From a virus (taxonomy: Duplodnaviria; Caudoviricetes), in IMG/VR virus record IMGVR_UViG_3300049144_000052, positions 12,594 to 76,593 of that record: DNA of 64,000 nucleotides; one strand, given 5' to 3'. Shown here in pieces: positions 1 through 64,000 of this stretch. A model generated the notes under the pieces. It did not search any database and was not told the origin of the DNA. It saw only the letters and a list, made by a program, of their open reading frames with translations. Position numbers and translations under genes: made by a program. Positions within the stretch are counted from its first letter, which is position 1; the number at the start of each line of letters is the position of its first letter.

Positions 1-57
1 ACCGTCGTCCGCATCCTCCAGGGACGGATGATCGTCTCACCGGAGGTGACCCGGTGA
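1..57 (+). CDS. 3' end of a truncated gene (..TVVRILQGRMIVSPEVTR*), probably a small virion fibre adaptor protein
   Basis: Open frame to TGA at 55-57, overlapping the next start (GTGA); the C-terminal motif resembles small phage beta-sandwich adaptor proteins. Confidence 0.45.
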   Translation, partial: TVVRILQGRMIVSPEVTR

Positions 58-1259
58 AGATCCAGGTCGTTGGCGAGAACCCCACCGACCGCATCGACGT
101 CGTCGGCGGCACCCCCTCGATGGTGATCGAAACCCACCCCGGGCTCGTCTGGTCCGTCATGGGGAAGACCGGCGCCGTCACCGGGTTGGCCCTCGCCGCC
201 GACGTCGTGGCCGTGCAGGCTGCTGCCGCGGCCGACGCCACCGCCAAGGTTGCCGCGCACGTCGCCGCCACCGACCCGCACGGGGACCGGGCCTGGGCGT
301 CCGGGCAGTTCCTGCCCCTCGCCGGCGGCAGCCTTACGGGCGCGGTCACCACGACCGGAGCCGTCACCGGGGCGTCGTTCAACACCGACGGCACCGTGAG
401 GTCGGGGAACTTCCGCACTCAGTCCGACACCGAGCACGCCCTGACCGTCTACCAGCGGGCCACCGGCACCTCACCCGGCAGCGTCGCCCTGAACGTGATC
501 TCGGACAAGCCGGGCGACAGCGCCATGTGGCTGACCGGCCACGAGTCCGCCCGCGGCACCCTGAAGATCGCCCACCTCAACCCAGGTTCCGGTGCGACGG
601 CGGATACCGGTTCGGCTGCGATCTCCATCGACCTGCAGCGCAACGGGCAGGGCGGCACCGCAGCGCAGGGGATCTTCCTCACCTCGACTGAAGGCCCGAC
701 CACCGGCCGGCTCCTGGTGCTGAGGAACTCGGATCCCAGCACGACGGACGACTTCGTCGTCAACGCGGCCGGTTTGACCGGCATCCGCATCCCCGTCGGC
801 AACGTGCCCGCCGCGGCCCTGGAAGTACGGCAGCGAGACACGTCGACGGTTGGTCTCCTCGTGCAGGGCGCCGCATCCACCGCGCAGCCGATGTTCCAGG
901 TCAAGACGTCCGGCGGGACCGCGACACTGGAAGTTGGCACGTCCGGGGCGATCGTCACCCGGGCGATCACGTTCTTCACGAACGCCCTCCAACTCGGCTC
1001 CACGTCTACCGACCTGGGCGGCTCCGGTGGCGCTGTCATATCGATGAAGGACGCCACGACGGCCCCAACGACGAACCCGACCGGCGGTGTCATCGCCTAC
1101 AGCCAGGGCGGCGTGTTCAAGGTCCGCAACGCGGCCGGCGTCGTCTTCGACACCACCAAACGCACCGTCACCGGCAGCCGAGGCGGCAACGCGGCGTTGG
1201 CGTCGCTGCTCACGCAGCTCGCCGCCATCGGACTGATCACCGACAGCAGCAGCGCATAA
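54..1259 (+). CDS. Fibre/spike protein with a hyaluronidase (HylP)-like triple beta-helix domain
   Basis: SVMGKTGAV fibre motif; ALNVISDKPGDSAMWLTGHESARGTLKIAHLNP..AAISIDLQRNGQGGTAAQGIFLTSTEGPTTGRLLVLRN parallels streptococcal phage HylP (ALNITS..GTLKITHENP..AALSIDIVK..GTAAQGIYINSTSG), compared from memory. Confidence 0.75.
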   Translation: MKIQVVGENPTDRIDVVGGTPSMVIETHPGLVWSVMGKTGAVTGLALAADVVAVQAAAAADATAKVAAHVAATDPHGDRAWASGQFLPLAGGSLTGAVTTTGAVTGASFNTDGTVRSGNFRTQSDTEHALTVYQRATGTSPGSVALNVISDKPGDSAMWLTGHESARGTLKIAHLNPGSGATADTGSAAISIDLQRNGQGGTAAQGIFLTSTEGPTTGRLLVLRNSDPSTTDDFVVNAAGLTGIRIPVGNVPAAALEVRQRDTSTVGLLVQGAASTAQPMFQVKTSGGTATLEVGTSGAIVTRAITFFTNALQLGSTSTDLGGSGGAVISMKDATTAPTTNPTGGVIAYSQGGVFKVRNAAGVVFDTTKRTVTGSRGGNAALASLLTQLAAIGLITDSSSA

Positions 1260-1283
1260 CCCCACACCGGAAGGCCCGCGCCC

Positions 1284-1547
1284 ATGGCCGACGAGAACGA
1301 CACCAGCCTCTTCCTGACCGTCAGCCAGACATCCGGCGTCGCGGTCAACCATCCGCCGCCGACCATAGTGATCAACGGGGATAACGGCTCCCCCCTCGTG
1401 AAGATCCACCCCGATGGGGCGCTGGAGTACGGGCCGAACTACGACCCCGACGAAGCCGCCCGTCGCTTCTGGGACTCCATGCGCCACTACCTGCCCACCC
1501 GCTGCCCCGGCTGTGGCCGCATCGGCCTGCTGGAGGGTCCGCAGTGA
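1284..1547 (+). CDS. hypothetical protein
   Basis: ORF in operon context, high-GC codon usage. Confidence 0.6.
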   Translation: MADENDTSLFLTVSQTSGVAVNHPPPTIVINGDNGSPLVKIHPDGALEYGPNYDPDEAARRFWDSMRHYLPTRCPGCGRIGLLEGPQ

Positions 1548-1717
1548 GCGACGAAATCCAGGACGCCACCGACCCCGTCATCAAGGCCCGCCGCACTGTT
1601 GAGGAGTACGAGCAGCAGCAGACCGAGGCGTGCCTTGCCGAGATCGAGCAGGTCCTCGCCAAGTACAGGCGGAAGCTCGTCATCACCCAGCCGCAGATCA
1701 CCATCGCCCCGTTGTAG
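1544..1717 (+). CDS. small hypothetical protein (MSDEIQDATDPVIKARR..)
   Basis: GTG overlaps the previous stop, GGAGGG upstream, TAG at 1715-1717. Confidence 0.55.
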   Translation: MSDEIQDATDPVIKARRTVEEYEQQQTEACLAEIEQVLAKYRRKLVITQPQITIAPL

Positions 1718-1727
1718 GAGGTGCGCC

Positions 1728-2438
1728 ATGGCCGACGACCTCCTCGTCATCATCCCCACCCGCGGCCGACCCCAGGCCATCCCGGAGATCATGCAAGCCT
1801 GGGATGACACCGGGGCCACCGCCGACGTGCTGTTCTGCGTCGACAAGGACGACCCCGAACTCGCCGCGTACAAGCAGCAGGCCAAGGCGCTGGCGGACGA
1901 CGAGCGGGTGCGGTTCGTGTACTGGGCGCGGAAGCGGCTCTGCGGCACCCTCAACCAGGCCGCCGTGAAGAACGCGGGCGGTTACCGGTTCCTCGCGTTC
2001 TTGGGTGACGATCACCGGCCGCGGCCCGCCGCAATGCCGTGGGACGCGCGGATCCGTGAATGCCTCAGCGGGGGACCCGGCATCGTCTACGGCAACGACC
2101 TCCTCCAAGGCGAGAAGATGGCGACCGCCGTCGCGATGACGTCGGACATCGTGACGACGCTCGACTACATGGCGCCGCCGCAGCTGGTGCACCTCTGCCT
2201 CGACCTGGTCTGGATCGACTGGGGCCGCGGCATGCAGCGGATCACGTACCTCGACGACATGGTTATCGAGCACCTCCACCCGGCGGCAGGCAAGGCCAGC
2301 CTCGACGCCGTCTACGAGGACTGCAACAGCCCCGAACGCTCCCAGGCCGACGGCGCCGCCTACATCGACTACCGCGACAACGGCGGCCTCGCCGCCGACC
2401 TGGACAAGCTGCGGAAGCTCATTGAGGAAGCCGGGTGA
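1728..2438 (+). CDS. GT-A fold (family 2-like) glycosyltransferase
   Basis: LVIIPTRGRP, LFCVDKDD and FLGDDH (DxD-like) motifs; AGGAGG RBS. Confidence 0.8.
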   Translation: MADDLLVIIPTRGRPQAIPEIMQAWDDTGATADVLFCVDKDDPELAAYKQQAKALADDERVRFVYWARKRLCGTLNQAAVKNAGGYRFLAFLGDDHRPRPAAMPWDARIRECLSGGPGIVYGNDLLQGEKMATAVAMTSDIVTTLDYMAPPQLVHLCLDLVWIDWGRGMQRITYLDDMVIEHLHPAAGKASLDAVYEDCNSPERSQADGAAYIDYRDNGGLAADLDKLRKLIEEAG

Positions 2439-2833
2439 CCGAGACGACCGCCTTCGGGATCCTCCTCGCCCACCTCGCCGGGGACTACCTCATCCAGTCG
2501 GATTGGATGGCGAACGAGAAGACGAAGCGCTGGTGGCCCGCATGGGCGCACGCCGTCACCTATGGCCTGCCGTTCCTGCTCGTCACCCAGTCGCCTCTCG
2601 CGCTCGCGGTCATCGTCGTCACGCACGCGGTGATCGACCACTACCGGCTGGCCCGGCACGTCGTGTGGGCGAAGAACTTCCTGGCCCCGCGCTCTTACTG
2701 GCATCCGTGGTCGGACTGTTCGACAACGGGCTACCACAAGGATCGCCCGGCGTGGCTGGCCGTCTGGCTGATGATCATCGCGGACAACGCGATCCACCTC
2801 GCGATCAACGCCGCTGCCGTCACCTGGCTCTAG
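2435..2833 (+). CDS. DUF3307-like membrane protein
   Basis: LAHLAGDYLIQSDWMA..K, HAVIDH and DNAIH motifs; hydrophobic segments. Confidence 0.7.
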   Translation: MTETTAFGILLAHLAGDYLIQSDWMANEKTKRWWPAWAHAVTYGLPFLLVTQSPLALAVIVVTHAVIDHYRLARHVVWAKNFLAPRSYWHPWSDCSTTGYHKDRPAWLAVWLMIIADNAIHLAINAAAVTWL

Positions 2834-2841
2834 GAGGTCTG

Positions 2842-3723
2842 ATGCGCGTCCTCCTCACCGGCGCTTCCGGGTTCGTCGGCCGCCACCTGCACCGGGCGCT
2901 CCTCGATCGCGGCGACGACGTCTTCGGCATCGATCTCAACGCCACCTCGCTAGTTCGAGGCGGTGACGCCCTCGACTTCTTCCGTGAAAGCGACGCTACC
3001 TTCGATCTCGCCATTCACTGCGCGGCGATCGTCGGCGGACGGGCCAGCATCGACGGCTCCCCGCTCGGCGTCGGCACCAACCTCGCCCTCGACGCTTGGT
3101 ACATGCGGTGGCTGATCCGCACCGGAACGCCGCGCGCCGTGTACTTCAGCTCGTCCGCCGCCTATCCCATCGCGCTTCAGCAGCCCGGCGACGTGCGGCG
3201 CCTGTACGAAGAGGACATCAACCTCGCGTACATGGAAGAACCCGACGCAAGCTACGGCTGGGCGAAGCTGACCGGGGAGAAGCTCGCGTCCTACGCCGAA
3301 GCCGAAGGCTGCCGCATCCTCATCCCCCGCCCCTTCAGTGGCTATGGCGAGGATCAGGCGGACTGCTACCCGTTCCCCGCGTTCATCGCCCGCGCCAAAC
3401 GACGCGACGACCCGTTCGAAATCTGGGGCGACGGTAGCAGTACGAGGGATTGGATCCACATCTCGGACCTGGTGGGCGCCACCCTCGCGCTCCTCGACGC
3501 CGACGTCACCGGACCGGTCAACCTCGGCTGGGGACGGGCAACCAGCTTCGACGACCTTGCCCACATCGTGTGCACAGCCGCCGGCTACATGCCGCAGTAC
3601 AAGCACCGGCACGACGCCCCCCAAGGCGTCCACCACCGCGTCAGCGACCCGTCCCGCATGCTCAACCACTACGTGCCCACGATCACGCTCGAAGAAGGCG
3701 TGCGGCGGGCGCTCAACACCTGA
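2842..3723 (+). CDS. NAD-dependent NDP-sugar epimerase/dehydratase (extended SDR)
   Basis: TGASGFVG (GxxGxxG), FSSSAAY and YGWAK (YxxxK); AGGAGG RBS. Confidence 0.9.
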   Translation: MRVLLTGASGFVGRHLHRALLDRGDDVFGIDLNATSLVRGGDALDFFRESDATFDLAIHCAAIVGGRASIDGSPLGVGTNLALDAWYMRWLIRTGTPRAVYFSSSAAYPIALQQPGDVRRLYEEDINLAYMEEPDASYGWAKLTGEKLASYAEAEGCRILIPRPFSGYGEDQADCYPFPAFIARAKRRDDPFEIWGDGSSTRDWIHISDLVGATLALLDADVTGPVNLGWGRATSFDDLAHIVCTAAGYMPQYKHRHDAPQGVHHRVSDPSRMLNHYVPTITLEEGVRRALNT

Positions 3724-3738
3724 TCCACGGAGGCCCCC

Positions 3739-4005
3739 ATGCGTCGGCGACTGTCACCCGAAGAGATCGAAGCCGCCGAGGCAGCAGCACCTAAGGGCGT
3801 CGACATCGAGATCCTCGATCGGGCCCGCAGTGACATCGGCGTGATCGCACCCAGCGCGGTCCGCATCAACGGCACCGAGATCCCGATCCCAGGCGGGACG
3901 AAGATCCAGGTGCACGAGATCAGCGAAGACGAACTCGTCACCATCACCCTGACCGTCTTCGCCCGCAGCGTCTCCATCCGCCACGAACCGCCGCCCACCG
4001 ACTGA
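3739..4005 (+). CDS. hypothetical protein
   Basis: GGAGG RBS, operon context. Confidence 0.6.
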   Translation: MRRRLSPEEIEAAEAAAPKGVDIEILDRARSDIGVIAPSAVRINGTEIPIPGGTKIQVHEISEDELVTITLTVFARSVSIRHEPPPTD

Positions 4006-4027
4006 CTCGCACCCTGGAGCCCGCGCC

Positions 4028-4381
4028 ATGGCCCGCCTGCAGATCCTCGAACTCCCCACCATCTACCGCGACGAGGGCCCCGACGAGACCCCGTACATCC
4101 TCGTCATCGACCAGGTCGACGACGAAACAGCCGCCGACATTGCCCGCTGGCCAGACGACATCGCGAAGCGCACCGGCGCCCGCCACGTCCTCTGCTTCAC
4201 CGAAACCGTCGACATCCCCGCCAACGAGACACCGGTCGTGATCGACGAAGCGTTCAAGAGGGACGTGCAAGAGTGGGCCGAAGGCACGAACGGGACGCTC
4301 GGCCGCATCGTTGAAGCAATCAGCCACCCTAGGAAGCGCCCGATGCGGGACGCCGGTAACCACGCCGTCCCCGATGCCTGA
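4028..4381 (+). CDS. hypothetical protein
   Basis: GGAG RBS, operon context. Confidence 0.6.
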   Translation: MARLQILELPTIYRDEGPDETPYILVIDQVDDETAADIARWPDDIAKRTGARHVLCFTETVDIPANETPVVIDEAFKRDVQEWAEGTNGTLGRIVEAISHPRKRPMRDAGNHAVPDA

Positions 4382-4580
4382 CGTGACGGTGAAGCTGTCC
4401 GACGGCATTCGCGAAATCACCGTCGAGATCAACGGCAGCAGCGACGACCCGCTCGCGCGCGCCGAGGAGGCAGCAGCCCGGCTGTACGGAGTCGCCACCG
4501 CAGGCAGTCCAGCCGACCGGCGAACCGGCTTCGGCGGATGGGCACTCGGCAGCGACACTGAACGCAGCCCCGAGGAGTAG
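4374..4580 (+). CDS. hypothetical protein (MPDVTVKLSDG..)
   Basis: Start overlaps the previous gene end. Confidence 0.55.
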   Translation: MPDVTVKLSDGIREITVEINGSSDDPLARAEEAAARLYGVATAGSPADRRTGFGGWALGSDTERSPEE

Positions 4581-4583
4581 ACG

Positions 4584-4877
4584 ATGGCCGGAGGCTGGTC
4601 CTCATCGAACCGCAAGGCGAGGCTCCCGTCCGGGTGGGCCCGCATCCGCGCCGAGATTCTGGCCCGCGACGTGACCTGCCAAATCTGCCACGTCAGGCCG
4701 TCCACGCACTGCGATCACATCGTGGCCAAGGCGGACCGGAACGGTCCATCGGATCTTCAGGGCGTTTGCGGCCCCTGCCATGATCAGAAGTCCAGCCGCG
4801 AAGGGAATGACGCGCAGCGCGCCAACCCGAAGCCTGGACGGCGCCGGCCCGACGAACCGCACCCCGGACTGAGGTGA
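4584..4877 (+). CDS. small HNH endonuclease (packaging-associated, HK97 gp74-like)
   Basis: RDVTCQIC..DHIVA..LQGVCGPCHDQKS; lies upstream of the terminase genes. Confidence 0.85.
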   Translation: MAGGWSSSNRKARLPSGWARIRAEILARDVTCQICHVRPSTHCDHIVAKADRNGPSDLQGVCGPCHDQKSSREGNDAQRANPKPGRRRPDEPHPGLR

Positions 4878-4881
4878 CGCG

Positions 4882-5151
4882 ATGCGCGAGTCCTTCACGG
4901 TCTTCACTGACGAGGGCGTGGACCTCTCGGAGGCCGCAGCCCTGATCGCGGTGCTGCGTCGATGCACGGCAAACGGCACGAGTCTGGCCGACGAGCCGAA
5001 CATTAAGATCGACCGCGTCTACATCTTCAGCGGCGAAGGGGACGAGGAAGACGTCCCGCGTGACCTAGCAGATCTTGACGCCTGGTCTGTTGAGTACACG
5101 CCCGCACCTCGGATTCCGCATAGGCGGTGGGTATGCCCGCCTACCTGGTAG
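4882..5151 (+). CDS. hypothetical protein
   Basis: GAGGTG RBS, operon context. Confidence 0.45.
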   Translation: MRESFTVFTDEGVDLSEAAALIAVLRRCTANGTSLADEPNIKIDRVYIFSGEGDEEDVPRDLADLDAWSVEYTPAPRIPHRRWVCPPTW

Positions 5152-5363
5152 TCCACGCGGAACGACGCGGCGACGACACCGTCATCGAAGACCCCGACCT
5201 CACCGTCGAGTTCACCGACGGCTGGGTCCTCTTCAAAGACCGCGACCTGATGAAGCCCAACCGGGTCGCGCTCGCCATCCCCGCCACGCAAATCCTCCGC
5301 GTCGAACGGGTAGACGAGAAACAAGACCCCCAACACGAGGAGCCCGCGCCGCAGAAGGAGTGA
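5127..5363 (+). CDS. hypothetical protein
   Basis: ORF with phage-like codon usage. Confidence 0.55.
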   Translation: MGMPAYLVVHAERRGDDTVIEDPDLTVEFTDGWVLFKDRDLMKPNRVALAIPATQILRVERVDEKQDPQHEEPAPQKE

Positions 5364-5626
5364 GAGCTGTGGCAAGCCGAGGCAAAAGCAGCCGGCGCAT
5401 CGTCCGCGAAGGCCGGCGGTACTGGAGCGACCGGCCCACCAGCGGAGGCAAAGCAGCCGGCATCGGCTACGGACTCCGCACCGGATCGTTCACACGCTGC
5501 GTATCCCGCGTGCAGCGCTTCATGGGGCCCAGGGCGCGCGGGTACTGCGCCCTTCGCTTCCACGAGGCGACCGGTGCATGGCCCGGGTCAAAAGCCAACC
5601 GGGGATCCAAAGGACGACGTAGCTAA
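5360..5626 (+). CDS. small basic protein with FTRC..GYCALRFHEATGAWPG motif
   Basis: GTG overlaps the previous stop; motif recalled from actinophage hypothetical proteins. Confidence 0.6.
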   Translation: MRAVASRGKSSRRIVREGRRYWSDRPTSGGKAAGIGYGLRTGSFTRCVSRVQRFMGPRARGYCALRFHEATGAWPGSKANRGSKGRRS

Positions 5627-5744
5627 GCCAACTACCGCCTGCGCCGGGTGAGTTGGCCTGGGAGAATGGGACAAAGAACCCCGGCGAGTGCTGCGAACAC
5701 TCCCGGGGCCACGGCCAGCCCTGACACCACAGACCAGGACCGAC

Positions 5745-6635
5745 ATGACCCAGGCTATACGCCCCGAGTTCATCAGCTGCGCCCGATGCGGATCCGAGAA
5801 GAAGGTCGGGCAGCGCGGCCCCATTCCAGTCTTCTGCTCAGGCGCATGCCGGGCCGGCAACAAGAACGACCGTCGCATAGATATCGAATGCACGCACTGC
5901 GGCCAGCCCGCCAGTGTTCGCGACGGCACCCGGTACTGCTCGTCCCGCTGCCGGAACGCCGGCAGCTATCGGGCCGCCCGGGAGGATGGGCGATACGACG
6001 CCGCCCTGGCAAAGTCCCGCGAGGCTACCGCCCACCGGCAAGCCGCCAATGCGCGACCTTGTCCCTACTGCGGCGATCCCATGCTGAACCCGAGACGAGT
6101 CCAGTGCGGCGAGCCAGACTGCAAGCGGGCATTCCAGCGCGATCGAGTACGCAAGTGGCACCGCGAATACCAGGCCAAGAACGGCCAGTGGTACGGGGCT
6201 GCCAACTACGCCGAGCAGCAGCGCGAGTACAGCCGACGTCGGTACCGCGAGATGCCTCACTGGCGAGAGAGGTATCCGGAAGTGGCGGCACTTGCTGACG
6301 CACGTCGGCGCATGCTCATCCAACAGGCAGACCAAGGCGAGCGGTTCGCCCCTATCGAGGTGTACGAGCGGGACGGCTGGACGTGCGGGTTGTGCCAGCT
6401 GCCGGTGGACCCAGGTCTGCCGTGGCCGGACCCCGTGAGCGCCTCGGTGGACCACATCCTTCCTCTGTCCCAAGGCGGATCGCACACGCTTGCCAACGTG
6501 CAATGTGCTCATCTGAGCTGCAACAGTCGGAAGTGCGATCGATTCGATTTAGTCCAAGCGGACGGACATCAGAATGATCTAGCTGCCCGCTCGGAGACTT
6601 CCGATGGGATGGATCAAGAATCCACCCAACCATGA
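5745..6635 (+). CDS. HNH endonuclease with N-terminal Cys-rich zinc modules (homing-type)
   Basis: CARC..FCSGAC, CTHC..YCSSRC, CPYC..; C-terminal YERDGWTCGLC..SVDHILPLSQGGSHTLANVQCAHLSCNSRK. Confidence 0.85.
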   Translation: MTQAIRPEFISCARCGSEKKVGQRGPIPVFCSGACRAGNKNDRRIDIECTHCGQPASVRDGTRYCSSRCRNAGSYRAAREDGRYDAALAKSREATAHRQAANARPCPYCGDPMLNPRRVQCGEPDCKRAFQRDRVRKWHREYQAKNGQWYGAANYAEQQREYSRRRYREMPHWRERYPEVAALADARRRMLIQQADQGERFAPIEVYERDGWTCGLCQLPVDPGLPWPDPVSASVDHILPLSQGGSHTLANVQCAHLSCNSRKCDRFDLVQADGHQNDLAARSETSDGMDQESTQP

Positions 6636-6744
6636 TCACCTGGGGCAAGATCCCCTTCCCATGATCCTTTCGGATCGGGGCCGTGTACGCGCTAAGGCCG
6701 AGGACGGGTCTGGGGACTTTGAGATCTTGAGGGAGGTGGGTTCC
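6636..6744. other. candidate cos/packaging-initiation region
   Basis: Non-coding gap between HNH and terS; the + strand turns from C-rich to G-rich near here (visual impression). Cut site not identifiable. Confidence 0.35.
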
Positions 6745-7224
6745 GTGGCTGGTCGCGGCCCACAGCCGAAGGATCCGTCGCGCCGGGCCCGAGGGAACAA
6801 GGACCCGATCGCCCAGACCGTTCTGCGCTTCGAGCATGCGGAGCCGCCCGAGTTGCCGACCCTGTCGGTGCTGAAGGATGGCGAACTGGTCGAGTACGCG
6901 TGGCCGGCGAGGACGTTGGACTGGTGGGAGATGTGGAAAGCGTCGCCTCAGGCGGAGCACTTCTCGTCGACCGACTGGGACTTTCTGCTCGACACCGCCG
7001 TTGTGCACGCCCGGTTGTGGTCGGGGGAGATGTCGGCGGCGGCCGAGCTCCGGTTGCGGGTGGCGAAGTTCGGCGCGACTCCGGAGGACCGGGCCAGGTT
7101 GCGGATGCAGTTCGCTCAGGCCGATGAGGCGGACAGTAAGCGTCCTGAGGGTGGGCGGTCGGCGAGGGAGAGGCGCGGGGTTCTGCGGGCGCTGCCGCCC
7201 CCGGAGGAAGCGTCGGGGGGCTGA
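6745..7224 (+). CDS. terS: terminase small subunit
   Basis: MAGRGPQPKDPSRRAR.., WSSTDW..LRLRVAKFGATPEDRARLR; GGAGGT RBS; directly upstream of terL. Confidence 0.8.
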   Translation: MAGRGPQPKDPSRRARGNKDPIAQTVLRFEHAEPPELPTLSVLKDGELVEYAWPARTLDWWEMWKASPQAEHFSSTDWDFLLDTAVVHARLWSGEMSAAAELRLRVAKFGATPEDRARLRMQFAQADEADSKRPEGGRSARERRGVLRALPPPEEASGG

Positions 7225-7225
7225 C

Positions 7226-8857
7226 ATGCCGTGGAAGCCGCCAGAACCGGGGGCGGTGCCGTCCCTGGGGTTCGAGGTCATTGACTGGATCTCGGAGATG
7301 CTGGCGGCTCCGGACCGCGGCGAGTACGAGCCGTTCCTGCTGTACCCGGAGCAGGAAGACTTCGTCCTTCGCTACTACGAGATCAACCCTCACACCGGCA
7401 AGCGTCGCTTCCGGCGAGGCGTCATCAGCCGGCCGCGCGGCTGGGGCAAATCGCCGTTCCTGGCCGCCCTGGCGATCGTCGAGGCACTCGGCCCGGTGGT
7501 CCCGGATGGCTGGGACGCGGACGGTCAGCCGGTGGGCAAACCGTGGTCTGAGGTGCGAACTCCGCTGGTGCAGATCGCGGCTGTGTCGGAGACGCAGACG
7601 AAGAACACGTGGGCGCCGTTGCTGGAGATGCTGCAAGGTCCGGTGCTTGAGGAGTATCCGGGGCTAGAGCCCTTGGACTCCTTTGTGAATCTGCCGCGGG
7701 GCCGGATCGAGCCGATCACGTCGTCGGCTCGGACAGTGAAGGGCAATAAGCCTGTATTCGCGGTTCTTGACCAGACCGAGGAGTGGGTGCGGTCGAACAA
7801 CGGGTTGCGCCTGGCGGAGACGATGCGGATCAACGCAGCGAAGGTCGGCGGCACAACGATCGAATCTCCGAACGCGTACATCCCGGGTGAGGGGTCGGTT
7901 GCCGAGGAGTCGGCGGCGTTCTGGACGAAGATTCGTGAGGGTCGGGCGAAGGATGACGGCCTCTACTACGACCATCGTGAAGCACCGCCCGAGACTGATC
8001 TGACGGACCGGCAGTCATTGATCGCTGGGCTCGCGTACACCTACGGGGACTCAGCTGATCGCAACGGCGGGCATGTCGACCTGGACACGATCGTGGCAAC
8101 GATCTGGGATCCGAGTACTGACCCTCAGACGTCGCGGGCGGACTTCCTCAACCAGATCACGCACGCCTCCGACTCGTGGATCTCTCAGCCCGAGTGGGCT
8201 GGTGTCGCGGCGCCGGACAAGGTGGTGGGGCACGGCGAGGAGATCGTTCTCGGGTTCGACGGCTCGCGGCGCCGTAATCGCGGTGTCACGGACGCTACGG
8301 CCCTCGTCGGGTGCCGGGTGTCGGACGGCCATCTTTTCCTTGTGGACTGCTGGGAGCAGCCAGATGGGCCGTTCGGTCAGGACTGGCAGGTGCCCACGGT
8401 GGAAGTGCTGGCGAAGGTCGAGGAGGCGTTCCGCGACTACAAGGTCGTCGGGATGTACGCGGACCCTGCCCGCTGGGAGTCCCACGTTGCGAAGTGGGAG
8501 GCCGAACACGGCCGCCGGTTGAAGCTGAAGGCTTCAGCCCAGCATCCGATCGAGTGGTGGATGACGGGCGGCCGATCCTTCCAGATTGTTCGGGCGCTGG
8601 AGAAGTTCCGGTCGAGCGTCGTGGATGGCGAACTGTCGCACGACGGGTCGAGCGTCCTCACGCGGCACATCCTGAATGCCCGGCGGCGTGAGTCGCGGAG
8701 CGGCATCCAGATCATGAAGGAGCACCCGGATAGCGCACGGAAGATCGATGCCGCTGTTGCGGCAGTTCTCGCCTGGCAATGCCGCGTGGACGCCATGGCC
8801 AAGGGGCTCGGCCGCAAGAAGGCCAGCAAGTCGGGACGGGTGGTGGTGCTGCGGTGA
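7226..8857 (+). CDS. terL: terminase large subunit
   Basis: Walker A RPRGWGKS, Walker B-like VLDQTE, nuclease LGFDGS..D and KIDAAVA. Confidence 0.95.
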   Translation: MPWKPPEPGAVPSLGFEVIDWISEMLAAPDRGEYEPFLLYPEQEDFVLRYYEINPHTGKRRFRRGVISRPRGWGKSPFLAALAIVEALGPVVPDGWDADGQPVGKPWSEVRTPLVQIAAVSETQTKNTWAPLLEMLQGPVLEEYPGLEPLDSFVNLPRGRIEPITSSARTVKGNKPVFAVLDQTEEWVRSNNGLRLAETMRINAAKVGGTTIESPNAYIPGEGSVAEESAAFWTKIREGRAKDDGLYYDHREAPPETDLTDRQSLIAGLAYTYGDSADRNGGHVDLDTIVATIWDPSTDPQTSRADFLNQITHASDSWISQPEWAGVAAPDKVVGHGEEIVLGFDGSRRRNRGVTDATALVGCRVSDGHLFLVDCWEQPDGPFGQDWQVPTVEVLAKVEEAFRDYKVVGMYADPARWESHVAKWEAEHGRRLKLKASAQHPIEWWMTGGRSFQIVRALEKFRSSVVDGELSHDGSSVLTRHILNARRRESRSGIQIMKEHPDSARKIDAAVAAVLAWQCRVDAMAKGLGRKKASKSGRVVVLR

Positions 8858-10320
8858 CCCTCTCGATCCCTGAACTCCCGCTGGTGTACCTGTCGGATGA
8901 TGAACTCGCCCTGATCAACGTGCTGCGTGCGGATATGCAGCGGGACCGGTACGCCTTGCTGTTGCGGGACGCGTACTTCAACGGCGAGCAGCTGGTCCGC
9001 GATCTCGGCATCAGCATCCCCCCGCAGCTCAAGGGCCTGCACACGGTCATCGGCTGGCCGCGGGTAGGCGTCGAGAGTCTGGAAGAGCGCCTCGACCTGG
9101 AGGCGTTCCGCTGGGCTGACGGCGCGGACTCGTCGGAGTTGGCTGAGATCGCCGACGCCAATGATCTGTTCGACGAGTCGAGCCTCGCGCACCTTGATGC
9201 GCTCGTCTACGGCCGCGAGTATCTGGCGGTCGGTTCGGGGGATTGCCGCACGGATGACTGTCCGCCGTTGATCTCTGCGGAGTCGCCGCTGGATATGACG
9301 TTGATGTGGGATGCCCGTCTGCGGATGGGTACGGCGGCGCTGCGGGAGTGCCAGGCTGACGGATTCGTCGAGTCGGGTCCTGATGAGCGGATGATCGTCC
9401 TCTATCTGCCGGATCAGACCATCACCGCTCTGCCGTCCCCGTCGGGCGGCTGGGAGGTCGTCGACCGGGACATCCACAACTTGGGTGTCGTTCCGGTGGT
9501 GCGGATGGCGAACCGGCAGCGCACCGCGGACCGTGTCGGCAAGAGTGAGATCACCCCGGAGGTCATGTCGATCACGGATGCCGCGTGCCGGCGTCTGATG
9601 GGCATGGAGGTGGCTGCGGAGTTCTTCGGCGCCCCGCAGCGCTACATTCTCGGCGCGTCCGAGTCGGCTTTCCAGGACGCTGAGGGCAACGCCAAGAGCG
9701 CCTGGGAGACGTACATCGGCCGCGTGCTGGCGCTTGAGCGGGACGAGGACGGCCAGGTACCGACGGTCGGCCAGTTCGCCGCGCACGATCCGACGGCGAT
9801 GACGCGGATCATCGACCTGTACGCGCGGATCATGTCGAGCCAGTTCGGGCTGCCGCCGCACATGCTGGGCTACACCACCGACAACCCGGCGAGCGCGGAT
9901 GCGATCCGGTCGACTGAGGCGAAGCTGGTCAAGCGGTCGGAGCGTCGGATCCGCAGGTATGGGGCGGCGTGGCAGCAGGCCATGCGGCTGGCCCTGTGGG
10001 TGCGTGATGGGGAGCCGCCGGACAAGACCCGGCGGATCGAGACGGTATGGCGGAACCCGGCGACACCTACGGTGGCCGCTCAGGCGGACGCCACGGTGAA
10101 ACTGGTCCAGGCGGGCATCCTGCCGGCGGATTCCGACGTCACGCTCGAGATGGCAGGACTGACCGAGGGGCAGCGCCAGCGAGTGAGGGCGGATCGCCGC
10201 CGCTCAGGCGCTGCGGCCACTGGCGGGCGGCTGCTGGATCGGCTGGCCGGCCTGGACGAACGGCCCTCGACGGCGCTGCCGGATGTGGTGGAGGTCGACG
10301 GTGGCGACGACGGTCTCTGA
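8854..10320 (+). CDS. portal protein (SPP1 gp6-like)
   Basis: Follows terL; GWPRVGVESLEERL, GKSEI, AEFFGAPQRYILG, ASADAIR motifs. Confidence 0.9.
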   Translation: MTLSIPELPLVYLSDDELALINVLRADMQRDRYALLLRDAYFNGEQLVRDLGISIPPQLKGLHTVIGWPRVGVESLEERLDLEAFRWADGADSSELAEIADANDLFDESSLAHLDALVYGREYLAVGSGDCRTDDCPPLISAESPLDMTLMWDARLRMGTAALRECQADGFVESGPDERMIVLYLPDQTITALPSPSGGWEVVDRDIHNLGVVPVVRMANRQRTADRVGKSEITPEVMSITDAACRRLMGMEVAAEFFGAPQRYILGASESAFQDAEGNAKSAWETYIGRVLALERDEDGQVPTVGQFAAHDPTAMTRIIDLYARIMSSQFGLPPHMLGYTTDNPASADAIRSTEAKLVKRSERRIRRYGAAWQQAMRLALWVRDGEPPDKTRRIETVWRNPATPTVAAQADATVKLVQAGILPADSDVTLEMAGLTEGQRQRVRADRRRSGAAATGGRLLDRLAGLDERPSTALPDVVEVDGGDDGL

Positions 10321-11050
10321 CGGCGGCCGTGATCCGGACCGGTATCGGGCTGCACAGCGCAGCTTGTCTCGGCTGCTGTTGCGGGATGTTCGCAGGTTGC
10401 GGCGTCTGATCATTCCGTCGCGGTTGCGTTCGTCGGTGCCGGACTGGGCTGCTGCTGTTCAGGCCGTTGTTGACCAGTACGCGCAGACGTCGGCCGCTTT
10501 GGGTGCCGAGTTCTACGACGCCCAGCGGGAGGCTGCCGGGGTGACGGACTCGTTCACGGTGCCCGTTGCCGACCCGCCCCCTGAGGAGCGCACGGAGGCG
10601 AGCCTGCGGTGGGCGACGAAGGATGTGTGGGAGCGGGATCCCGACGTTGCGACGCCGGCGCAGTTGGAGCCTCTCGACGTCCGGCTGGAGCAGGCGGAGA
10701 AGAAGGCCGAGTTGGTGGTGCAGAAGCTCGTCACCGACGCGGGCCGTGGCACGGTGATTGAGGCGGTGCGTCAGGACCGGCAGGCGACCGCGTGGGCCCG
10801 TTCGGCAGCCCTGGGTGCCTGCGCCTTCTGCCGCATGCTCGCTATACGGGGCGCCGTCTATAAGCGGGACACGGTCGACTTCCGCGCCCATGACGGCTGC
10901 CACTGCATGACCATTCCCGTGTTTGCCGGGCAGCGGTTCGAGCTGTCCGACAAGGCCAAGGAGTGGGAGCGGCTGTACCGGGAGTACGCCGCGCCCTACT
11001 CGGGCGATCAGCTCCGCCGGTTCAGGCGGGCCATAGCCGAGCACGGCTGA
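10301..11050 (+). CDS. capsid maturation / MuF-like head protein
   Basis: Between portal and scaffold; WAR..GACAFCRMLA..RG..Y, FRAHDGCHC. Confidence 0.8.
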   Translation: MATTVSDGGRDPDRYRAAQRSLSRLLLRDVRRLRRLIIPSRLRSSVPDWAAAVQAVVDQYAQTSAALGAEFYDAQREAAGVTDSFTVPVADPPPEERTEASLRWATKDVWERDPDVATPAQLEPLDVRLEQAEKKAELVVQKLVTDAGRGTVIEAVRQDRQATAWARSAALGACAFCRMLAIRGAVYKRDTVDFRAHDGCHCMTIPVFAGQRFELSDKAKEWERLYREYAAPYSGDQLRRFRRAIAEHG

Positions 11051-11129
11051 GAGCCGAGCTCACCGTTCAACGAGGTCGCCCTGGTGGCGGCCTTTCTCAT
11101 TTCCACAGCCCCTGGAGGGCCGATTCGTC

Positions 11130-11780
11130 ATGCCTGAAGAGACCGAGACGACCGAGCAGCAGGACACCGGCGCCGACGAAACCGCCGAGGAGACGGCGAC
11201 CGAGGAGAGCGGCACCGACACCACGGAGGACACCCAGGAGGCGGACACCGGCGGCGAGGACAAGCCGTTCGACCGGAAGAAGTTCGAGGCGGAGCTGCGT
11301 AAGAAGAACAGCGAGGCCGCGAACCTCCGAAAGCGCCTGAAGGAGCTCGAACCGCTGGCGAAGAAGGCCAAGGAGTTCGAGGACGCACAGAAGTCCGAGA
11401 CTGAGCGCCTCAACGATCAGTTGGCCGCTGCGACCGAGCAGATCGCCAATACCCGCAAGCGCCTCGTCGAGGCGCGCGTGCAGGCTCTGGCTGGAACGGC
11501 GGCGGGCGAGCGTGCAGCGTTCACGGATCCCGAGGACGCACTCAGTTCGCTCGACCTCGGCTCGTACATCGACGACTCGGGTGACATCGACGAGTCCGCC
11601 ATTGAGGCGGATCTCCAGGCGCTGTTGGAGCGCAAGCCGCACTGGGCCAAGACGGCTCAGCCCCAGGAGGGCCCGCGGCGACCTGCGCCGGACCGCACTC
11701 AGGCGTCCGGCGCCAACAAGAAGCAGGCCCCCAACCCTCGCGACGAGTTCGCCGGGTGGCTGAGTTCGAAGCTCACGTAG
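11130..11780 (+). CDS. capsid scaffolding protein
   Basis: Acidic N-terminus, coiled coil (LRKKNSEAANLRKRLKE), directly before the capsid gene. Confidence 0.85.
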   Translation: MPEETETTEQQDTGADETAEETATEESGTDTTEDTQEADTGGEDKPFDRKKFEAELRKKNSEAANLRKRLKELEPLAKKAKEFEDAQKSETERLNDQLAAATEQIANTRKRLVEARVQALAGTAAGERAAFTDPEDALSSLDLGSYIDDSGDIDESAIEADLQALLERKPHWAKTAQPQEGPRRPAPDRTQASGANKKQAPNPRDEFAGWLSSKLT

Positions 11781-11799
11781 CTTCGGGAGAAGAGACATC

Positions 11800-12756
11800 A
11801 TGGCGGTCACCGCCCCCCTGACGCTGTCCAACGTGGACAGCGCGCTCCTGCCCCGCACGATCACGGCGCCGATCTTCGAGAAGTCGGTGGAGGCCAGCGC
11901 GGTCATGCAGCTGGCCCGTCCGGCGCCGCTGGCCCTGGACGCCACCACCTCGGTGCCGATCCCGATGGACGTGCCGACCGCCGACTGGGTCGGCCAGGCG
12001 GCGAAGAAGCCCCTGTCGACCGGCGGCGTCGACGTCAAGCAGATGCAGGCCAAGAAGGTCGCCGTGCTGATCCCGGTCGCGATGGAGGTCGCGAAGACCA
12101 ACGCGGGCGGCCTGTACGACCAGCTTCAGAAGGATCTGCCGACGGCGTTCGCGCGGGCCTTCGACCACGCGACGATCCACGGAAAGACGATGAAGGGCGC
12201 CGCAGGCCCGTTCACCGAGTACCTGGCCGCGACTTCCAACAGCGTGGCGCTGGGTACGGCCACGCAGGCGCAGGGCGGCATTTGGGCCGACTTCGTCAAC
12301 GGCATGGCCGAGGTCGTCGACGACGACTGGGACTACACCGGTACGGTGGCGGACCACCGGCTGAAGCCGTCGCTACTGCTGGCGACGGACACGACGGGCC
12401 GGCCGATCCTGGTAGACACGCAGACGCCGGGCACGAACATGGCGGCGGCTGGCACGCTGATCGGCGAGCCGCTCGCGTACTCCCGCAGCGTGTCGGGTAA
12501 GCAGCGCCGGCAGTCGGCGAGCGTCGACACTGGCCTTCGGGCGATCGGCGGCGACTGGAGTCAGGCCGCATATGGGGTCGGAATGGACATTACGGTCCGG
12601 ATCTCCGACCAGGCGACCTACGTCGACGAGGAGGGCGGCGTCCACTCCGCCTTCCAGGAGAACCTCGTCCTGATCCTCGCGGAGGCCTACTACGGCTTCG
12701 TCATGGGCGACGTCGACGCGTTCGTCAAGTTCACCGGCACCCCTTCGGGGTCCTGA
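11800..12756 (+). CDS. major capsid protein (HK97 fold)
   Basis: Position and size; SAVMQLA, ADWVGQAAKKP, KKVAVLIPV, FQENLVLILAEAYYGF motifs. Confidence 0.9.
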   Translation: MAVTAPLTLSNVDSALLPRTITAPIFEKSVEASAVMQLARPAPLALDATTSVPIPMDVPTADWVGQAAKKPLSTGGVDVKQMQAKKVAVLIPVAMEVAKTNAGGLYDQLQKDLPTAFARAFDHATIHGKTMKGAAGPFTEYLAATSNSVALGTATQAQGGIWADFVNGMAEVVDDDWDYTGTVADHRLKPSLLLATDTTGRPILVDTQTPGTNMAAAGTLIGEPLAYSRSVSGKQRRQSASVDTGLRAIGGDWSQAAYGVGMDITVRISDQATYVDEEGGVHSAFQENLVLILAEAYYGFVMGDVDAFVKFTGTPSGS

Positions 12757-13790
12757 TGGCGAGGGCTGTCCCGGCTTCCGCGCCGGGCGGGGCAGCCAAG
12801 CCCCTGAAGATCGTCGCCCGCGTGCATGCGATGCCGCCTGAGCACAATGCGGGCGCCGAACACATGCTCGTGTCGATGCTCCGGCCGCTGGTGGAGCGCG
12901 GGCATGACGTGTCTGTGTGGCTGTCCCGCTACGGCAAGGCTCACAAGGAGTACGACTACCGGGGCATCCGGGTGGTGCCGTTGGAGTCGCGGCTCGACTT
13001 CCCGAACGCGGTGAAGCGCTCCGATGTGCTGCTCGCTCATCTGGAGACGGTGCCGTCGGCGGCGTCTCTGGCCCGTGGTTGGGGCAAGCCGCTGGTGGTG
13101 GTCTGCCACAACACGCACCGGCCGACGTTCCGGGACGCTGCGGCGGGTGGAACCGCACTGGCGGTCTACAACTCCCTGTGGATGGAGCGGGAGGCGGAGC
13201 TGTTCTTCGCCGAGTATCCGAAGTCCATCCGCCCCGAGTCGTCGCTGATTGTGCGCCCTCCGGTGTTCGCCGACGAGTACGCGACGAAACCCGGCAAGGC
13301 CATCACGCTGATCAACTGCAATCCGGAGAAGGGCGGCAAGGTCCTCGACGCGCTGGCCCGCCGCATGCCGGATCAGCAGTTCCTTGCCGTGAAGGGCGCC
13401 TATGGCGAGCAAGTCCTCCCGGATCTTCCCAACGTGGAGATCGTCGAGCATGTTCGTGGCGAGGACATGCGGGAGCAGGTGTACGCCCGCACCCGCGTTC
13501 TGCTGATGCCGTCTTCCTACGAGTCGTGGGGGCGGGCTGGCTGCGAGGCGTTGGCGAGCGGTATCCCCGTAGTGGCTCACCCGACGCCGGGTCTGTGCGA
13601 GTCGCTGGGAGAGGCCGGAATCTTCGTGGACCGCGCCGACGTCGCGGGCTACGAGGCGGTCCTCCGGAAGCTGCTCACCGCGGCGGAGTATCGCCTCGCG
13701 TCGAAGCGGGCGAAGGCCCGGTCTGCCGAACTCGATCCGGCTGCTGATCTGGCTGCCTGGTGCAGTGCCGTGGAGGCTCTGGCCCGTTAG
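12756..13790 (+). CDS. GT-B (GT4-like) glycosyltransferase coupled to the major capsid gene
   Basis: HNAGAEHML N-terminal motif; LLMPSSYESWGRAGCEALASGIPVV (EX7E); TGATG stop/start overlap with the capsid gene. Confidence 0.9.
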   Translation: MARAVPASAPGGAAKPLKIVARVHAMPPEHNAGAEHMLVSMLRPLVERGHDVSVWLSRYGKAHKEYDYRGIRVVPLESRLDFPNAVKRSDVLLAHLETVPSAASLARGWGKPLVVVCHNTHRPTFRDAAAGGTALAVYNSLWMEREAELFFAEYPKSIRPESSLIVRPPVFADEYATKPGKAITLINCNPEKGGKVLDALARRMPDQQFLAVKGAYGEQVLPDLPNVEIVEHVRGEDMREQVYARTRVLLMPSSYESWGRAGCEALASGIPVVAHPTPGLCESLGEAGIFVDRADVAGYEAVLRKLLTAAEYRLASKRAKARSAELDPAADLAAWCSAVEALAR

Positions 13791-13798
13791 GAGGCGTC

Positions 13799-14212
13799 GT
13801 GGCTTTCGTCCCTCCGACCGCTGAGCAGCTCGGCCTCTATCTGGGGCTCGACGAGATCCAGGGCGACCGGGCCGACCTGTTGCTCACGACAGCGGTCGCC
13901 CTCTGCCAGACGGTGATCAAGCCGCTCCCGGAGGGTGCCGAAGCTGTCGTCCTGTCGGTTGCGGGCCGCGCCTACGTGAACCCGCAGCAGGTGTCCTACG
14001 AGACGATCGGCCCGATGTCGGTGCAGCGTCCCCAGGGTTCTGGCGGCCTGTACCTGACCAAGGCGGACAAGTCCGCGCTGAAGTCGCTGGCCGGCCGCGG
14101 GGGCGCGTTCACGGTGGATCCGACACCGGCGACGGCGGATCCGTCGCCGACGTGGCCGATCGACGACGCCGGCTTCGCCGACGAGTTCGAGCCCGGATGG
14201 GGGTACTCCTGA
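13799..14212 (+). CDS. head-to-tail adaptor
   Basis: Position; AGRAYVNP..SYETIGP..GGLYLT..L motif typical of actinophage adaptors. Confidence 0.75.
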   Translation: MAFVPPTAEQLGLYLGLDEIQGDRADLLLTTAVALCQTVIKPLPEGAEAVVLSVAGRAYVNPQQVSYETIGPMSVQRPQGSGGLYLTKADKSALKSLAGRGGAFTVDPTPATADPSPTWPIDDAGFADEFEPGWGYS

Positions 14213-14583
14213 TGCCGGCGCCGTACCCGTTCGGGGAGACGGTGCGGATTGTGCGTACCGGTCCGTCGCCGGGAAGGGATCCGCGCGGGCATCCGTTGCC
14301 GGGCCCGGACGAGTCGTTCGACATCGAGGGCTGTGTGGTGACGCCGCGGGCGGAGACGCCGCAGGTGGGCGGCAGCCAGCAGCAGGACCGGGACACGGTC
14401 ATCGTCGGCTGGACGGTGTACGCCCCTGCTGGCCATCCGGGGATGCCGCTACGCACCACGGACGGGGCTGTGATTCGCGGCGTGAGGTGTGAGATCACGG
14501 GCGAGCCGGGCGACTGGGGGCGGTCCCCGTTCACCGGCACCCGCGGTGTGGTCCAGTTCGCTGCCGACCGTGTCACTGGCTGA
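14212..14583 (+). CDS. head-to-tail stopper
   Basis: TGATG coupling; position; ..D.V.IRGV.CEITGEP motif. Confidence 0.7.
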   Translation: MPAPYPFGETVRIVRTGPSPGRDPRGHPLPGPDESFDIEGCVVTPRAETPQVGGSQQQDRDTVIVGWTVYAPAGHPGMPLRTTDGAVIRGVRCEITGEPGDWGRSPFTGTRGVVQFAADRVTG

Positions 14584-14601
14584 CCAGGAAGGCGGTGGAC
14601 G

Positions 14602-14931
14602 GTGCCTGCCCGGTTCAAGATGAAGCGTAAGGGCGTCGGGGAGATGCTGCGGATGCCGTCGATGCAGGCGGAGATGCTGCGGCGTGCCGAGGTCATCAAG
14701 GGTGTGGCGGTGGGCTTGTCCCCGGTGGACGAGAACGGTCCTCATCCTGGGCATTACAAGGAGTCGTGGGAGACGGACAGCACGGCTCGTGGTGGCCGGC
14801 GCCGAGACCGGGCGACAGCCGTCGTCCGTAACACGGCCTATTACGCCCGCTGGGTGGAGTACGGCACGGAGAAGGTCCACGCCCATCATGTGCTGCTGCG
14901 GGCAGCGCAGTTGGGTGGGCGGAACCAGTGA
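14602..14931 (+). CDS. neck/tail completion protein (HK97 gp10-like)
   Basis: GHYKESW..YARWVEYGT..H.LLRAA. Confidence 0.75.
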   Translation: MPARFKMKRKGVGEMLRMPSMQAEMLRRAEVIKGVAVGLSPVDENGPHPGHYKESWETDSTARGGRRRDRATAVVRNTAYYARWVEYGTEKVHAHHVLLRAAQLGGRNQ

Positions 14932-15320
14932 CCGCCCTCGTCGACATCGAGCTGGAGCTCATCGGCCGCGGCCAGGCCCGATTCCCGGACGCGGTGGTGC
15001 GGGACGAGCTCGACAACAACCTGCTCAACGAGTTGCCGACGATCCAGATCCAGCAGATCCCCGGCGGCGACGATGACGGGCTGAGGCTCGGCCGGATGCT
15101 CGTCGACATCGACGTGTACGCCACCACCAGGGCTGATGCGATCACGCTGGCCCGTGCGGTGCACGACTGGGTGACTGGCGAACTTCGCGGCTCGACCAGC
15201 GACACCGCCGTCATCGGCCGCACAGGCGGCCTCACGCTGCCGGCACCTCGCCCCTACGACAACACCGCCCTGCGCCGTGTCGGGGCGACCTACGAAATCT
15301 TCTGCCACCCGGTCTCCTGA
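14928..15320 (+). CDS. tail terminator
   Basis: Position before the major tail gene; VDIDVYATTR. Confidence 0.7.
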   Translation: MTALVDIELELIGRGQARFPDAVVRDELDNNLLNELPTIQIQQIPGGDDDGLRLGRMLVDIDVYATTRADAITLARAVHDWVTGELRGSTSDTAVIGRTGGLTLPAPRPYDNTALRRVGATYEIFCHPVS

Positions 15321-15392
15321 CCGGCTGCTGGGCCCGCGCCGGACCCGTTTCTCCCGCCCGTGCGCGGGCTCTTCCATGTCTGGAGACATCTC

Positions 15393-15980
15393 ATGGTCAA
15401 CATCACCCGCGCTGCCGACTTGGCGCTCGTGGGCGCGAACGGCGGGGGTTTCGTCGCCCCGGTGGGGACGGCGGCGCCGGCGGATCCCCGGAATCAGCCG
15501 CAGGCTCCGTGGGAGCCGCTGGGCGCGATCTCGGACGACGGTCTGACCTACGGGTTCGACGAGGACAGCCAGGAGTTCACCCCCTGGGGTCTGACCAGCC
15601 CGTTCCGCACGCAGATCACCAAGTCCGTGCGGACGTTCGGACTGACGGTGTGGGAGACGTCCCGTATCGCTGTCCAGTCGCTGCAGTACCGGCTGGACGC
15701 GGCAGATCTGGAGCCGGACGGGGACGGTCTGACGAAGTACGCGGAGACCGCGTCGCCCTCGCCGGACCGCCGGGCGTTCTGGTTTCTCGTCATCGACGGG
15801 GACGCCTACAAGGGCTTCTACGTGCCCGAGGGCGAGATCAACGACCGGTCGGACGTGACTTTCAAGCAGGACGAGATGTCCGGCTACGAGTGGACGATCA
15901 CGACCTACCCGGACGCGTCCGGGAACACCGTCTACCACGTCGACAAGATCCCGGTCACGCCCGCGTACAGCGGGTCCTGA
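15393..15980 (+). CDS. major tail protein
   Basis: LGAISDDGL.Y..DEDSQEFTPW, G.I..RSDVTF..DE..GYE.TITTYPD. Confidence 0.85.
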   Translation: MVNITRAADLALVGANGGGFVAPVGTAAPADPRNQPQAPWEPLGAISDDGLTYGFDEDSQEFTPWGLTSPFRTQITKSVRTFGLTVWETSRIAVQSLQYRLDAADLEPDGDGLTKYAETASPSPDRRAFWFLVIDGDAYKGFYVPEGEINDRSDVTFKQDEMSGYEWTITTYPDASGNTVYHVDKIPVTPAYSGS

Positions 15981-16085
15981 GACGGGTGGACGGGCCGTAG
16001 GCACCTTGAGTGCCGCCGTTGGCGCGGGCCCGGCCCGTCCACCTCTACATTCCGCCCGCGCCGTTGATGTGAAGGAGCCCGCGCC

Positions 16086-16529
16086 GTGGCCGCAACACCA
16101 CGCAAGACCGCCAACTCGAGCAGGAAGCCGCGCAGTGCGGCCCGAGCAACATCCCGCCCCGCCACCAACCGCCGCGTCGTGGACGAGGTAGAGGAGCCGG
16201 ACATCGATGAGACAGACGTGACGGCCGCCGACGCACAGGAGACTGAGGCCGAGGGCCACTACGTCACCGCGTCCCTGTGTGGCGAGGAACTCCAGATCAT
16301 CCCGCCGGGCGCCTGGCGGCAGTCTTGGCACCGGCTTCTGAACCGCGGCATGTTCGACGAGTTCGCCGAGCTCGTACTGCACCCGGACGACGTCGACGTG
16401 TACTTCGACATCGACCCGACGAACGACGAGTTCAACGACTTCGTGACCGACGCGGCCAGCCAGTCCGGTGAGAGCCTGGGGAAATCGCGTGGACCCGCTC
16501 GGTCGTCGAAGCGCACGCGGAGGCGGTAG
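16086..16529 (+). CDS. tail assembly chaperone (short form)
   Basis: Between major tail and tape measure genes; ends just after a slippery site. Confidence 0.85.
   Translation: MAATPRKTANSSRKPRSAARATSRPATNRRVVDEVEEPDIDETDVTAADAQETEAEGHYVTASLCGEELQIIPPGAWRQSWHRLLNRGMFDEFAELVLHPDDVDVYFDIDPTNDEFNDFVTDAASQSGESLGKSRGPARSSKRTRRR
16478..16484 (+). other. programmed -1 frameshift site GGGGAAA
   Basis: CTG GGG AAA; the -1 frame reads EIAWTRSVVEAHAEAVEADLLRYY.. open to 16939. Confidence 0.8.
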
Positions 16530-16939
16530 AAGCCGACCTGCTCCGCTACTACCAGGGCGTTGACCTTCTGGATGTGTATCGGGGGGCGATGTCGTGGCGT
16601 CGGCTGCGGGTGCTGATCCAGCATCTGCCGTCGGAGTCGTCGACGTGGACGGCTCTGCGGAATGCGATGTCGCCGGAGGAGCTGGCGGAGCAGGCCGACA
16701 AGGGCGAGCCGGAGAAGGCCCGCTGGTCGCAGGAGGAGCAGCTCCTCGCGTCCGTGCTGGACGCGGTCCGCCGTGTCGAGTGGGTCCTGATCTGCGCGAA
16801 CAGCGACTCGAAGTCGAAGCGCCCGAAAGCCCCGGAGCCGGTCCGCCGGCCCGGTGCGAAGCCGCTGCGGGCGAAGCAGAAGCTCACGGACGCGCAAGCA
16901 CACGACCTCTTCCGCATCATCAACGGAGGCGCCGCGTAG
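16478..16939 (+). CDS. tail assembly chaperone frameshift extension (fusion 16086..16939)
   Basis: EADLLRYY.GVDLLD..RG.MSWRRL.VLI.HLP.ES motif, in the -1 frame. Confidence 0.8.
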   Translation, partial: GEIAWTRSVVEAHAEAVEADLLRYYQGVDLLDVYRGAMSWRRLRVLIQHLPSESSTWTALRNAMSPEELAEQADKGEPEKARWSQEEQLLASVLDAVRRVEWVLICANSDSKSKRPKAPEPVRRPGAKPLRAKQKLTDAQAHDLFRIINGGAA

Positions 16940-16961
16940 CGCTGCGGAGAGGGGGCTCCGC

Positions 16962-19900
16962 ATGGCGATCAGCGTTGGCTCCGTCGAGGTTGATGTCGTC
17001 CCCAACACTCGCGGCATCTACAACCAGTTGCGTGGTGCTCTCGTGCCTGCGGCGACGCGGGCTGGCGAGGACGCCGGCAATGCTGCTGGGCGGGCGTTTG
17101 GGCCCGCGATGCGGTCCGAGGTGGGCGGCATCGGCCTGCAGATTGGCGAGCAGATCGGTCGGCAGATCGCCGCCCGTATCAGTGCGTCGGTGCGCGGTGC
17201 TCTGCGGGACGGGGTCACGCAGGGCGGCCAGACGGCGCGCCCTGCGGCGACCCGGCAGGGCGAGGAGACTGGTGGCGCTTTCGCGCGCTCGCTGCGGGCC
17301 AAGCTGCAGGAAGCGTTCCGGTCGATGCCGAAGCTCAACGTGTCGCTTTCCGACACTGGGGTGGACGCGGACCTGGCCCGCCTTCGGGCCCGCATGGAAA
17401 CCCTGTCAAACAAGACCATCGGCATTGACATCGATGCGGCGACGGCTCGGGCGCAGGCCGCGGACATCGAGGAGCGGCTTCGCCGTCTCGGCGCCGCGCA
17501 CCCGAACGTCGCAGTGCGCGCTGACACGGCGGGTGCGATCGCCCAACTGCAGGCGCTGCAGGCGCAGATCGACGAGGTGTCGGCGGATCCGTTGCGGATC
17601 CGGGTGGAGACGGACGGCGGTCTGGGTGCCCGGCTGCGGGCCGCCGTGCAGCAGGCGGAGGCGTCGCTGCCGAACGTCAACATCGACGCCGATACGACGC
17701 CGGCCCAACTGGAAGTTGCCCGGCTTCGGGCACAGCTGACGCAACTGCGGGATGCTCGGATCGGTATCGATGTTGATGCCGGTACGGCTCTGGCGCGCAT
17801 CGAGGAGATCCAGAACCGCCTGGCGCGGTTGTCGGCGCAGGATGCGGACGTGTCGGTCCGCGTCGATGCGGGGGCGGCGTCGGCACAGCTGGCAGCGTTC
17901 CAAGCGCAGGTCAACCGGCTGGACGGGCAGACCGCGCGGGTCGATGTGGATACGTCGTCGGCCCAGTCGAGCATGGGCATGCTCGTGGCGTCGGCGATCA
18001 TGTTCGGCCCTGCGATCATTCCGGCGCTTCCGGTGATCGCGGCGGGGCTGGGTGCGATCGCGGCTGCGGGTGTGGCGGCTGCCGCCGGGATCGGTGGTAT
18101 CGCGCTGGTGGCGGCCCCGGCGTTCAAGGGCATCGCGGGCGCTCTCACAGCGCAGAAGGCTGCGCAGGATGCGGCGACGAACGCCACCTATCAGGGCGGC
18201 CAGGCGGCCGGGCAGGGCGCGTCGAAGGCTTTGCAGATGGCGGGCGCGCAGCAGGCGCTGGCGTCGGCGCAACGTAATGCGGCCAGGCAGATCTCGGATG
18301 CGGAGCGGGGTGTGTCGGATGCGGTCCGGCAGGCCGCTCAGAACAATGCGCGTGCCGCTGAGCAGGTGAAGTCTGCTCGCCAGTCGTTGGCGGATGCGTA
18401 CACGCAGGCCGCGGAGCGGATGCAGCAGGCGAACGCTGACGTGTCGCGTGCGGAGCGGGATCTCGCGCAGTCGCAGAAGGCCGCCCGGCAGGCGCAGCTG
18501 GATTTGGTCGCGGCCCGTAAGGAGGCCGCGCAGCAGCTGGAGGACCTGAACAACCGTCTGACCGACAGCACGCTGTCGCAGCGGGACGCACAGATTGCAC
18601 TGGCCGAGGCGACGGCCGAACGCGACAAAGTTCTCCGCTCGGAGACGTCGACCGAGCTCGACAAGCAGAAGGCGCTGCTCCAGTACGACCAGGCCGTCCA
18701 GCGCCTGAAGGAGCAGACCACCGAGACGAAGCGCCTCAAGGATGAGACGGCCGCCGCGAACAAGGCGGGCGTCGAAGGCTCGACCACCGTCAAGTCGGCG
18801 CAGGAGCAGCTGGCGAACGCCCAGCAGGACGTCACCGACAAGACGACGGCGCTGAAGACGGCGCAGCAGAACGTCGCCAAGACGCAGATCCAGAACACGC
18901 GCACGATCGCCGAGGCGCAGTCGAAGCTGGCGGAGGCGCAGAAGAACGTTGCGGAGACGCAGCGGCAGGGCGCCGAGACGATCGCCCGCGCCCAGGAGCG
19001 GGTGGTTCAGGCCCAGCAGGCCGGCGCGGACTCGATCGCGTCGGCGCAGCGGCAGATCCAGTCGGCTTCGATTTCGGCGGCCGGCGGGGTGGATCAGGCG
19101 GCGATCGCGCAGGCCAAGTACCGGGCCGAGCTGGCGAAACTGACGCCGTCCGCGCGGGAGACGTTCAACGCGTTCATCGACTTGCGCAAGGTCTTCGGTG
19201 AGTGGTCGAAGGCCCTGCAGCCTGCCGTGATGCCCATCTTCACCCGGGCGCTGGTCGGGCTGAAGAACTCCCTGCCGGGGTTGACGCCGTTCGTGCTGGC
19301 TGCGGCGGATGCGATCAGCGGCCTGCAGGACCGGGTGTCGCGGGGCTTCAAGTCGCCGTGGTGGCAGCAGTTCAAGACTGAACTTGCCGGCTCGGTCGGG
19401 CCTGCGATCACGGGTCTAGGTGTCTCCTTCGGCCGGATCTTCAAGGGCATGGCGGGCATCGTTGATGCCTTCCTGCCGCACATGGACTCCATTTCGGAGC
19501 GCATGCAGCGCATCACCGGCAGGTTCGCGAACTGGGGCACGTCACTGAAGGGTTCGCCGGAGTTCGAGCAGTTCCTCGACTACTCGGCGAAGCACGCCCC
19601 GCTGCTCGCGGAGACCTTCGGCGATATCGGCGGGGCTCTCCTCGACATCGGGCAGGCGCTGGAGCCGGTATCAGGCCCGCTGCTGCAGGTGGTCGGCGCG
19701 CTGGCGCAGGGCCTGAGCTCTATCGCCACCTACCTGCCCGAGCTGGTGCTCGGCATGTACGGGCTGTGGGTTGCGACCCGGTTGTGGGCGGCGGCGCAGG
19801 TCATCGCCAACGGAGCAATGCTCGCCTTCAATCTGATCTCGAAGGCCGGCCCGTGGGGCTGGATCATCCTCGGGATCACCGCGGTGGTTCTTGCGGTGAT

Positions 19901-21926
19901 CTACATGTACCGGCGGTTCGAGTGGTTCCGCGACGGCGTTCAGGCCGTGTGGACGGCGATCCAGACGGTGGCGATGTGGGTGTGGACGACTGTCCTCCAG
20001 CCGGTGTTCTCCGCCATCTGGGGGGCGTTGCAGACGGTGGGCCGGTGGGCGATGTGGCTGTGGACGAACGCCATCAGTCCAGCCTTCAACTTCATCGTCC
20101 TCGCCGGGAAGATCCTGCTGACGGCGATCGTCACCTTGGTCCTGCTGCCGATCATCGCCACGATCAAGATTGTCGGCGCGATCGCGATGTGGCTGTGGAC
20201 CCACGCAATCAAACCCGCTTTCGAGGGTATCGCCGCAGTCGCATCCTGGCTGTGGACGAACGCCATCCAGCCGACGTTCCAGTGGATCGGCGACAAGGCG
20301 AAATGGCTGTGGACCTCGGCTATCAAGCCTGCCTGGGACGGCATCAAGGCTGGCGCCAAGTTCATGTGGGAGAAGGTCCTCCAGCCGATCTTCCGGTACT
20401 TCTGGGAGGGCCTGAAGACGATCGGCGGCTGGGCGTCCTGGCTGTACACGGAGGCCATCAAGCCTGCCTTCGACCGCATCGTGGCGGTCGGGAAGACAGC
20501 TTGGGAGAAGGGCATCAAGCCCGTCTTCGACGGCTGGAAGCTGATCATCAAGGGGCTAGGTGGGCTCTTCGACGATGCGGTCGGCGCGATCGGCACGGCC
20601 TGGGACAAGCTGAAGGGCGTTGCGAAGGCGCCCGTGAAGTTCGTCGTCGACACCGTCTACAACAACGGCATCGTCGGCGTCTGGAACAAGGTCGCTGCGG
20701 CCTTCGGCGCACCCAAGTTGTCGAAGTTCAAGTTCGCCGACGGTGGCGTCATGCCGGGCTACACGCCGGGCCGAGATGTGCACAAGTTCCTGTCCCCGAC
20801 CGGTGGGGCGCTCGAGCTCAGCGGCGGCGAGGCCATCATGCGGCCCGAGTTCACCCGCGCGGTCGGCTCCAGTTTCGTCGGGACGATGAACTCGATCGCC
20901 AAGTCCCGGGGCGCCCAAGGCGTCAAGGCGGCCCTGGCACCCGTGTTCGGCGGCAACCCGAAGACGCCGACCGACCGGTCCCTGCCCTACGCCAACGGCG
21001 GCATCGTGCAGTCCTTCGCGGACGGCGGCATCTTCGGCTGGATCGGCAAAGCCGCATCCACCGTGGCAGGCGCGGGATCGGAAGCCTGGAACGCCATCAA
21101 AAAGGGCGCTTCCTGGATCGGCGACACGCTCGAATCGTCAGCTCGCGCAGGCGTGAAAGCAGTCGTCAACCCGCTCCTGAAGGGCTTCCCCGGCATGGAC
21201 ACCGGGCTCGGCCAGATGATCCGCCACATCCCGGACCAGATCCTGGATGCCCTGTTCGGCTACAGCAAGAAAGCCGACGACAAGGGCGCTGGCGGCATCG
21301 GCGGCCCGCGCATCCAGGCAGGCCTGAAGTGGGCGAAAACCCAGAACGGCAAGCCTTACCAGTGGGGCGGCAACGGCAATCCCAGCTGGGACTGCTCCGG
21401 GTTCATGTCCGCGATCGAGTCCGTCATCCGGGGCCAGAAGCCTCACCGGCGGTGGGCAACGGGGGCGTTCTCCGGGAAGACCGCGCCTCCCGGCTGGGTG
21501 TACCACGGCAACTCGCCGTTCCGCATCGGCATCACCAACGACGGTGTCGGGCACACCGCGGGCACGTTGGGCCGCACCAACGTGGAGTCGCGTGGCGGTG
21601 ACGGCGTCATCGTCGGCCCGCGGGCACGCGGCTACAAGGCGCCGCTGTTCGACTCGTGGTACGGCTTCAAACCGGGGTCTTACGACAGTGGCGGCTACCT
21701 GCAGCCCGGCATGAACATGGCGTTCAACGGCACCGGGCGCCCGGAGCCGGTCTTCACGACGGCGCAGGCCAACGCGCTCACCTCGCTGGCGGCGCGGTCG
21801 GCGTCGCAGCAGCTCGGCGACCTGTCTGTGTCGGTGTTCGTCGGCAACGAGCAGATCACCGACATCGCCCGCACCGAAGTGCGGACGGCGCAGGGCGAGC
21901 TCATTCAGGTACTCAACGCGGGCTGA
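16962..21926 (+). CDS. tape measure protein with C-terminal NlpC/P60-like hydrolase domain
   Basis: About 1650 aa, Ala/Gln-rich coiled coil, W-rich repeats (AIKPAF..WLW), then KPYQWGG..WDCSGFMS..GHT. Confidence 0.95.
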   Translation: MAISVGSVEVDVVPNTRGIYNQLRGALVPAATRAGEDAGNAAGRAFGPAMRSEVGGIGLQIGEQIGRQIAARISASVRGALRDGVTQGGQTARPAATRQGEETGGAFARSLRAKLQEAFRSMPKLNVSLSDTGVDADLARLRARMETLSNKTIGIDIDAATARAQAADIEERLRRLGAAHPNVAVRADTAGAIAQLQALQAQIDEVSADPLRIRVETDGGLGARLRAAVQQAEASLPNVNIDADTTPAQLEVARLRAQLTQLRDARIGIDVDAGTALARIEEIQNRLARLSAQDADVSVRVDAGAASAQLAAFQAQVNRLDGQTARVDVDTSSAQSSMGMLVASAIMFGPAIIPALPVIAAGLGAIAAAGVAAAAGIGGIALVAAPAFKGIAGALTAQKAAQDAATNATYQGGQAAGQGASKALQMAGAQQALASAQRNAARQISDAERGVSDAVRQAAQNNARAAEQVKSARQSLADAYTQAAERMQQANADVSRAERDLAQSQKAARQAQLDLVAARKEAAQQLEDLNNRLTDSTLSQRDAQIALAEATAERDKVLRSETSTELDKQKALLQYDQAVQRLKEQTTETKRLKDETAAANKAGVEGSTTVKSAQEQLANAQQDVTDKTTALKTAQQNVAKTQIQNTRTIAEAQSKLAEAQKNVAETQRQGAETIARAQERVVQAQQAGADSIASAQRQIQSASISAAGGVDQAAIAQAKYRAELAKLTPSARETFNAFIDLRKVFGEWSKALQPAVMPIFTRALVGLKNSLPGLTPFVLAAADAISGLQDRVSRGFKSPWWQQFKTELAGSVGPAITGLGVSFGRIFKGMAGIVDAFLPHMDSISERMQRITGRFANWGTSLKGSPEFEQFLDYSAKHAPLLAETFGDIGGALLDIGQALEPVSGPLLQVVGALAQGLSSIATYLPELVLGMYGLWVATRLWAAAQVIANGAMLAFNLISKAGPWGWIILGITAVVLAVIYMYRRFEWFRDGVQAVWTAIQTVAMWVWTTVLQPVFSAIWGALQTVGRWAMWLWTNAISPAFNFIVLAGKILLTAIVTLVLLPIIATIKIVGAIAMWLWTHAIKPAFEGIAAVASWLWTNAIQPTFQWIGDKAKWLWTSAIKPAWDGIKAGAKFMWEKVLQPIFRYFWEGLKTIGGWASWLYTEAIKPAFDRIVAVGKTAWEKGIKPVFDGWKLIIKGLGGLFDDAVGAIGTAWDKLKGVAKAPVKFVVDTVYNNGIVGVWNKVAAAFGAPKLSKFKFADGGVMPGYTPGRDVHKFLSPTGGALELSGGEAIMRPEFTRAVGSSFVGTMNSIAKSRGAQGVKAALAPVFGGNPKTPTDRSLPYANGGIVQSFADGGIFGWIGKAASTVAGAGSEAWNAIKKGASWIGDTLESSARAGVKAVVNPLLKGFPGMDTGLGQMIRHIPDQILDALFGYSKKADDKGAGGIGGPRIQAGLKWAKTQNGKPYQWGGNGNPSWDCSGFMSAIESVIRGQKPHRRWATGAFSGKTAPPGWVYHGNSPFRIGITNDGVGHTAGTLGRTNVESRGGDGVIVGPRARGYKAPLFDSWYGFKPGSYDSGGYLQPGMNMAFNGTGRPEPVFTTAQANALTSLAARSASQQLGDLSVSVFVGNEQITDIARTEVRTAQGELIQVLNAG

Positions 21927-21935
21927 GGAGGAATC

Positions 21936-24164
21936 TTGGCGATCCCCGGAAACCTCCTCAGCCCGACCACCGAGAGCATTGACCCGAACACCTCTGGCTG
22001 GACGCCGAAGCTGAACTGCACGATCGCCAAGGGCATCGGTGGCAGGAACGGCGACGGCTGCCTCGCCGTCAAGAGTGTGGCGGCCGGCGAGATGCAGGTC
22101 CGCACCGTCTCCTCCTACCCGGTCACCGCAGGCACCGTCTACTACACGTTCGCGGACACGGCCGGGGTGGTGGGGGAGCGGATCGGCATCCGCTGGCTCA
22201 ACAGCGCCGGCGGCGAGGTCGGGGTGGCCTGGTCGGCGACGACAGCCGGGTCCTCGTCGTCATGGCACCGGGTCAGCGTGGCCGGTGTAGCGCCGTCCGG
22301 GACCACAAAAGCCCAGGTGCTCCTCGGCAGCACCGAGACGGGCGCGAACGTCAACCACTACTGGGAGAACGTCTACCTGGGACTACCGGTCCGGGTGCTC
22401 GGTAACCTGCTCCCCTTCAACACGGAGTCGTCGGAGGTCGACGCCTCCGGATGGACGCCCGTCGTCAACGCCAGCATCAGCCGCCAGGTGCCAGTGATGA
22501 GCTGGGCTGTCAACAACTACTACGCCGGTGGGCACGCCCTGGCGCTGACCGCGGTCGCCGCTGGCAACGCATCGATCCTGACGGTGGAGCGGCCCACCGT
22601 GACGCCGTTCACCGAATACCTGGCCTACGCCTACCTGCAGCCGCCGACGATCGCCTCCACGTGCTGGATCGAACTCCGCTTCTACGACGTCAACGGCAAC
22701 CAGGTCGGCGCCCAACGGTCCACGTTGGCGCCGCCGACGCCGGCGACAGGCATGTACCGGCAGCGGGCGTCGATGGTGGCGCCGGCGAATGCGGCTACCT
22801 GCTCGGTGGCGGCGGGCCTGGATTCGGCGTCGGCCGGGCAGGTGCTGCGACTGGAGACGGTCGTCGTTACCGTGGCGCCGAAGCTGCAGGCCGGCTCGGT
22901 GCTCCCGTATGCGGACTCCAGCTTCGAGCAGGGCATCGCCGGGTGGACGGTTGCGTCGGGTGTCGCGACGATCGCCCGCACCACCCCGTGGGGGCTGTCC
23001 GCATTCGATGGCTCCTACGCGCTCGCCATCACCTCATCCACTGCCACCGCCTCCACAATCCGCTCAGCGAAGTTCCCGGTCCACGCGGGCACGAACTGGC
23101 GAGCCCAGATGCTCGCCCACCCGGCGGCCGGCACGTGGTCTTCAGCGACAACCCGGATCCACTGGTACGACGCCGCGAACACGGACCTCGGCACTTCTAC
23201 CGGCACGACTTTCGCTCTGCCTGGCACGTCTTGGTATGTGATCCCCACCGATGCGGTCGCGCCTGCAGGGGCGACGCAGGCCGCGGTAGAGCTGGCGGCT
23301 ACAGCGTCGACGACGGCCAGTGTCCTGCACGTTGACCAGGTGGTGCTGTGGGAGGTTTTGCCGCTTACCGCGGTGGAGGCGCACTCGAGCGACGGCTACG
23401 TCGAGTTGACGTTGCGGGAGCTGATCCTCGACTACGAACTGTCCGTGTTCCGGGAGCTGCAGGATGGGTCCCGCACTCTGGTGCGGGGCCCGTATGGGCT
23501 GATCGACCACCAGGTCATCTCTTCTGATCTGATGGTGATCGAGGACCATGAGGCGCCGTTGAACGTGCCGGTCAGGTACTACATCGAGCAGTGGCCGCCC
23601 GGATCGCTCACCGCATCCACCCGCACCACCGGCTACGTCACCATCACCCTCGACGACATCAACCAGGTGTGGCTGAAGGACCCGGGCAACCCGCAACGCA
23701 ACATGAAGGTGCTGGTAGCGAAGGCCCCGGACTGGAACCGGCCCATCGACCAAGCCAGCTACGTCGTCCGCGGCCGACGCAACAAAGTCACGCTCAGCGG
23801 GAAACGCCAAGGGCTGGAGGGCGACCTCGCGATCTGGACTCTGTCCGACCAGCAGCGCAAAGCCCTGCACCTGCTCCTCGACGACGGCAACGTCCTGCTG
23901 TGGCAGGCCGCACCCGGGATGGGCGTCGACGACATGTACGTGTCCTTCGGCCAAGTCCCGGAGGCGCGGACGGGCGGGCTGGCGCAGGAGCAGATGCGGG
24001 CCTGGACGCTGCCGCTCGTCGAGCAGGACATGCCGGTCACGGTCGGTGTCGGCGGACCGGCAGGCCGCACCTGGCAGGACGTCGTCACCGAGTTCGCGAC
24101 CTGCGCCGATCTGCTGCCCGTGTACGCGACCAGCGAGGATCTGCTGCTCGACCGAAGGCGGTGA
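21936..24164 (+). CDS. minor tail (distal tail-like) protein with repeated carbohydrate-binding-like modules
   Basis: Three related repeats (NLL..ES.E....GW / SFEQGIAGW..IRWY/LRFY); follows the tape measure gene. Confidence 0.7.
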   Translation: MAIPGNLLSPTTESIDPNTSGWTPKLNCTIAKGIGGRNGDGCLAVKSVAAGEMQVRTVSSYPVTAGTVYYTFADTAGVVGERIGIRWLNSAGGEVGVAWSATTAGSSSSWHRVSVAGVAPSGTTKAQVLLGSTETGANVNHYWENVYLGLPVRVLGNLLPFNTESSEVDASGWTPVVNASISRQVPVMSWAVNNYYAGGHALALTAVAAGNASILTVERPTVTPFTEYLAYAYLQPPTIASTCWIELRFYDVNGNQVGAQRSTLAPPTPATGMYRQRASMVAPANAATCSVAAGLDSASAGQVLRLETVVVTVAPKLQAGSVLPYADSSFEQGIAGWTVASGVATIARTTPWGLSAFDGSYALAITSSTATASTIRSAKFPVHAGTNWRAQMLAHPAAGTWSSATTRIHWYDAANTDLGTSTGTTFALPGTSWYVIPTDAVAPAGATQAAVELAATASTTASVLHVDQVVLWEVLPLTAVEAHSSDGYVELTLRELILDYELSVFRELQDGSRTLVRGPYGLIDHQVISSDLMVIEDHEAPLNVPVRYYIEQWPPGSLTASTRTTGYVTITLDDINQVWLKDPGNPQRNMKVLVAKAPDWNRPIDQASYVVRGRRNKVTLSGKRQGLEGDLAIWTLSDQQRKALHLLLDDGNVLLWQAAPGMGVDDMYVSFGQVPEARTGGLAQEQMRAWTLPLVEQDMPVTVGVGGPAGRTWQDVVTEFATCADLLPVYATSEDLLLDRRR

Positions 24165-24167
24165 GGC

Positions 24168-25262
24168 GTGTACGCCGTCTCCGACCGGTTCCTGAAGCGC
24201 CTCGCCGAAAGCCACACGCCGGTCACCCTGGTGCAGCTGCTGCTGACAGACGGGCGCACCGTCGACCTGGAGCACACGGGCGGCAGCGTCACCGTGGACC
24301 GCGGGCAGGCCATCCGCCGCACCTGCACCGTCACCGTCGCTGACCCGTCGCTGATTCCCAGGACGCCAGCTGACCAGCTCGCCACCTACGGCGCGCAGCT
24401 GCGAATCTCGCGGGGCGTCGAGTACGGCAACGCCGACGACGTGGAACTCGTGCCACTCGGCGTGTTCCGCCTCGACTCCGTGGACGGCGATGTCAACGAG
24501 GGCCCGGTCACCCTGGCGGGGAAAGACCTGTCGGCGATCGTCGCCGACGACAAGCTCACCGCCCCCTACACGGCGTCAGGCACCGTCGTCAGCGCGGTCA
24601 CCGCCCTCATCCAGCGGTCCATCCCGACAGCCGCCGTCATCAGCAGCATCGTCGACCAGGGCATCGGGAAACGCACGTTCGACGTCGAGGCCGACCCGTG
24701 GGCTGGCTGCCAGGAGATCGCATCCGGTGCCGGCGCCGAGGTCTACTGCAACCCGGACGGCGTGTTCGTCATCGCCACCCTGCCCGACCTGGCGACAGCC
24801 ACCCCGGTGTGGGAGATCGCAGCGGCTGAGGGCGGCGCCTACATCAAGGCAAACCGCGGCATGTCCAGCGCGGGCGTAAACAACGGCGTGCTGGCCCGCG
24901 GCGAGAACACCAGCGAGAACGCGCCCCCGGTCCAGTACCTGGCCATCGATGGCGACCCCAACAGCCCTACCTACTGGGGCGGCCCGTTCGGACGCCGACC
25001 CGATTTCTTCACGTCCAGCACCCTGACGACGACCGCCGCCTGCCAGAACGCGGCCACCCTGAAGCTGGCCCAGGCCAAGGCGCCAAACGCCACCGGAGAC
25101 ATCAGCTCCCTCCCGAACCCAGCCCTTGAATCGGGCGATGTGCTGCGGGTGCAGCACGAGGACGGCAGCCGCGAACTCCACCAGGCCGCCAGCTTCACCG
25201 TGCCCCTCGACCTCGGCGGCGACTTCCCCATCAGCACGATCAGCGCCAAGGAGGACGCGTGA
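24168..25262 (+). CDS. minor tail / baseplate hub protein (DUF5047-like)
   Basis: TGGSVTVDRGQAIRRTCTVT, VPLGVFRLD, PNPALE.GD. Confidence 0.75.
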   Translation: MYAVSDRFLKRLAESHTPVTLVQLLLTDGRTVDLEHTGGSVTVDRGQAIRRTCTVTVADPSLIPRTPADQLATYGAQLRISRGVEYGNADDVELVPLGVFRLDSVDGDVNEGPVTLAGKDLSAIVADDKLTAPYTASGTVVSAVTALIQRSIPTAAVISSIVDQGIGKRTFDVEADPWAGCQEIASGAGAEVYCNPDGVFVIATLPDLATATPVWEIAAAEGGAYIKANRGMSSAGVNNGVLARGENTSENAPPVQYLAIDGDPNSPTYWGGPFGRRPDFFTSSTLTTTAACQNAATLKLAQAKAPNATGDISSLPNPALESGDVLRVQHEDGSRELHQAASFTVPLDLGGDFPISTISAKEDA

Positions 25263-25861
25263 CGAAGTCCTCGCACGCCTCCACCCGCGACCTCAAGTAC
25301 GCGATCCAGCAGGCAGCGAAACGCACCGGCGAACAGGCCCCCAGCGTGCGCGGCTCCGACTGGCGGCTCGCCACCGTCACTGCAGACAACGCAGACGGCA
25401 CCGTCGACGCCGACGGCATCCCTGACATCCGCTGCATGGAGACCTACTCCCAGCCCCGAGTCGGTGACCTCATCGTCATCACCCAGTCCTCCTCAGGGAA
25501 CTGGCTGGCCTGGGGACGCACCGCGACAGCAGCCCCAGACTGGACACCACTCACCCTGGCCTCCGGATTCCAGAACCCAGGCCACGGCTACACCGCCTCC
25601 TACCTGCGGCAGGGGCACCGCGTCTGGCTACGCGGACGCATCGGCCCGACATCGGGGACGATCGCCGACAACGCCACCTTGCTCACCCTGCCGGCTGCGA
25701 TCCAGCCCGCCGCGGTGTGCGCGTGGGCTGTGGTGAGGGACGCGACGGTAATGCCGGCCGTGTGCCGCCTGGAGATCAGCCTTGGCGGCATCGTGCGCAC
25801 CTTCCAGTCCTCGAATCTGCCGTCGTGGGTTGCCCTCGACGGCATCAGCTACACGATCTAG
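25259..25861 (+). CDS. minor tail protein
   Basis: GTGA overlap; tail-tip position. Confidence 0.65.
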   Translation: MTKSSHASTRDLKYAIQQAAKRTGEQAPSVRGSDWRLATVTADNADGTVDADGIPDIRCMETYSQPRVGDLIVITQSSSGNWLAWGRTATAAPDWTPLTLASGFQNPGHGYTASYLRQGHRVWLRGRIGPTSGTIADNATLLTLPAAIQPAAVCAWAVVRDATVMPAVCRLEISLGGIVRTFQSSNLPSWVALDGISYTI

Positions 25862-25869
25862 GAGGCCCT

Positions 25870-26514
25870 GTGCCGGAGCCCGATGACTGGGGCCAGGGCA
25901 TTGATCTCTGGCAGCTCACCGACGCGCCCAGCATTCCCGCCGCGATCCAGGCCCTGGCGGTGGGGTTGATCCCGCGTAGCAACATGCGGTTCGCGTCAGC
26001 TGCGGCGCGTAACGCGGCGATCGACAGCCCTGAGGAGGGCATGCAGGCGTGGCTGATCGCCGAGGGCCGTCTGGAGATCTACCGCAACGGGTCCTGGCTG
26101 CCCTGGCCGCCGGTCCCTGTGCAGACCTTTCAGGTGTCGGACGCCCCGTACAACGCCACCCAGACCACCACGGACTATTCGTCGTCGGCTTGGCCGCGCC
26201 CGCAGTTCGTGGCGCCGCCGTCGGGTCGCGCCTACGTGACGATCGGCGCGGCGGTCTCCAACTACAACACAGACACGTCGACGATCTGGGCTGCGTGGCG
26301 GGCCACCGGCTCCATGGGGTACAGCTACATCGACCTCACCAAGACCGGTATCTCCGCTCAGGGAACACGCGTGGTCGCGTCGCGGCGGCTGATGCTCACC
26401 GGCATGACGCCGGGGGAAACCATCACGATCATCCCGCAGTGGAACATCAGCTCCGGATCAGCGTCCAAGGCAGAGACCAGCGGCGGTGTCCTCCTCGTCG
26501 AACCCGCACCATGA
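25870..26514 (+). CDS. minor tail protein / fibre
   Basis: GGAGG RBS; MRFASAAARNAA..P.EGM.AWL motif of actinophage tail proteins. Confidence 0.65.
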   Translation: MPEPDDWGQGIDLWQLTDAPSIPAAIQALAVGLIPRSNMRFASAAARNAAIDSPEEGMQAWLIAEGRLEIYRNGSWLPWPPVPVQTFQVSDAPYNATQTTTDYSSSAWPRPQFVAPPSGRAYVTIGAAVSNYNTDTSTIWAAWRATGSMGYSYIDLTKTGISAQGTRVVASRRLMLTGMTPGETITIIPQWNISSGSASKAETSGGVLLVEPAP

Positions 26515-26575
26515 CCTGCCGCACCCTGCTCGCCCCGCGCCGTTCGCCGGGGCCTTCTTCATTCCTGGAGGCCTC

Positions 26576-27628
26576 ATGGCCAAGACCGGCCCGCAGCGGT
26601 ACCCGGGCGCCAGCACGGCCTACTGGTACGGGGCGAAGTACCCAGGCTCCGCGATGGAGTCGAACGTCATCGTCTGGCACACCACGGAAGGGACCTCCCT
26701 GCCGTCCTACGACGGCGGATCGCAGGCCCCCACCTTCACAGCCAAGCCCAACTGGGCTGCTCAGAAGCTGGACTGGTACCAGCACTTCGACTTCGACGTC
26801 TCGGCCCGCGCCCTCGTCAACCTCGCCGGCGGCGTGGAGACGAACACGCTGAATGCGGTGCAGGTGGAGATCGTCGGCACCTGCGACCCTGCCGCCCACA
26901 GCAAGTGGGTGAAGGCTGGCTACCAGCACCTGTACGCCCCTGAGTTGCCGAACTGGGCGATCCGCGACCTGGGTGCTTTTGCGCGGTGGGCGCACGACAA
27001 CCACGGCGTGCCCCTCGCCGCCGATGTGACGTTCAAGGCGTATCCGGGCAGCTACGGCACCAGCAACGGCGTCCGCATGTCCGCCGCAAGGTGGAACAGC
27101 TTCACCGGGCACTGCGGCCACCAGCACGTCCCCGAGAACCTCCACGGCGACCCGGGCGCACTGCCGATCGCCGCGATCCTCACCGCCGCCAAGGGCGGCG
27201 CCACCACCCCGCCCGAGGAGAACGACGTGGCACTCACCGACGCCGAAATCAACAAGATCGCTGACGCCGTTTTCAAGAAGATCGCGGCAGGCGACGGCGT
27301 CCTCGAAGGCGCCGACCTCAAGCGCGTCTGGGCTGTCGACGCCATCCCCGCCGCACGGCCGCCCTACCACAACACCGACTACTACCAGGCAGACGGCAAA
27401 ACCCTCAACAACACGACGTGGACCGCCGGATACACGCAGCAGACCCAAACCGAGGGGATCCGCGAGGCAGTCACCCTGATCAAGCAGCTCGCGGGTAACA
27501 GCGGCACGATGCAGCTGTCGGACTCGCAGATCGCCACGCTCGGCGCCGTGATCGCCGCGAACCCAGCGCTGGCAGAGCGGATTGCGGACCTGGTCGCGAC
27601 GAAGCTCGCGGAACGGCTCGCCGAATGA
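26576..27628 (+). CDS. endolysin, N-acetylmuramoyl-L-alanine amidase
   Basis: IVWHTTEG..VQVEIVG..HCGHQHVPENLHGDPG zinc-amidase motifs. Confidence 0.9.
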   Translation: MAKTGPQRYPGASTAYWYGAKYPGSAMESNVIVWHTTEGTSLPSYDGGSQAPTFTAKPNWAAQKLDWYQHFDFDVSARALVNLAGGVETNTLNAVQVEIVGTCDPAAHSKWVKAGYQHLYAPELPNWAIRDLGAFARWAHDNHGVPLAADVTFKAYPGSYGTSNGVRMSAARWNSFTGHCGHQHVPENLHGDPGALPIAAILTAAKGGATTPPEENDVALTDAEINKIADAVFKKIAAGDGVLEGADLKRVWAVDAIPAARPPYHNTDYYQADGKTLNNTTWTAGYTQQTQTEGIREAVTLIKQLAGNSGTMQLSDSQIATLGAVIAANPALAERIADLVATKLAERLAE

Positions 27629-27978
27629 TCGTCAACTACACGCCCCACCCGGTTCGGATCTACGCCGACGACCGGCCCGACGGCATCGACGACCTGGAAC
27701 CCAGCCTCCGCCTGGTGATTGAGCCGGAGGACACGCCGGCCCGGCTCAGTATGGTGCCGCTCAGCAGCGACAACCGGGGCGGCATCACGGTCGAGGTCGT
27801 CGAATACGGGCACGCCGTAGGCATCCCGCCTGAGCGGGCGGGCGTGTGGTGCGTCGTCTCCCTGCCAGTCGCGCTCGCGCTGGCCCCCCGCCGGTCCGAC
27901 TTGCTCGTCCCCTACCGCGAAGTCCGTAACGCCTCCGGAACCGTCATCGGCTGCCGCCAACTAGCCCAGCCCATCTGA
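27625..27978 (+). CDS. hypothetical protein inside the lysis cassette
   Basis: ATGA overlap; NYTPHP..VVSLPVA..DLLVP..VRNASG.VIGCR. Confidence 0.65.
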   Translation: MIVNYTPHPVRIYADDRPDGIDDLEPSLRLVIEPEDTPARLSMVPLSSDNRGGITVEVVEYGHAVGIPPERAGVWCVVSLPVALALAPRRSDLLVPYREVRNASGTVIGCRQLAQPI

Positions 27979-27992
27979 GAAACGAGACACCC

Positions 27993-28376
27993 ATGCGCAT
28001 ATTCGGCAGAGAACCCGTCTACATCCTGGCAGCGGTCGCGATCGCCCTGAAGCTGGCCGCCGCCTACGGGCTGGACGTCAGCGGCGACCAACAGGCCCTC
28101 ATCAACACAGTGCTGTCCTGCATCGTCGCCGTCGCATCCGCGGTCGTCCTGCGCAACGGCGCGCTCGGCGCTGCCGTCCTGCAACTCGCGTCCGCCGGCC
28201 TCGCCCTGTTCGTCGGCTTCGGCCTCGACCTGTCCGCAGAGCAGCAGGCCGGATGGATGTCCCTCGTCGCTGCGATCCTCGCGCTCTTCGAGCATCGCGA
28301 GGTCACCGCCCCCGTACCGGCCGTGCCCCTCGAACAGTCCAGCCCCGTCAAGGCATCCCCCGTCCAGGGGGTGTGA
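27993..28376 (+). CDS. holin
   Basis: GREPV N-terminus, several transmembrane segments, follows the endolysin. Confidence 0.75.
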   Translation: MRIFGREPVYILAAVAIALKLAAAYGLDVSGDQQALINTVLSCIVAVASAVVLRNGALGAAVLQLASAGLALFVGFGLDLSAEQQAGWMSLVAAILALFEHREVTAPVPAVPLEQSSPVKASPVQGV

Positions 28377-28826
28377 GTGCATCGCCGGGCGGCCCGCTGG
28401 TTCAGCGGGCACCTCGGTAGCCGCGGCCCTTTCCTCGTCTTCATGGGCATCGGGAAAGTCTGCTTCGGCTTCAGCTTCATCTTCGACCCGCCATGGACGA
28501 CCGAGGGGCTGCAAATGCTGGCCCGCTTCGCCCCCATCCACTGCTGGGCCTGGGTGTGGATCATCTGCGGCGCCGCCACATTCAGCAGCGCCTGGCTGGA
28601 GTTCGCCAGGGACCGCTGGGGCTTCGTCGCCGCCAGCATCCCGCCCGCGATCTGGGCGTTCACCTACGGATGGGCCGGAATCCTCGGCGACTACTCCCGC
28701 GGCCTGTGGCTGTTCGTCTGGTACATCACATCGCACTGTGGGGTGATCTGGTGCGCGTCTCGTGTTCCACCCAGCGCCGGATCGCCTGATCTGCCCGGCC
28801 GGGTGGTTGAGGGGAGACCCGGGTGA
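28377..28826 (+). CDS. multi-pass membrane protein (lysis cassette)
   Basis: About four hydrophobic segments. Confidence 0.65.
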   Translation: MHRRAARWFSGHLGSRGPFLVFMGIGKVCFGFSFIFDPPWTTEGLQMLARFAPIHCWAWVWIICGAATFSSAWLEFARDRWGFVAASIPPAIWAFTYGWAGILGDYSRGLWLFVWYITSHCGVIWCASRVPPSAGSPDLPGRVVEGRPG

Positions 28827-29152
28827 ACGGTGTCTTGGGCCTGGTTGGTGCTGGGGTGACGCTGATCGGTGTGGTCGTGACGGGCTGGTTCACGTACCGC
28901 GGCGGGCGGACCGCAGCGGCGATCCAGGCGGCGCCAGCCGCGAAGGCGCAGGACTTCGCCGTGTTGCAGGCGACGGTGGAGCGCGTCGACGGGGAGAACA
29001 AGGAACTGCGAGGCCGGCAGTCGCGGCTGGAGTCGCTGCTGCGCGCGTTTGCGTGGACGACGGACCGGTGGGCGCGCCAGATGCATCAGGCGGGGATCGA
29101 GCCGGAGCCGCCGCATCCTCTGGTGGACGAGTACAACCGAACTGGAGTGTGA
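28823..29152 (+). CDS. membrane-anchored coiled-coil protein (lysis accessory)
   Basis: N-terminal TM helix followed by a coiled coil. Confidence 0.65.
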   Translation: MNGVLGLVGAGVTLIGVVVTGWFTYRGGRTAAAIQAAPAAKAQDFAVLQATVERVDGENKELRGRQSRLESLLRAFAWTTDRWARQMHQAGIEPEPPHPLVDEYNRTGV

Positions 29153-29156
29153 GCCG

Positions 29157-29456
29157 ATGCTTGATGCCGTCCTGCGTGTCCCGCGCCGAGACGACACCGC
29201 CGCCGACACTGGCAGCCTCGCCCGCATGGGCCGCATCGAAGAACAGCCGGTTCCGACAGCGACCCCCGAGCTGGCGGCGGAATCGCCCGCTGAGACGGCG
29301 CCCCCGGCTGAGCTGGAAAAGGCACTCGCAGGCGCCGGCGTCACCGCAATCTCTGCGGACCACACCGCGATGCAGGCCCTCGGACAGCTTGATGCCGCAA
29401 CGCTCGAAGCTGTCACGCGCTGGGTCCAGTCGAAGCCCGGAAAGGCCAGCAAGTAG
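29157..29456 (+). CDS. hypothetical protein
   Basis: ORF after the lysis genes, GGAG RBS. Confidence 0.55.
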   Translation: MLDAVLRVPRRDDTAADTGSLARMGRIEEQPVPTATPELAAESPAETAPPAELEKALAGAGVTAISADHTAMQALGQLDAATLEAVTRWVQSKPGKASK

Positions 29457-29466
29457 AGGAGGCCGC

Positions 29467-29571
29467 GTGCCCGAAGAGACCCCCGAGACGGAGACACCGT
29501 TCTGGCTGTCGCCGTGGCCGTTCATCGAACCCGACCTGCCACCCGCCGAACCCGGTGACGAACCCGCATGA
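29467..29571 (+). CDS. 34-aa acidic Pro-rich peptide (MPEETPETETPFWLSPWPF..)
   Basis: GAGGAGG RBS; ends right before the terminator. Confidence 0.45.
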   Translation: MPEETPETETPFWLSPWPFIEPDLPPAEPGDEPA

Positions 29572-29573
29572 GT

Positions 29574-29599
29574 AACGCCCCTCCTTCGGGAGGGGCGTT
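29574..29599 (+). terminator. intrinsic terminator ending the late operon
   Basis: AACGCCCCTCC-TTCG-GGAGGGGCGTT, perfect 11-bp stem. Confidence 0.85.
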
Positions 29600-29679
29600 C
29601 CGTCGTGTCTGGTGGGGGAGTTGCGGTATCTGCTGGACGTGTTACCGCTTGATGCGGGTATGGTGGTCACACAACTTCA

Positions 29680-29755
29680 TGCACCTCCCGGTGCGCAGGC
29701 CGCGGCTACTTCTTTGGAAAAGTCCGCCGCACGCCGACTTTGATCTCGGGAGGCA
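29680..29755 (+). ncRNA. short Y RNA-like ncRNA (copy 1, Ro-binding module only)
   Basis: Terminal stem CCTCCCG/CGGGAGG enclosing CCGGTGCGCAGGC (29688-29700) and GCCGACTTTGATCTCGGG (29733-29750), both repeated in copy 2. Confidence 0.7.
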
Positions 29756-29756
29756 C

Positions 29757-29916
29757 AGCATCGGGGGTGCCCGGTGCGCAGGCAGCGGATACTTCTCCTG
29801 CTAAGAGAGAGACGCGGGTTCGAATCCCGTCCACCGGTCCAGCGGGCCGGAGGTAGCTCAGCGGCCCAGAGCGCTTTGTCTCCGCAGCCGACCTTGATCT
29901 CGGGCACCCCACTGCT
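29757..29916 (+). ncRNA. yrlA: YrlA-type Y RNA with a circularly permuted tRNA domain
   Basis: Terminal helix GGGGTGCCCG/CGGGCACCCC; T arm GCGGG-TTCGAAT-CCCGT precedes a closed acceptor stem and the D arm TA-GCTC-AGCGGCCCA-GAGC; directly upstream of a TROVE gene. Confidence 0.85.
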
Positions 29917-29922
29917 GATCCT

Positions 29923-29945
29923 CCCCTCCACGTGAGGGGCTTTTT
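29923..29945 (+). terminator. terminator-like hairpin overlapping the Ro60 Shine-Dalgarno
   Basis: CCCCTC-CACGT-GAGGGG-CTTTTT, then C-ATG. Confidence 0.65.
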
Positions 29946-29946
29946 C

Positions 29947-31584
29947 ATGACCAGATTCAACCAGCGCGGCACCCGTCCCGCCGTCCACTCGCCCGTGACC
30001 ACCACCGGGGAGCGGGCTCGCACCACAGAGGGCGCCACCGGCTTCCTGCGAGACGCAAAGTCCGAGCTCTTCCTGCTCGCCGTCTCCAACTTCGTTGGCC
30101 AGGACGCCTTCTACGAGAAGGGCGGCGACCGCGACGACCGCTACACGCAGCTCGTCCGCAAGCTCGCCATCGAGGACCCTGCGTGGACTGCGGGCCTGCT
30201 GGGCTGGCTCCGCGGCGAGGGCAACATGCGGACTGCGGCCCTCGTCGGTGCTGCGGAGTTCACCGCCGAACGACTCCTGCACGAGGCCCCCGGGTACTCC
30301 CGGCAAGTCATCGACTCCGTGCTTCAGCGCGCCGACGAGCCGGGGGAGATGCTCGGTTACTGGACCAGCAAGTACGGCCGCCGCCTGCCGAAGCCCGTCA
30401 AGCGCGGCATCGCCGACGCCGTACAGCGCCTGTACAACGGCAAATCCCTACTGAAGTACGACACCACCTCAAAGGGCTACCGCTTCGGTGACGTCCTCAA
30501 CCTCGTGCACGCAGCCCCGGACCCGGCCAAGCCATGGCAGGGCGACCTGTTCCAGTACGCCCTCGACCGCCGACACAACCCGACCGAGGCCGTCGAGCCG
30601 CCGACGAACCGAACACTTACCGCACGCCGGGAACTGATGGAGCTCCCGGTCGACGAACGGCGGGCCCTGCTGACAGCCGAGGACTGCTCCGAGCGGCTCG
30701 CGGCGGCTGGCATGACGTGGGAGGCGCTGGCCGGCTGGCTTCAAGGGCCGATGGACAAGGCGGCCTGGGAGGCGGCCATCCCGTCCATGGGCGTAATGGC
30801 CCTTGCGCGGAACCTGCGCAACTTCGACGAGGCTGGCGTCTCCGACGCGGTCGCCGCCCAGATCTGCACCCGCTTCACCGATGCGGAACAGGTCGCCAAG
30901 TCCCGCATGTTCCCCTTCCGCTGGTGGGCCGCCTACAAGCACGCCCCCTCCCTGCGGTGGGCGCACGCCCTGGAGCAGGCACTGAACCACTCGCTGGCCA
31001 ACGTGCCGCAGCTGGCCGGCCGGACGCTGATCCTGGTGGACCGGTCGCCGTCGATGTTCCCCGGCTACGGTTTCTCCACCCCGAACAGCTCGGACATCAC
31101 CCTTGCCGAGCAGGCCGCCGTGTTCGGGTCCGCTCTCGCGCTACGGGCGGAGGCTCCCACGCTCGCCGAGTTCGGATGGACCAGCAACCGCATCGACGTG
31201 CCCAAGGGCGGCAGCGTCCTCAAGCTCATCGAGAACTACGGGCAGATCGACGGCACTGACATCCCGTCTGCGGTAAAGCAGCACTTCGATCTCCTCCGCC
31301 ACGACCGGATTGTCATCGTCACCGACGAACAGACCCGTCCTGGCTGGCTGCCTTCAAACGCCTACGGACACGGCGGCATGCGGGAGACGGCGATCGATGA
31401 CCTCGTTCCAAAGACGGTGCCCGTCTATATGTGGAACATGGCTGGCTACAAGCCCGGCGCCATGCCGTCCGGGACTGCTGGTCGGCACACATTCGGCGGA
31501 CTGACGGACCACGCCTTCCGCATGGTGCCGCTCCTCGAGGCCGGCCGCGACGCGACCTGGCCGTGGATGCAGCAGCCCGCCTGA
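29947..31584 (+). CDS. rsr: Ro60/TROVE-domain RNA-binding protein with C-terminal vWA domain
   Basis: SELFLLAV..FYE, LRGEGNMRT, LLKYD, W.A.IPSMG.MALARNLRN, vWA MIDAS LVDRSPSM..TD..IVTDEQ, YMWNMAGY. Confidence 0.92.
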   Translation: MTRFNQRGTRPAVHSPVTTTGERARTTEGATGFLRDAKSELFLLAVSNFVGQDAFYEKGGDRDDRYTQLVRKLAIEDPAWTAGLLGWLRGEGNMRTAALVGAAEFTAERLLHEAPGYSRQVIDSVLQRADEPGEMLGYWTSKYGRRLPKPVKRGIADAVQRLYNGKSLLKYDTTSKGYRFGDVLNLVHAAPDPAKPWQGDLFQYALDRRHNPTEAVEPPTNRTLTARRELMELPVDERRALLTAEDCSERLAAAGMTWEALAGWLQGPMDKAAWEAAIPSMGVMALARNLRNFDEAGVSDAVAAQICTRFTDAEQVAKSRMFPFRWWAAYKHAPSLRWAHALEQALNHSLANVPQLAGRTLILVDRSPSMFPGYGFSTPNSSDITLAEQAAVFGSALALRAEAPTLAEFGWTSNRIDVPKGGSVLKLIENYGQIDGTDIPSAVKQHFDLLRHDRIVIVTDEQTRPGWLPSNAYGHGGMRETAIDDLVPKTVPVYMWNMAGYKPGAMPSGTAGRHTFGGLTDHAFRMVPLLEAGRDATWPWMQQPA

Positions 31585-31595
31585 CCAAGCGGGAA

Positions 31596-31620
31596 GCCCC
31601 GCTCTCCTTCGGGAGGGGGC
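31596..31620. terminator. terminator between Ro60 and the convergent lipoprotein operon
   Basis: GCCCCGCTCTCC-TTCG-GGAGGGGGC. Confidence 0.75.
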
Positions 31621-31631
31621 GCGTCGTCGTG

Positions 31632-32246
31632 TCAGAACTCCAGCTGCTTCTTCACCTCGGCCACGTTCGGGCCGCTATCCGTTGCGGGCATCTTCCAGCG
31701 GAACGCCTTCTCCTCGCCGTCGATGTAGATCAGCGTTCCGCCCTTCGCCTGCGCGGGCGTCAGATCGAAGACCTGGGCACGCCACTGGTAGGTGCCGGGC
31801 TGCACGGGGTCGGCGTTGTTGTACTTGTCCATGACCACGCCGGACGAGTTGCCGCTGTCGAAGGCAACCATCTCCCCATCAGGCGCCATCCACTTCCACC
31901 CGCCGCCACCGATCGGGGCCGGCTCGTCGGCGGCGACGGCGGTTGTGGCTTTGTCTTTCATTGTGACGACGGCGAACACGCCGTTCTCTGCAGTCTCCCC
32001 GCTGCCTTCCTTCGTGAACACGATCGTGTCCGGTGTGACCTCCAGGACGCCGGTGCCGCCGTCGCCTGTGGTCTTCGCTGAGTCGCCAAGGGCCAGGGTC
32101 TGTGACTCGTCGACTGTCCCGGACTTTTCGACGCGGGTCGGAGCAGCCTCGGGCGCCGAGTCGGCCTTGTCGCTGCTGCCACTACCGCATGCGGTGAGGG
32201 CGGCCAGGAGCAGGGCGGTGGTGACGGCGGTAGCGTGAACGCGCAT
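31632..32246 (-). CDS. secreted lipoprotein
   Basis: Signal peptide with lipobox LLLAALTA-C. Confidence 0.8.
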   Translation of the reverse strand: MRVHATAVTTALLLAALTACGSGSSDKADSAPEAAPTRVEKSGTVDESQTLALGDSAKTTGDGGTGVLEVTPDTIVFTKEGSGETAENGVFAVVTMKDKATTAVAADEPAPIGGGGWKWMAPDGEMVAFDSGNSSGVVMDKYNNADPVQPGTYQWRAQVFDLTPAQAKGGTLIYIDGEEKAFRWKMPATDSGPNVAEVKKQLEF

Positions 32247-32288
32247 TATTCCCCCAAGTGTTGAACGTCGGAAACGGCAGGGCGCCCG

Positions 32289-32933
32289 CTACGGGCAGGA
32301 CTCGCCGAACTTGACCGCAGTGAACGTGACCGGCTGCCCATTCAGTGCTGCTCCCTGAGCGGGGGACTGGCTGCACACCTGCCAGTTACTCTCCACAAGC
32401 ACGAAGCGGTCCTCCGCCGACGCGTCGTTCACGGTGATCGACGTGCTCGAATCCAGCGCACCACGGGCTGCCTTCACCGACTTGCCCTTGAAGTCGGGCA
32501 TCTTGCCTCCTTCTGCCGCCAGTGGCTTCTCGTCCTTCGCTGGGCACGTCTCGTCCAGCTTCACCGCCCCGAAGTCCAGCTTGCTGCCCGTCGAAATCGA
32601 GGAGCCGGCCTTGATGTTCTGGCTGCACACCTGCCAGTTGCGGTCGAACGCCTGCATGCGGTCACGGCCGAGCGCGTCGTGCGAGGTGAGCCCGTAGAAG
32701 CCGAGTTCCTGCGCCTTGTCCTGCGCGGACTGGAGACCCATGCCGACGAAGTCCGGCATGTTCGCCTTCTCTGCGGCAGGCTTGGCGTCGGTCGGCGCAC
32801 TGCTGGTCGGGGCCGCGGGTGTTGACGGGCTTGCGACGCCAGATGGCTTGGCGGTGTCCGTTGGCTGGCAGGCGACGATGCTGACTGTGGCGGCGCAGCA
32901 GAGCAGGGCTGCAGAGATGATGCGGGTACGCAC
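32289..32933 (-). CDS. lipoprotein with two PASTA-like domains
   Basis: Lipobox VSIVA-C; twin repeats MPDFVGMGLQSAQD..NWQVCSQ and MPDFKGKSVKAARG..NWQVCSQ. Confidence 0.8.
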   Translation of the reverse strand: MRTRIISAALLCCAATVSIVACQPTDTAKPSGVASPSTPAAPTSSAPTDAKPAAEKANMPDFVGMGLQSAQDKAQELGFYGLTSHDALGRDRMQAFDRNWQVCSQNIKAGSSISTGSKLDFGAVKLDETCPAKDEKPLAAEGGKMPDFKGKSVKAARGALDSSTSITVNDASAEDRFVLVESNWQVCSQSPAQGAALNGQPVTFTAVKFGESCP

Positions 32934-33073
32934 TGATTCCCCCGAGTGATGTTGGTACAGGCGGAACACGGTAGACGAAATGTGGACGCTGCGTGAACGC
33001 GCGTCACCAGGTCGTGACACGACGACGCCCCTGCTCCTCGCCGTTGCGGCGGGGAGCAGGGGCGTCGTCGTGT

Positions 33074-33736
33074 TCAGGCGAGCTCGCGGGCGCGCTTCTC
33101 CGCGCGGGCAATCAGCTCTCCCTCGCCCTCACAGAGGTCGTCGAGCGTCCGAGTGGACAGCCCGGCGAGGAAGACGCTGGCCTGGGCGGAGGTGTCGCGG
33201 ATGCCGAGCGCCTGGAACAGCATGCCCTGGTCCTCCTTGCTCATGTCGCGGCGGACCAGCGTGTAGATGGCGTCGTTGAACAGGGAGCGATCTGCCTGCT
33301 CCTGAATCCACTTGTCGAGGGTGGGGCGAGAGATACCGAGAGCCTCGGCGATCTCGCTCTTATGGATGCCGCTCTCGCGCGCCTGCTCGATGAGGGTCAG
33401 CTTGTAGGCGCGGCTGATCCGCTCGTGACGGTCCTCCGCCTCGGCGTGCGCCTTCAGCTCCCGCAGCTTGCCCGCCGCTGCCTCCTCCGAGGCGATCTCC
33501 TTGCGCTGCTGGACGGCGCACTCGATCTCCATGGGGATCCAGGCGAGCAGGTCGGCGAAGGAATCCTGGGCGCTCTCGGTGACCTGGGTGCCGTAGTCGG
33601 AGATGTAGCGGTCGGCGATGACGGCGTGGGGGAGGGTGCCGTCGATCAGCTGGTCCAGCTCGTCGGGCGTGACGTAGTCCTGGAGGGTTGGGCCGTCCAT
33701 GTGGATCAGGTCGATGATGCTGGTGAAGCGCTGCAT
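33074..33736 (-). CDS. HTH-containing DNA-binding protein
   Basis: ARESGIHKSEIAEALGISRPTLDKWI; GAGGGGGA RBS. Confidence 0.75.
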   Translation of the reverse strand: MQRFTSIIDLIHMDGPTLQDYVTPDELDQLIDGTLPHAVIADRYISDYGTQVTESAQDSFADLLAWIPMEIECAVQQRKEIASEEAAAGKLRELKAHAEAEDRHERISRAYKLTLIEQARESGIHKSEIAEALGISRPTLDKWIQEQADRSLFNDAIYTLVRRDMSKEDQGMLFQALGIRDTSAQASVFLAGLSTRTLDDLCEGEGELIARAEKRARELA

Positions 33737-33763
33737 GGGATCCCCCTCGGTCGTGCCCTGCTG

Positions 33764-33813
33764 ACGTAAAGAGACTTTACGTTGAACCTGAGGGAGATGT
33801 AAAGCGATTTTAC
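33764..33813. promoter_or_regulatory. two tandem palindromic operators GTAAA-N5-TTTAC
   Basis: ACGTAAAG-AGA-CTTTACGT (33764-33782) and GTAAAGCGATTTTAC (33799-33813), just upstream of the HTH gene. Confidence 0.7.
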
Positions 33814-33935
33814 GTTTCCGGGTGGGTGAGGTGCGTAGGCGTGGCCGTCGGCCGACGACGAACCCGCGCGACACCGCCCCCGCCACCTCACCGCAACAGT
33901 GGCGGGGGAGCGGGGGCGTACTGCTGGGCAGGTGG

Positions 33936-34409
33936 TCAGTCGGTGAGCGTCATCCTGTACTTGCTGCCGTCGTCAGCGGAATGCGCGGTCGCCGCGAAGA
34001 CCCGCACTGCGGGAACTGCTTGGTCCGCGTCGAAGTAGGGAGGTCGACCCGGCGTGAGCGTGAGCCGCGGCGCCGACACCCGGTTGTACGGCAGACCCTC
34101 CCCGCCGAGCGCCGCCTCCAGCGAGAACTCCCGCAGCAGGCCATCAGTTGAATGTGCGCCCAGGGCGTCGCCCACCCGCCGCGCCTCCGCCTCGCAGCGG
34201 TGCACTGCGCTGGCTGCAGACGGCACCAGGTCGACCGTGAACCGGATCTGCGGCGGAGGCCCGACGGTGAGCGGGTCGAGATGCCCGTCGTAGGGGACCG
34301 GGGCCACGAGCAGCCGCAGCTCGATACCCGACGACGGGACCAAGGAGAGTTCGTCGTCGCCGATCGTGAGGCGGATCCAATCGACGGACGGAAGCGCGGC
34401 AGTCGTCAT
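33936..34409 (-). CDS. hypothetical protein (MTTAALPSVDWIRL..)
   Basis: ORF with plausible codon usage. Confidence 0.55.
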   Translation of the reverse strand: MTTAALPSVDWIRLTIGDDELSLVPSSGIELRLLVAPVPYDGHLDPLTVGPPPQIRFTVDLVPSAASAVHRCEAEARRVGDALGAHSTDGLLREFSLEAALGGEGLPYNRVSAPRLTLTPGRPPYFDADQAVPAVRVFAATAHSADDGSKYRMTLTD

Positions 34410-34445
34410 ATGGCGACGGTAGCGCGGGAGTCTCGTTTGCAGGTC

Positions 34446-34652
34446 ATGACCGAACCCTTCTGCTTCTCCTGCGCCGAGGATCTCCTCGGCCCTGCGGCCA
34501 TCGAGACCGCCCGCCGAAACGTGGCGAACGCCCCGCCGGTCAGCCCCGAATTGAGGGCGCAGGTTCGTTCCGTGTTCCAGTCCGCACGCGACAGTCGAAC
34601 GACCATTCCCCGGCGAAGGGCTTGCGGGCACGGGGGGATGGGCGAGAGCTAG
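34446..34652 (+). CDS. hypothetical protein (MTEPFCFSCAEDL..)
   Basis: AGGT upstream; short ORF divergent from the previous gene. Confidence 0.35.
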   Translation: MTEPFCFSCAEDLLGPAAIETARRNVANAPPVSPELRAQVRSVFQSARDSRTTIPRRRACGHGGMGES

Positions 34653-34674
34653 CGCATAACGTTCCCTTATGTGC
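34652..34674. other. dif/lox-like tyrosine recombinase core site
   Basis: GCGCATAA-CGTTCCC-TTATGTGC: imperfect inverted repeat, 7-bp spacer, arms resemble dif (GCGCATAA..TTATG). Confidence 0.4.
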
Positions 34675-35017
34675 CGTCGGGCCTCGACGCAACGAACGGG
34701 GCCGGCCCCAAGCCTGAGCAGCCAGACTCACGAGGCCCGCTGGTGGCCATGAACTCGCTCTCACGGCCGTCAGGCAAGCGCAGGACTCCAGGTGCTGCAT
34801 CGAAGAGGTCAACGTCCGAGACCTCGTCAGCGAGCTTGATGCTTCCGGCCCAAGTGCTGTTGCGGTCAGACTCGCGGTTGTCTGTCCGGCTCGGGTCGAA
34901 GCGCAGCACGAGAGAAGCGGTGACGGGCGCCTCGCGGCCGTCGGGGAAGACCACGACGGCAGGTCCTACGTAGCGTGGGCGCCCGTCGGCGGGGTGAAAG
35001 CGGGGACTTGAAGGCAT
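34667..35017 (-). CDS. hypothetical protein
   Basis: ORF track, 116 aa. Confidence 0.5.
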   Translation of the reverse strand: MPSSPRFHPADGRPRYVGPAVVVFPDGREAPVTASLVLRFDPSRTDNRESDRNSTWAGSIKLADEVSDVDLFDAAPGVLRLPDGRESEFMATSGPRESGCSGLGPAPFVASRPDGT

Positions 35018-35128
35018 GGCGCGATGCTAGCGACTGCCCTTCCAACCACGGTCTACCCGAACCTAGTTGATCAGCTACAGCTCTCGATAACATGCCATAT
35101 CACGGGCGTCAAAACGGTACAATCAGCT

Positions 35129-35416
35129 ATGCCTTCAGACTCCCGTGCCCGCCTCATCGCATACCTCTGCCAAGCCGGGTTGAGCACTGCTCGCGCCAAC
35201 GCTCTCCTCGACGACCACATCGCCGAAGTCATCGGGAAGAAGCGTGAGCCGGTGGCTGCCTGCATTCCGGCGCCTGCTCCTGGGGAGGTCTACGGCATCG
35301 AGGACCCAGGCGCCCTACCGGTGGCTGTTGGGTGCGAGCACTGGCGGCGGGAGCACCGGGCGGACCTCTGCCCCATGGGTGGGTGCCAGCGGTGCCGGTA
35401 CCTGGAGCGGCTGTGA
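35129..35416 (+). CDS. hypothetical protein, possibly leaderless
   Basis: TACAAT -10 box at 35118-35123, 5 nt before the ATG; overlaps the recombinase start. Confidence 0.5.
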   Translation: MPSDSRARLIAYLCQAGLSTARANALLDDHIAEVIGKKREPVAACIPAPAPGEVYGIEDPGALPVAVGCEHWRREHRADLCPMGGCQRCRYLERL

Positions 35417-36447
35417 CGCTGAATGAGTCGGTGGCTCTTGCGTCGCATTCCCAGGAGGCCGCCCCCGCCATCTACGACGCGGCAACGCTCGCCGTCCTGG
35501 CCGCCATGGAAGAGGCCGCCGAGAAGCACCTCAACGCCATCCGCCCCCACAACACCAAGCGCAGCTACGCCAACGACTGGGCATTGTGGGAGGAGTTCCA
35601 CGACTGGCTGGGAGAGCGTACCGGGCACCGCATCGCCTCGACCAACGTCACCAAGGGCACGCTCGTCGGGTTCGTCGTCTGGCTCGACACCATCAAACTC
35701 GCCGCGCCCAACAGCATCGACCGGCGCATCACCGGCGTCACCGTCACTGCTCGCAACGAGCACGGTGTCGAAGTCCCCAAGGCTGCCACTGTTGCAGCCC
35801 GGCAGGCGCTCAAGCCGCTGAAGAACGACCCCGAACGCATGGCGCGCGGACGCGGCAAGGCCGCCGCCGTCACACCCGAGCAGCTCCGCCAGATGAACGA
35901 CGCCGTAGCCGACGGGCTCACCGGACTCCGCGACCGCGCCCTCTGGCTCATGGCCTTCGCCATCGCCGGACGCTCCGCCGAAGTCGCCGCACTCCGCGCC
36001 GAGGCGATCGTCCACGTCAGCCAAGGCCTCGAAGTCCACGTCCCCGCCGTCAAAGGCCGACCGCCCCGGGACGTCGTCGTCCACTACGGCAAGAACCCCG
36101 ACACCTGCCCCGTCCGCGCCTGGCTCACCTGGCGCGCCGCCGCAGGCATCACCGGCGGGCCTGCCTTCCTGCCTATCACCGTCCACGGCCGCCTCGGCGA
36201 CCGCGCCCTCTCCCCGGAAGCCGTCCGCGAGATCATCGTCCGCAACGCCGAACGCGCCGGGCTGTCGGTGCGGCTCACCGGACACAGCATGCGAGCCGGG
36301 TTCATCACCACCTCTCGACGCGCAGGCAAGCGAGAGGAGAAGATCCGCGAACAGTCCGGCCACGCCGAGAACAGCCCCGCCTTCTGGGGATACATTCGCG
36401 AGGCTGACAAGTGGACTGACGCGGCCAGCGAGGACATCGGACTATGA
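35413..36447 (+). CDS. second tyrosine recombinase (Cre/Xer-like)
   Basis: LRDRAL..AGRSAEV (R), TGHSMRAGF (HxxR), SGH..YIR (H/Y); no arm-binding domain. Confidence 0.9.
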   Translation: MTLNESVALASHSQEAAPAIYDAATLAVLAAMEEAAEKHLNAIRPHNTKRSYANDWALWEEFHDWLGERTGHRIASTNVTKGTLVGFVVWLDTIKLAAPNSIDRRITGVTVTARNEHGVEVPKAATVAARQALKPLKNDPERMARGRGKAAAVTPEQLRQMNDAVADGLTGLRDRALWLMAFAIAGRSAEVAALRAEAIVHVSQGLEVHVPAVKGRPPRDVVVHYGKNPDTCPVRAWLTWRAAAGITGGPAFLPITVHGRLGDRALSPEAVREIIVRNAERAGLSVRLTGHSMRAGFITTSRRAGKREEKIREQSGHAENSPAFWGYIREADKWTDAASEDIGL

Positions 36448-36456
36448 GGAGGAACC

Positions 36457-36675
36457 GTGCGGGTCATCATCGACGGCGACCTGGTGCTAGATCTGCCATC
36501 CCCGCCCCGCGTGGGGGAGATCATTGCTTGGGGCCCGCAGGTTCGACGCGTGCAGGACGTCGTGTGGTGGCTCCCGAAGACGGGTCGGGATGGCGGCGCA
36601 CCGACAGCTGAAGACATCTCGGTCCACGTGCAGCTAGAGCAGGAGCGCACGGAGGCAGCGGAAGACGGACGCTGA
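36457..36675 (+). CDS. hypothetical protein
   Basis: GAGGAGG RBS. Confidence 0.55.
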   Translation: MRVIIDGDLVLDLPSPPRVGEIIAWGPQVRRVQDVVWWLPKTGRDGGAPTAEDISVHVQLEQERTEAAEDGR

Positions 36676-36704
36676 CCGGCCGCCCCGTGCCACACTGGCC
36701 GCAG

Positions 36705-36740
36705 GCCCCGCCGGGCCCCCCGTCTCGGCGGGGCTTCTGC
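36705..36740 (+). terminator. intrinsic terminator
   Basis: GCCCCGCCG..CGGCGGGGC-TTCTGC. Confidence 0.6.
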
Positions 36741-36757
36741 TTGGGGTGGAGGGTTGC

Positions 36758-37126
36758 ATGGCTGACGAGTTGCGGGAGTTGCTGAAGGCTCGGCGCGAGG
36801 AACTGGGCTTGTCGTACCACTCGCTTGCCGCGGCCTGCACCAGGGCCGGGTCGGGCGTCTCGGTATCGACGGGCTGGCTGCACCGGTTGGAGACGGGGGC
36901 TCCGGTCGTTGCGCCGAGCGCTGAGCTTTTGACGGCCTTGGCGGCCGGCCTGCGGCTGGAGACGGAGCGTCTTCGGGAGGCCGCTGCCGCACAGTTCTTC
37001 GGTCTCCGCTTGCCGTGGACAGCGTCGGGGGAGGCGGCTGAGCTGCTGGAGCAGGTCGCGGTCTTGCCGGAGGATCAGCGGCGAGCACTGCTCGATCTGA
37101 TTCAGGTGATGGCGAAGAACCGGTGA
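36758..37126 (+). CDS. XRE-family HTH regulator
   Basis: LKARREELGLSYHSLA..VSTGWLHRLETG..LAAGL. Confidence 0.8.
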   Translation: MADELRELLKARREELGLSYHSLAAACTRAGSGVSVSTGWLHRLETGAPVVAPSAELLTALAAGLRLETERLREAAAAQFFGLRLPWTASGEAAELLEQVAVLPEDQRRALLDLIQVMAKNR

Positions 37127-37203
37127 CGGGACGCCTGCTCTGGCATAGCTGGCGCACAGCCTTGCGGCCCGCTCTCCGCCGGTGAGAGCGGGCCGCGCGT
37201 GCG

Positions 37204-37389
37204 TCACGCCTTCGCTTCGGGCAGCTGCCCGGGCCTGACGGGCGCTATCTCGACGCCGCTGCACCCATTGCCTTCGAGCGTCTCCTTCTGCCGTTCGGCG
37301 GACGGCTTGTCGTAGGCGACGGCGGAGGCGCGCGGGGTGCCGTCGGGGCCGGTCCAGGTGAGTCCGTAGTTCTGCATGGTGATCGTCAT
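37204..37389 (-). CDS. small hypothetical protein (MTITMQNYGLTW..)
   Basis: ORF with high-GC codon usage. Confidence 0.5.
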   Translation of the reverse strand: MTITMQNYGLTWTGPDGTPRASAVAYDKPSAERQKETLEGNGCSGVEIAPVRPGQLPEAKA

Positions 37390-37644
37390 GCGCTCATCAT
37401 GGCTGGCGGCACTGACATCGCCGGATGAACTACTTCTAGCCGGGATCTTCCCGGGTGGCTGGTTAGTGGCGCATGCTGTGCGTCCGGGCGCTTCCCCTTC
37501 CCCCAGGTGGAGCCCCTGTTGGGCCCTGCCGTTCGCTTCGGGTGGCAGGGCCCGCCGCCCCTCCCGGTCCTCCCCACGGGAGGGCTTGCGGCTGCCCAAG
37601 GCGCGACTGCCCGCCCCTTACGTGATGGGGCGGGCAGTCCTGGT

Positions 37645-37938
37645 TCAGCCGCCCTGGCGTTCCTGCGCCTTCTCTATCCAGAGGTCGCGGACGCTGGTGG
37701 TGAGGGTGCCTTCGGTCTGTTCGTAGTGGGAGAGGGCGACGCCGAGGCCGAAGAAGGTGGGGGCCCATTCGCCGACGAAGATGCCCCAGCGGTCGGCGCG
37801 GGCGAGGTCGGCGTGGCCGCCGGGTTCGGTCTTGAGGCTGGTGGCCCAGGTGAAGACGGACAGGCCGATTGAGGCCATGGCTGCGGTGTAGGCGTGTTCG
37901 CTGCGGATGCCCATGTCGTGCAGTCTCTTGATGATCAT
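37645..37938 (-). CDS. small actinobacterial membrane protein
   Basis: Two TM segments; ADRWGIFVGEWAPTFFGLG motif. Confidence 0.7.
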   Translation of the reverse strand: MIIKRLHDMGIRSEHAYTAAMASIGLSVFTWATSLKTEPGGHADLARADRWGIFVGEWAPTFFGLGVALSHYEQTEGTLTTSVRDLWIEKAQERQGG

Positions 37939-38077
37939 GGCGGCTCCGTTCCGTGTGGGGCTTCACAGGCCGGAGTGCCCACACCAGCCAGTCCGTATTC
38001 GCACCTTTCGCCGGATATGCCGTTTCCTGTGTCGGCTCGTAGGCTGATCCTGCTCGGGGCTCACGCGGAGGTCAGCC

Positions 38078-38965
38078 ATGCCCCGAACCATTTGGAGCGG
38101 CGCCATCTCGTTCGGCCTGGTCACGGTGCCTATCCATGTCCAGAGCGCGACCGAAAACCACTCGATCCAGTTCCACCAGTACCACCTGGAAGACATGGGC
38201 CGGGTGCGGGTGAAGAAGGTGTGCGAGGTCGAGGACCGCGAGGTCTCCCAGTCCGAGATCGGCAAAGGCTACGAGTACGCCAAAGGCCAAGTCGTGCCGA
38301 TCTCCGACGCCGAACTGCGGGAGCTGCCACTGCCGACGGCGAAGGCCATCGAGATCGAAGCGTTCGTGCCGCTCGACAGCATCGACCCGATCCAGATCGG
38401 CGAGGGCTACTACCTGGCGCCGGACGGGCAGGTCGCGGCGAAACCCTACAAGCTGCTCGTGCAGGCGTTGGGCCGGTCGTCGAAGGTAGCCGTCGCCAAG
38501 TACGCCTGGTCCGGCCGCGAACGCCTCGGCCTGCTACGAGTGCGAGACGACGTGATCGTGCTGCACGCCATGCGCTGGCCCGACGAAATCCGTGACCCGT
38601 CCTCGCTGCTCCCGCCGCCGACCGAAGTCTCCGAGGACGAGATCGAAAGGGCGGTCACCCTCATGGAGTCGATGACCCGCGACGACCTCGACGGCCCGGA
38701 GTTCGAGGACGCCTACACCGACGCCATCGCGAAAATCATCGAAGCAAAGCGGGAAGACAAGCCCCTTCCGGAGACGCCGGAGCCTGAGAAGCCGGCACAA
38801 GTCCTCGACCTCATGGCCGCCCTCACGGAGTCCGTGGAGAAGGCCAAGGCATCCCGCGGCGAGGACGCCGACGTGCGCGATCTGCCGAAGAAGACCGCGG
38901 CCAAGAAGACGGCGAAGAAGCAGCCGGCCAAGAAGACGGCCAGCCGGAAGTCCCGGAGCGCCTAG
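38078..38965 (+). CDS. ku: Ku DNA end-binding (NHEJ) protein
   Basis: MPRTIWSGAISFGLVTVPI, IGKGYE, IEIEAFVP, V.DLMAAL.ESV; Lys-rich tail. Confidence 0.95.
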   Translation: MPRTIWSGAISFGLVTVPIHVQSATENHSIQFHQYHLEDMGRVRVKKVCEVEDREVSQSEIGKGYEYAKGQVVPISDAELRELPLPTAKAIEIEAFVPLDSIDPIQIGEGYYLAPDGQVAAKPYKLLVQALGRSSKVAVAKYAWSGRERLGLLRVRDDVIVLHAMRWPDEIRDPSSLLPPPTEVSEDEIERAVTLMESMTRDDLDGPEFEDAYTDAIAKIIEAKREDKPLPETPEPEKPAQVLDLMAALTESVEKAKASRGEDADVRDLPKKTAAKKTAKKQPAKKTASRKSRSA

Positions 38966-39297
38966 CCGTCGAGGTACCCGAGCTCCGAGTCGGGCCGGCA
39001 GTGGCTGCACGCGGCGACCCCTTCGGCGAGTGCCCGGAGCGCTGCCTCCCGCGTCACTCCTTTCGGCCGGGGCCCGGCCATGTGGCAGCCGCCGGCGTGG
39101 ACGGCGAGGGGGTGTCGTCCGCCGAGGCTGAGTTGCAGCGTCCAGTCGGGTTCGGGTGGCCTGGCCTGGATGCCGCGCTGGTGTTCTTGCTCGCGCCGTT
39201 CGGCGTCTGCGATCTGCTGCCGGACCCTGTCGAGGCTGAGCTGTAGCCACGTCTCCAGGGTGCGGAGGCGGGGCAGATCCGGCGGCAGGTCGTTCAC
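38962..39297 (-). CDS. DUF6233-like protein
   Basis: VHAGGCH..AL.EGVAACSHCRPDSELG. Confidence 0.7.
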   Translation of the reverse strand: MNDLPPDLPRLRTLETWLQLSLDRVRQQIADAERREQEHQRGIQARPPEPDWTLQLSLGGRHPLAVHAGGCHMAGPRPKGVTREAALRALAEGVAACSHCRPDSELGYLDG

Positions 39298-39352
39298 GTG
39301 TTCGATTCTAGGGGGTAGGCTGCCCACCGCATCCCGAGGGTGAGGAGGACCG

Positions 39353-39610
39353 ATGAGGCTGCTGCAGCTGCTCGAGCAGCACGGCATCGACCTGTCCGCC
39401 CTCGATCAGGCGCCTGCCAACCCGACCCGCCACGACTCGGGCGCCCGGATCCGCCGGCTCCCGCCGTGGCCGTGCGTGCTGTGCGGGGCGATGAGCCCCA
39501 CCGCCTGGGTAGTCGACGCGCCCGGGCTGGGCCCGCGGTGGGTGGGGCTGTGCAGCACGCATGCTGTGGAGGCGGGCCAGTCAGGGCTGCCATGGAACAG
39601 ACAGAGATAG
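39353..39610 (+). CDS. hypothetical Cys-containing protein
   Basis: GAGGAGG RBS; CVLC..LC..H. Confidence 0.5.
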   Translation: MRLLQLLEQHGIDLSALDQAPANPTRHDSGARIRRLPPWPCVLCGAMSPTAWVVDAPGLGPRWVGLCSTHAVEAGQSGLPWNRQR

Positions 39611-39617
39611 GAGCGAC

Positions 39618-39815
39618 GTGAACCCCGAACGCTTCCACCTCACCCTCTCGTCGGCTGGCCGCACCGTGATGCAGGGTTGGTGGGGGAACGAGGCCGTGGC
39701 GCGCCGCCAGTTCACGACGTGGATCGGGGAGCGCGGATCGATGCCGGACGCCCGGGTCGTCCTCGTCGACGAGGAGACCGGCGCCGTGTTGACGAGCTGG
39801 CCGGACGAGCCGTAG
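39618..39815 (+). CDS. small hypothetical protein (MNPERFHLTL..)
   Basis: AGGAG RBS. Confidence 0.6.
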   Translation: MNPERFHLTLSSAGRTVMQGWWGNEAVARRQFTTWIGERGSMPDARVVLVDEETGAVLTSWPDEP

Positions 39816-39835
39816 CCGTCTGCCATCCTGGCGGC

Positions 39836-39964
39836 ATGAGCGACGAGACGGAGACGGTCCAGCAGCAGGACGATGACGAGTTCGACGACGTCTACGGCGA
39901 GGCCCCGCCCGCCGACGAGCACAGCCTGGTGTCACGCCCCAGCGTTGTCGGTGGCGGGTCGTAG
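39836..39964 (+). CDS. small acidic peptide
   Basis: Short ORF MSDETETVQQQDDDEF.. Confidence 0.35.
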   Translation: MSDETETVQQQDDDEFDDVYGEAPPADEHSLVSRPSVVGGGS

Positions 39965-40057
39965 GCTGATCGCATCAATCAGCCCATGCTGGCTGCGTGT
40001 GCTGACCCCGCCCCGGCCGTGATGCAGCCGGGGCGGGCTGCTATCCGGGAGGGAATC

Positions 40058-40267
40058 GTGGACGAGCTGGACGTGGAGTCACTGCGGGAGCGCCTCAGCG
40101 AGCTGGATTCGCTGCGCTCGCGCGTGAAGGAGCTGGAAGACGCAGTCCTGTACCTGTCGAACACGCTCGCCATGCACGGGCTCATCGACTCGACCGAAGC
40201 TGGAGTGGCACGGCGTATGTACGACTCGGCCCAGCAGGCGGAGCGGGAGGCGGGCCGCCGCCGCTAA
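40058..40267 (+). CDS. small coiled-coil protein
   Basis: GGAGGG RBS. Confidence 0.55.
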   Translation: MDELDVESLRERLSELDSLRSRVKELEDAVLYLSNTLAMHGLIDSTEAGVARRMYDSAQQAEREAGRRR

Positions 40268-40470
40268 GCCGTCTCCTCCGCCGGATGCCGCACGGCCTTC
40301 TTGAGCCCCATCTCGGCCGTGTATCGGTCGATGCCCGCGTCGGCCGCGAACGCGGTGAGCCGCTCCTGTACGGCGGCGGCCGTGGCGACGGTGAGGCGTC
40401 CGGCCTGGATCTCCTCCCAGGCGGCACGTTCCAGCGCGATCAGATCCTCGGGGAAGTCGATGGTGGCCAC
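40264..40470 (-). CDS. small hypothetical protein (MATIDFPEDLIALE..)
   Basis: Clean ORF, high-GC codon usage. Confidence 0.6.
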   Translation of the reverse strand: MATIDFPEDLIALERAAWEEIQAGRLTVATAAAVQERLTAFAADAGIDRYTAEMGLKKAVRHPAEETA

Positions 40471-40479
40471 CGCAGGATC

Positions 40480-40674
40480 TTAAGCTGCTTCGACGATGCT
40501 TTCGCGCAGGCGTTCGGCCGCGTCGGCGACCATCCACTCCGCCACCAGCTGCTCGTACCGCTGGCGTGACGGCCCGTACAGCCAGCCGCCGCACGCCAGG
40601 ACCAGCGCGCGGATCTCCTCATTCACCACAGCAGCAGGCCGTACCGGGCCGGGCGGTGGGGGAGTGGGGATCAT
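40480..40674 (-). CDS. small hypothetical protein
   Basis: RPAAVVNEEIRALV..RYEQLVAEW. Confidence 0.55.
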   Translation of the reverse strand: MIPTPPPPGPVRPAAVVNEEIRALVLACGGWLYGPSRQRYEQLVAEWMVADAAERLRESIVEAA

Positions 40675-40707
40675 GCCGCCGATTCTAGAGCGCGGGTCTG
40701 ACAGTGG

Positions 40708-40971
40708 TCAGCCCTCGGCGGGCGGCTGGCCGACGTAGGTGCCGCGCCCCTGCACGGTCCACACGACGCCTTCTTCGGCGAGTGCGGCGATCGCGCGCCG
40801 GACTGTGGACCGGGCCAGCCCGTACTCCTGCACCAGCCGCGTCTCCGAGGCGATCGGCCGGCCTTCGGCCCAGTCGCCGCGCGCGATCCGAGCTTTCAGG
40901 ATCTCGGCGAGCTGCCGATAAGGGGTTACAGGGCCCTCGTGGTCGATCTCAGCATCAGGATCAGTCGCCAT
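40708..40971 (-). CDS. GntR-family winged-HTH regulator (HTH only)
   Basis: YRQLAEILKARIARGDW..RPIASETRLVQEYGLARSTVRRA..QGRGTYV. Confidence 0.9.
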   Translation of the reverse strand: MATDPDAEIDHEGPVTPYRQLAEILKARIARGDWAEGRPIASETRLVQEYGLARSTVRRAIAALAEEGVVWTVQGRGTYVGQPPAEG

Positions 40972-41015
40972 GATCCGAAGCTAGGCAGGGCGGTACAGGT
41001 CAGCACCTCGGGCTA

Positions 41016-41027
41016 CGTATCGATACG
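41016..41027. promoter_or_regulatory. perfect palindrome CGTATCGATACG, candidate operator
   Basis: In the divergent gap upstream of the GntR gene; partial copy GTCGATAC at 41039. Confidence 0.4.
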
Positions 41028-41104
41028 GCGCGAGACAGGTCGATACAAGCACGACTAGCCTGCAATTACATGGACCCCCGCGGCCGAGGGCACGGCCCGG
41101 GGGC

Positions 41105-41359
41105 GTGGCCGACGAACGGAGCGTCGACGTGACCGAGCCTACGGAACCCGGGCGCACGCCTGAAAGGCGGCAGTTAGTCGCTGCAGGTAGCCGCCTCAGC
41201 CCAGTGCAGGAAGCGTGGAGTAGGTATGTCGGCCACGCCTTGGACCAGTGCCCAGACTGCCGCAGCGCGCGCGGCGCGGCCTGCGATGAGGCCGAGGCCC
41301 TGTATCGCGCCTACCAGGAGGCGGGCCAGCAGGCGTACCGGCGACTACTGGACAGCTAA
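41105..41359 (+). CDS. hypothetical protein
   Basis: H..QCPDC..C motif. Confidence 0.5.
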   Translation: MADERSVDVTEPTEPGRTPERRQLVAAGSRLSPVQEAWSRYVGHALDQCPDCRSARGAACDEAEALYRAYQEAGQQAYRRLLDS

Positions 41360-41595
41360 TCGGGGTGACCGGTCGGTTCAGATCAGGCCATCCCGTTGCG
41401 CGCCTGCGGCCCCTCCCGGCCAGTGACCTGGGGCAATGCAGAAACGGTTGGCCAACGCCTCCACCTGCAGTAACGGAAACATACGGGGCATGAACAGAAG
41501 GTTGCAAAAATGCAGGTGGAAACCTTCACTCCGGGCCGAAACTCGGCTTTACTCGTGACCCGGGCGCCCCCCAACGCCCGGCCTGAAAGCGCTCA

Positions 41596-42225
41596 CTACT
41601 GCCCACGCGTGGGCGCAAGACGAACCAACCAACGATCCATCGGCAAAATCAGATCAGCAGTCTCCAGGGGGCGACCTAAATGGTCGAGGCGAGTACGCAC
41701 CACACGGAACGCGACAGCGTCCACCAGCAGCCCAAGCGCATGCGCGTGCTCCTCGGCCAGCGACACCACACCCAGCTCAGCCGTATAGGAAGCATGCGGC
41801 TGACGAGCGCCACGCCACCACGACGAGACGAGCATCGCCGACCTGCCACCCGGGTCCAGGCACTCCACCGTCTCGTGCCGCAGCATCGCGCCCACGTGGA
41901 CGCCAAGCCTCTCCGCCAGCTCCACCGTGGCGGCACGCGGGCGGGTGTCGGTGGTCTCGCTGGAAAAGGGCCACTCAGCGTCCGGAAGCGTGAGAGTGCG
42001 CATAGCAGGAGGATGCGCCACATACACAGCCCGGCGCTCCTCACCCTCCAAGACGCCGGCCCGCCGCAGCAGAACGTAGGCGAGGCGAACTGTTTGTGGG
42101 TGTACGCCGAGTTCGGCAGCTAGCTCGGCTCTCGAAGGCAGGTCTTGGCCTGGCCGCCACTCCCCGGCGGCGATACGGCGCTGGATGTCAGCAGCGATAC
42201 GCCTATGGCGCGCACCCTCTGGCAT
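41596..42225 (-). CDS. GntR-family regulator with degenerate UTRA-like domain
   Basis: RHRRIAADIQRRIAAGEWRPGQDLPSRAELAAELGV. Confidence 0.85.
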   Translation of the reverse strand: MPEGARHRRIAADIQRRIAAGEWRPGQDLPSRAELAAELGVHPQTVRLAYVLLRRAGVLEGEERRAVYVAHPPAMRTLTLPDAEWPFSSETTDTRPRAATVELAERLGVHVGAMLRHETVECLDPGGRSAMLVSSWWRGARQPHASYTAELGVVSLAEEHAHALGLLVDAVAFRVVRTRLDHLGRPLETADLILPMDRWLVRLAPTRGQ

Positions 42226-42461
42226 CGGAACCCCTGCCGACGATCATGACGTGGAGTCCGACGCTATGAGGCGGTTGAGGCTCTGGATATATCCAGCCTG
42301 TGGCCTGGCATGCGCCACAGATCGCCGAGTAGTGTCCACAATCGAACACACGTTCACCCAATCGCGTGAACCGCTGCCGGCCAGAGCATCCCGGCCCAAA
42401 CGCCGGGAACCAGAACGACACCCCCACCCACCCGTCGGCCACCAAACCCAGGAGAGCGGGC

Positions 42462-42698
42462 ATGAACCTCCAGCAGATCCTCGACCTCTACGAGTGGGAG
42501 GAAGGGATCTGCTTCCGGCATCCCTGCAAGGGTGAGGTGCTTACGGCTCACATCAAGACGATCCGACCGCCCGCTGGGGGCATCCAAGACATCCGCGCCT
42601 GCCAGGGCTGCGTATTGGATATGGAGGCTCAACGAGCCGGGGCGGCCGAGCGGCGTGGGCAGACCTATGCGCCAGGGAGTCTTCAGCGGGATGAGTAA
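42462..42698 (+). CDS. hypothetical Cys/His protein
   Basis: GGAGAG RBS; CFRH..C..C. Confidence 0.55.
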   Translation: MNLQQILDLYEWEEGICFRHPCKGEVLTAHIKTIRPPAGGIQDIRACQGCVLDMEAQRAGAAERRGQTYAPGSLQRDE

Positions 42699-42743
42699 GG
42701 GCTGGTGGAGGGCGCGTAGAGCTTCTCCTCGTGGGGAGCGTCG

Positions 42744-43140
42744 GGGGAGAATGGCGCCGCTGGGGGGTGGTCGGGGAGATCCAAGATGAACGGATGCGGT
42801 GAGCAATGCTCGACTATGCATTGCTAAGCACGGCAAAGACTGGCAGTTCAGAAGGCATTTGAGGGTTGCCGCTGGAATTGACGCAGGATCGCGCTGAATG
42901 AGCAGCCATACGGAGAACATCTGGCTCAGAACCAAGCGGTACAACGCCTCCGGCAAGGTCGTCTCCGGCACCGGTGGCGTCTGCTACCTGTACTTTCCCG
43001 CCCGTCTTTCCCCAGGTCAACGACTCGCACTGGCCTCCGTAGGGATCCGCTGACCGTACAAGAGGGAGCCCTCCCGGCAGGGGGGAGGGCTCCCTCCAAA
43101 GCATGATCTGCTCTGGCCGGGGAGAATCTGGGGAGATCCA
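42744..43140. mobile_element. attP region with integrase arm-type repeats
   Basis: GGGGAGAAT at 42744 and 43119; GGGGAGATCCA at 42773 and 43130; adjacent to the integrase 3' end. Confidence 0.7.
43062..43096. terminator. 14-bp hairpin, likely integrase terminator
   Basis: GAGGGAGCCCTCCC..GGGAGGGCTCCCTC. Confidence 0.75.
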
Positions 43141-44439
43141 CTACGGAGTAGTCTCGAACCAGTTCTGCATCGCGGTCCGGCCCCGGCCATCCGCCTCGGG
43201 CATCATGTGCGCGTAGATCCGGAGAGTGATCGACGGATCCGCGTGGCCCAGCCACTTCGAGACTGCCACGATCGGCTCACGCGCGTCCAGCTGCACGCTC
43301 GCGAACGTGTGCCTGAGTGCATGGAAGCCGTTCTCCCGGCTTTCCTCGTAGGTGAGGACCCTGCGGAAAGTCCCCGGGCGGTGCAGTATCGGCTGCTTCG
43401 TCTCCACGGGCTCCGGGATGACGCCGGCGCCGGCCAGCGCTGGCTTCCACACATGATGATCGAAGCCGTCCCGGCGGATGGCCCCGCCGCGGGCCGCGGT
43501 GAGAACCAACGCGTGCGTCTGCGGAGCCCGTTCGTCCCTCTCTCGCTCTGTTTTCGCCGGACGCGGATCCTTCCAGGGCAGTGTCACAGGACGCGCAGGA
43601 CGACGCTCCAGCGATTCGGCAATCCGCTTCAGCAGATAATCCGGCACCGGCACCTCCCGCGTCTTCTCGCCCTTGGGCAGCGCGAACGCCAGCTTCGCCC
43701 CGACCTTCTTCACCTGCCGCCGGACCAGAATCCGCCCGCCCCCGAAGTCGATGTCGTCCTCCGACAGACCGAAAACCTCACCCGAGCGCAGCCCGGCCCC
43801 CACGCCCAAGTCGACACAGAGCCGGAACCGCTCGTCCATCGCGGCCTGGACGGCGAGGACACGCTCCTTGGGCCACGCCCGCGGCTTGGCCGGCGGCCGG
43901 GTAGGTACGCGGAGGGTGGTCTGCTTGCGGCACGGGTTCCGGGTCAGGCGCTCATCGTCGATGGCCGACTGGAAGATCGCGGACAGGTAGCGCCACGACT
44001 CGTTGGCGGTACCGGGCCCGGCAGTCTCCTTGAGCGTCTTCAGCCACTCGCCGAGCTGCTTCGTCTTGATGGAGTTGAGCTGGTAGTTCCCGAGGTGCGC
44101 GACGATGTGCGTCCACACCCGGCCGCGAACCGTGGCCTCGGTGGAAGGGTTGTCGTAGTCCCTTCGGGGCCACCACTCCAACTCGATGTAGTCCTTCAGG
44201 AGCATCTGGCCGCGGCGGGGGTCGATGAACTCGCCGGCGGTGGACTCGTGCTGAGCTTTGGCCAGCCAGGCGTTAGCCCCCTCCGGCCCGTGCAGCTTCT
44301 CGAAAGACCGGTCCTTGACTCCTGGGATGCCAGCGACTCGGTATCTCTTCCCCTTGCCCCAGCGCTCCGTCTTGCGCTTCTGGCCGGTCGAGGGGTCCGG
44401 CTTCTTCGTCATCCACCGGTCTTCGATGTAACCGGGCAT
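43141..44439 (-). CDS. int: tyrosine integrase
   Basis: GLRSGEVFGL, FHALRHTFAS, LGHADPSITLRIYAH; N-terminal arm-binding region. Confidence 0.95.
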   Translation of the reverse strand: MPGYIEDRWMTKKPDPSTGQKRKTERWGKGKRYRVAGIPGVKDRSFEKLHGPEGANAWLAKAQHESTAGEFIDPRRGQMLLKDYIELEWWPRRDYDNPSTEATVRGRVWTHIVAHLGNYQLNSIKTKQLGEWLKTLKETAGPGTANESWRYLSAIFQSAIDDERLTRNPCRKQTTLRVPTRPPAKPRAWPKERVLAVQAAMDERFRLCVDLGVGAGLRSGEVFGLSEDDIDFGGGRILVRRQVKKVGAKLAFALPKGEKTREVPVPDYLLKRIAESLERRPARPVTLPWKDPRPAKTERERDERAPQTHALVLTAARGGAIRRDGFDHHVWKPALAGAGVIPEPVETKQPILHRPGTFRRVLTYEESRENGFHALRHTFASVQLDAREPIVAVSKWLGHADPSITLRIYAHMMPEADGRGRTAMQNWFETTP

Positions 44440-44461
44440 ATGGCCCCCTCGTGCTTACCCC

Positions 44462-44911
44462 TCAGGCCGCGGACGCCTCGGGCGGATCCATCGTGACGAT
44501 CTCACCCTGCCACAGCTGGAACCACTGGCCTCCCGCCAGGAAGCGCTCAGTTGCGGGGTTCATGGCCCGGACGAAATCGTCCGCTGTTGCAGCGCTGGCG
44601 ACGTGGACGGCGACAAGGCCACGACGTTCTCGGACCTCAACGCATTTGCGGAGGTCGATCTGGTCGTCCACCTGGTATGTGACGGTGAGCGGGCTGTCGG
44701 GGGAGTTGGCGCTGATGATCTGGCCGCGCCAGATCTGGAACCAGCAGCAGTTGGCGAGGAACCGTTTCAGCTCGGCGTTGAGGGCTGCGGTGTAGGCAGC
44801 GGCGTCGGCGCTTTCGTGGATGCTGACGTCTATGTGGCCCCGCGATTCCTGCAGGTCGACGAGGCATCCGGGGTTGAGGTCCGGCGTGGTTCTGTACACA
44901 ACGCGCAGCAT
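44462..44911 (-). CDS. hypothetical protein with an internal duplication
   Basis: RFLANCCWFQIWRGQII and RFLAGGQWFQLWQGEIV. Confidence 0.7.
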   Translation of the reverse strand: MLRVVYRTTPDLNPGCLVDLQESRGHIDVSIHESADAAAYTAALNAELKRFLANCCWFQIWRGQIISANSPDSPLTVTYQVDDQIDLRKCVEVRERRGLVAVHVASAATADDFVRAMNPATERFLAGGQWFQLWQGEIVTMDPPEASAA

Positions 44912-45069
44912 GCGACGCCCTCCCGTTGGTGCGGTGCGCTAGGGCTTCGTGTGCCGGAAGCGCACGGTTGTGGAAGGGTACGCCGCGTGAACGAGTGGCG
45001 ACAATCCGTTCACGCAATTGTCTACATGGGGACTTTTCCGGTCGATTACCTCGACCGGGTGGGGTTCTT

Positions 45070-45504
45070 CTAGTCGCTCTCGCGGCGTGCACGCTCGTCG
45101 GCTTCGATCATCGCCCGCCAGCGCCGCAGCTCCGCCTCAGGCATGCCCGCCAAGTGGCCCACGATGATGCGAACTTCGTCGTTGTAGCCGGCCAGCTCGG
45201 TGGCTTCGTACTCGAGCCATTGAGCGGCTGCTGCGGCCTTGAGGCGGCGTTCGCTGACATTCAGCGCAGCAGCGAGGGCCTTGATCTGCTTCGGGCTGGG
45301 CGCGTTGGCCGGCGGGTTGGTAACGAGGCGCTGAAGGTAGGGCTTGGACAGTCTGGTGCCCGACTCGCGGTCAACCGCTCGCTCGGACATCTTGGCGTAG
45401 GAGAGGCCGCGATCGTTGGCGTCCTGGATGAGCCTAGAGAGGGCGCCTACAGGGGGGGTGGGCTGGGCCGCGCCTTGGTCAGGGGCGGTGGCCGCTGCCG
45501 TCAT
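45070..45504 (-). CDS. immunity repressor (XRE-like)
   Basis: RGLSYAKMSE..LSKPYLQRL..IKALAAAL; divergent from the cro-like gene. Confidence 0.8.
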   Translation of the reverse strand: MTAAATAPDQGAAQPTPPVGALSRLIQDANDRGLSYAKMSERAVDRESGTRLSKPYLQRLVTNPPANAPSPKQIKALAAALNVSERRLKAAAAAQWLEYEATELAGYNDEVRIIVGHLAGMPEAELRRWRAMIEADERARRESD

Positions 45505-45747
45505 GTCCTCTTCCTCTCGGGTCACTGCAGATACCGACTGTCTCTATAGGGGGCGTTGGGCGTCGAGAAAATACCAGCTCAGTCCGTACAACCATCCAGG
45601 ATCCGAGACACTTCGTCTACAGATGCATGGTAACGAGCCGGGACTTTTGCCGATAGTCGACTCCGAGTCGTCTCGGATCCGTAGACGATTCGGCTCGACT
45701 GTGGTTACCTATGTCAGGCAAACAGTTCCGCACCACTCGGGGGAATC

Positions 45748-46038
45748 GTGAGTCGACGCTGGGCCCTGCGCAGCATCCCGTTCTTCAGGCACTGCATGCT
45801 CAACCCCGGCCGATGCGAGTCCTTCTCGGTTCGCTCCCTGGCTGAGGCCTCAGGCGTCAGTGCGGGAGTGATTGACAAGCTCCTGACGGGAAGGCAGCGC
45901 ACCGCCGACGTCGATGACGCCATAGCCCTCGCGGAGGCCCTCGGGGTCGCCATAAACCCTCTTTTCGCGCCCCCATCGTCTCCGGAATCGAACCGAACGT
46001 CTCGAACTAACACCCCGAACACTGAGAGCGAGGAATAG
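45748..46038 (+). CDS. Cro-like HTH protein
   Basis: SVRSLAEASGVSAGVIDKLLTG..ALAEALGV. Confidence 0.75.
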   Translation: MSRRWALRSIPFFRHCMLNPGRCESFSVRSLAEASGVSAGVIDKLLTGRQRTADVDDAIALAEALGVAINPLFAPPSSPESNRTSRTNTPNTESEE

Positions 46039-46042
46039 ACCA

Positions 46043-46267
46043 ATGCCCAACAAGCCCAAGACCCCACCCAAGGGCTGGCTCTGGAGTGAAGACGCCGCTG
46101 ACTACCTGGGCGTCAGCGTCACGACGCTCTACCGCTGGCGACGCGACGGCGTAGGCCCGGCCGGCACGCGCCACGGACTCCGCCCCTACCGCTACAAGAT
46201 CGCCGACCTCGACGCCTGGCTCGAAGGCGACCACGCCGACACCAAGCCGACCCGCGTCGCCGCCTAG
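46043..46267 (+). CDS. excisionase-like HTH protein
   Basis: EDAADYLGVSVTTLYRWR..GP..YKIADLDAWL. Confidence 0.8.
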   Translation: MPNKPKTPPKGWLWSEDAADYLGVSVTTLYRWRRDGVGPAGTRHGLRPYRYKIADLDAWLEGDHADTKPTRVAA

Positions 46268-46372
46268 CACCAAACAGCCCCCACCGCCGGGCTTCCACAC
46301 ACCGGCAGCAGGGGCGTCGCGGCCAAAGCCGCGCGATCCACCCGAAACCATCCGTGAACAGAAGGGCGAACC

Positions 46373-46561
46373 GTGCCTGACATTGTCTCATCCGCCCCGG
46401 TAGACGACCGCTGCCCCAAGGCCCCGAGTGGCTCACACTCCTGGCGGCCTCCGACGTTCCCCGGGTTCCCGCACCGCTGCGACCACTGCGCCGAGCGCCG
46501 CGAGATCACCGTCATCGACCTCCGCGAAGCCCTCCGCATCCTCACCGGCGGTGCGTCGTGA
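46373..46561 (+). CDS. small hypothetical protein
   Basis: Cys/His motifs; coupled to the next gene. Confidence 0.45.
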   Translation: MPDIVSSAPVDDRCPKAPSGSHSWRPPTFPGFPHRCDHCAERREITVIDLREALRILTGGAS

Positions 46562-47298
46562 CCGAGTACGCCGAGATTGCTGCCCACGTCGCCCGCGATG
46601 TGAAGGACGGCAAGCTGACCGAGCTCCGCGAGGACGGCCTGTACAGGCACGTCGAGTTCACGGCCCTGAAGGGCTGGTCCCGGATCATCCTGGTGACCTG
46701 GCCGTACAACCTGCTGGTGGCAGGCTCCCACGGCTCGTACCACTTCGAGCGCTTCGGCCCGGACACCGAGGACATGTTCGACTGGCTGCGCGGCATCCGG
46801 GTCGAGCCGGACCGGTGGGCTTCGAAGCTGATCAACGGGGCCGACAGTGTCCGCGAGTACGACCAGGAGCGGCTGAAGAACCAGGTCAAGGCCGAGGTAG
46901 CCGAGGCCGTCAAGGACGGCGCCCCGCGGGGGCTGCGGGCTGCGGTCCGTGAGCAGATCCTGGAGAGCGACCGGCTGCACTCGCGGGACTGGGCCATGCA
47001 GATGGTCTACGACTTCGAGCACGGCGTCACCTACCGCGCCGAGTGCTCGTGCGGCGCCTCCGAGGACCACGACAATCAAAGCGACGCCTATCGCTGGGAG
47101 TTCGGCAAGCATCCCATCCGCCGCTTGGAAGGTGAACACGAGGTCAAGGTCCGCGAGATCGGCGGCTTCGCCTTCTCCGACGTCGGCGACTGGAACCTCG
47201 ACAAGCTGAACTACCACTTCGTCTACCAGTGCCACGCCGCATCGTGGGCGATCGGCCAGTACGACGCCACCCGGAAGCAGGTGGCCGCCAATGCCTGA
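46558..47298 (+). CDS. hypothetical phage protein
   Basis: Long ORF, strong GC3 bias, GTGA overlap. Confidence 0.75.
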   Translation: MTEYAEIAAHVARDVKDGKLTELREDGLYRHVEFTALKGWSRIILVTWPYNLLVAGSHGSYHFERFGPDTEDMFDWLRGIRVEPDRWASKLINGADSVREYDQERLKNQVKAEVAEAVKDGAPRGLRAAVREQILESDRLHSRDWAMQMVYDFEHGVTYRAECSCGASEDHDNQSDAYRWEFGKHPIRRLEGEHEVKVREIGGFAFSDVGDWNLDKLNYHFVYQCHAASWAIGQYDATRKQVAANA

Positions 47299-47905
47299 GA
47301 TCGCCCCCGATCTCGCGGACGAGAGTCGCTGCGTCTCCGTGCACTGGAACTTGCCTGTGCAGTGTGTCTTGCCGCGCGGCCACCGGGAGAACTGGCACGA
47401 AGCCTGGCACCCCCAAACCGGTAACCGACTCCGCTACCAGCGCTCCATGGGCGGCTACGTCACCGAGGAGTTGCACCACGGCAAGTGGCACGACTTGGAG
47501 ATTCCTCCGCCGGGCGGCTTCTGCGGCGACCAGTTCGTCAGCACCTTCAACGGCGCTCCGAATGTCCGCTGCACGGGGCAGTACGGCCACGGCTGGAACC
47601 ACCGCGCCATCGTCGACGGCTGCACCTACTCGTGGAACACGCCCATCCCGAAGGGCCTGACCGTCGACCAGCTGACCCGCGACGTGAAGCAGCTGCGCGG
47701 CATGCTCGTCGCCGCCCACTCGCGGCTCGCCGAGCTCGAGCGTCCGGCCGTCGAGGCGAACCGCAACGAGATCCGCCAGTCGTTCGCCGATCTCGTCGCC
47801 GCAGCCGAGGAGGCCAAGGACTACGAAGGCGCCTTCGACGTTCAGTGCCGACTCCGCGAGCGAGAGGAGCAGTGGAAGCGCGAAGACGAGGAGGCCACGT
47901 CATGA
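47291..47905 (+). CDS. hypothetical phage protein
   Basis: Overlapping start, operon context. Confidence 0.7.
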   Translation: MPEIAPDLADESRCVSVHWNLPVQCVLPRGHRENWHEAWHPQTGNRLRYQRSMGGYVTEELHHGKWHDLEIPPPGGFCGDQFVSTFNGAPNVRCTGQYGHGWNHRAIVDGCTYSWNTPIPKGLTVDQLTRDVKQLRGMLVAAHSRLAELERPAVEANRNEIRQSFADLVAAAEEAKDYEGAFDVQCRLREREEQWKREDEEATS

Positions 47906-48123
47906 CCCGCCCGATGCGTGACGTCGACGTCCCGCTGCCGGTGTTGACGCTGCAGGTGGCTGCCGCTCACACCGCGTCCCCGTCGGACCGTCTCGCCTAC
48001 GCCCTCGACGAGTGGCTGCTCGGCCACCCCGAGGCACCCGTCGCCACCGACGCCGACTACCCCGCATGGGCCGCCCAGCTGGCCACCCAACCCACCTACT
48101 TCCGCGCCAAGGAGATGTCGTGA
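47902..48123 (+). CDS. hypothetical protein
   Basis: GAGGAGG RBS, ATGA overlap. Confidence 0.55.
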   Translation: MTRPMRDVDVPLPVLTLQVAAAHTASPSDRLAYALDEWLLGHPEAPVATDADYPAWAAQLATQPTYFRAKEMS

Positions 48124-48437
48124 CGACGTTCGCTGACCTGTCTCGCCCGATGGCCCTCATGCGTCTCCTCGCCGCCGACCATCCGCACCTGCCCGCCCCG
48201 CACGTTGGGGTGTCGCCGCACTACCCGTACCGGCTGGAACTGTCCGTGCACGGCGACCTCGGCGCATTCGAGGCGTGGCGTGAGGCCCTCGGTGTCGACC
48301 CGGAAGCGGTCCGCCGCAACACGCAGTCCGGCGGCATGACGCTCGTCCTCACCGCCGCCACGACCATCGCGGACGCCCACGTCGAGCTCGTCGGCTACAG
48401 CCCCAACCTGGCCCTCGTCGCAGAGGCGGTGGCGTGA
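48120..48437 (+). CDS. hypothetical protein
   Basis: AGGAG RBS, GTGA overlap. Confidence 0.6.
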   Translation: MTTFADLSRPMALMRLLAADHPHLPAPHVGVSPHYPYRLELSVHGDLGAFEAWREALGVDPEAVRRNTQSGGMTLVLTAATTIADAHVELVGYSPNLALVAEAVA

Positions 48438-48637
48438 TGACGACCGCGACGGAACCCCGCAGGCTGGAGGACTTGGAGCAGGACGCGATCGCCCGCGTGG
48501 ATGCCGAGTTCCAGCGCCGCGCCCTCGGCGTCAAGCCGTGGACGTTCGCCGAGTACATCGAGCGTTGCTGCCGCGTCCACGCCCGCTACGAGGCGTTCCG
48601 CCAGTGGCAGCGCCTCCACCCGCAGGCGGTGGCCTGA
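48434..48637 (+). CDS. hypothetical protein
   Basis: Coupled ORF. Confidence 0.55.
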   Translation: MMTTATEPRRLEDLEQDAIARVDAEFQRRALGVKPWTFAEYIERCCRVHARYEAFRQWQRLHPQAVA

Positions 48638-48819
48638 TGACCATCCTCGACCTGCCCCCGATGCCCGCCGACGCCAACCCGGTCATCCTGCCCGGCCTGC
48701 TGTCCGGCCTTGGTATCACGCCCCGCACCCCGGACCCCGACTTCAAGGCCAGCGTCGACGGCGGATTCACCGAATCGTTCGAGGACTACTGCCAGCGCAT
48801 CAGCCAGCTGGACGCCTGA
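48637..48819 (+). CDS. hypothetical protein
   Basis: TGATG coupling. Confidence 0.5.
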   Translation: MTILDLPPMPADANPVILPGLLSGLGITPRTPDPDFKASVDGGFTESFEDYCQRISQLDA

Positions 48820-49070
48820 TGAGCGGCGGGGAGATAGACACGCTTGGCGTCGGCCCGGTCACCAGCCTGCCGCCGACCCTGCAGCGGGCCGCCGCGATCC
48901 GCATCGCCGACCAGGTCGCCGCGGAGAACCCGAATCCGCTCGACGACACCATGCCGAAGCTCGCCGGCCGCCTCCTCGCCAAAGACCCGGTGGTCGCCGC
49001 CGGACTGCGGGAACTCCTCGACGCCGTCTTCGGTACCCGACTCAACCGCGAACCCCAGGAGGGGCCGTGA
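48819..49070 (+). CDS. hypothetical protein
   Basis: TGATG coupling. Confidence 0.55.
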   Translation: MSGGEIDTLGVGPVTSLPPTLQRAAAIRIADQVAAENPNPLDDTMPKLAGRLLAKDPVVAAGLRELLDAVFGTRLNREPQEGP

Positions 49071-49504
49071 GCCTGCACCTCCCCAAGCTGAAGGGCCACG
49101 GCCGACGCCGCGCCGTCGACAAGGTCGCGGAGCTCCGCGACGAGAACCGACGGCTGCTCACGATCACGCACCGCGCCGGGGACGACATCGCCCTCCTGCA
49201 GGAGAACCTCGCCGAGGCCCACGCCAAGCAGGCCGATGCGGAGCTGATCGTCGTGCAGCAGCAGGCCGATATCGACGAGCTCACCGCCGAGCGTGACCTG
49301 CTCCGGGATGAAGTCCTCAAGTTCCGGGCCCGCTTTGGCCCGCAGCTCGCCGCCGAAGCCAACGCCAACCGCATCACCGTGCCGCCGATGCAGCGCATCG
49401 GCGCCGATCAGGACACCGGCACGTTCGACGTCACCACGCTCTGGGATGCGGCCGATGCCGGACTCCTCGGACCCGTCACCGACCCCGGCCGCGTGCACGG
49501 CTAG
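49067..49504 (+). CDS. coiled-coil hypothetical protein
   Basis: GGAGG RBS, GTGA overlap. Confidence 0.6.
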   Translation: MSLHLPKLKGHGRRRAVDKVAELRDENRRLLTITHRAGDDIALLQENLAEAHAKQADAELIVVQQQADIDELTAERDLLRDEVLKFRARFGPQLAAEANANRITVPPMQRIGADQDTGTFDVTTLWDAADAGLLGPVTDPGRVHG

Positions 49505-49516
49505 GGGGTGGCGTAG

Positions 49517-49792
49517 ATGGCAGTCAAGCCGGCAGTGCACTACATCGCCGCCTGCAACATCTGCGGCGCCGAGTACGACGACGGCGAAGTCGGCGGCTGG
49601 TCCGACACACCCGCCGACGCAATCGACTGGGTCAACCGCGACGAAGAGTGGACCGCCTACCAGGACGACTGGGTGATCTGCCCCATCGCCGACCCGGCCC
49701 ACAACCACGCCCGCGGCCACGAACCCGACACCAGCGTCCACGTCGGACCGGACCAGATGGCCATCCGCTTCCCCGCCGAACCCGCCGCCTGA
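49517..49792 (+). CDS. hypothetical zinc-ribbon-like protein
   Basis: CNICG..ICP..H. Confidence 0.55.
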   Translation: MAVKPAVHYIAACNICGAEYDDGEVGGWSDTPADAIDWVNRDEEWTAYQDDWVICPIADPAHNHARGHEPDTSVHVGPDQMAIRFPAEPAA

Positions 49793-49904
49793 TCTCGCCG
49801 CCGCGCCGGATGCCACCGGCCGGCGCAGCGGCGGCCAACGCACGAACCCCCGAGCGCTAGAGACGCCCGGGGATCCGACACCAGCATCCCACGGAGGGAT
49901 TCCC

Positions 49905-50447
49905 GTGATCAACGAGACCACCGAGTACCGAATGGTCGTCCACGGCGAGCAGAAGTACACCGTCCGCAACGCCATCCAGGCGGCGCCCGGACTGGTCGTC
50001 TTCCGGATGCCCGCCGACCAGTCCCTGAACAACCCGGCTCGCTGGCGGATCGGCCACCACGAGGGCCTCGCTATCGCCGAAGCAATGACCCGCGAGAACG
50101 CGTTCAAGGGCGTCGAGATCCTCGTCCAGTCCGGCATCGACTGGACGCAGGGCACCGAAACCATCCAGGCCGCGGTCAGCGGCGACACCGTCCACGACTT
50201 GACCACCAAGCTCAGCTGGGCCTGGTGCGAGCGGCCCGGCAGCAACTACCTGCCCGGCGACGTCAGCAACAACGGCACCTACACCGATGCCGGCATCGAG
50301 GAAGCAGCGGCTGCGGCGAAGGCGGACGGGTTCAACGCCGCGGACATCCTCGTCGCAATGACCCACACCGTGCCGTGGATGGGCCTCGACACCGAGGACT
50401 TCAACGAGGCCCACAACCGCATCACGGAACTCGCCGACGGCGACTAG
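49905..50447 (+). CDS. hypothetical protein
   Basis: GGAGGG RBS. Confidence 0.65.
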   Translation: MINETTEYRMVVHGEQKYTVRNAIQAAPGLVVFRMPADQSLNNPARWRIGHHEGLAIAEAMTRENAFKGVEILVQSGIDWTQGTETIQAAVSGDTVHDLTTKLSWAWCERPGSNYLPGDVSNNGTYTDAGIEEAAAAAKADGFNAADILVAMTHTVPWMGLDTEDFNEAHNRITELADGD

Positions 50448-50507
50448 CCGGCCCGCCTCCCACAGCCCGCCGTCTGGCGCCTTCCCCCTCGCGCCGCGGC
50501 TTCCGAA

Positions 50508-50551
50508 GGGTCCCGCTCCCCGACCCTCCCCCTCGTCGAGGAGCGGGACCC
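50508..50551 (+). terminator. intergenic hairpin
   Basis: GGGTCCCGCTCC..GGAGCGGGACCC. Confidence 0.5.
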
Positions 50552-50581
50552 ACCACCCAGCACACCCATTTGGAGCCTCAC

Positions 50582-50836
50582 ATGAGCACCAGCAGCCCCA
50601 CCATCCCGGCGGACGTCGCCGCGCACGTCCTGTTCCACTACGGCCGCGAAGGCGGCTACCAGGCCGGCGGATTCACCGAACTCATCATCAGCGCCATCGA
50701 CCGCGCCGACCCCGCCAACAAGGCGAAGCTGGAACTCGGCTTCCCCGACTACGTCGCCGCCGTCAACGTCATCCAGTACTCCGGCACCGGCGTGGAGTAC
50801 CTGCAGACCATCGTCCGCGGCGGGGCCGCCGCATGA
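50582..50836 (+). CDS. hypothetical protein
   Basis: GGAG RBS; G.F..LISAI..AD..N..KL..GFP.YV. Confidence 0.6.
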   Translation: MSTSSPTIPADVAAHVLFHYGREGGYQAGGFTELIISAIDRADPANKAKLELGFPDYVAAVNVIQYSGTGVEYLQTIVRGGAAA

Positions 50837-51726
50837 CCACCGTGATCGCGCCGACCGGCGTCCTCCTCGGCTCCTTCAAGCCGGGTACGCCCGAGTGGAA
50901 CGAAGCCCGCAAGGGCCTGTGCATCACCGCCACCGAGATCGCCGCCGTCGTCGGCCTGTCGCCCTGGACGTCGAAGTTCACGCTGTGGCACAAGAAGGCC
51001 GGCCTGCCGTCCGCGCCGTTCGAGCCGTCGCCGGAGATGAAGTGGGGCGTCCGCTTCGAGGACGACGTGGCCGAGGAGTTCGCCGAGCGCCACCCCGAGC
51101 ACCCGCTGCTGCACACCGGCACCTGGAAGCACCGGGAGCGGGAGTGGCAGCGCGCCACCCCAGACCGGCTGCACGGCGGCAGCATCGTCGAGATCAAGAC
51201 TGCAGCCTCCCCTGACGGCTGGGGGCCGGACGGTAGCGATGAGTTCCCGGTGCACTACCGCTGTCAGGTGCTCTGGCAGCAGGACACGCTGGGACTTCGC
51301 CAGCCAGCTCGACTCGCCGTCCTGATCCTGCCCTACGACTACCGCGAGTACGTCGTCGAGTACGACGACGCCGAAGCGAAGATTCTGCGCGACGCCGCCG
51401 AACGCTTCCTCGACGACGTCCGTGCAGGCAACCGGCCGCCGATCGACGGGGCGACCGACACGTACCGCACGATCCGCGTCCAGCCGGACGGGCTCGAGGA
51501 CCGCGACGTCGAGATCCCCACCGAGCTTGTCGACCGCTGGGACGCCGCATACGCCGTAGCCGCCAGTAGCAGCGCCGAACTCACCCAAGTCCGCGGCGAA
51601 GTCCTCGACCTCATCGGCAACGGCAAGCGCGCGGTCTGCGGAGACCGTCGCATCGCCTACCGCACCGTCCGCGACGGTCACACCCACAGCCTCCACCCCT
51701 ACACCAGCAGCAAGGACGCAGCATGA
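50833..51726 (+). CDS. YqaJ/RecE-like recombination exonuclease
   Basis: W..ARKG..ITATEIAAVVGLSPW.S..W..K, ATPD..VEIKT, Y..QV.WQ. Confidence 0.9.
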   Translation: MTTVIAPTGVLLGSFKPGTPEWNEARKGLCITATEIAAVVGLSPWTSKFTLWHKKAGLPSAPFEPSPEMKWGVRFEDDVAEEFAERHPEHPLLHTGTWKHREREWQRATPDRLHGGSIVEIKTAASPDGWGPDGSDEFPVHYRCQVLWQQDTLGLRQPARLAVLILPYDYREYVVEYDDAEAKILRDAAERFLDDVRAGNRPPIDGATDTYRTIRVQPDGLEDRDVEIPTELVDRWDAAYAVAASSSAELTQVRGEVLDLIGNGKRAVCGDRRIAYRTVRDGHTHSLHPYTSSKDAA

Positions 51727-52556
51727 GCAGCCAGATCGGCAACGCCATCGAGAAGCGCGACCAGGGCCCGGCCGCCCAGATCGAGCAGTACCGCGACGAA
51801 TACGCCGCCCTCGTCCCCTCCCACGTCAACGCCGACCAGTGGATCCGCCTCGCCGTCGGCGCCATCCGCGGCAACAAGGACCTCGAGCAGGCCGCCCGCA
51901 CCGACGTCGGTGTCTTCCTGCGGGAACTGAAGACCGCGGCCCGTCTCGGTCTGGAGCCCGGCACCGAGCAGTTCTATCTGACCCCACGGAAGTCCAAGGC
52001 CCACGGCTACAAGCTGATCATCAAGGGGATCGTCGGCTACCAGGGCATCGTCGAACTCATCTACCGGGCCGGCGCCGTCTCCACCGTCATCGTCGAAGCC
52101 GTCCGCGAACGCGACACCTTCCGATACGTGCCCGGCCGCGACGACAGGCCCGTCCACGAGATCGACTGGTTCGGCGCCGACCGCGGCCCCCTCGTCGGCG
52201 TGTACGCCTACGCCGTCATGAAGGACGGGGCCGTCTCCAAGGTCGTCGTCCTCAACCGCAAGCGCGTCATGGAGATCCGCGCCAAGTCCGACGGCAAGGA
52301 CTCCGAGTACAGCCCGTGGAACACCAACGAGGAATCCATGTGGCTCAAGTCGGCGGTCCGGCAGCTGGCCAAGTGGGTGCCGACTTCCGCCGAGTACATG
52401 CGGGAGCAGCTCCGCGCCCAGGCCGAAGTCGCTGGCGAGTTGGCCGCCGCCCCGTCCACGGCGGGAGGGCCGGCCGTGCCGCAGCCGACCGTCCTCGACG
52501 ACACCGACCCCGACTACGACGAGGGCCCCATCGAGGCCGAGCTCGTCGACGACTGA
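51723..52556 (+). CDS. recT: RecT single-strand annealing protein
   Basis: AARLGLEPG..YL.P, IVGYQGIVELIYRAG, PWNTNEESMWLKS.VRQL.KW.P.S. Confidence 0.92.
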   Translation: MSSQIGNAIEKRDQGPAAQIEQYRDEYAALVPSHVNADQWIRLAVGAIRGNKDLEQAARTDVGVFLRELKTAARLGLEPGTEQFYLTPRKSKAHGYKLIIKGIVGYQGIVELIYRAGAVSTVIVEAVRERDTFRYVPGRDDRPVHEIDWFGADRGPLVGVYAYAVMKDGAVSKVVVLNRKRVMEIRAKSDGKDSEYSPWNTNEESMWLKSAVRQLAKWVPTSAEYMREQLRAQAEVAGELAAAPSTAGGPAVPQPTVLDDTDPDYDEGPIEAELVDD

Positions 52557-52603
52557 AGTCGCACCAAACATCCGGTCGCCCGCGCCCCATAACCCCTGTG
52601 TAC

Positions 52604-52632
52604 GGCCGCCCGCACCCGTAATGCGGGCGGCC
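52604..52632 (+). terminator. intergenic hairpin
   Basis: GGCCGCCCGCA-CCCGTAA-TGCGGGCGGCC. Confidence 0.55.
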
Positions 52633-52669
52633 CCTCCACCAAGGACATCACAGCCTCGAGGAGCCCGCC

Positions 52670-53044
52670 ATGGCCCGCAAGCTCACACCCGCCGAACGCC
52701 TCGCCTCCGCCGAAAAGGATCTCCTGCTGGAGGAGATCGCCGACCAGTCCTCGTGGGACCAGTTCCTCGTCGAGCAGGCCGTCTTCCACTTCGGCCAGCG
52801 CCACGACGAATGGTCCTGCAACGACCTCCGCGACGTGCTGCCCGAGCTGGGCCACGGCTTCCTCGGCGCCGCCATCAACAGCCTCCGCGGCGGCGGGATC
52901 ATCGCCCACACCGGCCGCATGGTGCCGTCCACCCAGGCCAACACCCACGCCCACCGCATCGCCGTCTGGACCCTCACCGACAAGGGCCGGGCGATAGCCG
53001 CCAAGCGCCAGGCCGTCCGCGCCGACCAGCGGAGGGCCGCCTGA
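52670..53044 (+). CDS. hypothetical winged-helix-like protein
   Basis: GAGGAG RBS. Confidence 0.65.
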   Translation: MARKLTPAERLASAEKDLLLEEIADQSSWDQFLVEQAVFHFGQRHDEWSCNDLRDVLPELGHGFLGAAINSLRGGGIIAHTGRMVPSTQANTHAHRIAVWTLTDKGRAIAAKRQAVRADQRRAA

Positions 53045-53148
53045 TGGACCACCCCGCCGCCCTGTTCCTCGCCTGCGTCGCCCTCATGGCCGGTGTCGCT
53101 GCGGTCGTGTTCGCCCTCATCGTCCGGCCCGCGAGGAGGCGGACGTGA
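53044..53148 (+). CDS. small membrane peptide
   Basis: TGATG coupling; one TM segment. Confidence 0.45.
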   Translation: MDHPAALFLACVALMAGVAAVVFALIVRPARRRT

Positions 53149-53303
53149 GCCCCGACGCCATCTTCTGGGCCGCCGCCGTCGCCTTCGTGATCCTCGCCGG
53201 ATTCGCCGCCTACCTCACCGCCGCAATCGGCTACTGGACCGCCGTCCTCGCCGTCTGGACCAGCCGCACCATCGCCCACCGCACCCGGAAGGAGAAGCCG
53301 TGA
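53145..53303 (+). CDS. small membrane protein
   Basis: GGAGG RBS; hydrophobic. Confidence 0.45.
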   Translation: MSPDAIFWAAAVAFVILAGFAAYLTAAIGYWTAVLAVWTSRTIAHRTRKEKP

Positions 53304-54118
53304 CCACCGCCAGCGCCCCCCACCACGACAACACCACCTGCGCACAGTGGTACAGCTGCCGCCTCCCAGCATGCCGGGATCAACGCAACGCCCGCCGCCG
53401 CGGCATCAAAGCCGGCACCATCCAGCCCGCCCGCACCCTCATCGACGCCGCACCCATCCGCCAACACATCCTCGACCTGCAAGCCGCAGGCCTCACCCCA
53501 ACCCGCATTGCCCGCCTGGCCGGCATGTCCCACACCAACATCACCGACTTCCTGCACGCCAGCCCCAGCCAAGGGCGAGGACGCAAACGGCACACCACCC
53601 CCGAAGTCGCAGAAAAGATCCTCGCCGTACAGCCACTCACCACCGTGGGCACCTTCCGCCGCATCCAAGCCCTCGTCGCGATCGGCTGGCCCATCCGGCA
53701 GATCGCCGCACGCGCCGACGTGTCCGCCCGATGGATCGTCAGCCTCCGCCCCGAAACCGTCGTCAACCTCGTCACCGCCAAAAAGATCGCTGCCGCCTAC
53801 AACGAACTCCGCGACCTCAACCCGGAGAAGAACGGCGTCTGGCCCGGACACGCCAGCAGGTCGAGGCAGCGCGCCAAAGCCAACCGCTGGCCGCCGCCCA
53901 AGTACTGGGCCGACCGCATGGACGACATCGACGACCCCCACTTCCAGCCGATGTACGGCGTCACGCGCGGTGAACTCCTCGCCCACGACGCCCGCGAACT
54001 CATGCGCGTCTCCGGCCTCACCTGCGAACAAGCCGCCGAACGCCTCGGCGTCACCAAGGCCCACCTCTACCAAGAACTCACCCGCCACCCCCAGCCCGAA
54101 CAGGAGCTCGCCGCATGA
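53300..54118 (+). CDS. multi-HTH DNA-binding protein
   Basis: CRLPACR zinc motif; HTHs TRIARLAGMS, RQIAARADVS, EQAAERLGVT. Confidence 0.75.
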   Translation: MTTASAPHHDNTTCAQWYSCRLPACRDQRNARRRGIKAGTIQPARTLIDAAPIRQHILDLQAAGLTPTRIARLAGMSHTNITDFLHASPSQGRGRKRHTTPEVAEKILAVQPLTTVGTFRRIQALVAIGWPIRQIAARADVSARWIVSLRPETVVNLVTAKKIAAAYNELRDLNPEKNGVWPGHASRSRQRAKANRWPPPKYWADRMDDIDDPHFQPMYGVTRGELLAHDARELMRVSGLTCEQAAERLGVTKAHLYQELTRHPQPEQELAA

Positions 54119-55845
54119 GTGCCCGCCCGTCGAAGAAGCTGCCCCGCACGGCCACGCACCGGCCGGCCGTCAAGCGCCGCCGCTTCCGCCACGACGAGTA
54201 CACCGCGGTCGACCTGTTCTCCGGCTTCGGCGGGCTCACCGAGGGCATCCGGCGAGCCGGGTTCACGACGATCATGGCGGCAAACCACAACGAGTACAAA
54301 GTACGGGTCCACGAGGCGAACCACGACTACGCCGAACACTGGATCGCCGACCTCGTCGACCCTGAGGCCGCCGACTACCACTCCGCCCGGGACCTCCCCC
54401 CGGCCGACATCCTGGTCGCTGGCGTGAGCTGCGTGAATCACTCGCAGGCGAACACACTCAAGGCCTACCTGACGGGCGGGACCCTGTTCGAGTTGGACGA
54501 CCCCGACTACGAGGCTCGGGTCACGAAGTCCGAGCGGGACCGGGCCACCGCCAACTGCGTCCTTCACTACGCCGCCCAGCACCGGCCGCGGATGATCCTC
54601 GTCGAGTGCACCACCGAGCTGCAGTCCTGGGGCCCGCTCCTGCCCGGCAGCAAGAAGGTCGGTGACGGTTCGACGTACCGGTGGTGGCTGAAGCAGTTCG
54701 AGCTGCTCGACTACAACCACAAGGTGCTGTTCCTGAACTCCCAGTTCTTCGACGTGCCGCAGTCCCGCAACCGCGGCTACTGGGTGTTCGTGCACAAGTC
54801 CCTGCCGATGCCGGACCTGGAGCACCGCCCGGTGTCCCGCTGCCACCGCTGCGACAAGGACGTCGAAGCCGTGTGGACGTGGCGGACCGGGATCCCGCCG
54901 ACCGGGAAGGTCGCTTACGGCGAGCAGTACGAGTACCGCTGCCCGTCGTGCCGCGCCGCCGTGGTTCCGCCCATGGCGCCGTCGATCACCGCCCTGGACC
55001 TCAGCGACCTCGGCACCCGCATCGGCGACCGGCCGGTCAAGACGTTCAAGGACGGCCACCGCGGGCCGTTCGCAGCGTCGACGACAGCCCGAATCGAGAG
55101 GTGCCGACGGAAGTTCGCCGACTTCCCGGCCATCCTCATGCCCGCCAAGGGCGTGCACGGCTCGGAGCGCCTGCTGCTGCAGCCGCTGGCGACGCAGACC
55201 AGCCAGCAGGAGACCGCGATCCTGTCGACCGGTCTGGCCCCGCAGGGCCTCTGGGAGGAGACGGCGCTCGCGCTCGCCGTCGACAACTACCAAGGCGCGC
55301 CACGCGGGGCCGGCGAGCCCCTTCCCACTCAGGTCGGCTCCGAGACGCTCGCCGTCGTCTCCTCCGGCGTCATCCCGTACCGCAAGCACACCGTGCCCGC
55401 CGTGCACTCCGAGCCGATGTCGACGTTCACCTCCGACCAGATCCCCGGGCTGCTGACCGCGGCCGGCTGGTTCAAGCAGAACGGCTCCACCGGAACCGAG
55501 ACCGCAGCCCACCCGGTGACCGATCCGCTGGGCACCATCACCGCCCGCGACACGACAGCGCTGCTCACTGCCGACTGGGGACCTGCACTGTCGGAGCTGC
55601 CGATCGAAGAGTGCTTCTACCGCATGATGCGGGCGCACGAGATCGGCCGCGGCTGTGGCTTCGACGTCGACTTCGGCGCCCACAAGGGGACGTTCATCGT
55701 TTGGGGATCCGACCGGGACCAGACGAACGGCTTCGGCAACGCCGTCTCCCCGCAGGTCGGGGAGTGGATCGGGAACCGCCTGCGGGCCGTCCTCCACTCC
55801 CCGCAGGACCGCGGGTCCACGAGCGACCTGGCAGCCGCCGCGTGA
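54115..55845 (+). CDS. DNA cytosine-5 methyltransferase (divergent motifs)
   Basis: DLFSGFGG (I), AGVSC (IV), VECT (VI), PQSRNR (VIII), FGNAVSP (X). Confidence 0.85.
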   Translation: MSARPSKKLPRTATHRPAVKRRRFRHDEYTAVDLFSGFGGLTEGIRRAGFTTIMAANHNEYKVRVHEANHDYAEHWIADLVDPEAADYHSARDLPPADILVAGVSCVNHSQANTLKAYLTGGTLFELDDPDYEARVTKSERDRATANCVLHYAAQHRPRMILVECTTELQSWGPLLPGSKKVGDGSTYRWWLKQFELLDYNHKVLFLNSQFFDVPQSRNRGYWVFVHKSLPMPDLEHRPVSRCHRCDKDVEAVWTWRTGIPPTGKVAYGEQYEYRCPSCRAAVVPPMAPSITALDLSDLGTRIGDRPVKTFKDGHRGPFAASTTARIERCRRKFADFPAILMPAKGVHGSERLLLQPLATQTSQQETAILSTGLAPQGLWEETALALAVDNYQGAPRGAGEPLPTQVGSETLAVVSSGVIPYRKHTVPAVHSEPMSTFTSDQIPGLLTAAGWFKQNGSTGTETAAHPVTDPLGTITARDTTALLTADWGPALSELPIEECFYRMMRAHEIGRGCGFDVDFGAHKGTFIVWGSDRDQTNGFGNAVSPQVGEWIGNRLRAVLHSPQDRGSTSDLAAAA

Positions 55846-55964
55846 CCGCCCACCGCCAGCCGCGCGCCCGGCCCTGACCGGCAGGCAGAACCGGAGCGCC
55901 CGCCTCCGTGTCAGTGCCGTGCGGACCATCAGAGATAGAGCCACCACCAGCCGAAGGAAAAGCC

Positions 55965-56843
55965 GTGACCTTGGACGCCATGAACTGGGTGTGGGATCAC
56001 TCCCGGTCGAAGGGGAACACCAGGATCGCCCTGCTCTATGTGGCGGACCAGGTGCGCACTCCGGCGTGCGAAGTGCGTCTGGGACGCGGCGACTTCATCA
56101 AGGCGATCAACAGCGCGAAGAACACTGTGCGGGACGCGCTGGCTGATGCCGAGAAGCTCGGCGAGCTGGTTGTCGTAGAGCCTGCATCTGGCCGCCGGAA
56201 GGCCCTGTATCGCCTCCCATTGGCCGTCGGCTACTCCCGTAGAGGGTCAGAATCTGACCCTCTAGAAACTCGTAGAGGGTCAGATTCTGACCCTCTACAG
56301 CCTCAGGACCCCTCCCGTAGAGGGTCAGATTCTGACCCTCTGGAATCCGTAGAGGGTCAAAATTCGACCCGTAGAGGGTCAGAATCTGACCCCCACTCCC
56401 CATCCCCAAAAGAGCTAGCTACGGGAGGAGCGGGAAAGCCGGACGCCTTCCAGATCTGCCAGCCCCTCATCACCGCCATGACCCAGGCCGGGATCACCGT
56501 CTCCTGGAGCATGCAGCCCAAGGACTGGCTGGAGATCGCGAACATCGTCCAGCGCGCCGGCATCCCCGCCATGGTCGCCTTCGCCCGGGACACGAAGAAC
56601 ACCTCCCGGCAGCCCATCCGCTACGCCACGTTCTTCCTCCGTGGCGGATGGAAGGGCCTCCCGCCCACAGCCCCCGGAGCCCAGACGCCACCCAGCACTG
56701 CCAGTGGCAAGCCGCCGCACTGCGGCCACCCGGACTGCGACCCCGTCACCCGCACCCGCGAGACCGAAGACGACCGCGGACTCCGCGCCGTCAACCACTG
56801 CCCCGCCTGCCACCCCGCCAGCCAGAAAGGACGCGCCGCATGA
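55965..56843 (+). CDS. replication initiator (HTH, lambda O-like organisation)
   Basis: N-terminal winged helix; internal iterons; directly upstream of the helicase. Confidence 0.75.
   Translation: MTLDAMNWVWDHSRSKGNTRIALLYVADQVRTPACEVRLGRGDFIKAINSAKNTVRDALADAEKLGELVVVEPASGRRKALYRLPLAVGYSRRGSESDPLETRRGSDSDPLQPQDPSRRGSDSDPLESVEGQNSTRRGSESDPHSPSPKELATGGAGKPDAFQICQPLITAMTQAGITVSWSMQPKDWLEIANIVQRAGIPAMVAFARDTKNTSRQPIRYATFFLRGGWKGLPPTAPGAQTPPSTASGKPPHCGHPDCDPVTRTRETEDDRGLRAVNHCPACHPASQKGRAA
56238..56393. repeat. five palindromic iterons CGTAGAGGGTCAGA(A/T)TCTGACCCTCT, putative replication origin
   Basis: Copies start at 56238, 56271, 56316, 56348 (degenerate) and 56370. Confidence 0.85.
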
Positions 56844-58204
56844 CCGAGCCCCTGTGGGAGCCCGAAGTCCTACCCGAAGAGCAGATGACGCCCCACAACC
56901 GCGAAGCTGAGAAAGCCGCTCTCGGCTCCATGTTCTTCGACCTGACCGCCATCGACACCGCCGATCGCATCCTGGCCGGCCCCGAGGACTTCTACGAGCA
57001 GCGCCACCAGACCATCTACCGCACCGTCATTGGCATGTACTGCCGCGACCGCAAGCCCAAGATCGACCCCATCACCGTTGCGGCTGAGCTCCTCGCCAGC
57101 GGAGAACTCACCAAGGTCGGCGGGTCCAGCTACCTCCACGAGCTCGCCCAGTCCGTGCCGATCGTCGGCAACGCAGCCGGATACGCCGAGATCATCCGGG
57201 AGCACGCCCAACTGCGCGCCGTCCTCACCGCCACACGCAAAGCCAGCCAGCGCGTCCTCACTGCCGCCAACACCGCTGCCGAAATCCTCGAAGCGGCCAT
57301 GGCCGACCTCCAGGCCGCCGCCAAGGGCGTCCAGCCCGCCGACGAGAAGCTGTCCGTAGCCGACCGGTGGATGGGCTTCATCGACGAACTCGAAGCCGGC
57401 CACGACCCGCGCGCCCTCGACACCCCCTGGTACGACCTCAACGAGATCATCGAACTCAAGCCTGGCCAGCTCATCACCGTCGGCGCCGGAACCGGGCAGG
57501 GCAAGTCCCTGTTCGGAATGAACCTCGCCGCGCACGTTGCCCTCACCCGCGGTAAGCCCGCCCTGGTCGCCTCCATGGAGATGGGCGGCAGCGAGCTCAT
57601 GGCCCGTCTCACCGCCGCCGAAGCAGGCGTCAATGTCGACAAACTGGTCCGCCGCAAGCTTGACGCTTCTGACTGGGAGAAAGTCTTCCGCGCCGCGCCG
57701 AAGCTCCAGAACGCCCACAACTTCATCCTCGACGACTCCCCGAACCTCACCATCGGCAAGATCCGCGCCCGAGTCCGGTGGATGACCGCGGCCGGGAACC
57801 CTCCCGCCATCGTCGTCGCCGACTACCTGCAGCTCATGACGCCCGAGTCGGACGGCAAGAAGGACCGGACCCGCGCCAACGAGGTCGCCGAAATCTCCCG
57901 CAACCTCAAGCTGCTGGCGATGGAGTTCGAGATCCCCGTCGTCGCGCTCGCCCAGTTCAACCGCGGAGCAGTCGGCCGTCAGCCCATGGTGTCCGACTTC
58001 AAGGATTCTTCCTCGATCGAGCAGGACTCCAACGTCATCGTCCTGATGCACCGCCCTCTCGCCGAAGACGGCAGCGACACCGGGCCCCGGGCCGGTGAGA
58101 TCGACCTCATCGTCGCCAAGAACCGCAACGGCGCGAACAACCGCATCGTCGCCCTCACCTTCCAGGGGCATTACGCGCGCCTCCGCTCCATGGGGAGGGG
58201 CTGA
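56840..58204 (+). CDS. dnaB: DnaB-like replicative helicase
   Basis: PHNREAEKAALGS, Walker A GAGTGQGKS, SMEM, VADYLQL, LAQFNR, SIEQDS, AKNRNG. Confidence 0.95.
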   Translation: MTEPLWEPEVLPEEQMTPHNREAEKAALGSMFFDLTAIDTADRILAGPEDFYEQRHQTIYRTVIGMYCRDRKPKIDPITVAAELLASGELTKVGGSSYLHELAQSVPIVGNAAGYAEIIREHAQLRAVLTATRKASQRVLTAANTAAEILEAAMADLQAAAKGVQPADEKLSVADRWMGFIDELEAGHDPRALDTPWYDLNEIIELKPGQLITVGAGTGQGKSLFGMNLAAHVALTRGKPALVASMEMGGSELMARLTAAEAGVNVDKLVRRKLDASDWEKVFRAAPKLQNAHNFILDDSPNLTIGKIRARVRWMTAAGNPPAIVVADYLQLMTPESDGKKDRTRANEVAEISRNLKLLAMEFEIPVVALAQFNRGAVGRQPMVSDFKDSSSIEQDSNVIVLMHRPLAEDGSDTGPRAGEIDLIVAKNRNGANNRIVALTFQGHYARLRSMGRG

Positions 58205-58206
58205 CG

Positions 58207-58875
58207 ATGGCCATCCAGGCGATCAACACGTACTACGCGGGGCACCACTTCCGCAGCCGGCTCGAAGCCCGGTGGGCGCACGTCTTCAACGACCTTGGCC
58301 TGCGCTGGGAGTACGAGCCGCAGGGCTACCGCGTCGGCGAAGAACGCCGCCCCTACCTGCCCGACTTCCTTCTTCCCGACGTCGGCTGGTGGATCGAGGT
58401 CAAGGGCAGTCAGGACCGCCTCGACATGAGCCTGCTTGCCGATGCCGTCCACCCCACGAAGGGCCTGGGCGCCAGCGGGGGCAGCACGAACTTGCTGATC
58501 CTCGGGCAGATCCCCGACGCGAACGGTGCGGCCCCGCTGCACCACAGCGTCACCCGCGCCGCGCACTGCGGAAAGCTCCACCGTTGCTCGGGCGAGTGCG
58601 ACTTCCCGCCTGTTCTGTACGGCCTGCACCTGTTCATGGCGGCAGCTGACCTTGAGCACCTGGGCGCCGACCTGAGCAGCGTTCGATCCGGCGACCTGGA
58701 GACCTGGCAGCGCTGGGGCGCAATGCCGATTCCGGTCGGCCGCGCAACAACGAAGCCTCTTAAGGGCGACCTCACCAAGCCCATGGTCCACCCAGGGATA
58801 GCCGTTGGGCCGCACGTTGAGGCCGCCTACACCCTCGGCCGCACGGCCCGTTTCGAGCACGGCGAGGCCGCCTGA
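58207..58875 (+). CDS. PD-(D/E)xK nuclease-like protein
   Basis: FRSRLEARWA..WEYEP..YLPDF..WIEVKG. Confidence 0.75.
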   Translation: MAIQAINTYYAGHHFRSRLEARWAHVFNDLGLRWEYEPQGYRVGEERRPYLPDFLLPDVGWWIEVKGSQDRLDMSLLADAVHPTKGLGASGGSTNLLILGQIPDANGAAPLHHSVTRAAHCGKLHRCSGECDFPPVLYGLHLFMAAADLEHLGADLSSVRSGDLETWQRWGAMPIPVGRATTKPLKGDLTKPMVHPGIAVGPHVEAAYTLGRTARFEHGEAA

Positions 58876-59072
58876 TGCCGCGTTGTGCGGCGTGTGGCCG
58901 GCGTCTGCGGGTTCCGTCGCCGTCGGGTTTGGGCCCGGTGTGCGCTCGCCGTCTGGTAGCGGCCACCACCCAGCCGGCCCGCGCCTCACCGACCATCGCG
59001 CCGGTGCCTGCGATCCCCGGCCAGACCGAACTACCGCTCGTGGACCACCAACCCACCCTGTGGAGCCTCTGA
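58875..59072 (+). CDS. DUF6011-like zinc-ribbon protein
   Basis: CAACGRRL..GLGPVC. Confidence 0.6.
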   Translation: MPRCAACGRRLRVPSPSGLGPVCARRLVAATTQPARASPTIAPVPAIPGQTELPLVDHQPTLWSL

Positions 59073-59110
59073 CAACGGCCCCGCCCCACCCCACCCACGA
59101 AAGAGCAGGC

Positions 59111-59623
59111 ATGACTCACTCAGGACAAACCGCGACCACCACCCGGTGCCGCTGCATCTGCCCCAACGGATGCGATTGCGGCTGCACCTGCCTCGCCGCG
59201 ATCGAACTCCGAGCCGAACAACGCGCTCGCCGCGCAGCCGACGGTGGGCCCATCCGCATCCAACGCAAGCGCATCCCCGGCTGGCGCAAGCCCGAAGGCG
59301 CCGTCTACGTCGGCCGCCCCACCCGCTTCGGCAACCCGTACCGCCTCGTCCGCCAGAACAACGGATGGACCGTCCAGTTCGGAGACCACGGCGGCGGCGT
59401 GGGCACCTTCCCGACTGACGTCGGCGCCCGCCAGTACGCCACAGAAGCCTTCCGCGTCTGGATCAACCAGCCCGAGCAGGCCGAGTCTCGGCGCCTGTTC
59501 CGCGCCCTGCTGCACGGCCGTGACCTCACCTGCTGGTGCCCGCTGCCCGCCGAGGGCGAGCCCGATCACTGCCACGCCGCTGTGCTCCTGGAGCTCGCCA
59601 ACAACCCGGCCCCGACCTCCTGA
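59111..59623 (+). CDS. DUF4326-like protein
   Basis: VYVGRPTRFGNPY..L.GRDLTCWCP..CHAAVLLELAN. Confidence 0.8.
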   Translation: MTHSGQTATTTRCRCICPNGCDCGCTCLAAIELRAEQRARRAADGGPIRIQRKRIPGWRKPEGAVYVGRPTRFGNPYRLVRQNNGWTVQFGDHGGGVGTFPTDVGARQYATEAFRVWINQPEQAESRRLFRALLHGRDLTCWCPLPAEGEPDHCHAAVLLELANNPAPTS

Positions 59624-59674
59624 CCCCTGCCGCCGCCGGCATCACACCCCACCCCGGAAAGGACCACCACCGCC

Positions 59675-60196
59675 ATGACCACCCCCGCCGAGATCCGCCT
59701 CGCCCAGTACGGCGAACGCACCAGCACCTGGTCGACGGCCACCTACAACGACGGCACCGAGAAGGCGTTGCACGAGATCGCCCTCGGGCTGAAGGCGGAG
59801 ATCGACCGGCTGCGCGCCGAGCTCGCCGAGGAGAAGGCCAGCCACGACCCCCGCCTGCGCTGTCTCATCGTCAAGGCCGCCCCGGACCGAGACCAGTACG
59901 TCGGCTGGTCGAACGTCTGCGAGATGCCCGCTGGCGTGTGGTCCCGCGAGACCGCCCTCGAGTACGGGTTCCCGCCCTCCCGTCTCGACCGGGCCGACGC
60001 CACGGGCAGCTCGTCGCACATCGGTGATGGGGCGTGGGACGACAACGGCTTCGTCGCTGAGCAGCGCGGCTGGCTCCGTCGGGAGCTGCTCGGGGACTAC
60101 GCGGTCGAGTACCTCCACGGGGACCGGGAGGCGGCCTACGCGCTGCTGGAGCCGTTCGACAGCGAGCCCGACCCCGCCGCTGTCCCGTCTGCGTGA
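59675..60196 (+). CDS. hypothetical protein
   Basis: AAGGA RBS. Confidence 0.65.
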   Translation: MTTPAEIRLAQYGERTSTWSTATYNDGTEKALHEIALGLKAEIDRLRAELAEEKASHDPRLRCLIVKAAPDRDQYVGWSNVCEMPAGVWSRETALEYGFPPSRLDRADATGSSSHIGDGAWDDNGFVAEQRGWLRRELLGDYAVEYLHGDREAAYALLEPFDSEPDPAAVPSA

Positions 60197-60205
60197 GGAG
60201 CCGAC

Positions 60206-60442
60206 ATGCCCACACCCGCGTACCCGCCCGCCGACGACCGCCTCCGGCACCTGCTCGCCCAACGCATCAACTGCCACGTCGACACCTGGAAGCTCGCGTT
60301 CTTCGTCGCGGGCGCCATCGTCGACGACCCGGAGATCCGCGCCGAGCTCGACCGGATCGCTGCCGCGCACACCGCCGGCCAGCCGTGCGGGGACCGCAAC
60401 TGCCGCGCCTGCTTTGACGCCGCCGCCCGTACCGCGACCTGA
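60206..60442 (+). CDS. hypothetical protein
   Basis: GAGGAG RBS. Confidence 0.55.
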   Translation: MPTPAYPPADDRLRHLLAQRINCHVDTWKLAFFVAGAIVDDPEIRAELDRIAAAHTAGQPCGDRNCRACFDAAARTAT

Positions 60443-60452
60443 GGAGACCACC

Positions 60453-60722
60453 ATGACCCCCGAGCAGCACGACCGCGAGCAGCAGATGCGCGCCGACCTC
60501 GAAACCGGCTTCACCGACCACGCATGGGCCGTCGGCTACGTCCTGTGCCCGGCCCGCGAGAAGTGCGTCAGCCCGTCCGGGATCCGCGGGCTCTTCAAGC
60601 CGCTGAAGAACGGCCGTGTACCGATGCACCGTGGCTGGCTCGGCGAGGAATGCCCGGGTGCCCGGCAGAAGCCGACCACGCCGCCGCTGCAACTCCGCCC
60701 CGCCGCCTCGTCCGCCCCGTGA
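60453..60722 (+). CDS. hypothetical protein
   Basis: GAGGAG RBS. Confidence 0.55.
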   Translation: MTPEQHDREQQMRADLETGFTDHAWAVGYVLCPAREKCVSPSGIRGLFKPLKNGRVPMHRGWLGEECPGARQKPTTPPLQLRPAASSAP

Positions 60723-60833
60723 CCGGACACGAGCCCGGGCGCTGGTATCGCCCGGGCTCGCACCCCGACCGTACCCCGCTGTCAGACCCACCCCCTACCG
60801 TCCCAACACACCACAAACCAGGAGGAGTCACCC

Positions 60834-61307
60834 ATGACCGAGACCCGCACCCTGCCCCACGACCCGTACATCACCGCCGTCTGCGACGCCCTCACCGCCG
60901 CCGGCTTCACCCCCGCTGACGCGTTCGCCGACGACACCGACACCAGCGGCACCCACAACTACCTCCGCGCCGTCATCACCCTTGACGACTCCTCTGGCCT
61001 CCCCGCGGACCGTTGGCCGCACGGTCTGATCCTCATCTGGGAATGGCACACCGGGATCGAAGCCGAGGACGGCGAGCCGGAGCGCGGCCCGTCGTGGGAG
61101 TGGGCCCGGCTGGTCGACGAGCACGGGCAGTGCGGGGAGCGGCAGGCGTTCACCGCCTACGGCTACGCCTCCCCGGCCTACGTGGTGGAGAGCGTTCACG
61201 CGCTGATCGCCCGCCGGAACCAGAGCGTGCCGGCCGAGCGGTGGGAGCGGCACGGGGAGCTTGATGCGGCGTGTGAGGCGTGGGGTGTCGACGAAGCCGC
61301 CGAGTGA
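60834..61307 (+). CDS. hypothetical protein (DUF6292-like)
   Basis: AGGAGG RBS; LIWEW..G..W.W. Confidence 0.65.
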   Translation: MTETRTLPHDPYITAVCDALTAAGFTPADAFADDTDTSGTHNYLRAVITLDDSSGLPADRWPHGLILIWEWHTGIEAEDGEPERGPSWEWARLVDEHGQCGERQAFTAYGYASPAYVVESVHALIARRNQSVPAERWERHGELDAACEAWGVDEAAE

Positions 61308-61398
61308 GCACCGGACCGGCCGCCGCTGTTCGACCCAGCGGCGGCCGGCCGTCCCCGACCTTAGCCCGCCCGCCGGGCACGACCGAAAGAAGCACCCC

Positions 61399-61593
61399 AT
61401 GACCCAGCCCGAGCCCGCCCCCGCTGACGTCGACGACCAGCTCTGCGTCAGCGAGTTCCCCGGCGACGACACGTTCGTCGGCCAGCTCTGCGAACGAGAG
61501 CGCGGCCACAACGGTGACCACGAACACCTCGCCACGATCGCAGGCACTCGGCACACCCGCCGCCTTGTCTGGGCCGCCGAGGTGACTCGATGA
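61399..61593 (+). CDS. hypothetical protein
   Basis: C..C..H.G.H motif. Confidence 0.5.
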   Translation: MTQPEPAPADVDDQLCVSEFPGDDTFVGQLCERERGHNGDHEHLATIAGTRHTRRLVWAAEVTR

Positions 61594-61769
61594 CCCACCA
61601 ACCCGACCGCCCGTTCCGCGACGAACCCACCGAGGTGCTTCGCGCGGCCCACGGCCTCGCCGCCACGCACGCCCGGCAGGCCGCCCGCTTCAACCCCGAC
61701 ACGGACAGCCCGCAGTCCGAGGTCGCCGAGCTCTTCCGTACCGAACTCCAGCACCGAGGGGAACTGTGA
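61590..61769 (+). CDS. hypothetical protein
   Basis: GAGGTG RBS, ATGA overlap. Confidence 0.45.
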   Translation: MTHQPDRPFRDEPTEVLRAAHGLAATHARQAARFNPDTDSPQSEVAELFRTELQHRGEL

Positions 61770-62401
61770 CCGTGAGCAGCAGCCAGACTCTTCCGCCGCC
61801 TCAGGGCCCGGAGTACGTGCCGTGCGGGTGCGGCCACATCGAGCCGGAGCACCGTCCGGACGCGGGCGCCTGCCTGGTGTGCGCCTGCGCCGCCTACGGG
61901 CCTGCTGCTGCCTCGTCTGCCGTGGCGCCCGCCACCGACCACACCGCGCTCCGCGACCGGATCCGGCGGGTCCTCTGCGAGCGTGACGGCCAGGCCGCCC
62001 TGTGGGGCACGGACATGCTGGAGCCCGACGAGTACGGCGCGGACGCCGATGCGGTGTTGTCCGCGCTGCCCGCGAGCGTCGACCGGGCCACCGTGCTCCG
62101 CGAGGAAGCAGCCCTCATCCGCGCCCACTGCCCGGACCACCTCGACAGCAACAGCGCCCAGGGCTCGTGGATCAGCTGCCACTGCGACGTAGCCGACGAC
62201 ATGGAACGCCGGATGGCTGCCGAGTCCGCGCCTGCCGACACCGGGCCTGCCGACGGCGAGACGCGGCACGTCGGCGGCACCGCGGAGGACTGCCCCGCCT
62301 GCAGCGCACAGGGCCTCGACCAGATCAGCTACCCGTGGGAATGCCCCGGCCCAGAACAGCCCGCCGCTGGGGCGCAGCAGGCGGAGGAGACCCGGCCGTG
62401 A
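61766..62401 (+). CDS. hypothetical Cys-rich protein
   Basis: CGCGH..C..C motifs, coupled. Confidence 0.65.
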   Translation: MTVSSSQTLPPPQGPEYVPCGCGHIEPEHRPDAGACLVCACAAYGPAAASSAVAPATDHTALRDRIRRVLCERDGQAALWGTDMLEPDEYGADADAVLSALPASVDRATVLREEAALIRAHCPDHLDSNSAQGSWISCHCDVADDMERRMAAESAPADTGPADGETRHVGGTAEDCPACSAQGLDQISYPWECPGPEQPAAGAQQAEETRP

Positions 62402-62862
62402 CCGAGCTCCCCGACTTCCTGACGGCCTACTTCGCCGACCGTCAGCGCGCCCGCGCCGAAGCCGTGAGCGCCTTCCTCGGCTCGCTCACCGACCGCGAGC
62501 GCGCCCTGGTCCACGACGCCGCCGTCATGGGCTACGTCCGCGGCTCCATGCACCCGCGCGGCGAGGAGATCCCGCTGAACGCCCCGATCGTCGCCGACGT
62601 GGTCAACGCCTGCTTCGCCTTCCCGGACCTGTACCCGGCCGTCAACGCCGCCTTCGAGGACCACCGGCAGACCGTCGAGTACCTCGTCCAGTGCCAACAG
62701 CCCGACGGCACCTGGGAGCAGGCCAGCAGCACGACCACCGACGTGCAGTTCGCTGGGGAGCGGCTGGCCGCGCGCCGCAGGATGCAGCCGGAGTACACGT
62801 TCCGCCTCGTCCGGCGCACCACCACGGTCGTCATCGAGGCCGCCATCGAGGGCGCGTCGTGA
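62398..62862 (+). CDS. hypothetical protein
   Basis: GGAGGAG RBS, GTGA overlap. Confidence 0.65.
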   Translation: MTELPDFLTAYFADRQRARAEAVSAFLGSLTDRERALVHDAAVMGYVRGSMHPRGEEIPLNAPIVADVVNACFAFPDLYPAVNAAFEDHRQTVEYLVQCQQPDGTWEQASSTTTDVQFAGERLAARRRMQPEYTFRLVRRTTTVVIEAAIEGAS

Positions 62863-63140
62863 CCCTGCTGCTGCTCGCCGCCGCCCTGGCCGTGGGGTAC
62901 GCCCTCGGCCGGGCCCGGCTCGGACACCGCGCCTCCCAATGGGCCGCCTGGCAGTGGATCGGCAAACGCCCCACCGGCTGGCGCTACATGGGCGCGTGGG
63001 TCGTGCTGTCCGCCGAGAACATTGGCTGGCTGATCGTCCACCCCGTCCAGGGCTGGCATGCGTGGCAGCACCGCAACGACCCGCCCCCGCCCCGGAGTCC
63101 GGCGCCGAAGATCCGCGACCTCGGCAAGGACGCGTCGTGA
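62859..63140 (+). CDS. membrane protein
   Basis: N-terminal TM segment, GTGA overlap. Confidence 0.55.
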   Translation: MTLLLLAAALAVGYALGRARLGHRASQWAAWQWIGKRPTGWRYMGAWVVLSAENIGWLIVHPVQGWHAWQHRNDPPPPRSPAPKIRDLGKDAS

Positions 63141-63406
63141 TCGCCGAGGCGGTCGACACCGTGCTCACCCTCGGCGCCGCGTTCGTCGTGTGGATCGTGC
63201 TGCTCGCCGCGACCGCCACCCTCGCCCTGTGGACCGTCCTCGTCACCGTCGTGTGGGCGTGCCGGGGGCTGTGGCGGGGCGTGACGGCGGTCAGGAGCAC
63301 CGTACAGCGCCCGACGGTCCCCGAGTTGCTTCCCGCGCCTCACGAGCCGTCACGCGCCCGCACAGCCCCGTCGTGGGCCAACGCCCGACCGACCAAGGAG
63401 AACTGA
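63137..63406 (+). CDS. membrane protein
   Basis: Long hydrophobic stretch, AAGGA RBS. Confidence 0.55.
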   Translation: MIAEAVDTVLTLGAAFVVWIVLLAATATLALWTVLVTVVWACRGLWRGVTAVRSTVQRPTVPELLPAPHEPSRARTAPSWANARPTKEN

Positions 63407-63408
63407 CC

Positions 63409-63675
63409 ATGCCGATCACTCACCAGGAAGAGCCCGTCTACAAGCTGGTCTGCGACAACACCGACTGCACCAGCGAGGACTGGACGGCCCTCGACCCCGA
63501 CGACGAGATCAAGTACTTCGACCTTCCCCAGCACGCCCGCGAGTGGGGCCGCGTCAACGGCTGGGAGGTCGGCGACCGGGTCCTCTGCCCGCGCGACGCC
63601 GCCGAAGCGCGAGAGCAGCGGGAGCAGGCCGAGGACATCGCGGCCGCGGTCGCCGACGCGCTGACGGAGGGCTGA
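63409..63675 (+). CDS. hypothetical zinc-ribbon protein
   Basis: AAGGAG RBS; CDNTDC..LCP. Confidence 0.6.
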   Translation: MPITHQEEPVYKLVCDNTDCTSEDWTALDPDDEIKYFDLPQHAREWGRVNGWEVGDRVLCPRDAAEAREQREQAEDIAAAVADALTEG

Positions 63676-63678
63676 ACC

Positions 63679-63963
63679 GTGGCTGACCGTATCGGGCCCC
63701 GGTGCGGCAACAACCCGAACGTGCGGCTCACTCCAGGGGACCAGAAGGTACTGGAGGACTTCGCCGCCTTCCTCGAACAGTGTGCCCGGCCACTGCCCGT
63801 CGTGTCCGAGACGGACGCCGAACGCCTGGCGACGCTTGCGGACTGCACGGACGCCGACAGGGGTGGTCTGCACTGCGATCACTACCAGGAAGGCGACGGG
63901 CCGTGCTGTGCGTGCGCTCGGCCGAATTGGTGCCCAGACGGCGGGGTCGCGCCCGCCCGCTGA
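63679..63963 (+). CDS. hypothetical Cys-rich protein
   Basis: GGAGG RBS; PRCGNNP..HCDH..CCAC..WCP. Confidence 0.55.
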   Translation: MADRIGPRCGNNPNVRLTPGDQKVLEDFAAFLEQCARPLPVVSETDAERLATLADCTDADRGGLHCDHYQEGDGPCCACARPNWCPDGGVAPAR

Positions 63964-64000
63964 CCCCGCCCCCGCGGCGCCGGGTCCCGCCACCCCAGCC

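What the first reader, a model, noticed from the sequence alone, without database searches (positions are those of the whole stretch)
29793..29873. The YrlA-like RNA holds a near-complete circularly permuted tRNA, including an anticodon-like arm (GCU)
Seen, 5' to 3': TTCTC-CTGCTAA-GAGAG (29793-29809, canonical C-U-NNN-A-A 7-nt loop, GCT at 29800-29802); 4-nt variable region AGAC; T arm GCGGG-TTCGAAT-CCCGT; acceptor 3' strand CCACCGG followed by T-CCA; a short linker; acceptor 5' strand CCGGAGG; TA; D arm GCTC-AGCGGCCCA-GAGC. This is a tRNA opened between positions 26 and 27 and joined through its CCA. As I recall, canonical YrlA replaces the anticodon arm with the stem leading to the Ro site, so a free anticodon hairpin would be unusual. 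A competing pairing (CTTT 29874-77 with AGAG 29806-09) would give the canonical YrlA fold, so there may be two conformers. A Ser anticodon on a short-variable-loop body is also atypical. Inference: a decoy for anticodon nucleases, or a permuted precursor that RNase P/ligase could mature.
Basis: partly seen in the sequence, partly recalled or inferred. Interest (0 to 1): 0.8.

Follow-up and report, generated by a model that had tools for sequence, protein, structure and literature searches.

The report
Phage Y RNA mimicking whole tRNA
Next to its Ro60 gene, a temperate Streptomyces-type phage carries a YrlA-type Y RNA whose tRNA look-alike part also has a conserved anticodon-like arm, which I did not find described in the papers I could read; it is probably not a decoding tRNA, yet tRNA finders and some phage records label it as one.

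Summary
Every element sits at the stated coordinates.

- **The hairpin is real.** 85 of 144 non-redundant relatives next to Ro60 genes have it, against 4% of shuffled sequences.
- **The loop looks like an anticodon loop.** C32, U33, A37 and A38 are nearly invariant. The triplet varies freely: 20 different triplets, and the window's near-twins carry GUU or GCC instead of GCU.
Covariation shows that stem pairs 27-43 and 28-42 use the two bases that follow the D arm. Pairs 29-41, 30-40 and 31-39 use the 5' segment. The Ro60-binding helix therefore leaves the anticodon stem between positions 28 and 29, not 26 and 27.
- **The T-CCA is not a general feature.** It occurs in a minority (7 of 82) and is base-paired in a closed 10-pair stem.
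- **What it is.** A variant of the known YrlA Y RNAs. Chen et al. 2014 appear to draw this stem-loop as a "variable arm", and Wang et al. 2018 state that YrlA lacks an anticodon loop.
- **Origin.** Part of the family is 91-95% identical to tRNA-Glu over positions 8-28, which fits descent from tandem tRNA genes.

Function is inferred, not shown: a whole-tRNA decoy or handle on a Ro60 particle. The nuclease-decoy idea is not excluded. A role as a working tRNA is unlikely. This exact feature did not appear among the earlier scan notes I retrieved from other genomes.

The parts
29679..29761 (+). Short Y RNA without a tRNA module (YrlB-like). It has the same Ro60-binding end strands and the same UACUUC motif as the larger RNA.
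   Evidence: Model R1 hit of 36.6 bits, E 4.6e-6. Fold. The same short RNA precedes the larger one in many related loci.
29762..29920 (+). YrlA-type Y RNA, 'type A' (with an anticodon-like arm); extent as matched by the covariance model
   Evidence: 175.3 bits, E 4.7e-37 with model R1 (the window is a seed sequence). Rfam YrlA local match at 29811-29872.
29764..29792 (+). 5' strand of the end helix (probable Ro60 site, with the conserved GGUGCGCAGG block) and of inner helix P2 (29785-29792)
   Evidence: MFE fold. All 5 pairs of the inner helix show changes on both sides; outer helix pairs covary.
29793..29794 (+). Two invariant U residues at the three-way junction.
   Evidence: Always U. They pair with 43/42 only as G.U wobble, with no compensating change, and mismatch when 42 or 43 is C or U.
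29795..29797 (+). Anticodon-stem positions 29-31 (inner 5' strand)
   Evidence: 29-41 is C-G in 82/82. 30-40 and 31-39 are Watson-Crick in 81/82, with 4 pair types each. In A5: one invariant pair and two pairs with changes on both sides, 99.5% paired.
29798..29804 (+). 7-nt anticodon-like loop, C-U-GCU-A-A
   Evidence: Loop profile over 85 RNAs: C32 79, U33 82, A37 76, A38 85; 20 different triplets. Position 35 is among the most variable columns.
29805..29809 (+). Anticodon-stem 3' strand, positions 39-43
   Evidence: 39-41 pair with 29797-29795. 42-43 pair with 29875 and 29874.
29810..29813 (+). 4-nt variable loop (44-48); its last base is C48
   Evidence: The Levitt pair 15-48 covaries perfectly: G-C 65, A-U 17 of 82. 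This fixes the register.
29814..29830 (+). T arm
   Evidence: Rfam YrlA and tRNA alignments. 100% paired; 3 of 5 pairs have changes on both sides.
29831..29853 (+). Closed acceptor-like stem (about 10 pairs with one A.A mismatch, 3-nt loop); the T-CCA (29838-41) lies inside it
   Evidence: Fold. 6 of the 7 basal pairs show changes on both sides. The stem is 7-8 pairs in 60 of 82 relatives.
29854..29872 (+). U8-A9 and the D arm
   Evidence: Rfam YrlA alignment. The D stem is invariant in A5. The D loop equals that of actinobacterial tRNA-Glu.
29873..29877 (+). Position 26 (G), positions 27-28 (C29874, U29875, the outer 5' strand of the anticodon stem), then two junction U residues
   Evidence: 27-43 is Watson-Crick in 80/82 (C-G, A-U, U-A, G-C). 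28-42 is Watson-Crick in 81/82 (C-G, U-A, G-C). Both are 100% paired with double changes on the unfitted MAFFT alignment A5.
29878..29910 (+). 3' strands of P2 (29878-29885) and of the end helix
29923..29946 (+). Terminator-like hairpin plus U tract, directly abutting the Ro60 start codon
   Evidence: It is a single site; the shuffles give 1.4 on average, so the scan alone does not make it significant.
29947..31584 (+). Ro60/Rsr-like gene (TROVE domain)
   Evidence: Pfam TROVE, E 1.1e-11. 40-50% identity to the 'Ro-like RNA binding protein' of Streptomyces, Gordonia and Arthrobacter phages. Up to 83% identity in viral contigs and 81% in Streptomyces genomes.

Best explanation
This is a YrlA-class Y RNA of a temperate actinophage. 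It is one of two Y RNAs encoded just upstream of the phage's Ro60 gene.

Its paired 5' and 3' ends form the Ro60-binding helix. The rest folds into a complete class I tRNA shape: T arm, closed acceptor-like stem, D arm, a 4-nt variable loop, and a genuine 5-pair, 7-nt anticodon-type stem-loop.

The anticodon stem is built from three strands. Positions 27-28 continue from the D arm, as in a tRNA. Positions 29-31 come from the 5' segment. The Ro60 helix branches out between 28 and 29.

The loop keeps the shape-defining bases (C32, U33, A37, A38), but its triplet drifts. So it presents the shape of an anticodon loop, not a codon-reading sequence.

The module most likely descends from tandem tRNA genes: the 3' two-thirds of one tRNA plus the 5' third of the next. 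It keeps the first tRNA's anticodon arm, which the canonical YrlA RNAs have lost.

What is shown here is the sequence anatomy, its conservation and its covariation.

What is inferred is the function. [quoted passage not shown]
For: **Family and context**
- A Ro60/TROVE gene lies on the same strand about 30 nt downstream.
- The Rfam YrlA model aligns T arm, closed stem and D arm. Relatives reach 35-55 bits on the full model.
- In a 151-genome sample of the class, 13 of the 18 loci holding full-length hits of model R1 lie beside a Ro60 gene.

**The hairpin**
- 85 non-redundant RNAs have it, against a 4.3% shuffle rate.
- The loop profile is that of an anticodon loop.
- Inner stem pairs are 81/82 Watson-Crick with 4 pair types.

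**The composite stem**
- 27-43 is Watson-Crick in 80/82 and 28-42 in 81/82, with compensating changes. The invariant U-U can only wobble and is broken in the 7 sequences where 42 or 43 is C or U.
- An unfitted MAFFT alignment confirms this.

**tRNA register**
- The Levitt pair 15-48 covaries in 82/82, and G45-G46 is present in 55/58 five-nt V loops.

**The triplet is not conserved**
- 20 triplets occur, and one and the same stem carries 14 different triplets.
- The triplet diverges 2-4 times faster than the rest of the RNA.

**tRNA descent**
- Partial model hits fall on tandem tRNA-Glu/Glu, Glu/Asp and Gln/Glu gene pairs.
- One sub-clade is 91-95% identical to tRNA-Glu over positions 8-28.

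**Literature**
- YrlA is modified by TruB and DusA. M. smegmatis YrlA (about 147 nt, with a 7-pair acceptor stem) is bound by Rsr, cut by RNase P and receives CCA (PMC4201824).
Against: - No expression, binding or processing data exist for this RNA or for any Streptomyces or phage copy.
- The window scores below the Rfam gathering score for both YrlA and tRNA.
- The single-sequence fold is not unusually stable (z = -1.58).
- RNAalifold prefers the simple local 5-pair hairpin.
- The case for the composite stem rests on about 7 informative sequences plus energetics. In the window itself, U28 pairs with A42 from either strand, so only the 27-43 pair discriminates.
- In low-GC phages (Alone3, BRock) the arrangement differs and the stem seems wholly local.
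- G34 and U36 are preferred despite a high-GC background, so the triplet is not entirely free. It could still be read by something.
Confidence: 0.6

Rival explanations
1. Anticodon-nuclease decoy. The Ro60-bound RNA displays an anticodon loop that soaks up or misleads a tRNA-cleaving toxin or defence nuclease. The fast-changing triplet tracks the tRNA species under attack.
For: - The conserved loop frame with a hypervariable triplet is the pattern expected for a mimic under changing selection.
- The RNA is carried by phages and prophages.
- Ro60 and YrlA are linked in the literature to RNA repair operons, and Streptomyces phage Kela has an RNA ligase gene directly upstream of its Ro gene.
- 27 of 85 loops carry U33-G34-U35. 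From memory, this is the motif cut by colicin E5-type enzymes; I did not test that.
Against: - The same RNA type sits beside Ro60 in most of the Streptomyces and Kitasatospora genome loci fetched, usually together with a canonical YrlA. It is therefore not phage-specific.
- No nuclease or immunity gene is consistently adjacent; the flanking genes differ between loci.
- The triplet changes look like single-base drift on a constant stem.
- A single-copy RNA is a weak competitor for abundant tRNAs.
Confidence: 0.12
2. Two-piece or permuted precursor of a working tRNA. RNase P opens the acceptor loop, CCA is added, and the RNA is aminoacylated and used, or is otherwise matured into a decoding tRNA.
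For: - M. smegmatis YrlA is cleaved by RNase P and gains CCA in vivo, and its authors raise aminoacylation as a possibility (PMC4201824).
- 60 of 82 type A RNAs have a 7-8-pair acceptor stem.
- The window's clade even encodes T-CCA after pair 7.
- All tertiary-pair positions tested behave as in tRNA.
Against: - The triplet differs between near-identical RNAs without matching changes in the body.
- GCU (Ser) sits on a class I body with a 4-nt V loop.
- The Ro60 helix interrupts the anticodon stem at 28/29. No bacterial enzyme is known that would remove it (Wang et al. 2018).
- In the window the acceptor stem is a closed 10-pair hairpin with the CCA paired.
- The CCA is absent in most relatives.
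Confidence: 0.05
3. The hairpin is a long variable arm, as I infer Chen et al. 2014 model it. The inner helix P2 is then the anticodon-stem equivalent, and the resemblance of the loop to an anticodon loop is incidental.
For: - The circular order of arms (P2, hairpin, T, acceptor, D) equals that of a class II tRNA (AC, V, T, acceptor, D).
- The published text places the conserved YUAY at the start of the 'V' region. Here that is the UAC immediately before the hairpin.
Against: - The two bases right after position 26 covary with the two bases right before the 4-5-nt linker. The V-arm model gives no reason for this.
- The linker is NGGYC or AGAC, with C48/U48 forming the Levitt pair. That is a class I variable loop in its own right.
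- The loop is 7 nt with conserved C32, U33, A37 and A38. From general knowledge, variable arms have 3-5-nt unconserved loops.
- Some canonical (type B) relatives carry a separate true V-arm hairpin at a different place (e.g. L111).
Confidence: 0.1
4. Conformational switch. The outer two stem pairs alternate between the local U-U strand and the strand after the D arm, for example on Ro60 binding, giving two functional states.
For: - Both pairings are possible in 80 of 82 sequences. The local one is by wobble.
- The U-U is invariant, so it is under some selection.
- RNAalifold picks the local form.
Against: - Only the D-arm-side strand shows compensating changes.
- C-G pairs should outcompete U.G pairs.
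- The invariant U-U may instead be part of the conserved UACUUC junction motif, which the short Y RNA (with no hairpin) also has.
Confidence: 0.1

Closest known systems
YrlA (Y RNA-like A; Rfam RF02553; Chen et al. 2014, PMC4201824; structure of the S. Typhimurium module in Wang et al. 2018, 10.1101/312249)
   Same: - Encoded just upstream of, and on the same strand as, a Ro60/Rsr gene, and paired with a second, shorter Y RNA.
- The end helix carries the Ro60 site.
- The tRNA-like module runs in the order T arm, closed acceptor-like stem, D arm.
- U8-A9, the Levitt pair, and the T- and D-loop bases are conserved.
- The family is known in actinobacteria and their phages.
   Different: - The Rfam consensus and the solved structure have no anticodon loop. 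There, the strand before the V loop pairs entirely with the strand after the D arm and continues into the Ro60 helix.
- Here only two of those pairs remain. A 3-pair, 7-nt local hairpin completes a 5-pair anticodon arm, and the Ro60 helix branches off sideways.
- The window reaches only 19.3 bits against a gathering score of 69.
M. smegmatis YrlA (Chen et al. 2014)
   Same: An actinobacterial RNA of about 147 nt with a 7-pair acceptor stem. Its 82-nt 5' half is the length expected if it includes such a hairpin. It is bound by Rsr, cut by RNase P and receives CCA.
   Different: I could not obtain its sequence, so whether it has the same anticodon-like loop is inferred from fragment lengths only. 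The window's acceptor stem is longer (about 10 pairs).
Class I tRNA, especially actinobacterial tRNA-Glu
   Same: - All arms, the 4-nt V loop, the 7-nt loop with U33 and A37, and 27-28 continuing from the D arm.
- One sub-clade of the family is 91-95% identical to tRNA-Glu over positions 8-28, and some members carry the tRNA-Glu loop sequence.
   Different: - The order is circularly permuted and the acceptor end is closed.
- A roughly 60-nt Ro60-binding helix is inserted at 28/29.
- The triplet is not conserved.
- It scores below the Rfam tRNA gathering score.
Circularly permuted tRNA genes of Cyanidioschyzon merolae and some archaea (Soma et al. 2007, as cited in 10.1101/312249)
   Same: The 3' half precedes the 5' half, the acceptor stem is first made as a closed loop, and the transcript ends pair with each other.
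   Different: Those precursors are cut at a bulge-helix-bulge motif by the splicing endonuclease, ligated, and become working tRNAs. No such enzyme is known in bacteria, and here the paired ends are a conserved Ro60 site.
Un-permuted 'tRNA with a Y module' RNAs beside phage Ro60 genes, noted earlier in this scan (e.g. e1-5529253, e1-5798639; unchecked AI notes)
   Same: A whole tRNA body joined to a Ro60-binding helix through the anticodon stem, beside viral Ro60 genes.
   Different: In those notes the Y module replaces the anticodon loop and the tRNA ends are open. Here the ends are closed, the order is permuted, and the anticodon loop is kept.

Membership tests
YrlA / bacterial Y RNA | Encoded within a few kb of, and on the same strand as, a Ro60 (TROVE) gene | tested here: met
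   The TROVE gene starts at 29947, 27 nt after the end of the RNA match.
YrlA / bacterial Y RNA | 5' and 3' ends pair into a helix carrying the Ro60-binding motif (GNCGAAN0-1G in Chen et al. 2014) | tested here: inconclusive
   The helix is predicted and covaries. The conserved block reads GUGCGCAGG in the window and GUGCGAAGG in many relatives, so it is close to the published motif but not identical. Binding was not tested.
YrlA / bacterial Y RNA | tRNA-like module in the order T arm, closed acceptor-like stem, D arm, with the Levitt pair | tested here: met
   Rfam local alignment. Helices covary. Levitt pair consistent in 82/82.
YrlA / bacterial Y RNA | Reaches the Rfam RF02553 gathering score (69 bits) | tested here: not met
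   19.3 bits for the window; 35-55 bits for relatives.
YrlA / bacterial Y RNA | No anticodon loop: the anticodon-stem equivalent runs straight into the Ro60 helix (Wang et al. 2018) | tested here: not met
   A conserved 7-nt loop on a covarying stem is present. This is why I file it as a variant.
YrlA / bacterial Y RNA | Bound by Ro60/Rsr in vivo | not testable with these tools
   Shown only for S. Typhimurium, M. smegmatis and D. radiodurans RNAs (PMC4201824).
tRNA (functional gene) | Contiguous cloverleaf with an open 7-pair acceptor stem; reaches the Rfam tRNA gathering score | tested here: not met
   19.9 bits against a threshold of 29. ARAGORN's acceptor and D arm are borrowed from the Ro60-helix strand. 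The true acceptor partner lies downstream and the stem is closed.
tRNA (functional gene) | 7-nt anticodon loop with U33 and a purine at 37 on a 5-pair stem | tested here: met
tRNA (functional gene) | Anticodon conserved among orthologues and matched to the identity elements of the body | tested here: not met
   20 triplets occur. GCU, GUU and GCC appear on near-identical RNAs. The D arm of a GAU-bearing copy is closest to tRNA-Arg.
Permuted tRNA genes (C. merolae type) | Bulge-helix-bulge motif at the junction and a splicing endonuclease in the host | not tested
   I made no search for the motif or for the enzyme. Wang et al. 2018 state that such enzymes are not reported in bacteria.

The most novel reading that the evidence does not exclude
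[quoted passage not shown] Its fast-evolving triplet is selected to imitate whichever tRNA is targeted in phage-host conflicts. It would then act as bait for anticodon nucleases, or as a sensor or guide that brings damaged tRNAs or their enzymes to Ro60 and RNA repair factors.
Probability: 0.12. Interest if true: 0.85.

Novelty: new variant of a known kind. Interest (0 to 1): 0.55.

Why it matters
- **It changes the description of the family.** Y RNAs of the YrlA class are described as tRNA mimics that lack an anticodon loop, and their partner proteins are still unknown. A large actinobacterial and actinophage subfamily that keeps a shape-conserved anticodon arm widens the list of candidate partners. 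These now include enzymes that read the anticodon limb: loop-modifying enzymes, anticodon nucleases and repair ligases.
- **It gives a defined element to mutate.** The arm can be deleted or altered in direct tests.
- **It supports the tandem-tRNA origin of Y RNAs with sequence evidence.** The break lies at 28/29, one sub-clade has a tRNA-Glu-like body, and model hits fall on tandem tRNA-Glu genes.
- **It has a practical consequence.** ARAGORN calls these RNAs as tRNAs at about 20 of the 39 loci I scanned. At least two GenBank phage records annotate them as tRNA-Ser and tRNA-Arg. Phage tRNA counts in actinophages are therefore slightly inflated.

Tried and rejected
- **A plain tRNA-Ser gene** (ARAGORN). 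Rejected. Its acceptor and D arm are the conserved Ro60-helix strand. The complementarity of CCGGUG with the acceptor 3' strand exists only in the window's clade. The closed acceptor stem covaries.
- **A chance hairpin.** Rejected.
- **Rfam at gathering thresholds** found nothing in the window.
- **DNA search of phage records** gave only three weak matches.
- **Mycobacteriophage or M. smegmatis sequences.** I could not reach them. The Ro proteins of mycobacteriophages were not found by tblastn with two queries. The supplement of Chen et al. 2014 and the Sim & Wolin 2018 and Burroughs & Aravind 2016 papers are not held.
- **First MAFFT alignment (A1)** misplaced the 4-nt versus 5-nt V loops by one column, so I did not use it for counting. 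I split the set by V length instead.
- **Alignment A6 (the 4-nt V group, which includes the window)** has a gap at position 28 of the linker, so I did not feed it to the pair counter. For that group I rely on the anchored parse.
- **Shared flanking genes** as a test of phage versus chromosomal context were uninformative.
- **Triplet matched to the body, as in real tRNAs.** This held only for the tRNA-Glu-like sub-clade (mostly CUC and GUC). It did not hold for the larger 5-nt V group, where a GAU copy has a D arm closest to tRNA-Arg.
Full report
**1. What is at the site**

The window is part of a 76.6-kb virus record. Tail and lysis genes (endolysin, holin) end near 29571. Then follow two small RNA elements and a 545-aa gene with a TROVE domain (29947-31584).

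This protein is 40-50% identical to the 'Ro-like RNA binding protein' of Streptomyces, Gordonia and Arthrobacter phages. It is up to 83% identical to proteins of viral contigs and up to 81% identical to proteins in Streptomyces and Kitasatospora genomes.

ARAGORN reports a 'tRNA-Ser(gct)' at 29771-29841. Rfam gives sub-threshold matches only: tRNA at 19.9 bits, covering anticodon arm, V loop and T arm, and YrlA at 19.3 bits, covering T arm, closed stem and D arm.

**2. Relatives**

I fetched 40 viral loci, 80 genome loci and 4 isolated-phage loci around Ro60 homologues. I built a covariance model from nine close relatives.

The model found 183 Y RNA-like matches. Of these, 144 are non-redundant RNAs with a T arm. 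They fall into three kinds:
- **Short Y RNAs without a tRNA module**, such as 29679-29761 in the window.
- **'Type B'**, which fits the Rfam YrlA consensus. In these, the strand before the V loop pairs only with the strand after the D arm.
- **'Type A'**, 85 RNAs including the window's. These have a hairpin between the conserved UAC motif and the V loop.

Many Streptomyces loci have type A followed by type B, then rsr. The window's clade has a short Y RNA followed by type A.

In a sample of 151 genomes of the same class, 18 had matches. Of the 18 loci holding full-length matches, 13 lie beside a Ro60 gene.

**3. The hairpin is not chance, and its loop is anticodon-like**

A 5/5-pair, 7-nt-loop hairpin lies 3-6 nt before the T stem in 86 of 144 RNAs, against 4.3% of shuffled segments.

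In the register fixed by the UAC motif, the loop profile over 85 RNAs is:

| Position | Profile |
|---|---|
| 32 | C in 79 |
| 33 | U in 82 |
| 34 | G 61, C 14, U 9, A 1 |
| 35 | nearly free |
| 36 | U 62, C 16 |
| 37 | A in 76 |
| 38 | A in 85 |

Twenty different triplets occur. One and the same stem carries 14 different triplets, so the triplets change by point substitution on a constant scaffold.

Position 35 is among the most variable columns of the whole alignment. Between relatives that differ by 3-6% elsewhere, the triplet differs at about 20% per site.

The window's GCU therefore has no 'Ser' meaning. L010 has GUU and L006 has GCC on almost the same RNA.

**4. One composite stem, not two conformers**

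I anchored positions on the T stem and D stem, not on pairing. The results over 82 parsed RNAs are:

| Pair | Result |
|---|---|
| 30-40, 31-39 | Watson-Crick in 81/82, four pair types each |
| 29-41 | C-G in all 82 |
| local U27 / U28 with 43 / 42 | invariant U; G.U wobble in 79/82 and 60/82 |
| 27-43, using the 1st base after position 26 | Watson-Crick in 80/82 (C-G, A-U, U-A, G-C) |
| 28-42, using the 2nd base after position 26 | Watson-Crick in 81/82 (C-G, U-A, G-C) |

Where 42 or 43 is C or U, the local U-U cannot pair, but the strand after the D arm has the complementary base. This holds in seven sequences, some of them from the class-wide sample.

An unfitted MAFFT alignment of 62 type A RNAs gives the same picture. 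The composite pairs are 100% paired with changes on both sides. The local outer pairs show no double change and two broken cells.

RNAalifold, which weighs energy, still draws the local 5-pair hairpin. I put the composite stem at about 80%. It also matches canonical YrlA, where the same two strands pair.

In window coordinates:
- 29874-29809 and 29875-29808 are pairs 27-43 and 28-42.
- 29795-97 pair with 29807-05.
- U29793, U29794, U29876 and U29877 are junction bases.
- Helix P2 (29785-92 with 29878-85) leads to the Ro60 site.

The tRNA is thus opened between 28 and 29.

**5. The rest of the tRNA register**

- The last V-loop base forms the Levitt pair with D-loop base 15 in 82/82 (G-C 65, A-U 17).
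- Five-nt V loops read NGGYC.
- U8-A9 is present in 76/82.
- The acceptor-like stem is 7-8 pairs in 60/82.
- The window's acceptor stem is longer, about 10 pairs with a 3-nt loop. The T-CCA is inside it. TCCA follows pair 7 in only 7 of 82 RNAs.

**6. Comparison with the literature**

Chen et al. 2014 (PMC4201824) described YrlA RNAs next to Ro60 in more than 250 bacteria and phages, and their tRNA-like module. [quoted passage not shown] They placed the conserved YUAY at its start. Here that is the UAC just before the hairpin. So I infer, without having seen their figure, that their 'V' is this hairpin.

They also showed that M. smegmatis YrlA is cleaved by RNase P and gains CCA.

Wang et al. 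2018 (10.1101/312249) call most YrlA RNAs circularly permuted tRNAs, state that 'YrlA lacks the anticodon loop', and cite a tandem-tRNA origin model.

The permutation, the processing idea and the existence of the stem-loop are therefore known. I did not find three things in print:
- the reading of that stem-loop as an anticodon arm with a conserved frame and a free triplet;
- the three-strand stem;
- the 28/29 break.

My literature access was incomplete.

**7. Origin**

Partial matches of the model in whole genomes (hairpin through D arm) fall on tandem tRNA gene pairs: Glu-Glu, Glu-Asp and Gln-Glu.

Members of the 4-nt V group with a GUCU/GGAC D stem are 91-95% identical to actinobacterial tRNA-Glu over positions 8-28. 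Their 3' part (positions 29-65) is 70-76% identical to tRNA-Glu. Their triplets are mostly CUC or GUC.

The window's clade shares the 4-nt V loop and the tRNA-Glu D loop, but has the usual YrlA D stem.

The panel of real tRNAs was small (55). For the larger 5-nt V group no matching tRNA identity emerged. I therefore treat tRNA-Glu descent as likely for one sub-clade only.

Some relatives (L001 type) have lost the local stem and re-formed a canonical 4-pair stem. This suggests that the two types interconvert.

**8. Function**

Nothing here shows function. By analogy with characterised Y RNAs, the end helix binds Ro60 and the module recruits or is recognised by other factors. The literature names TruB, DusA, RNase P, the CCA-adding enzyme, PNPase, and possibly RtcB-type repair.

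The conserved loop frame argues that something recognises, or structurally needs, an anticodon-loop shape. The preference for G34 and U36 in a high-GC lineage hints at weak sequence reading.

My odds are:
- a whole-tRNA handle or mimic on the Ro60 particle: 0.6
- a nuclease decoy: about 0.12
- a variable arm, as in the published model: about 0.1
- a switch between two pairings: about 0.1
- a working tRNA: about 0.05

**9. Practical note**

ARAGORN calls a pseudo-tRNA at the type A RNA in about 20 of the 39 loci tested. GenBank records annotate it as tRNA-Ser(gct) in Streptomyces phage Alone3 and as tRNA-Arg(tct) in Gordonia phage VanLee.

**10. Verdict**

This is a new variant of a known RNA family. 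It is of moderate interest to Y RNA and tRNA-mimicry specialists and is directly testable.

Noticed in passing
window 29679-29761: A second, short Y RNA without a tRNA module lies immediately upstream. It has the same end strands and the same UACUUC motif. The same pair (short RNA plus type A) recurs in the closest viral loci.
   Followed up: partly
window 29923-29946: A terminator-like hairpin with a U tract ends one base before the Ro60 ATG (29947). Ro60 translation would therefore need read-through or a very short leader. The scan alone is not significant (1 site found, 1.4 expected).
   Followed up: no
L123:1274-1347 (Streptomyces phage Alone3); L121:1204-1275 (Gordonia phage VanLee): GenBank annotates tRNA-Ser(gct) and tRNA-Arg(tct) here. 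Both lie inside matches of the Y RNA model directly upstream of the Ro gene. They are probably Y RNA modules, not tRNA genes.
   Followed up: partly
L129, L130, L154, L156, L145-L149: The Y RNA model's partial matches (anticodon arm through D arm) fall on tandem tRNA-Glu/Glu, Glu/Asp and Gln/Glu gene pairs across the class. This is the layout expected by the tandem-tRNA origin model.
   Followed up: partly
L030, L031, L033, L036, L014, L022 (viral contigs): Several viral contigs carry two to four YrlA-like RNAs in tandem upstream of one Ro gene, mixing types A and B.
   Followed up: no
L144:1493-1649 (-): A type A-like RNA sits inside an array of 15 tRNA genes with no Ro60 gene within 1.5 kb. 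Its stem positions 42-43 are A-A and the bases after position 26 are U-U, which is another compensating change.
   Followed up: partly
L125 (G002:C1:1896056-1896209): One Streptomyces genome has a second, high-scoring type A copy (115.6 bits) far from its rsr locus, with no Ro60 gene within 1.5 kb.
   Followed up: no
L111:1292-1458, L086, L090, L104, L118 (type B copies): Some canonical (type B) YrlA copies carry a separate GC-rich hairpin just before the T stem. It looks like a true long variable arm, distinct from the anticodon-like hairpin of type A.
   Followed up: no
L124:729-1481 (Streptomyces phage Kela): A gene annotated as RNA ligase lies directly upstream of the Ro-like gene. This fits the published link between Ro60, Y RNAs and RNA repair.
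   Followed up: no
window 32289-33020 (-): A 243-aa ORF with two PASTA domains lies downstream of the Ro60 cassette on the opposite strand.
   Followed up: no
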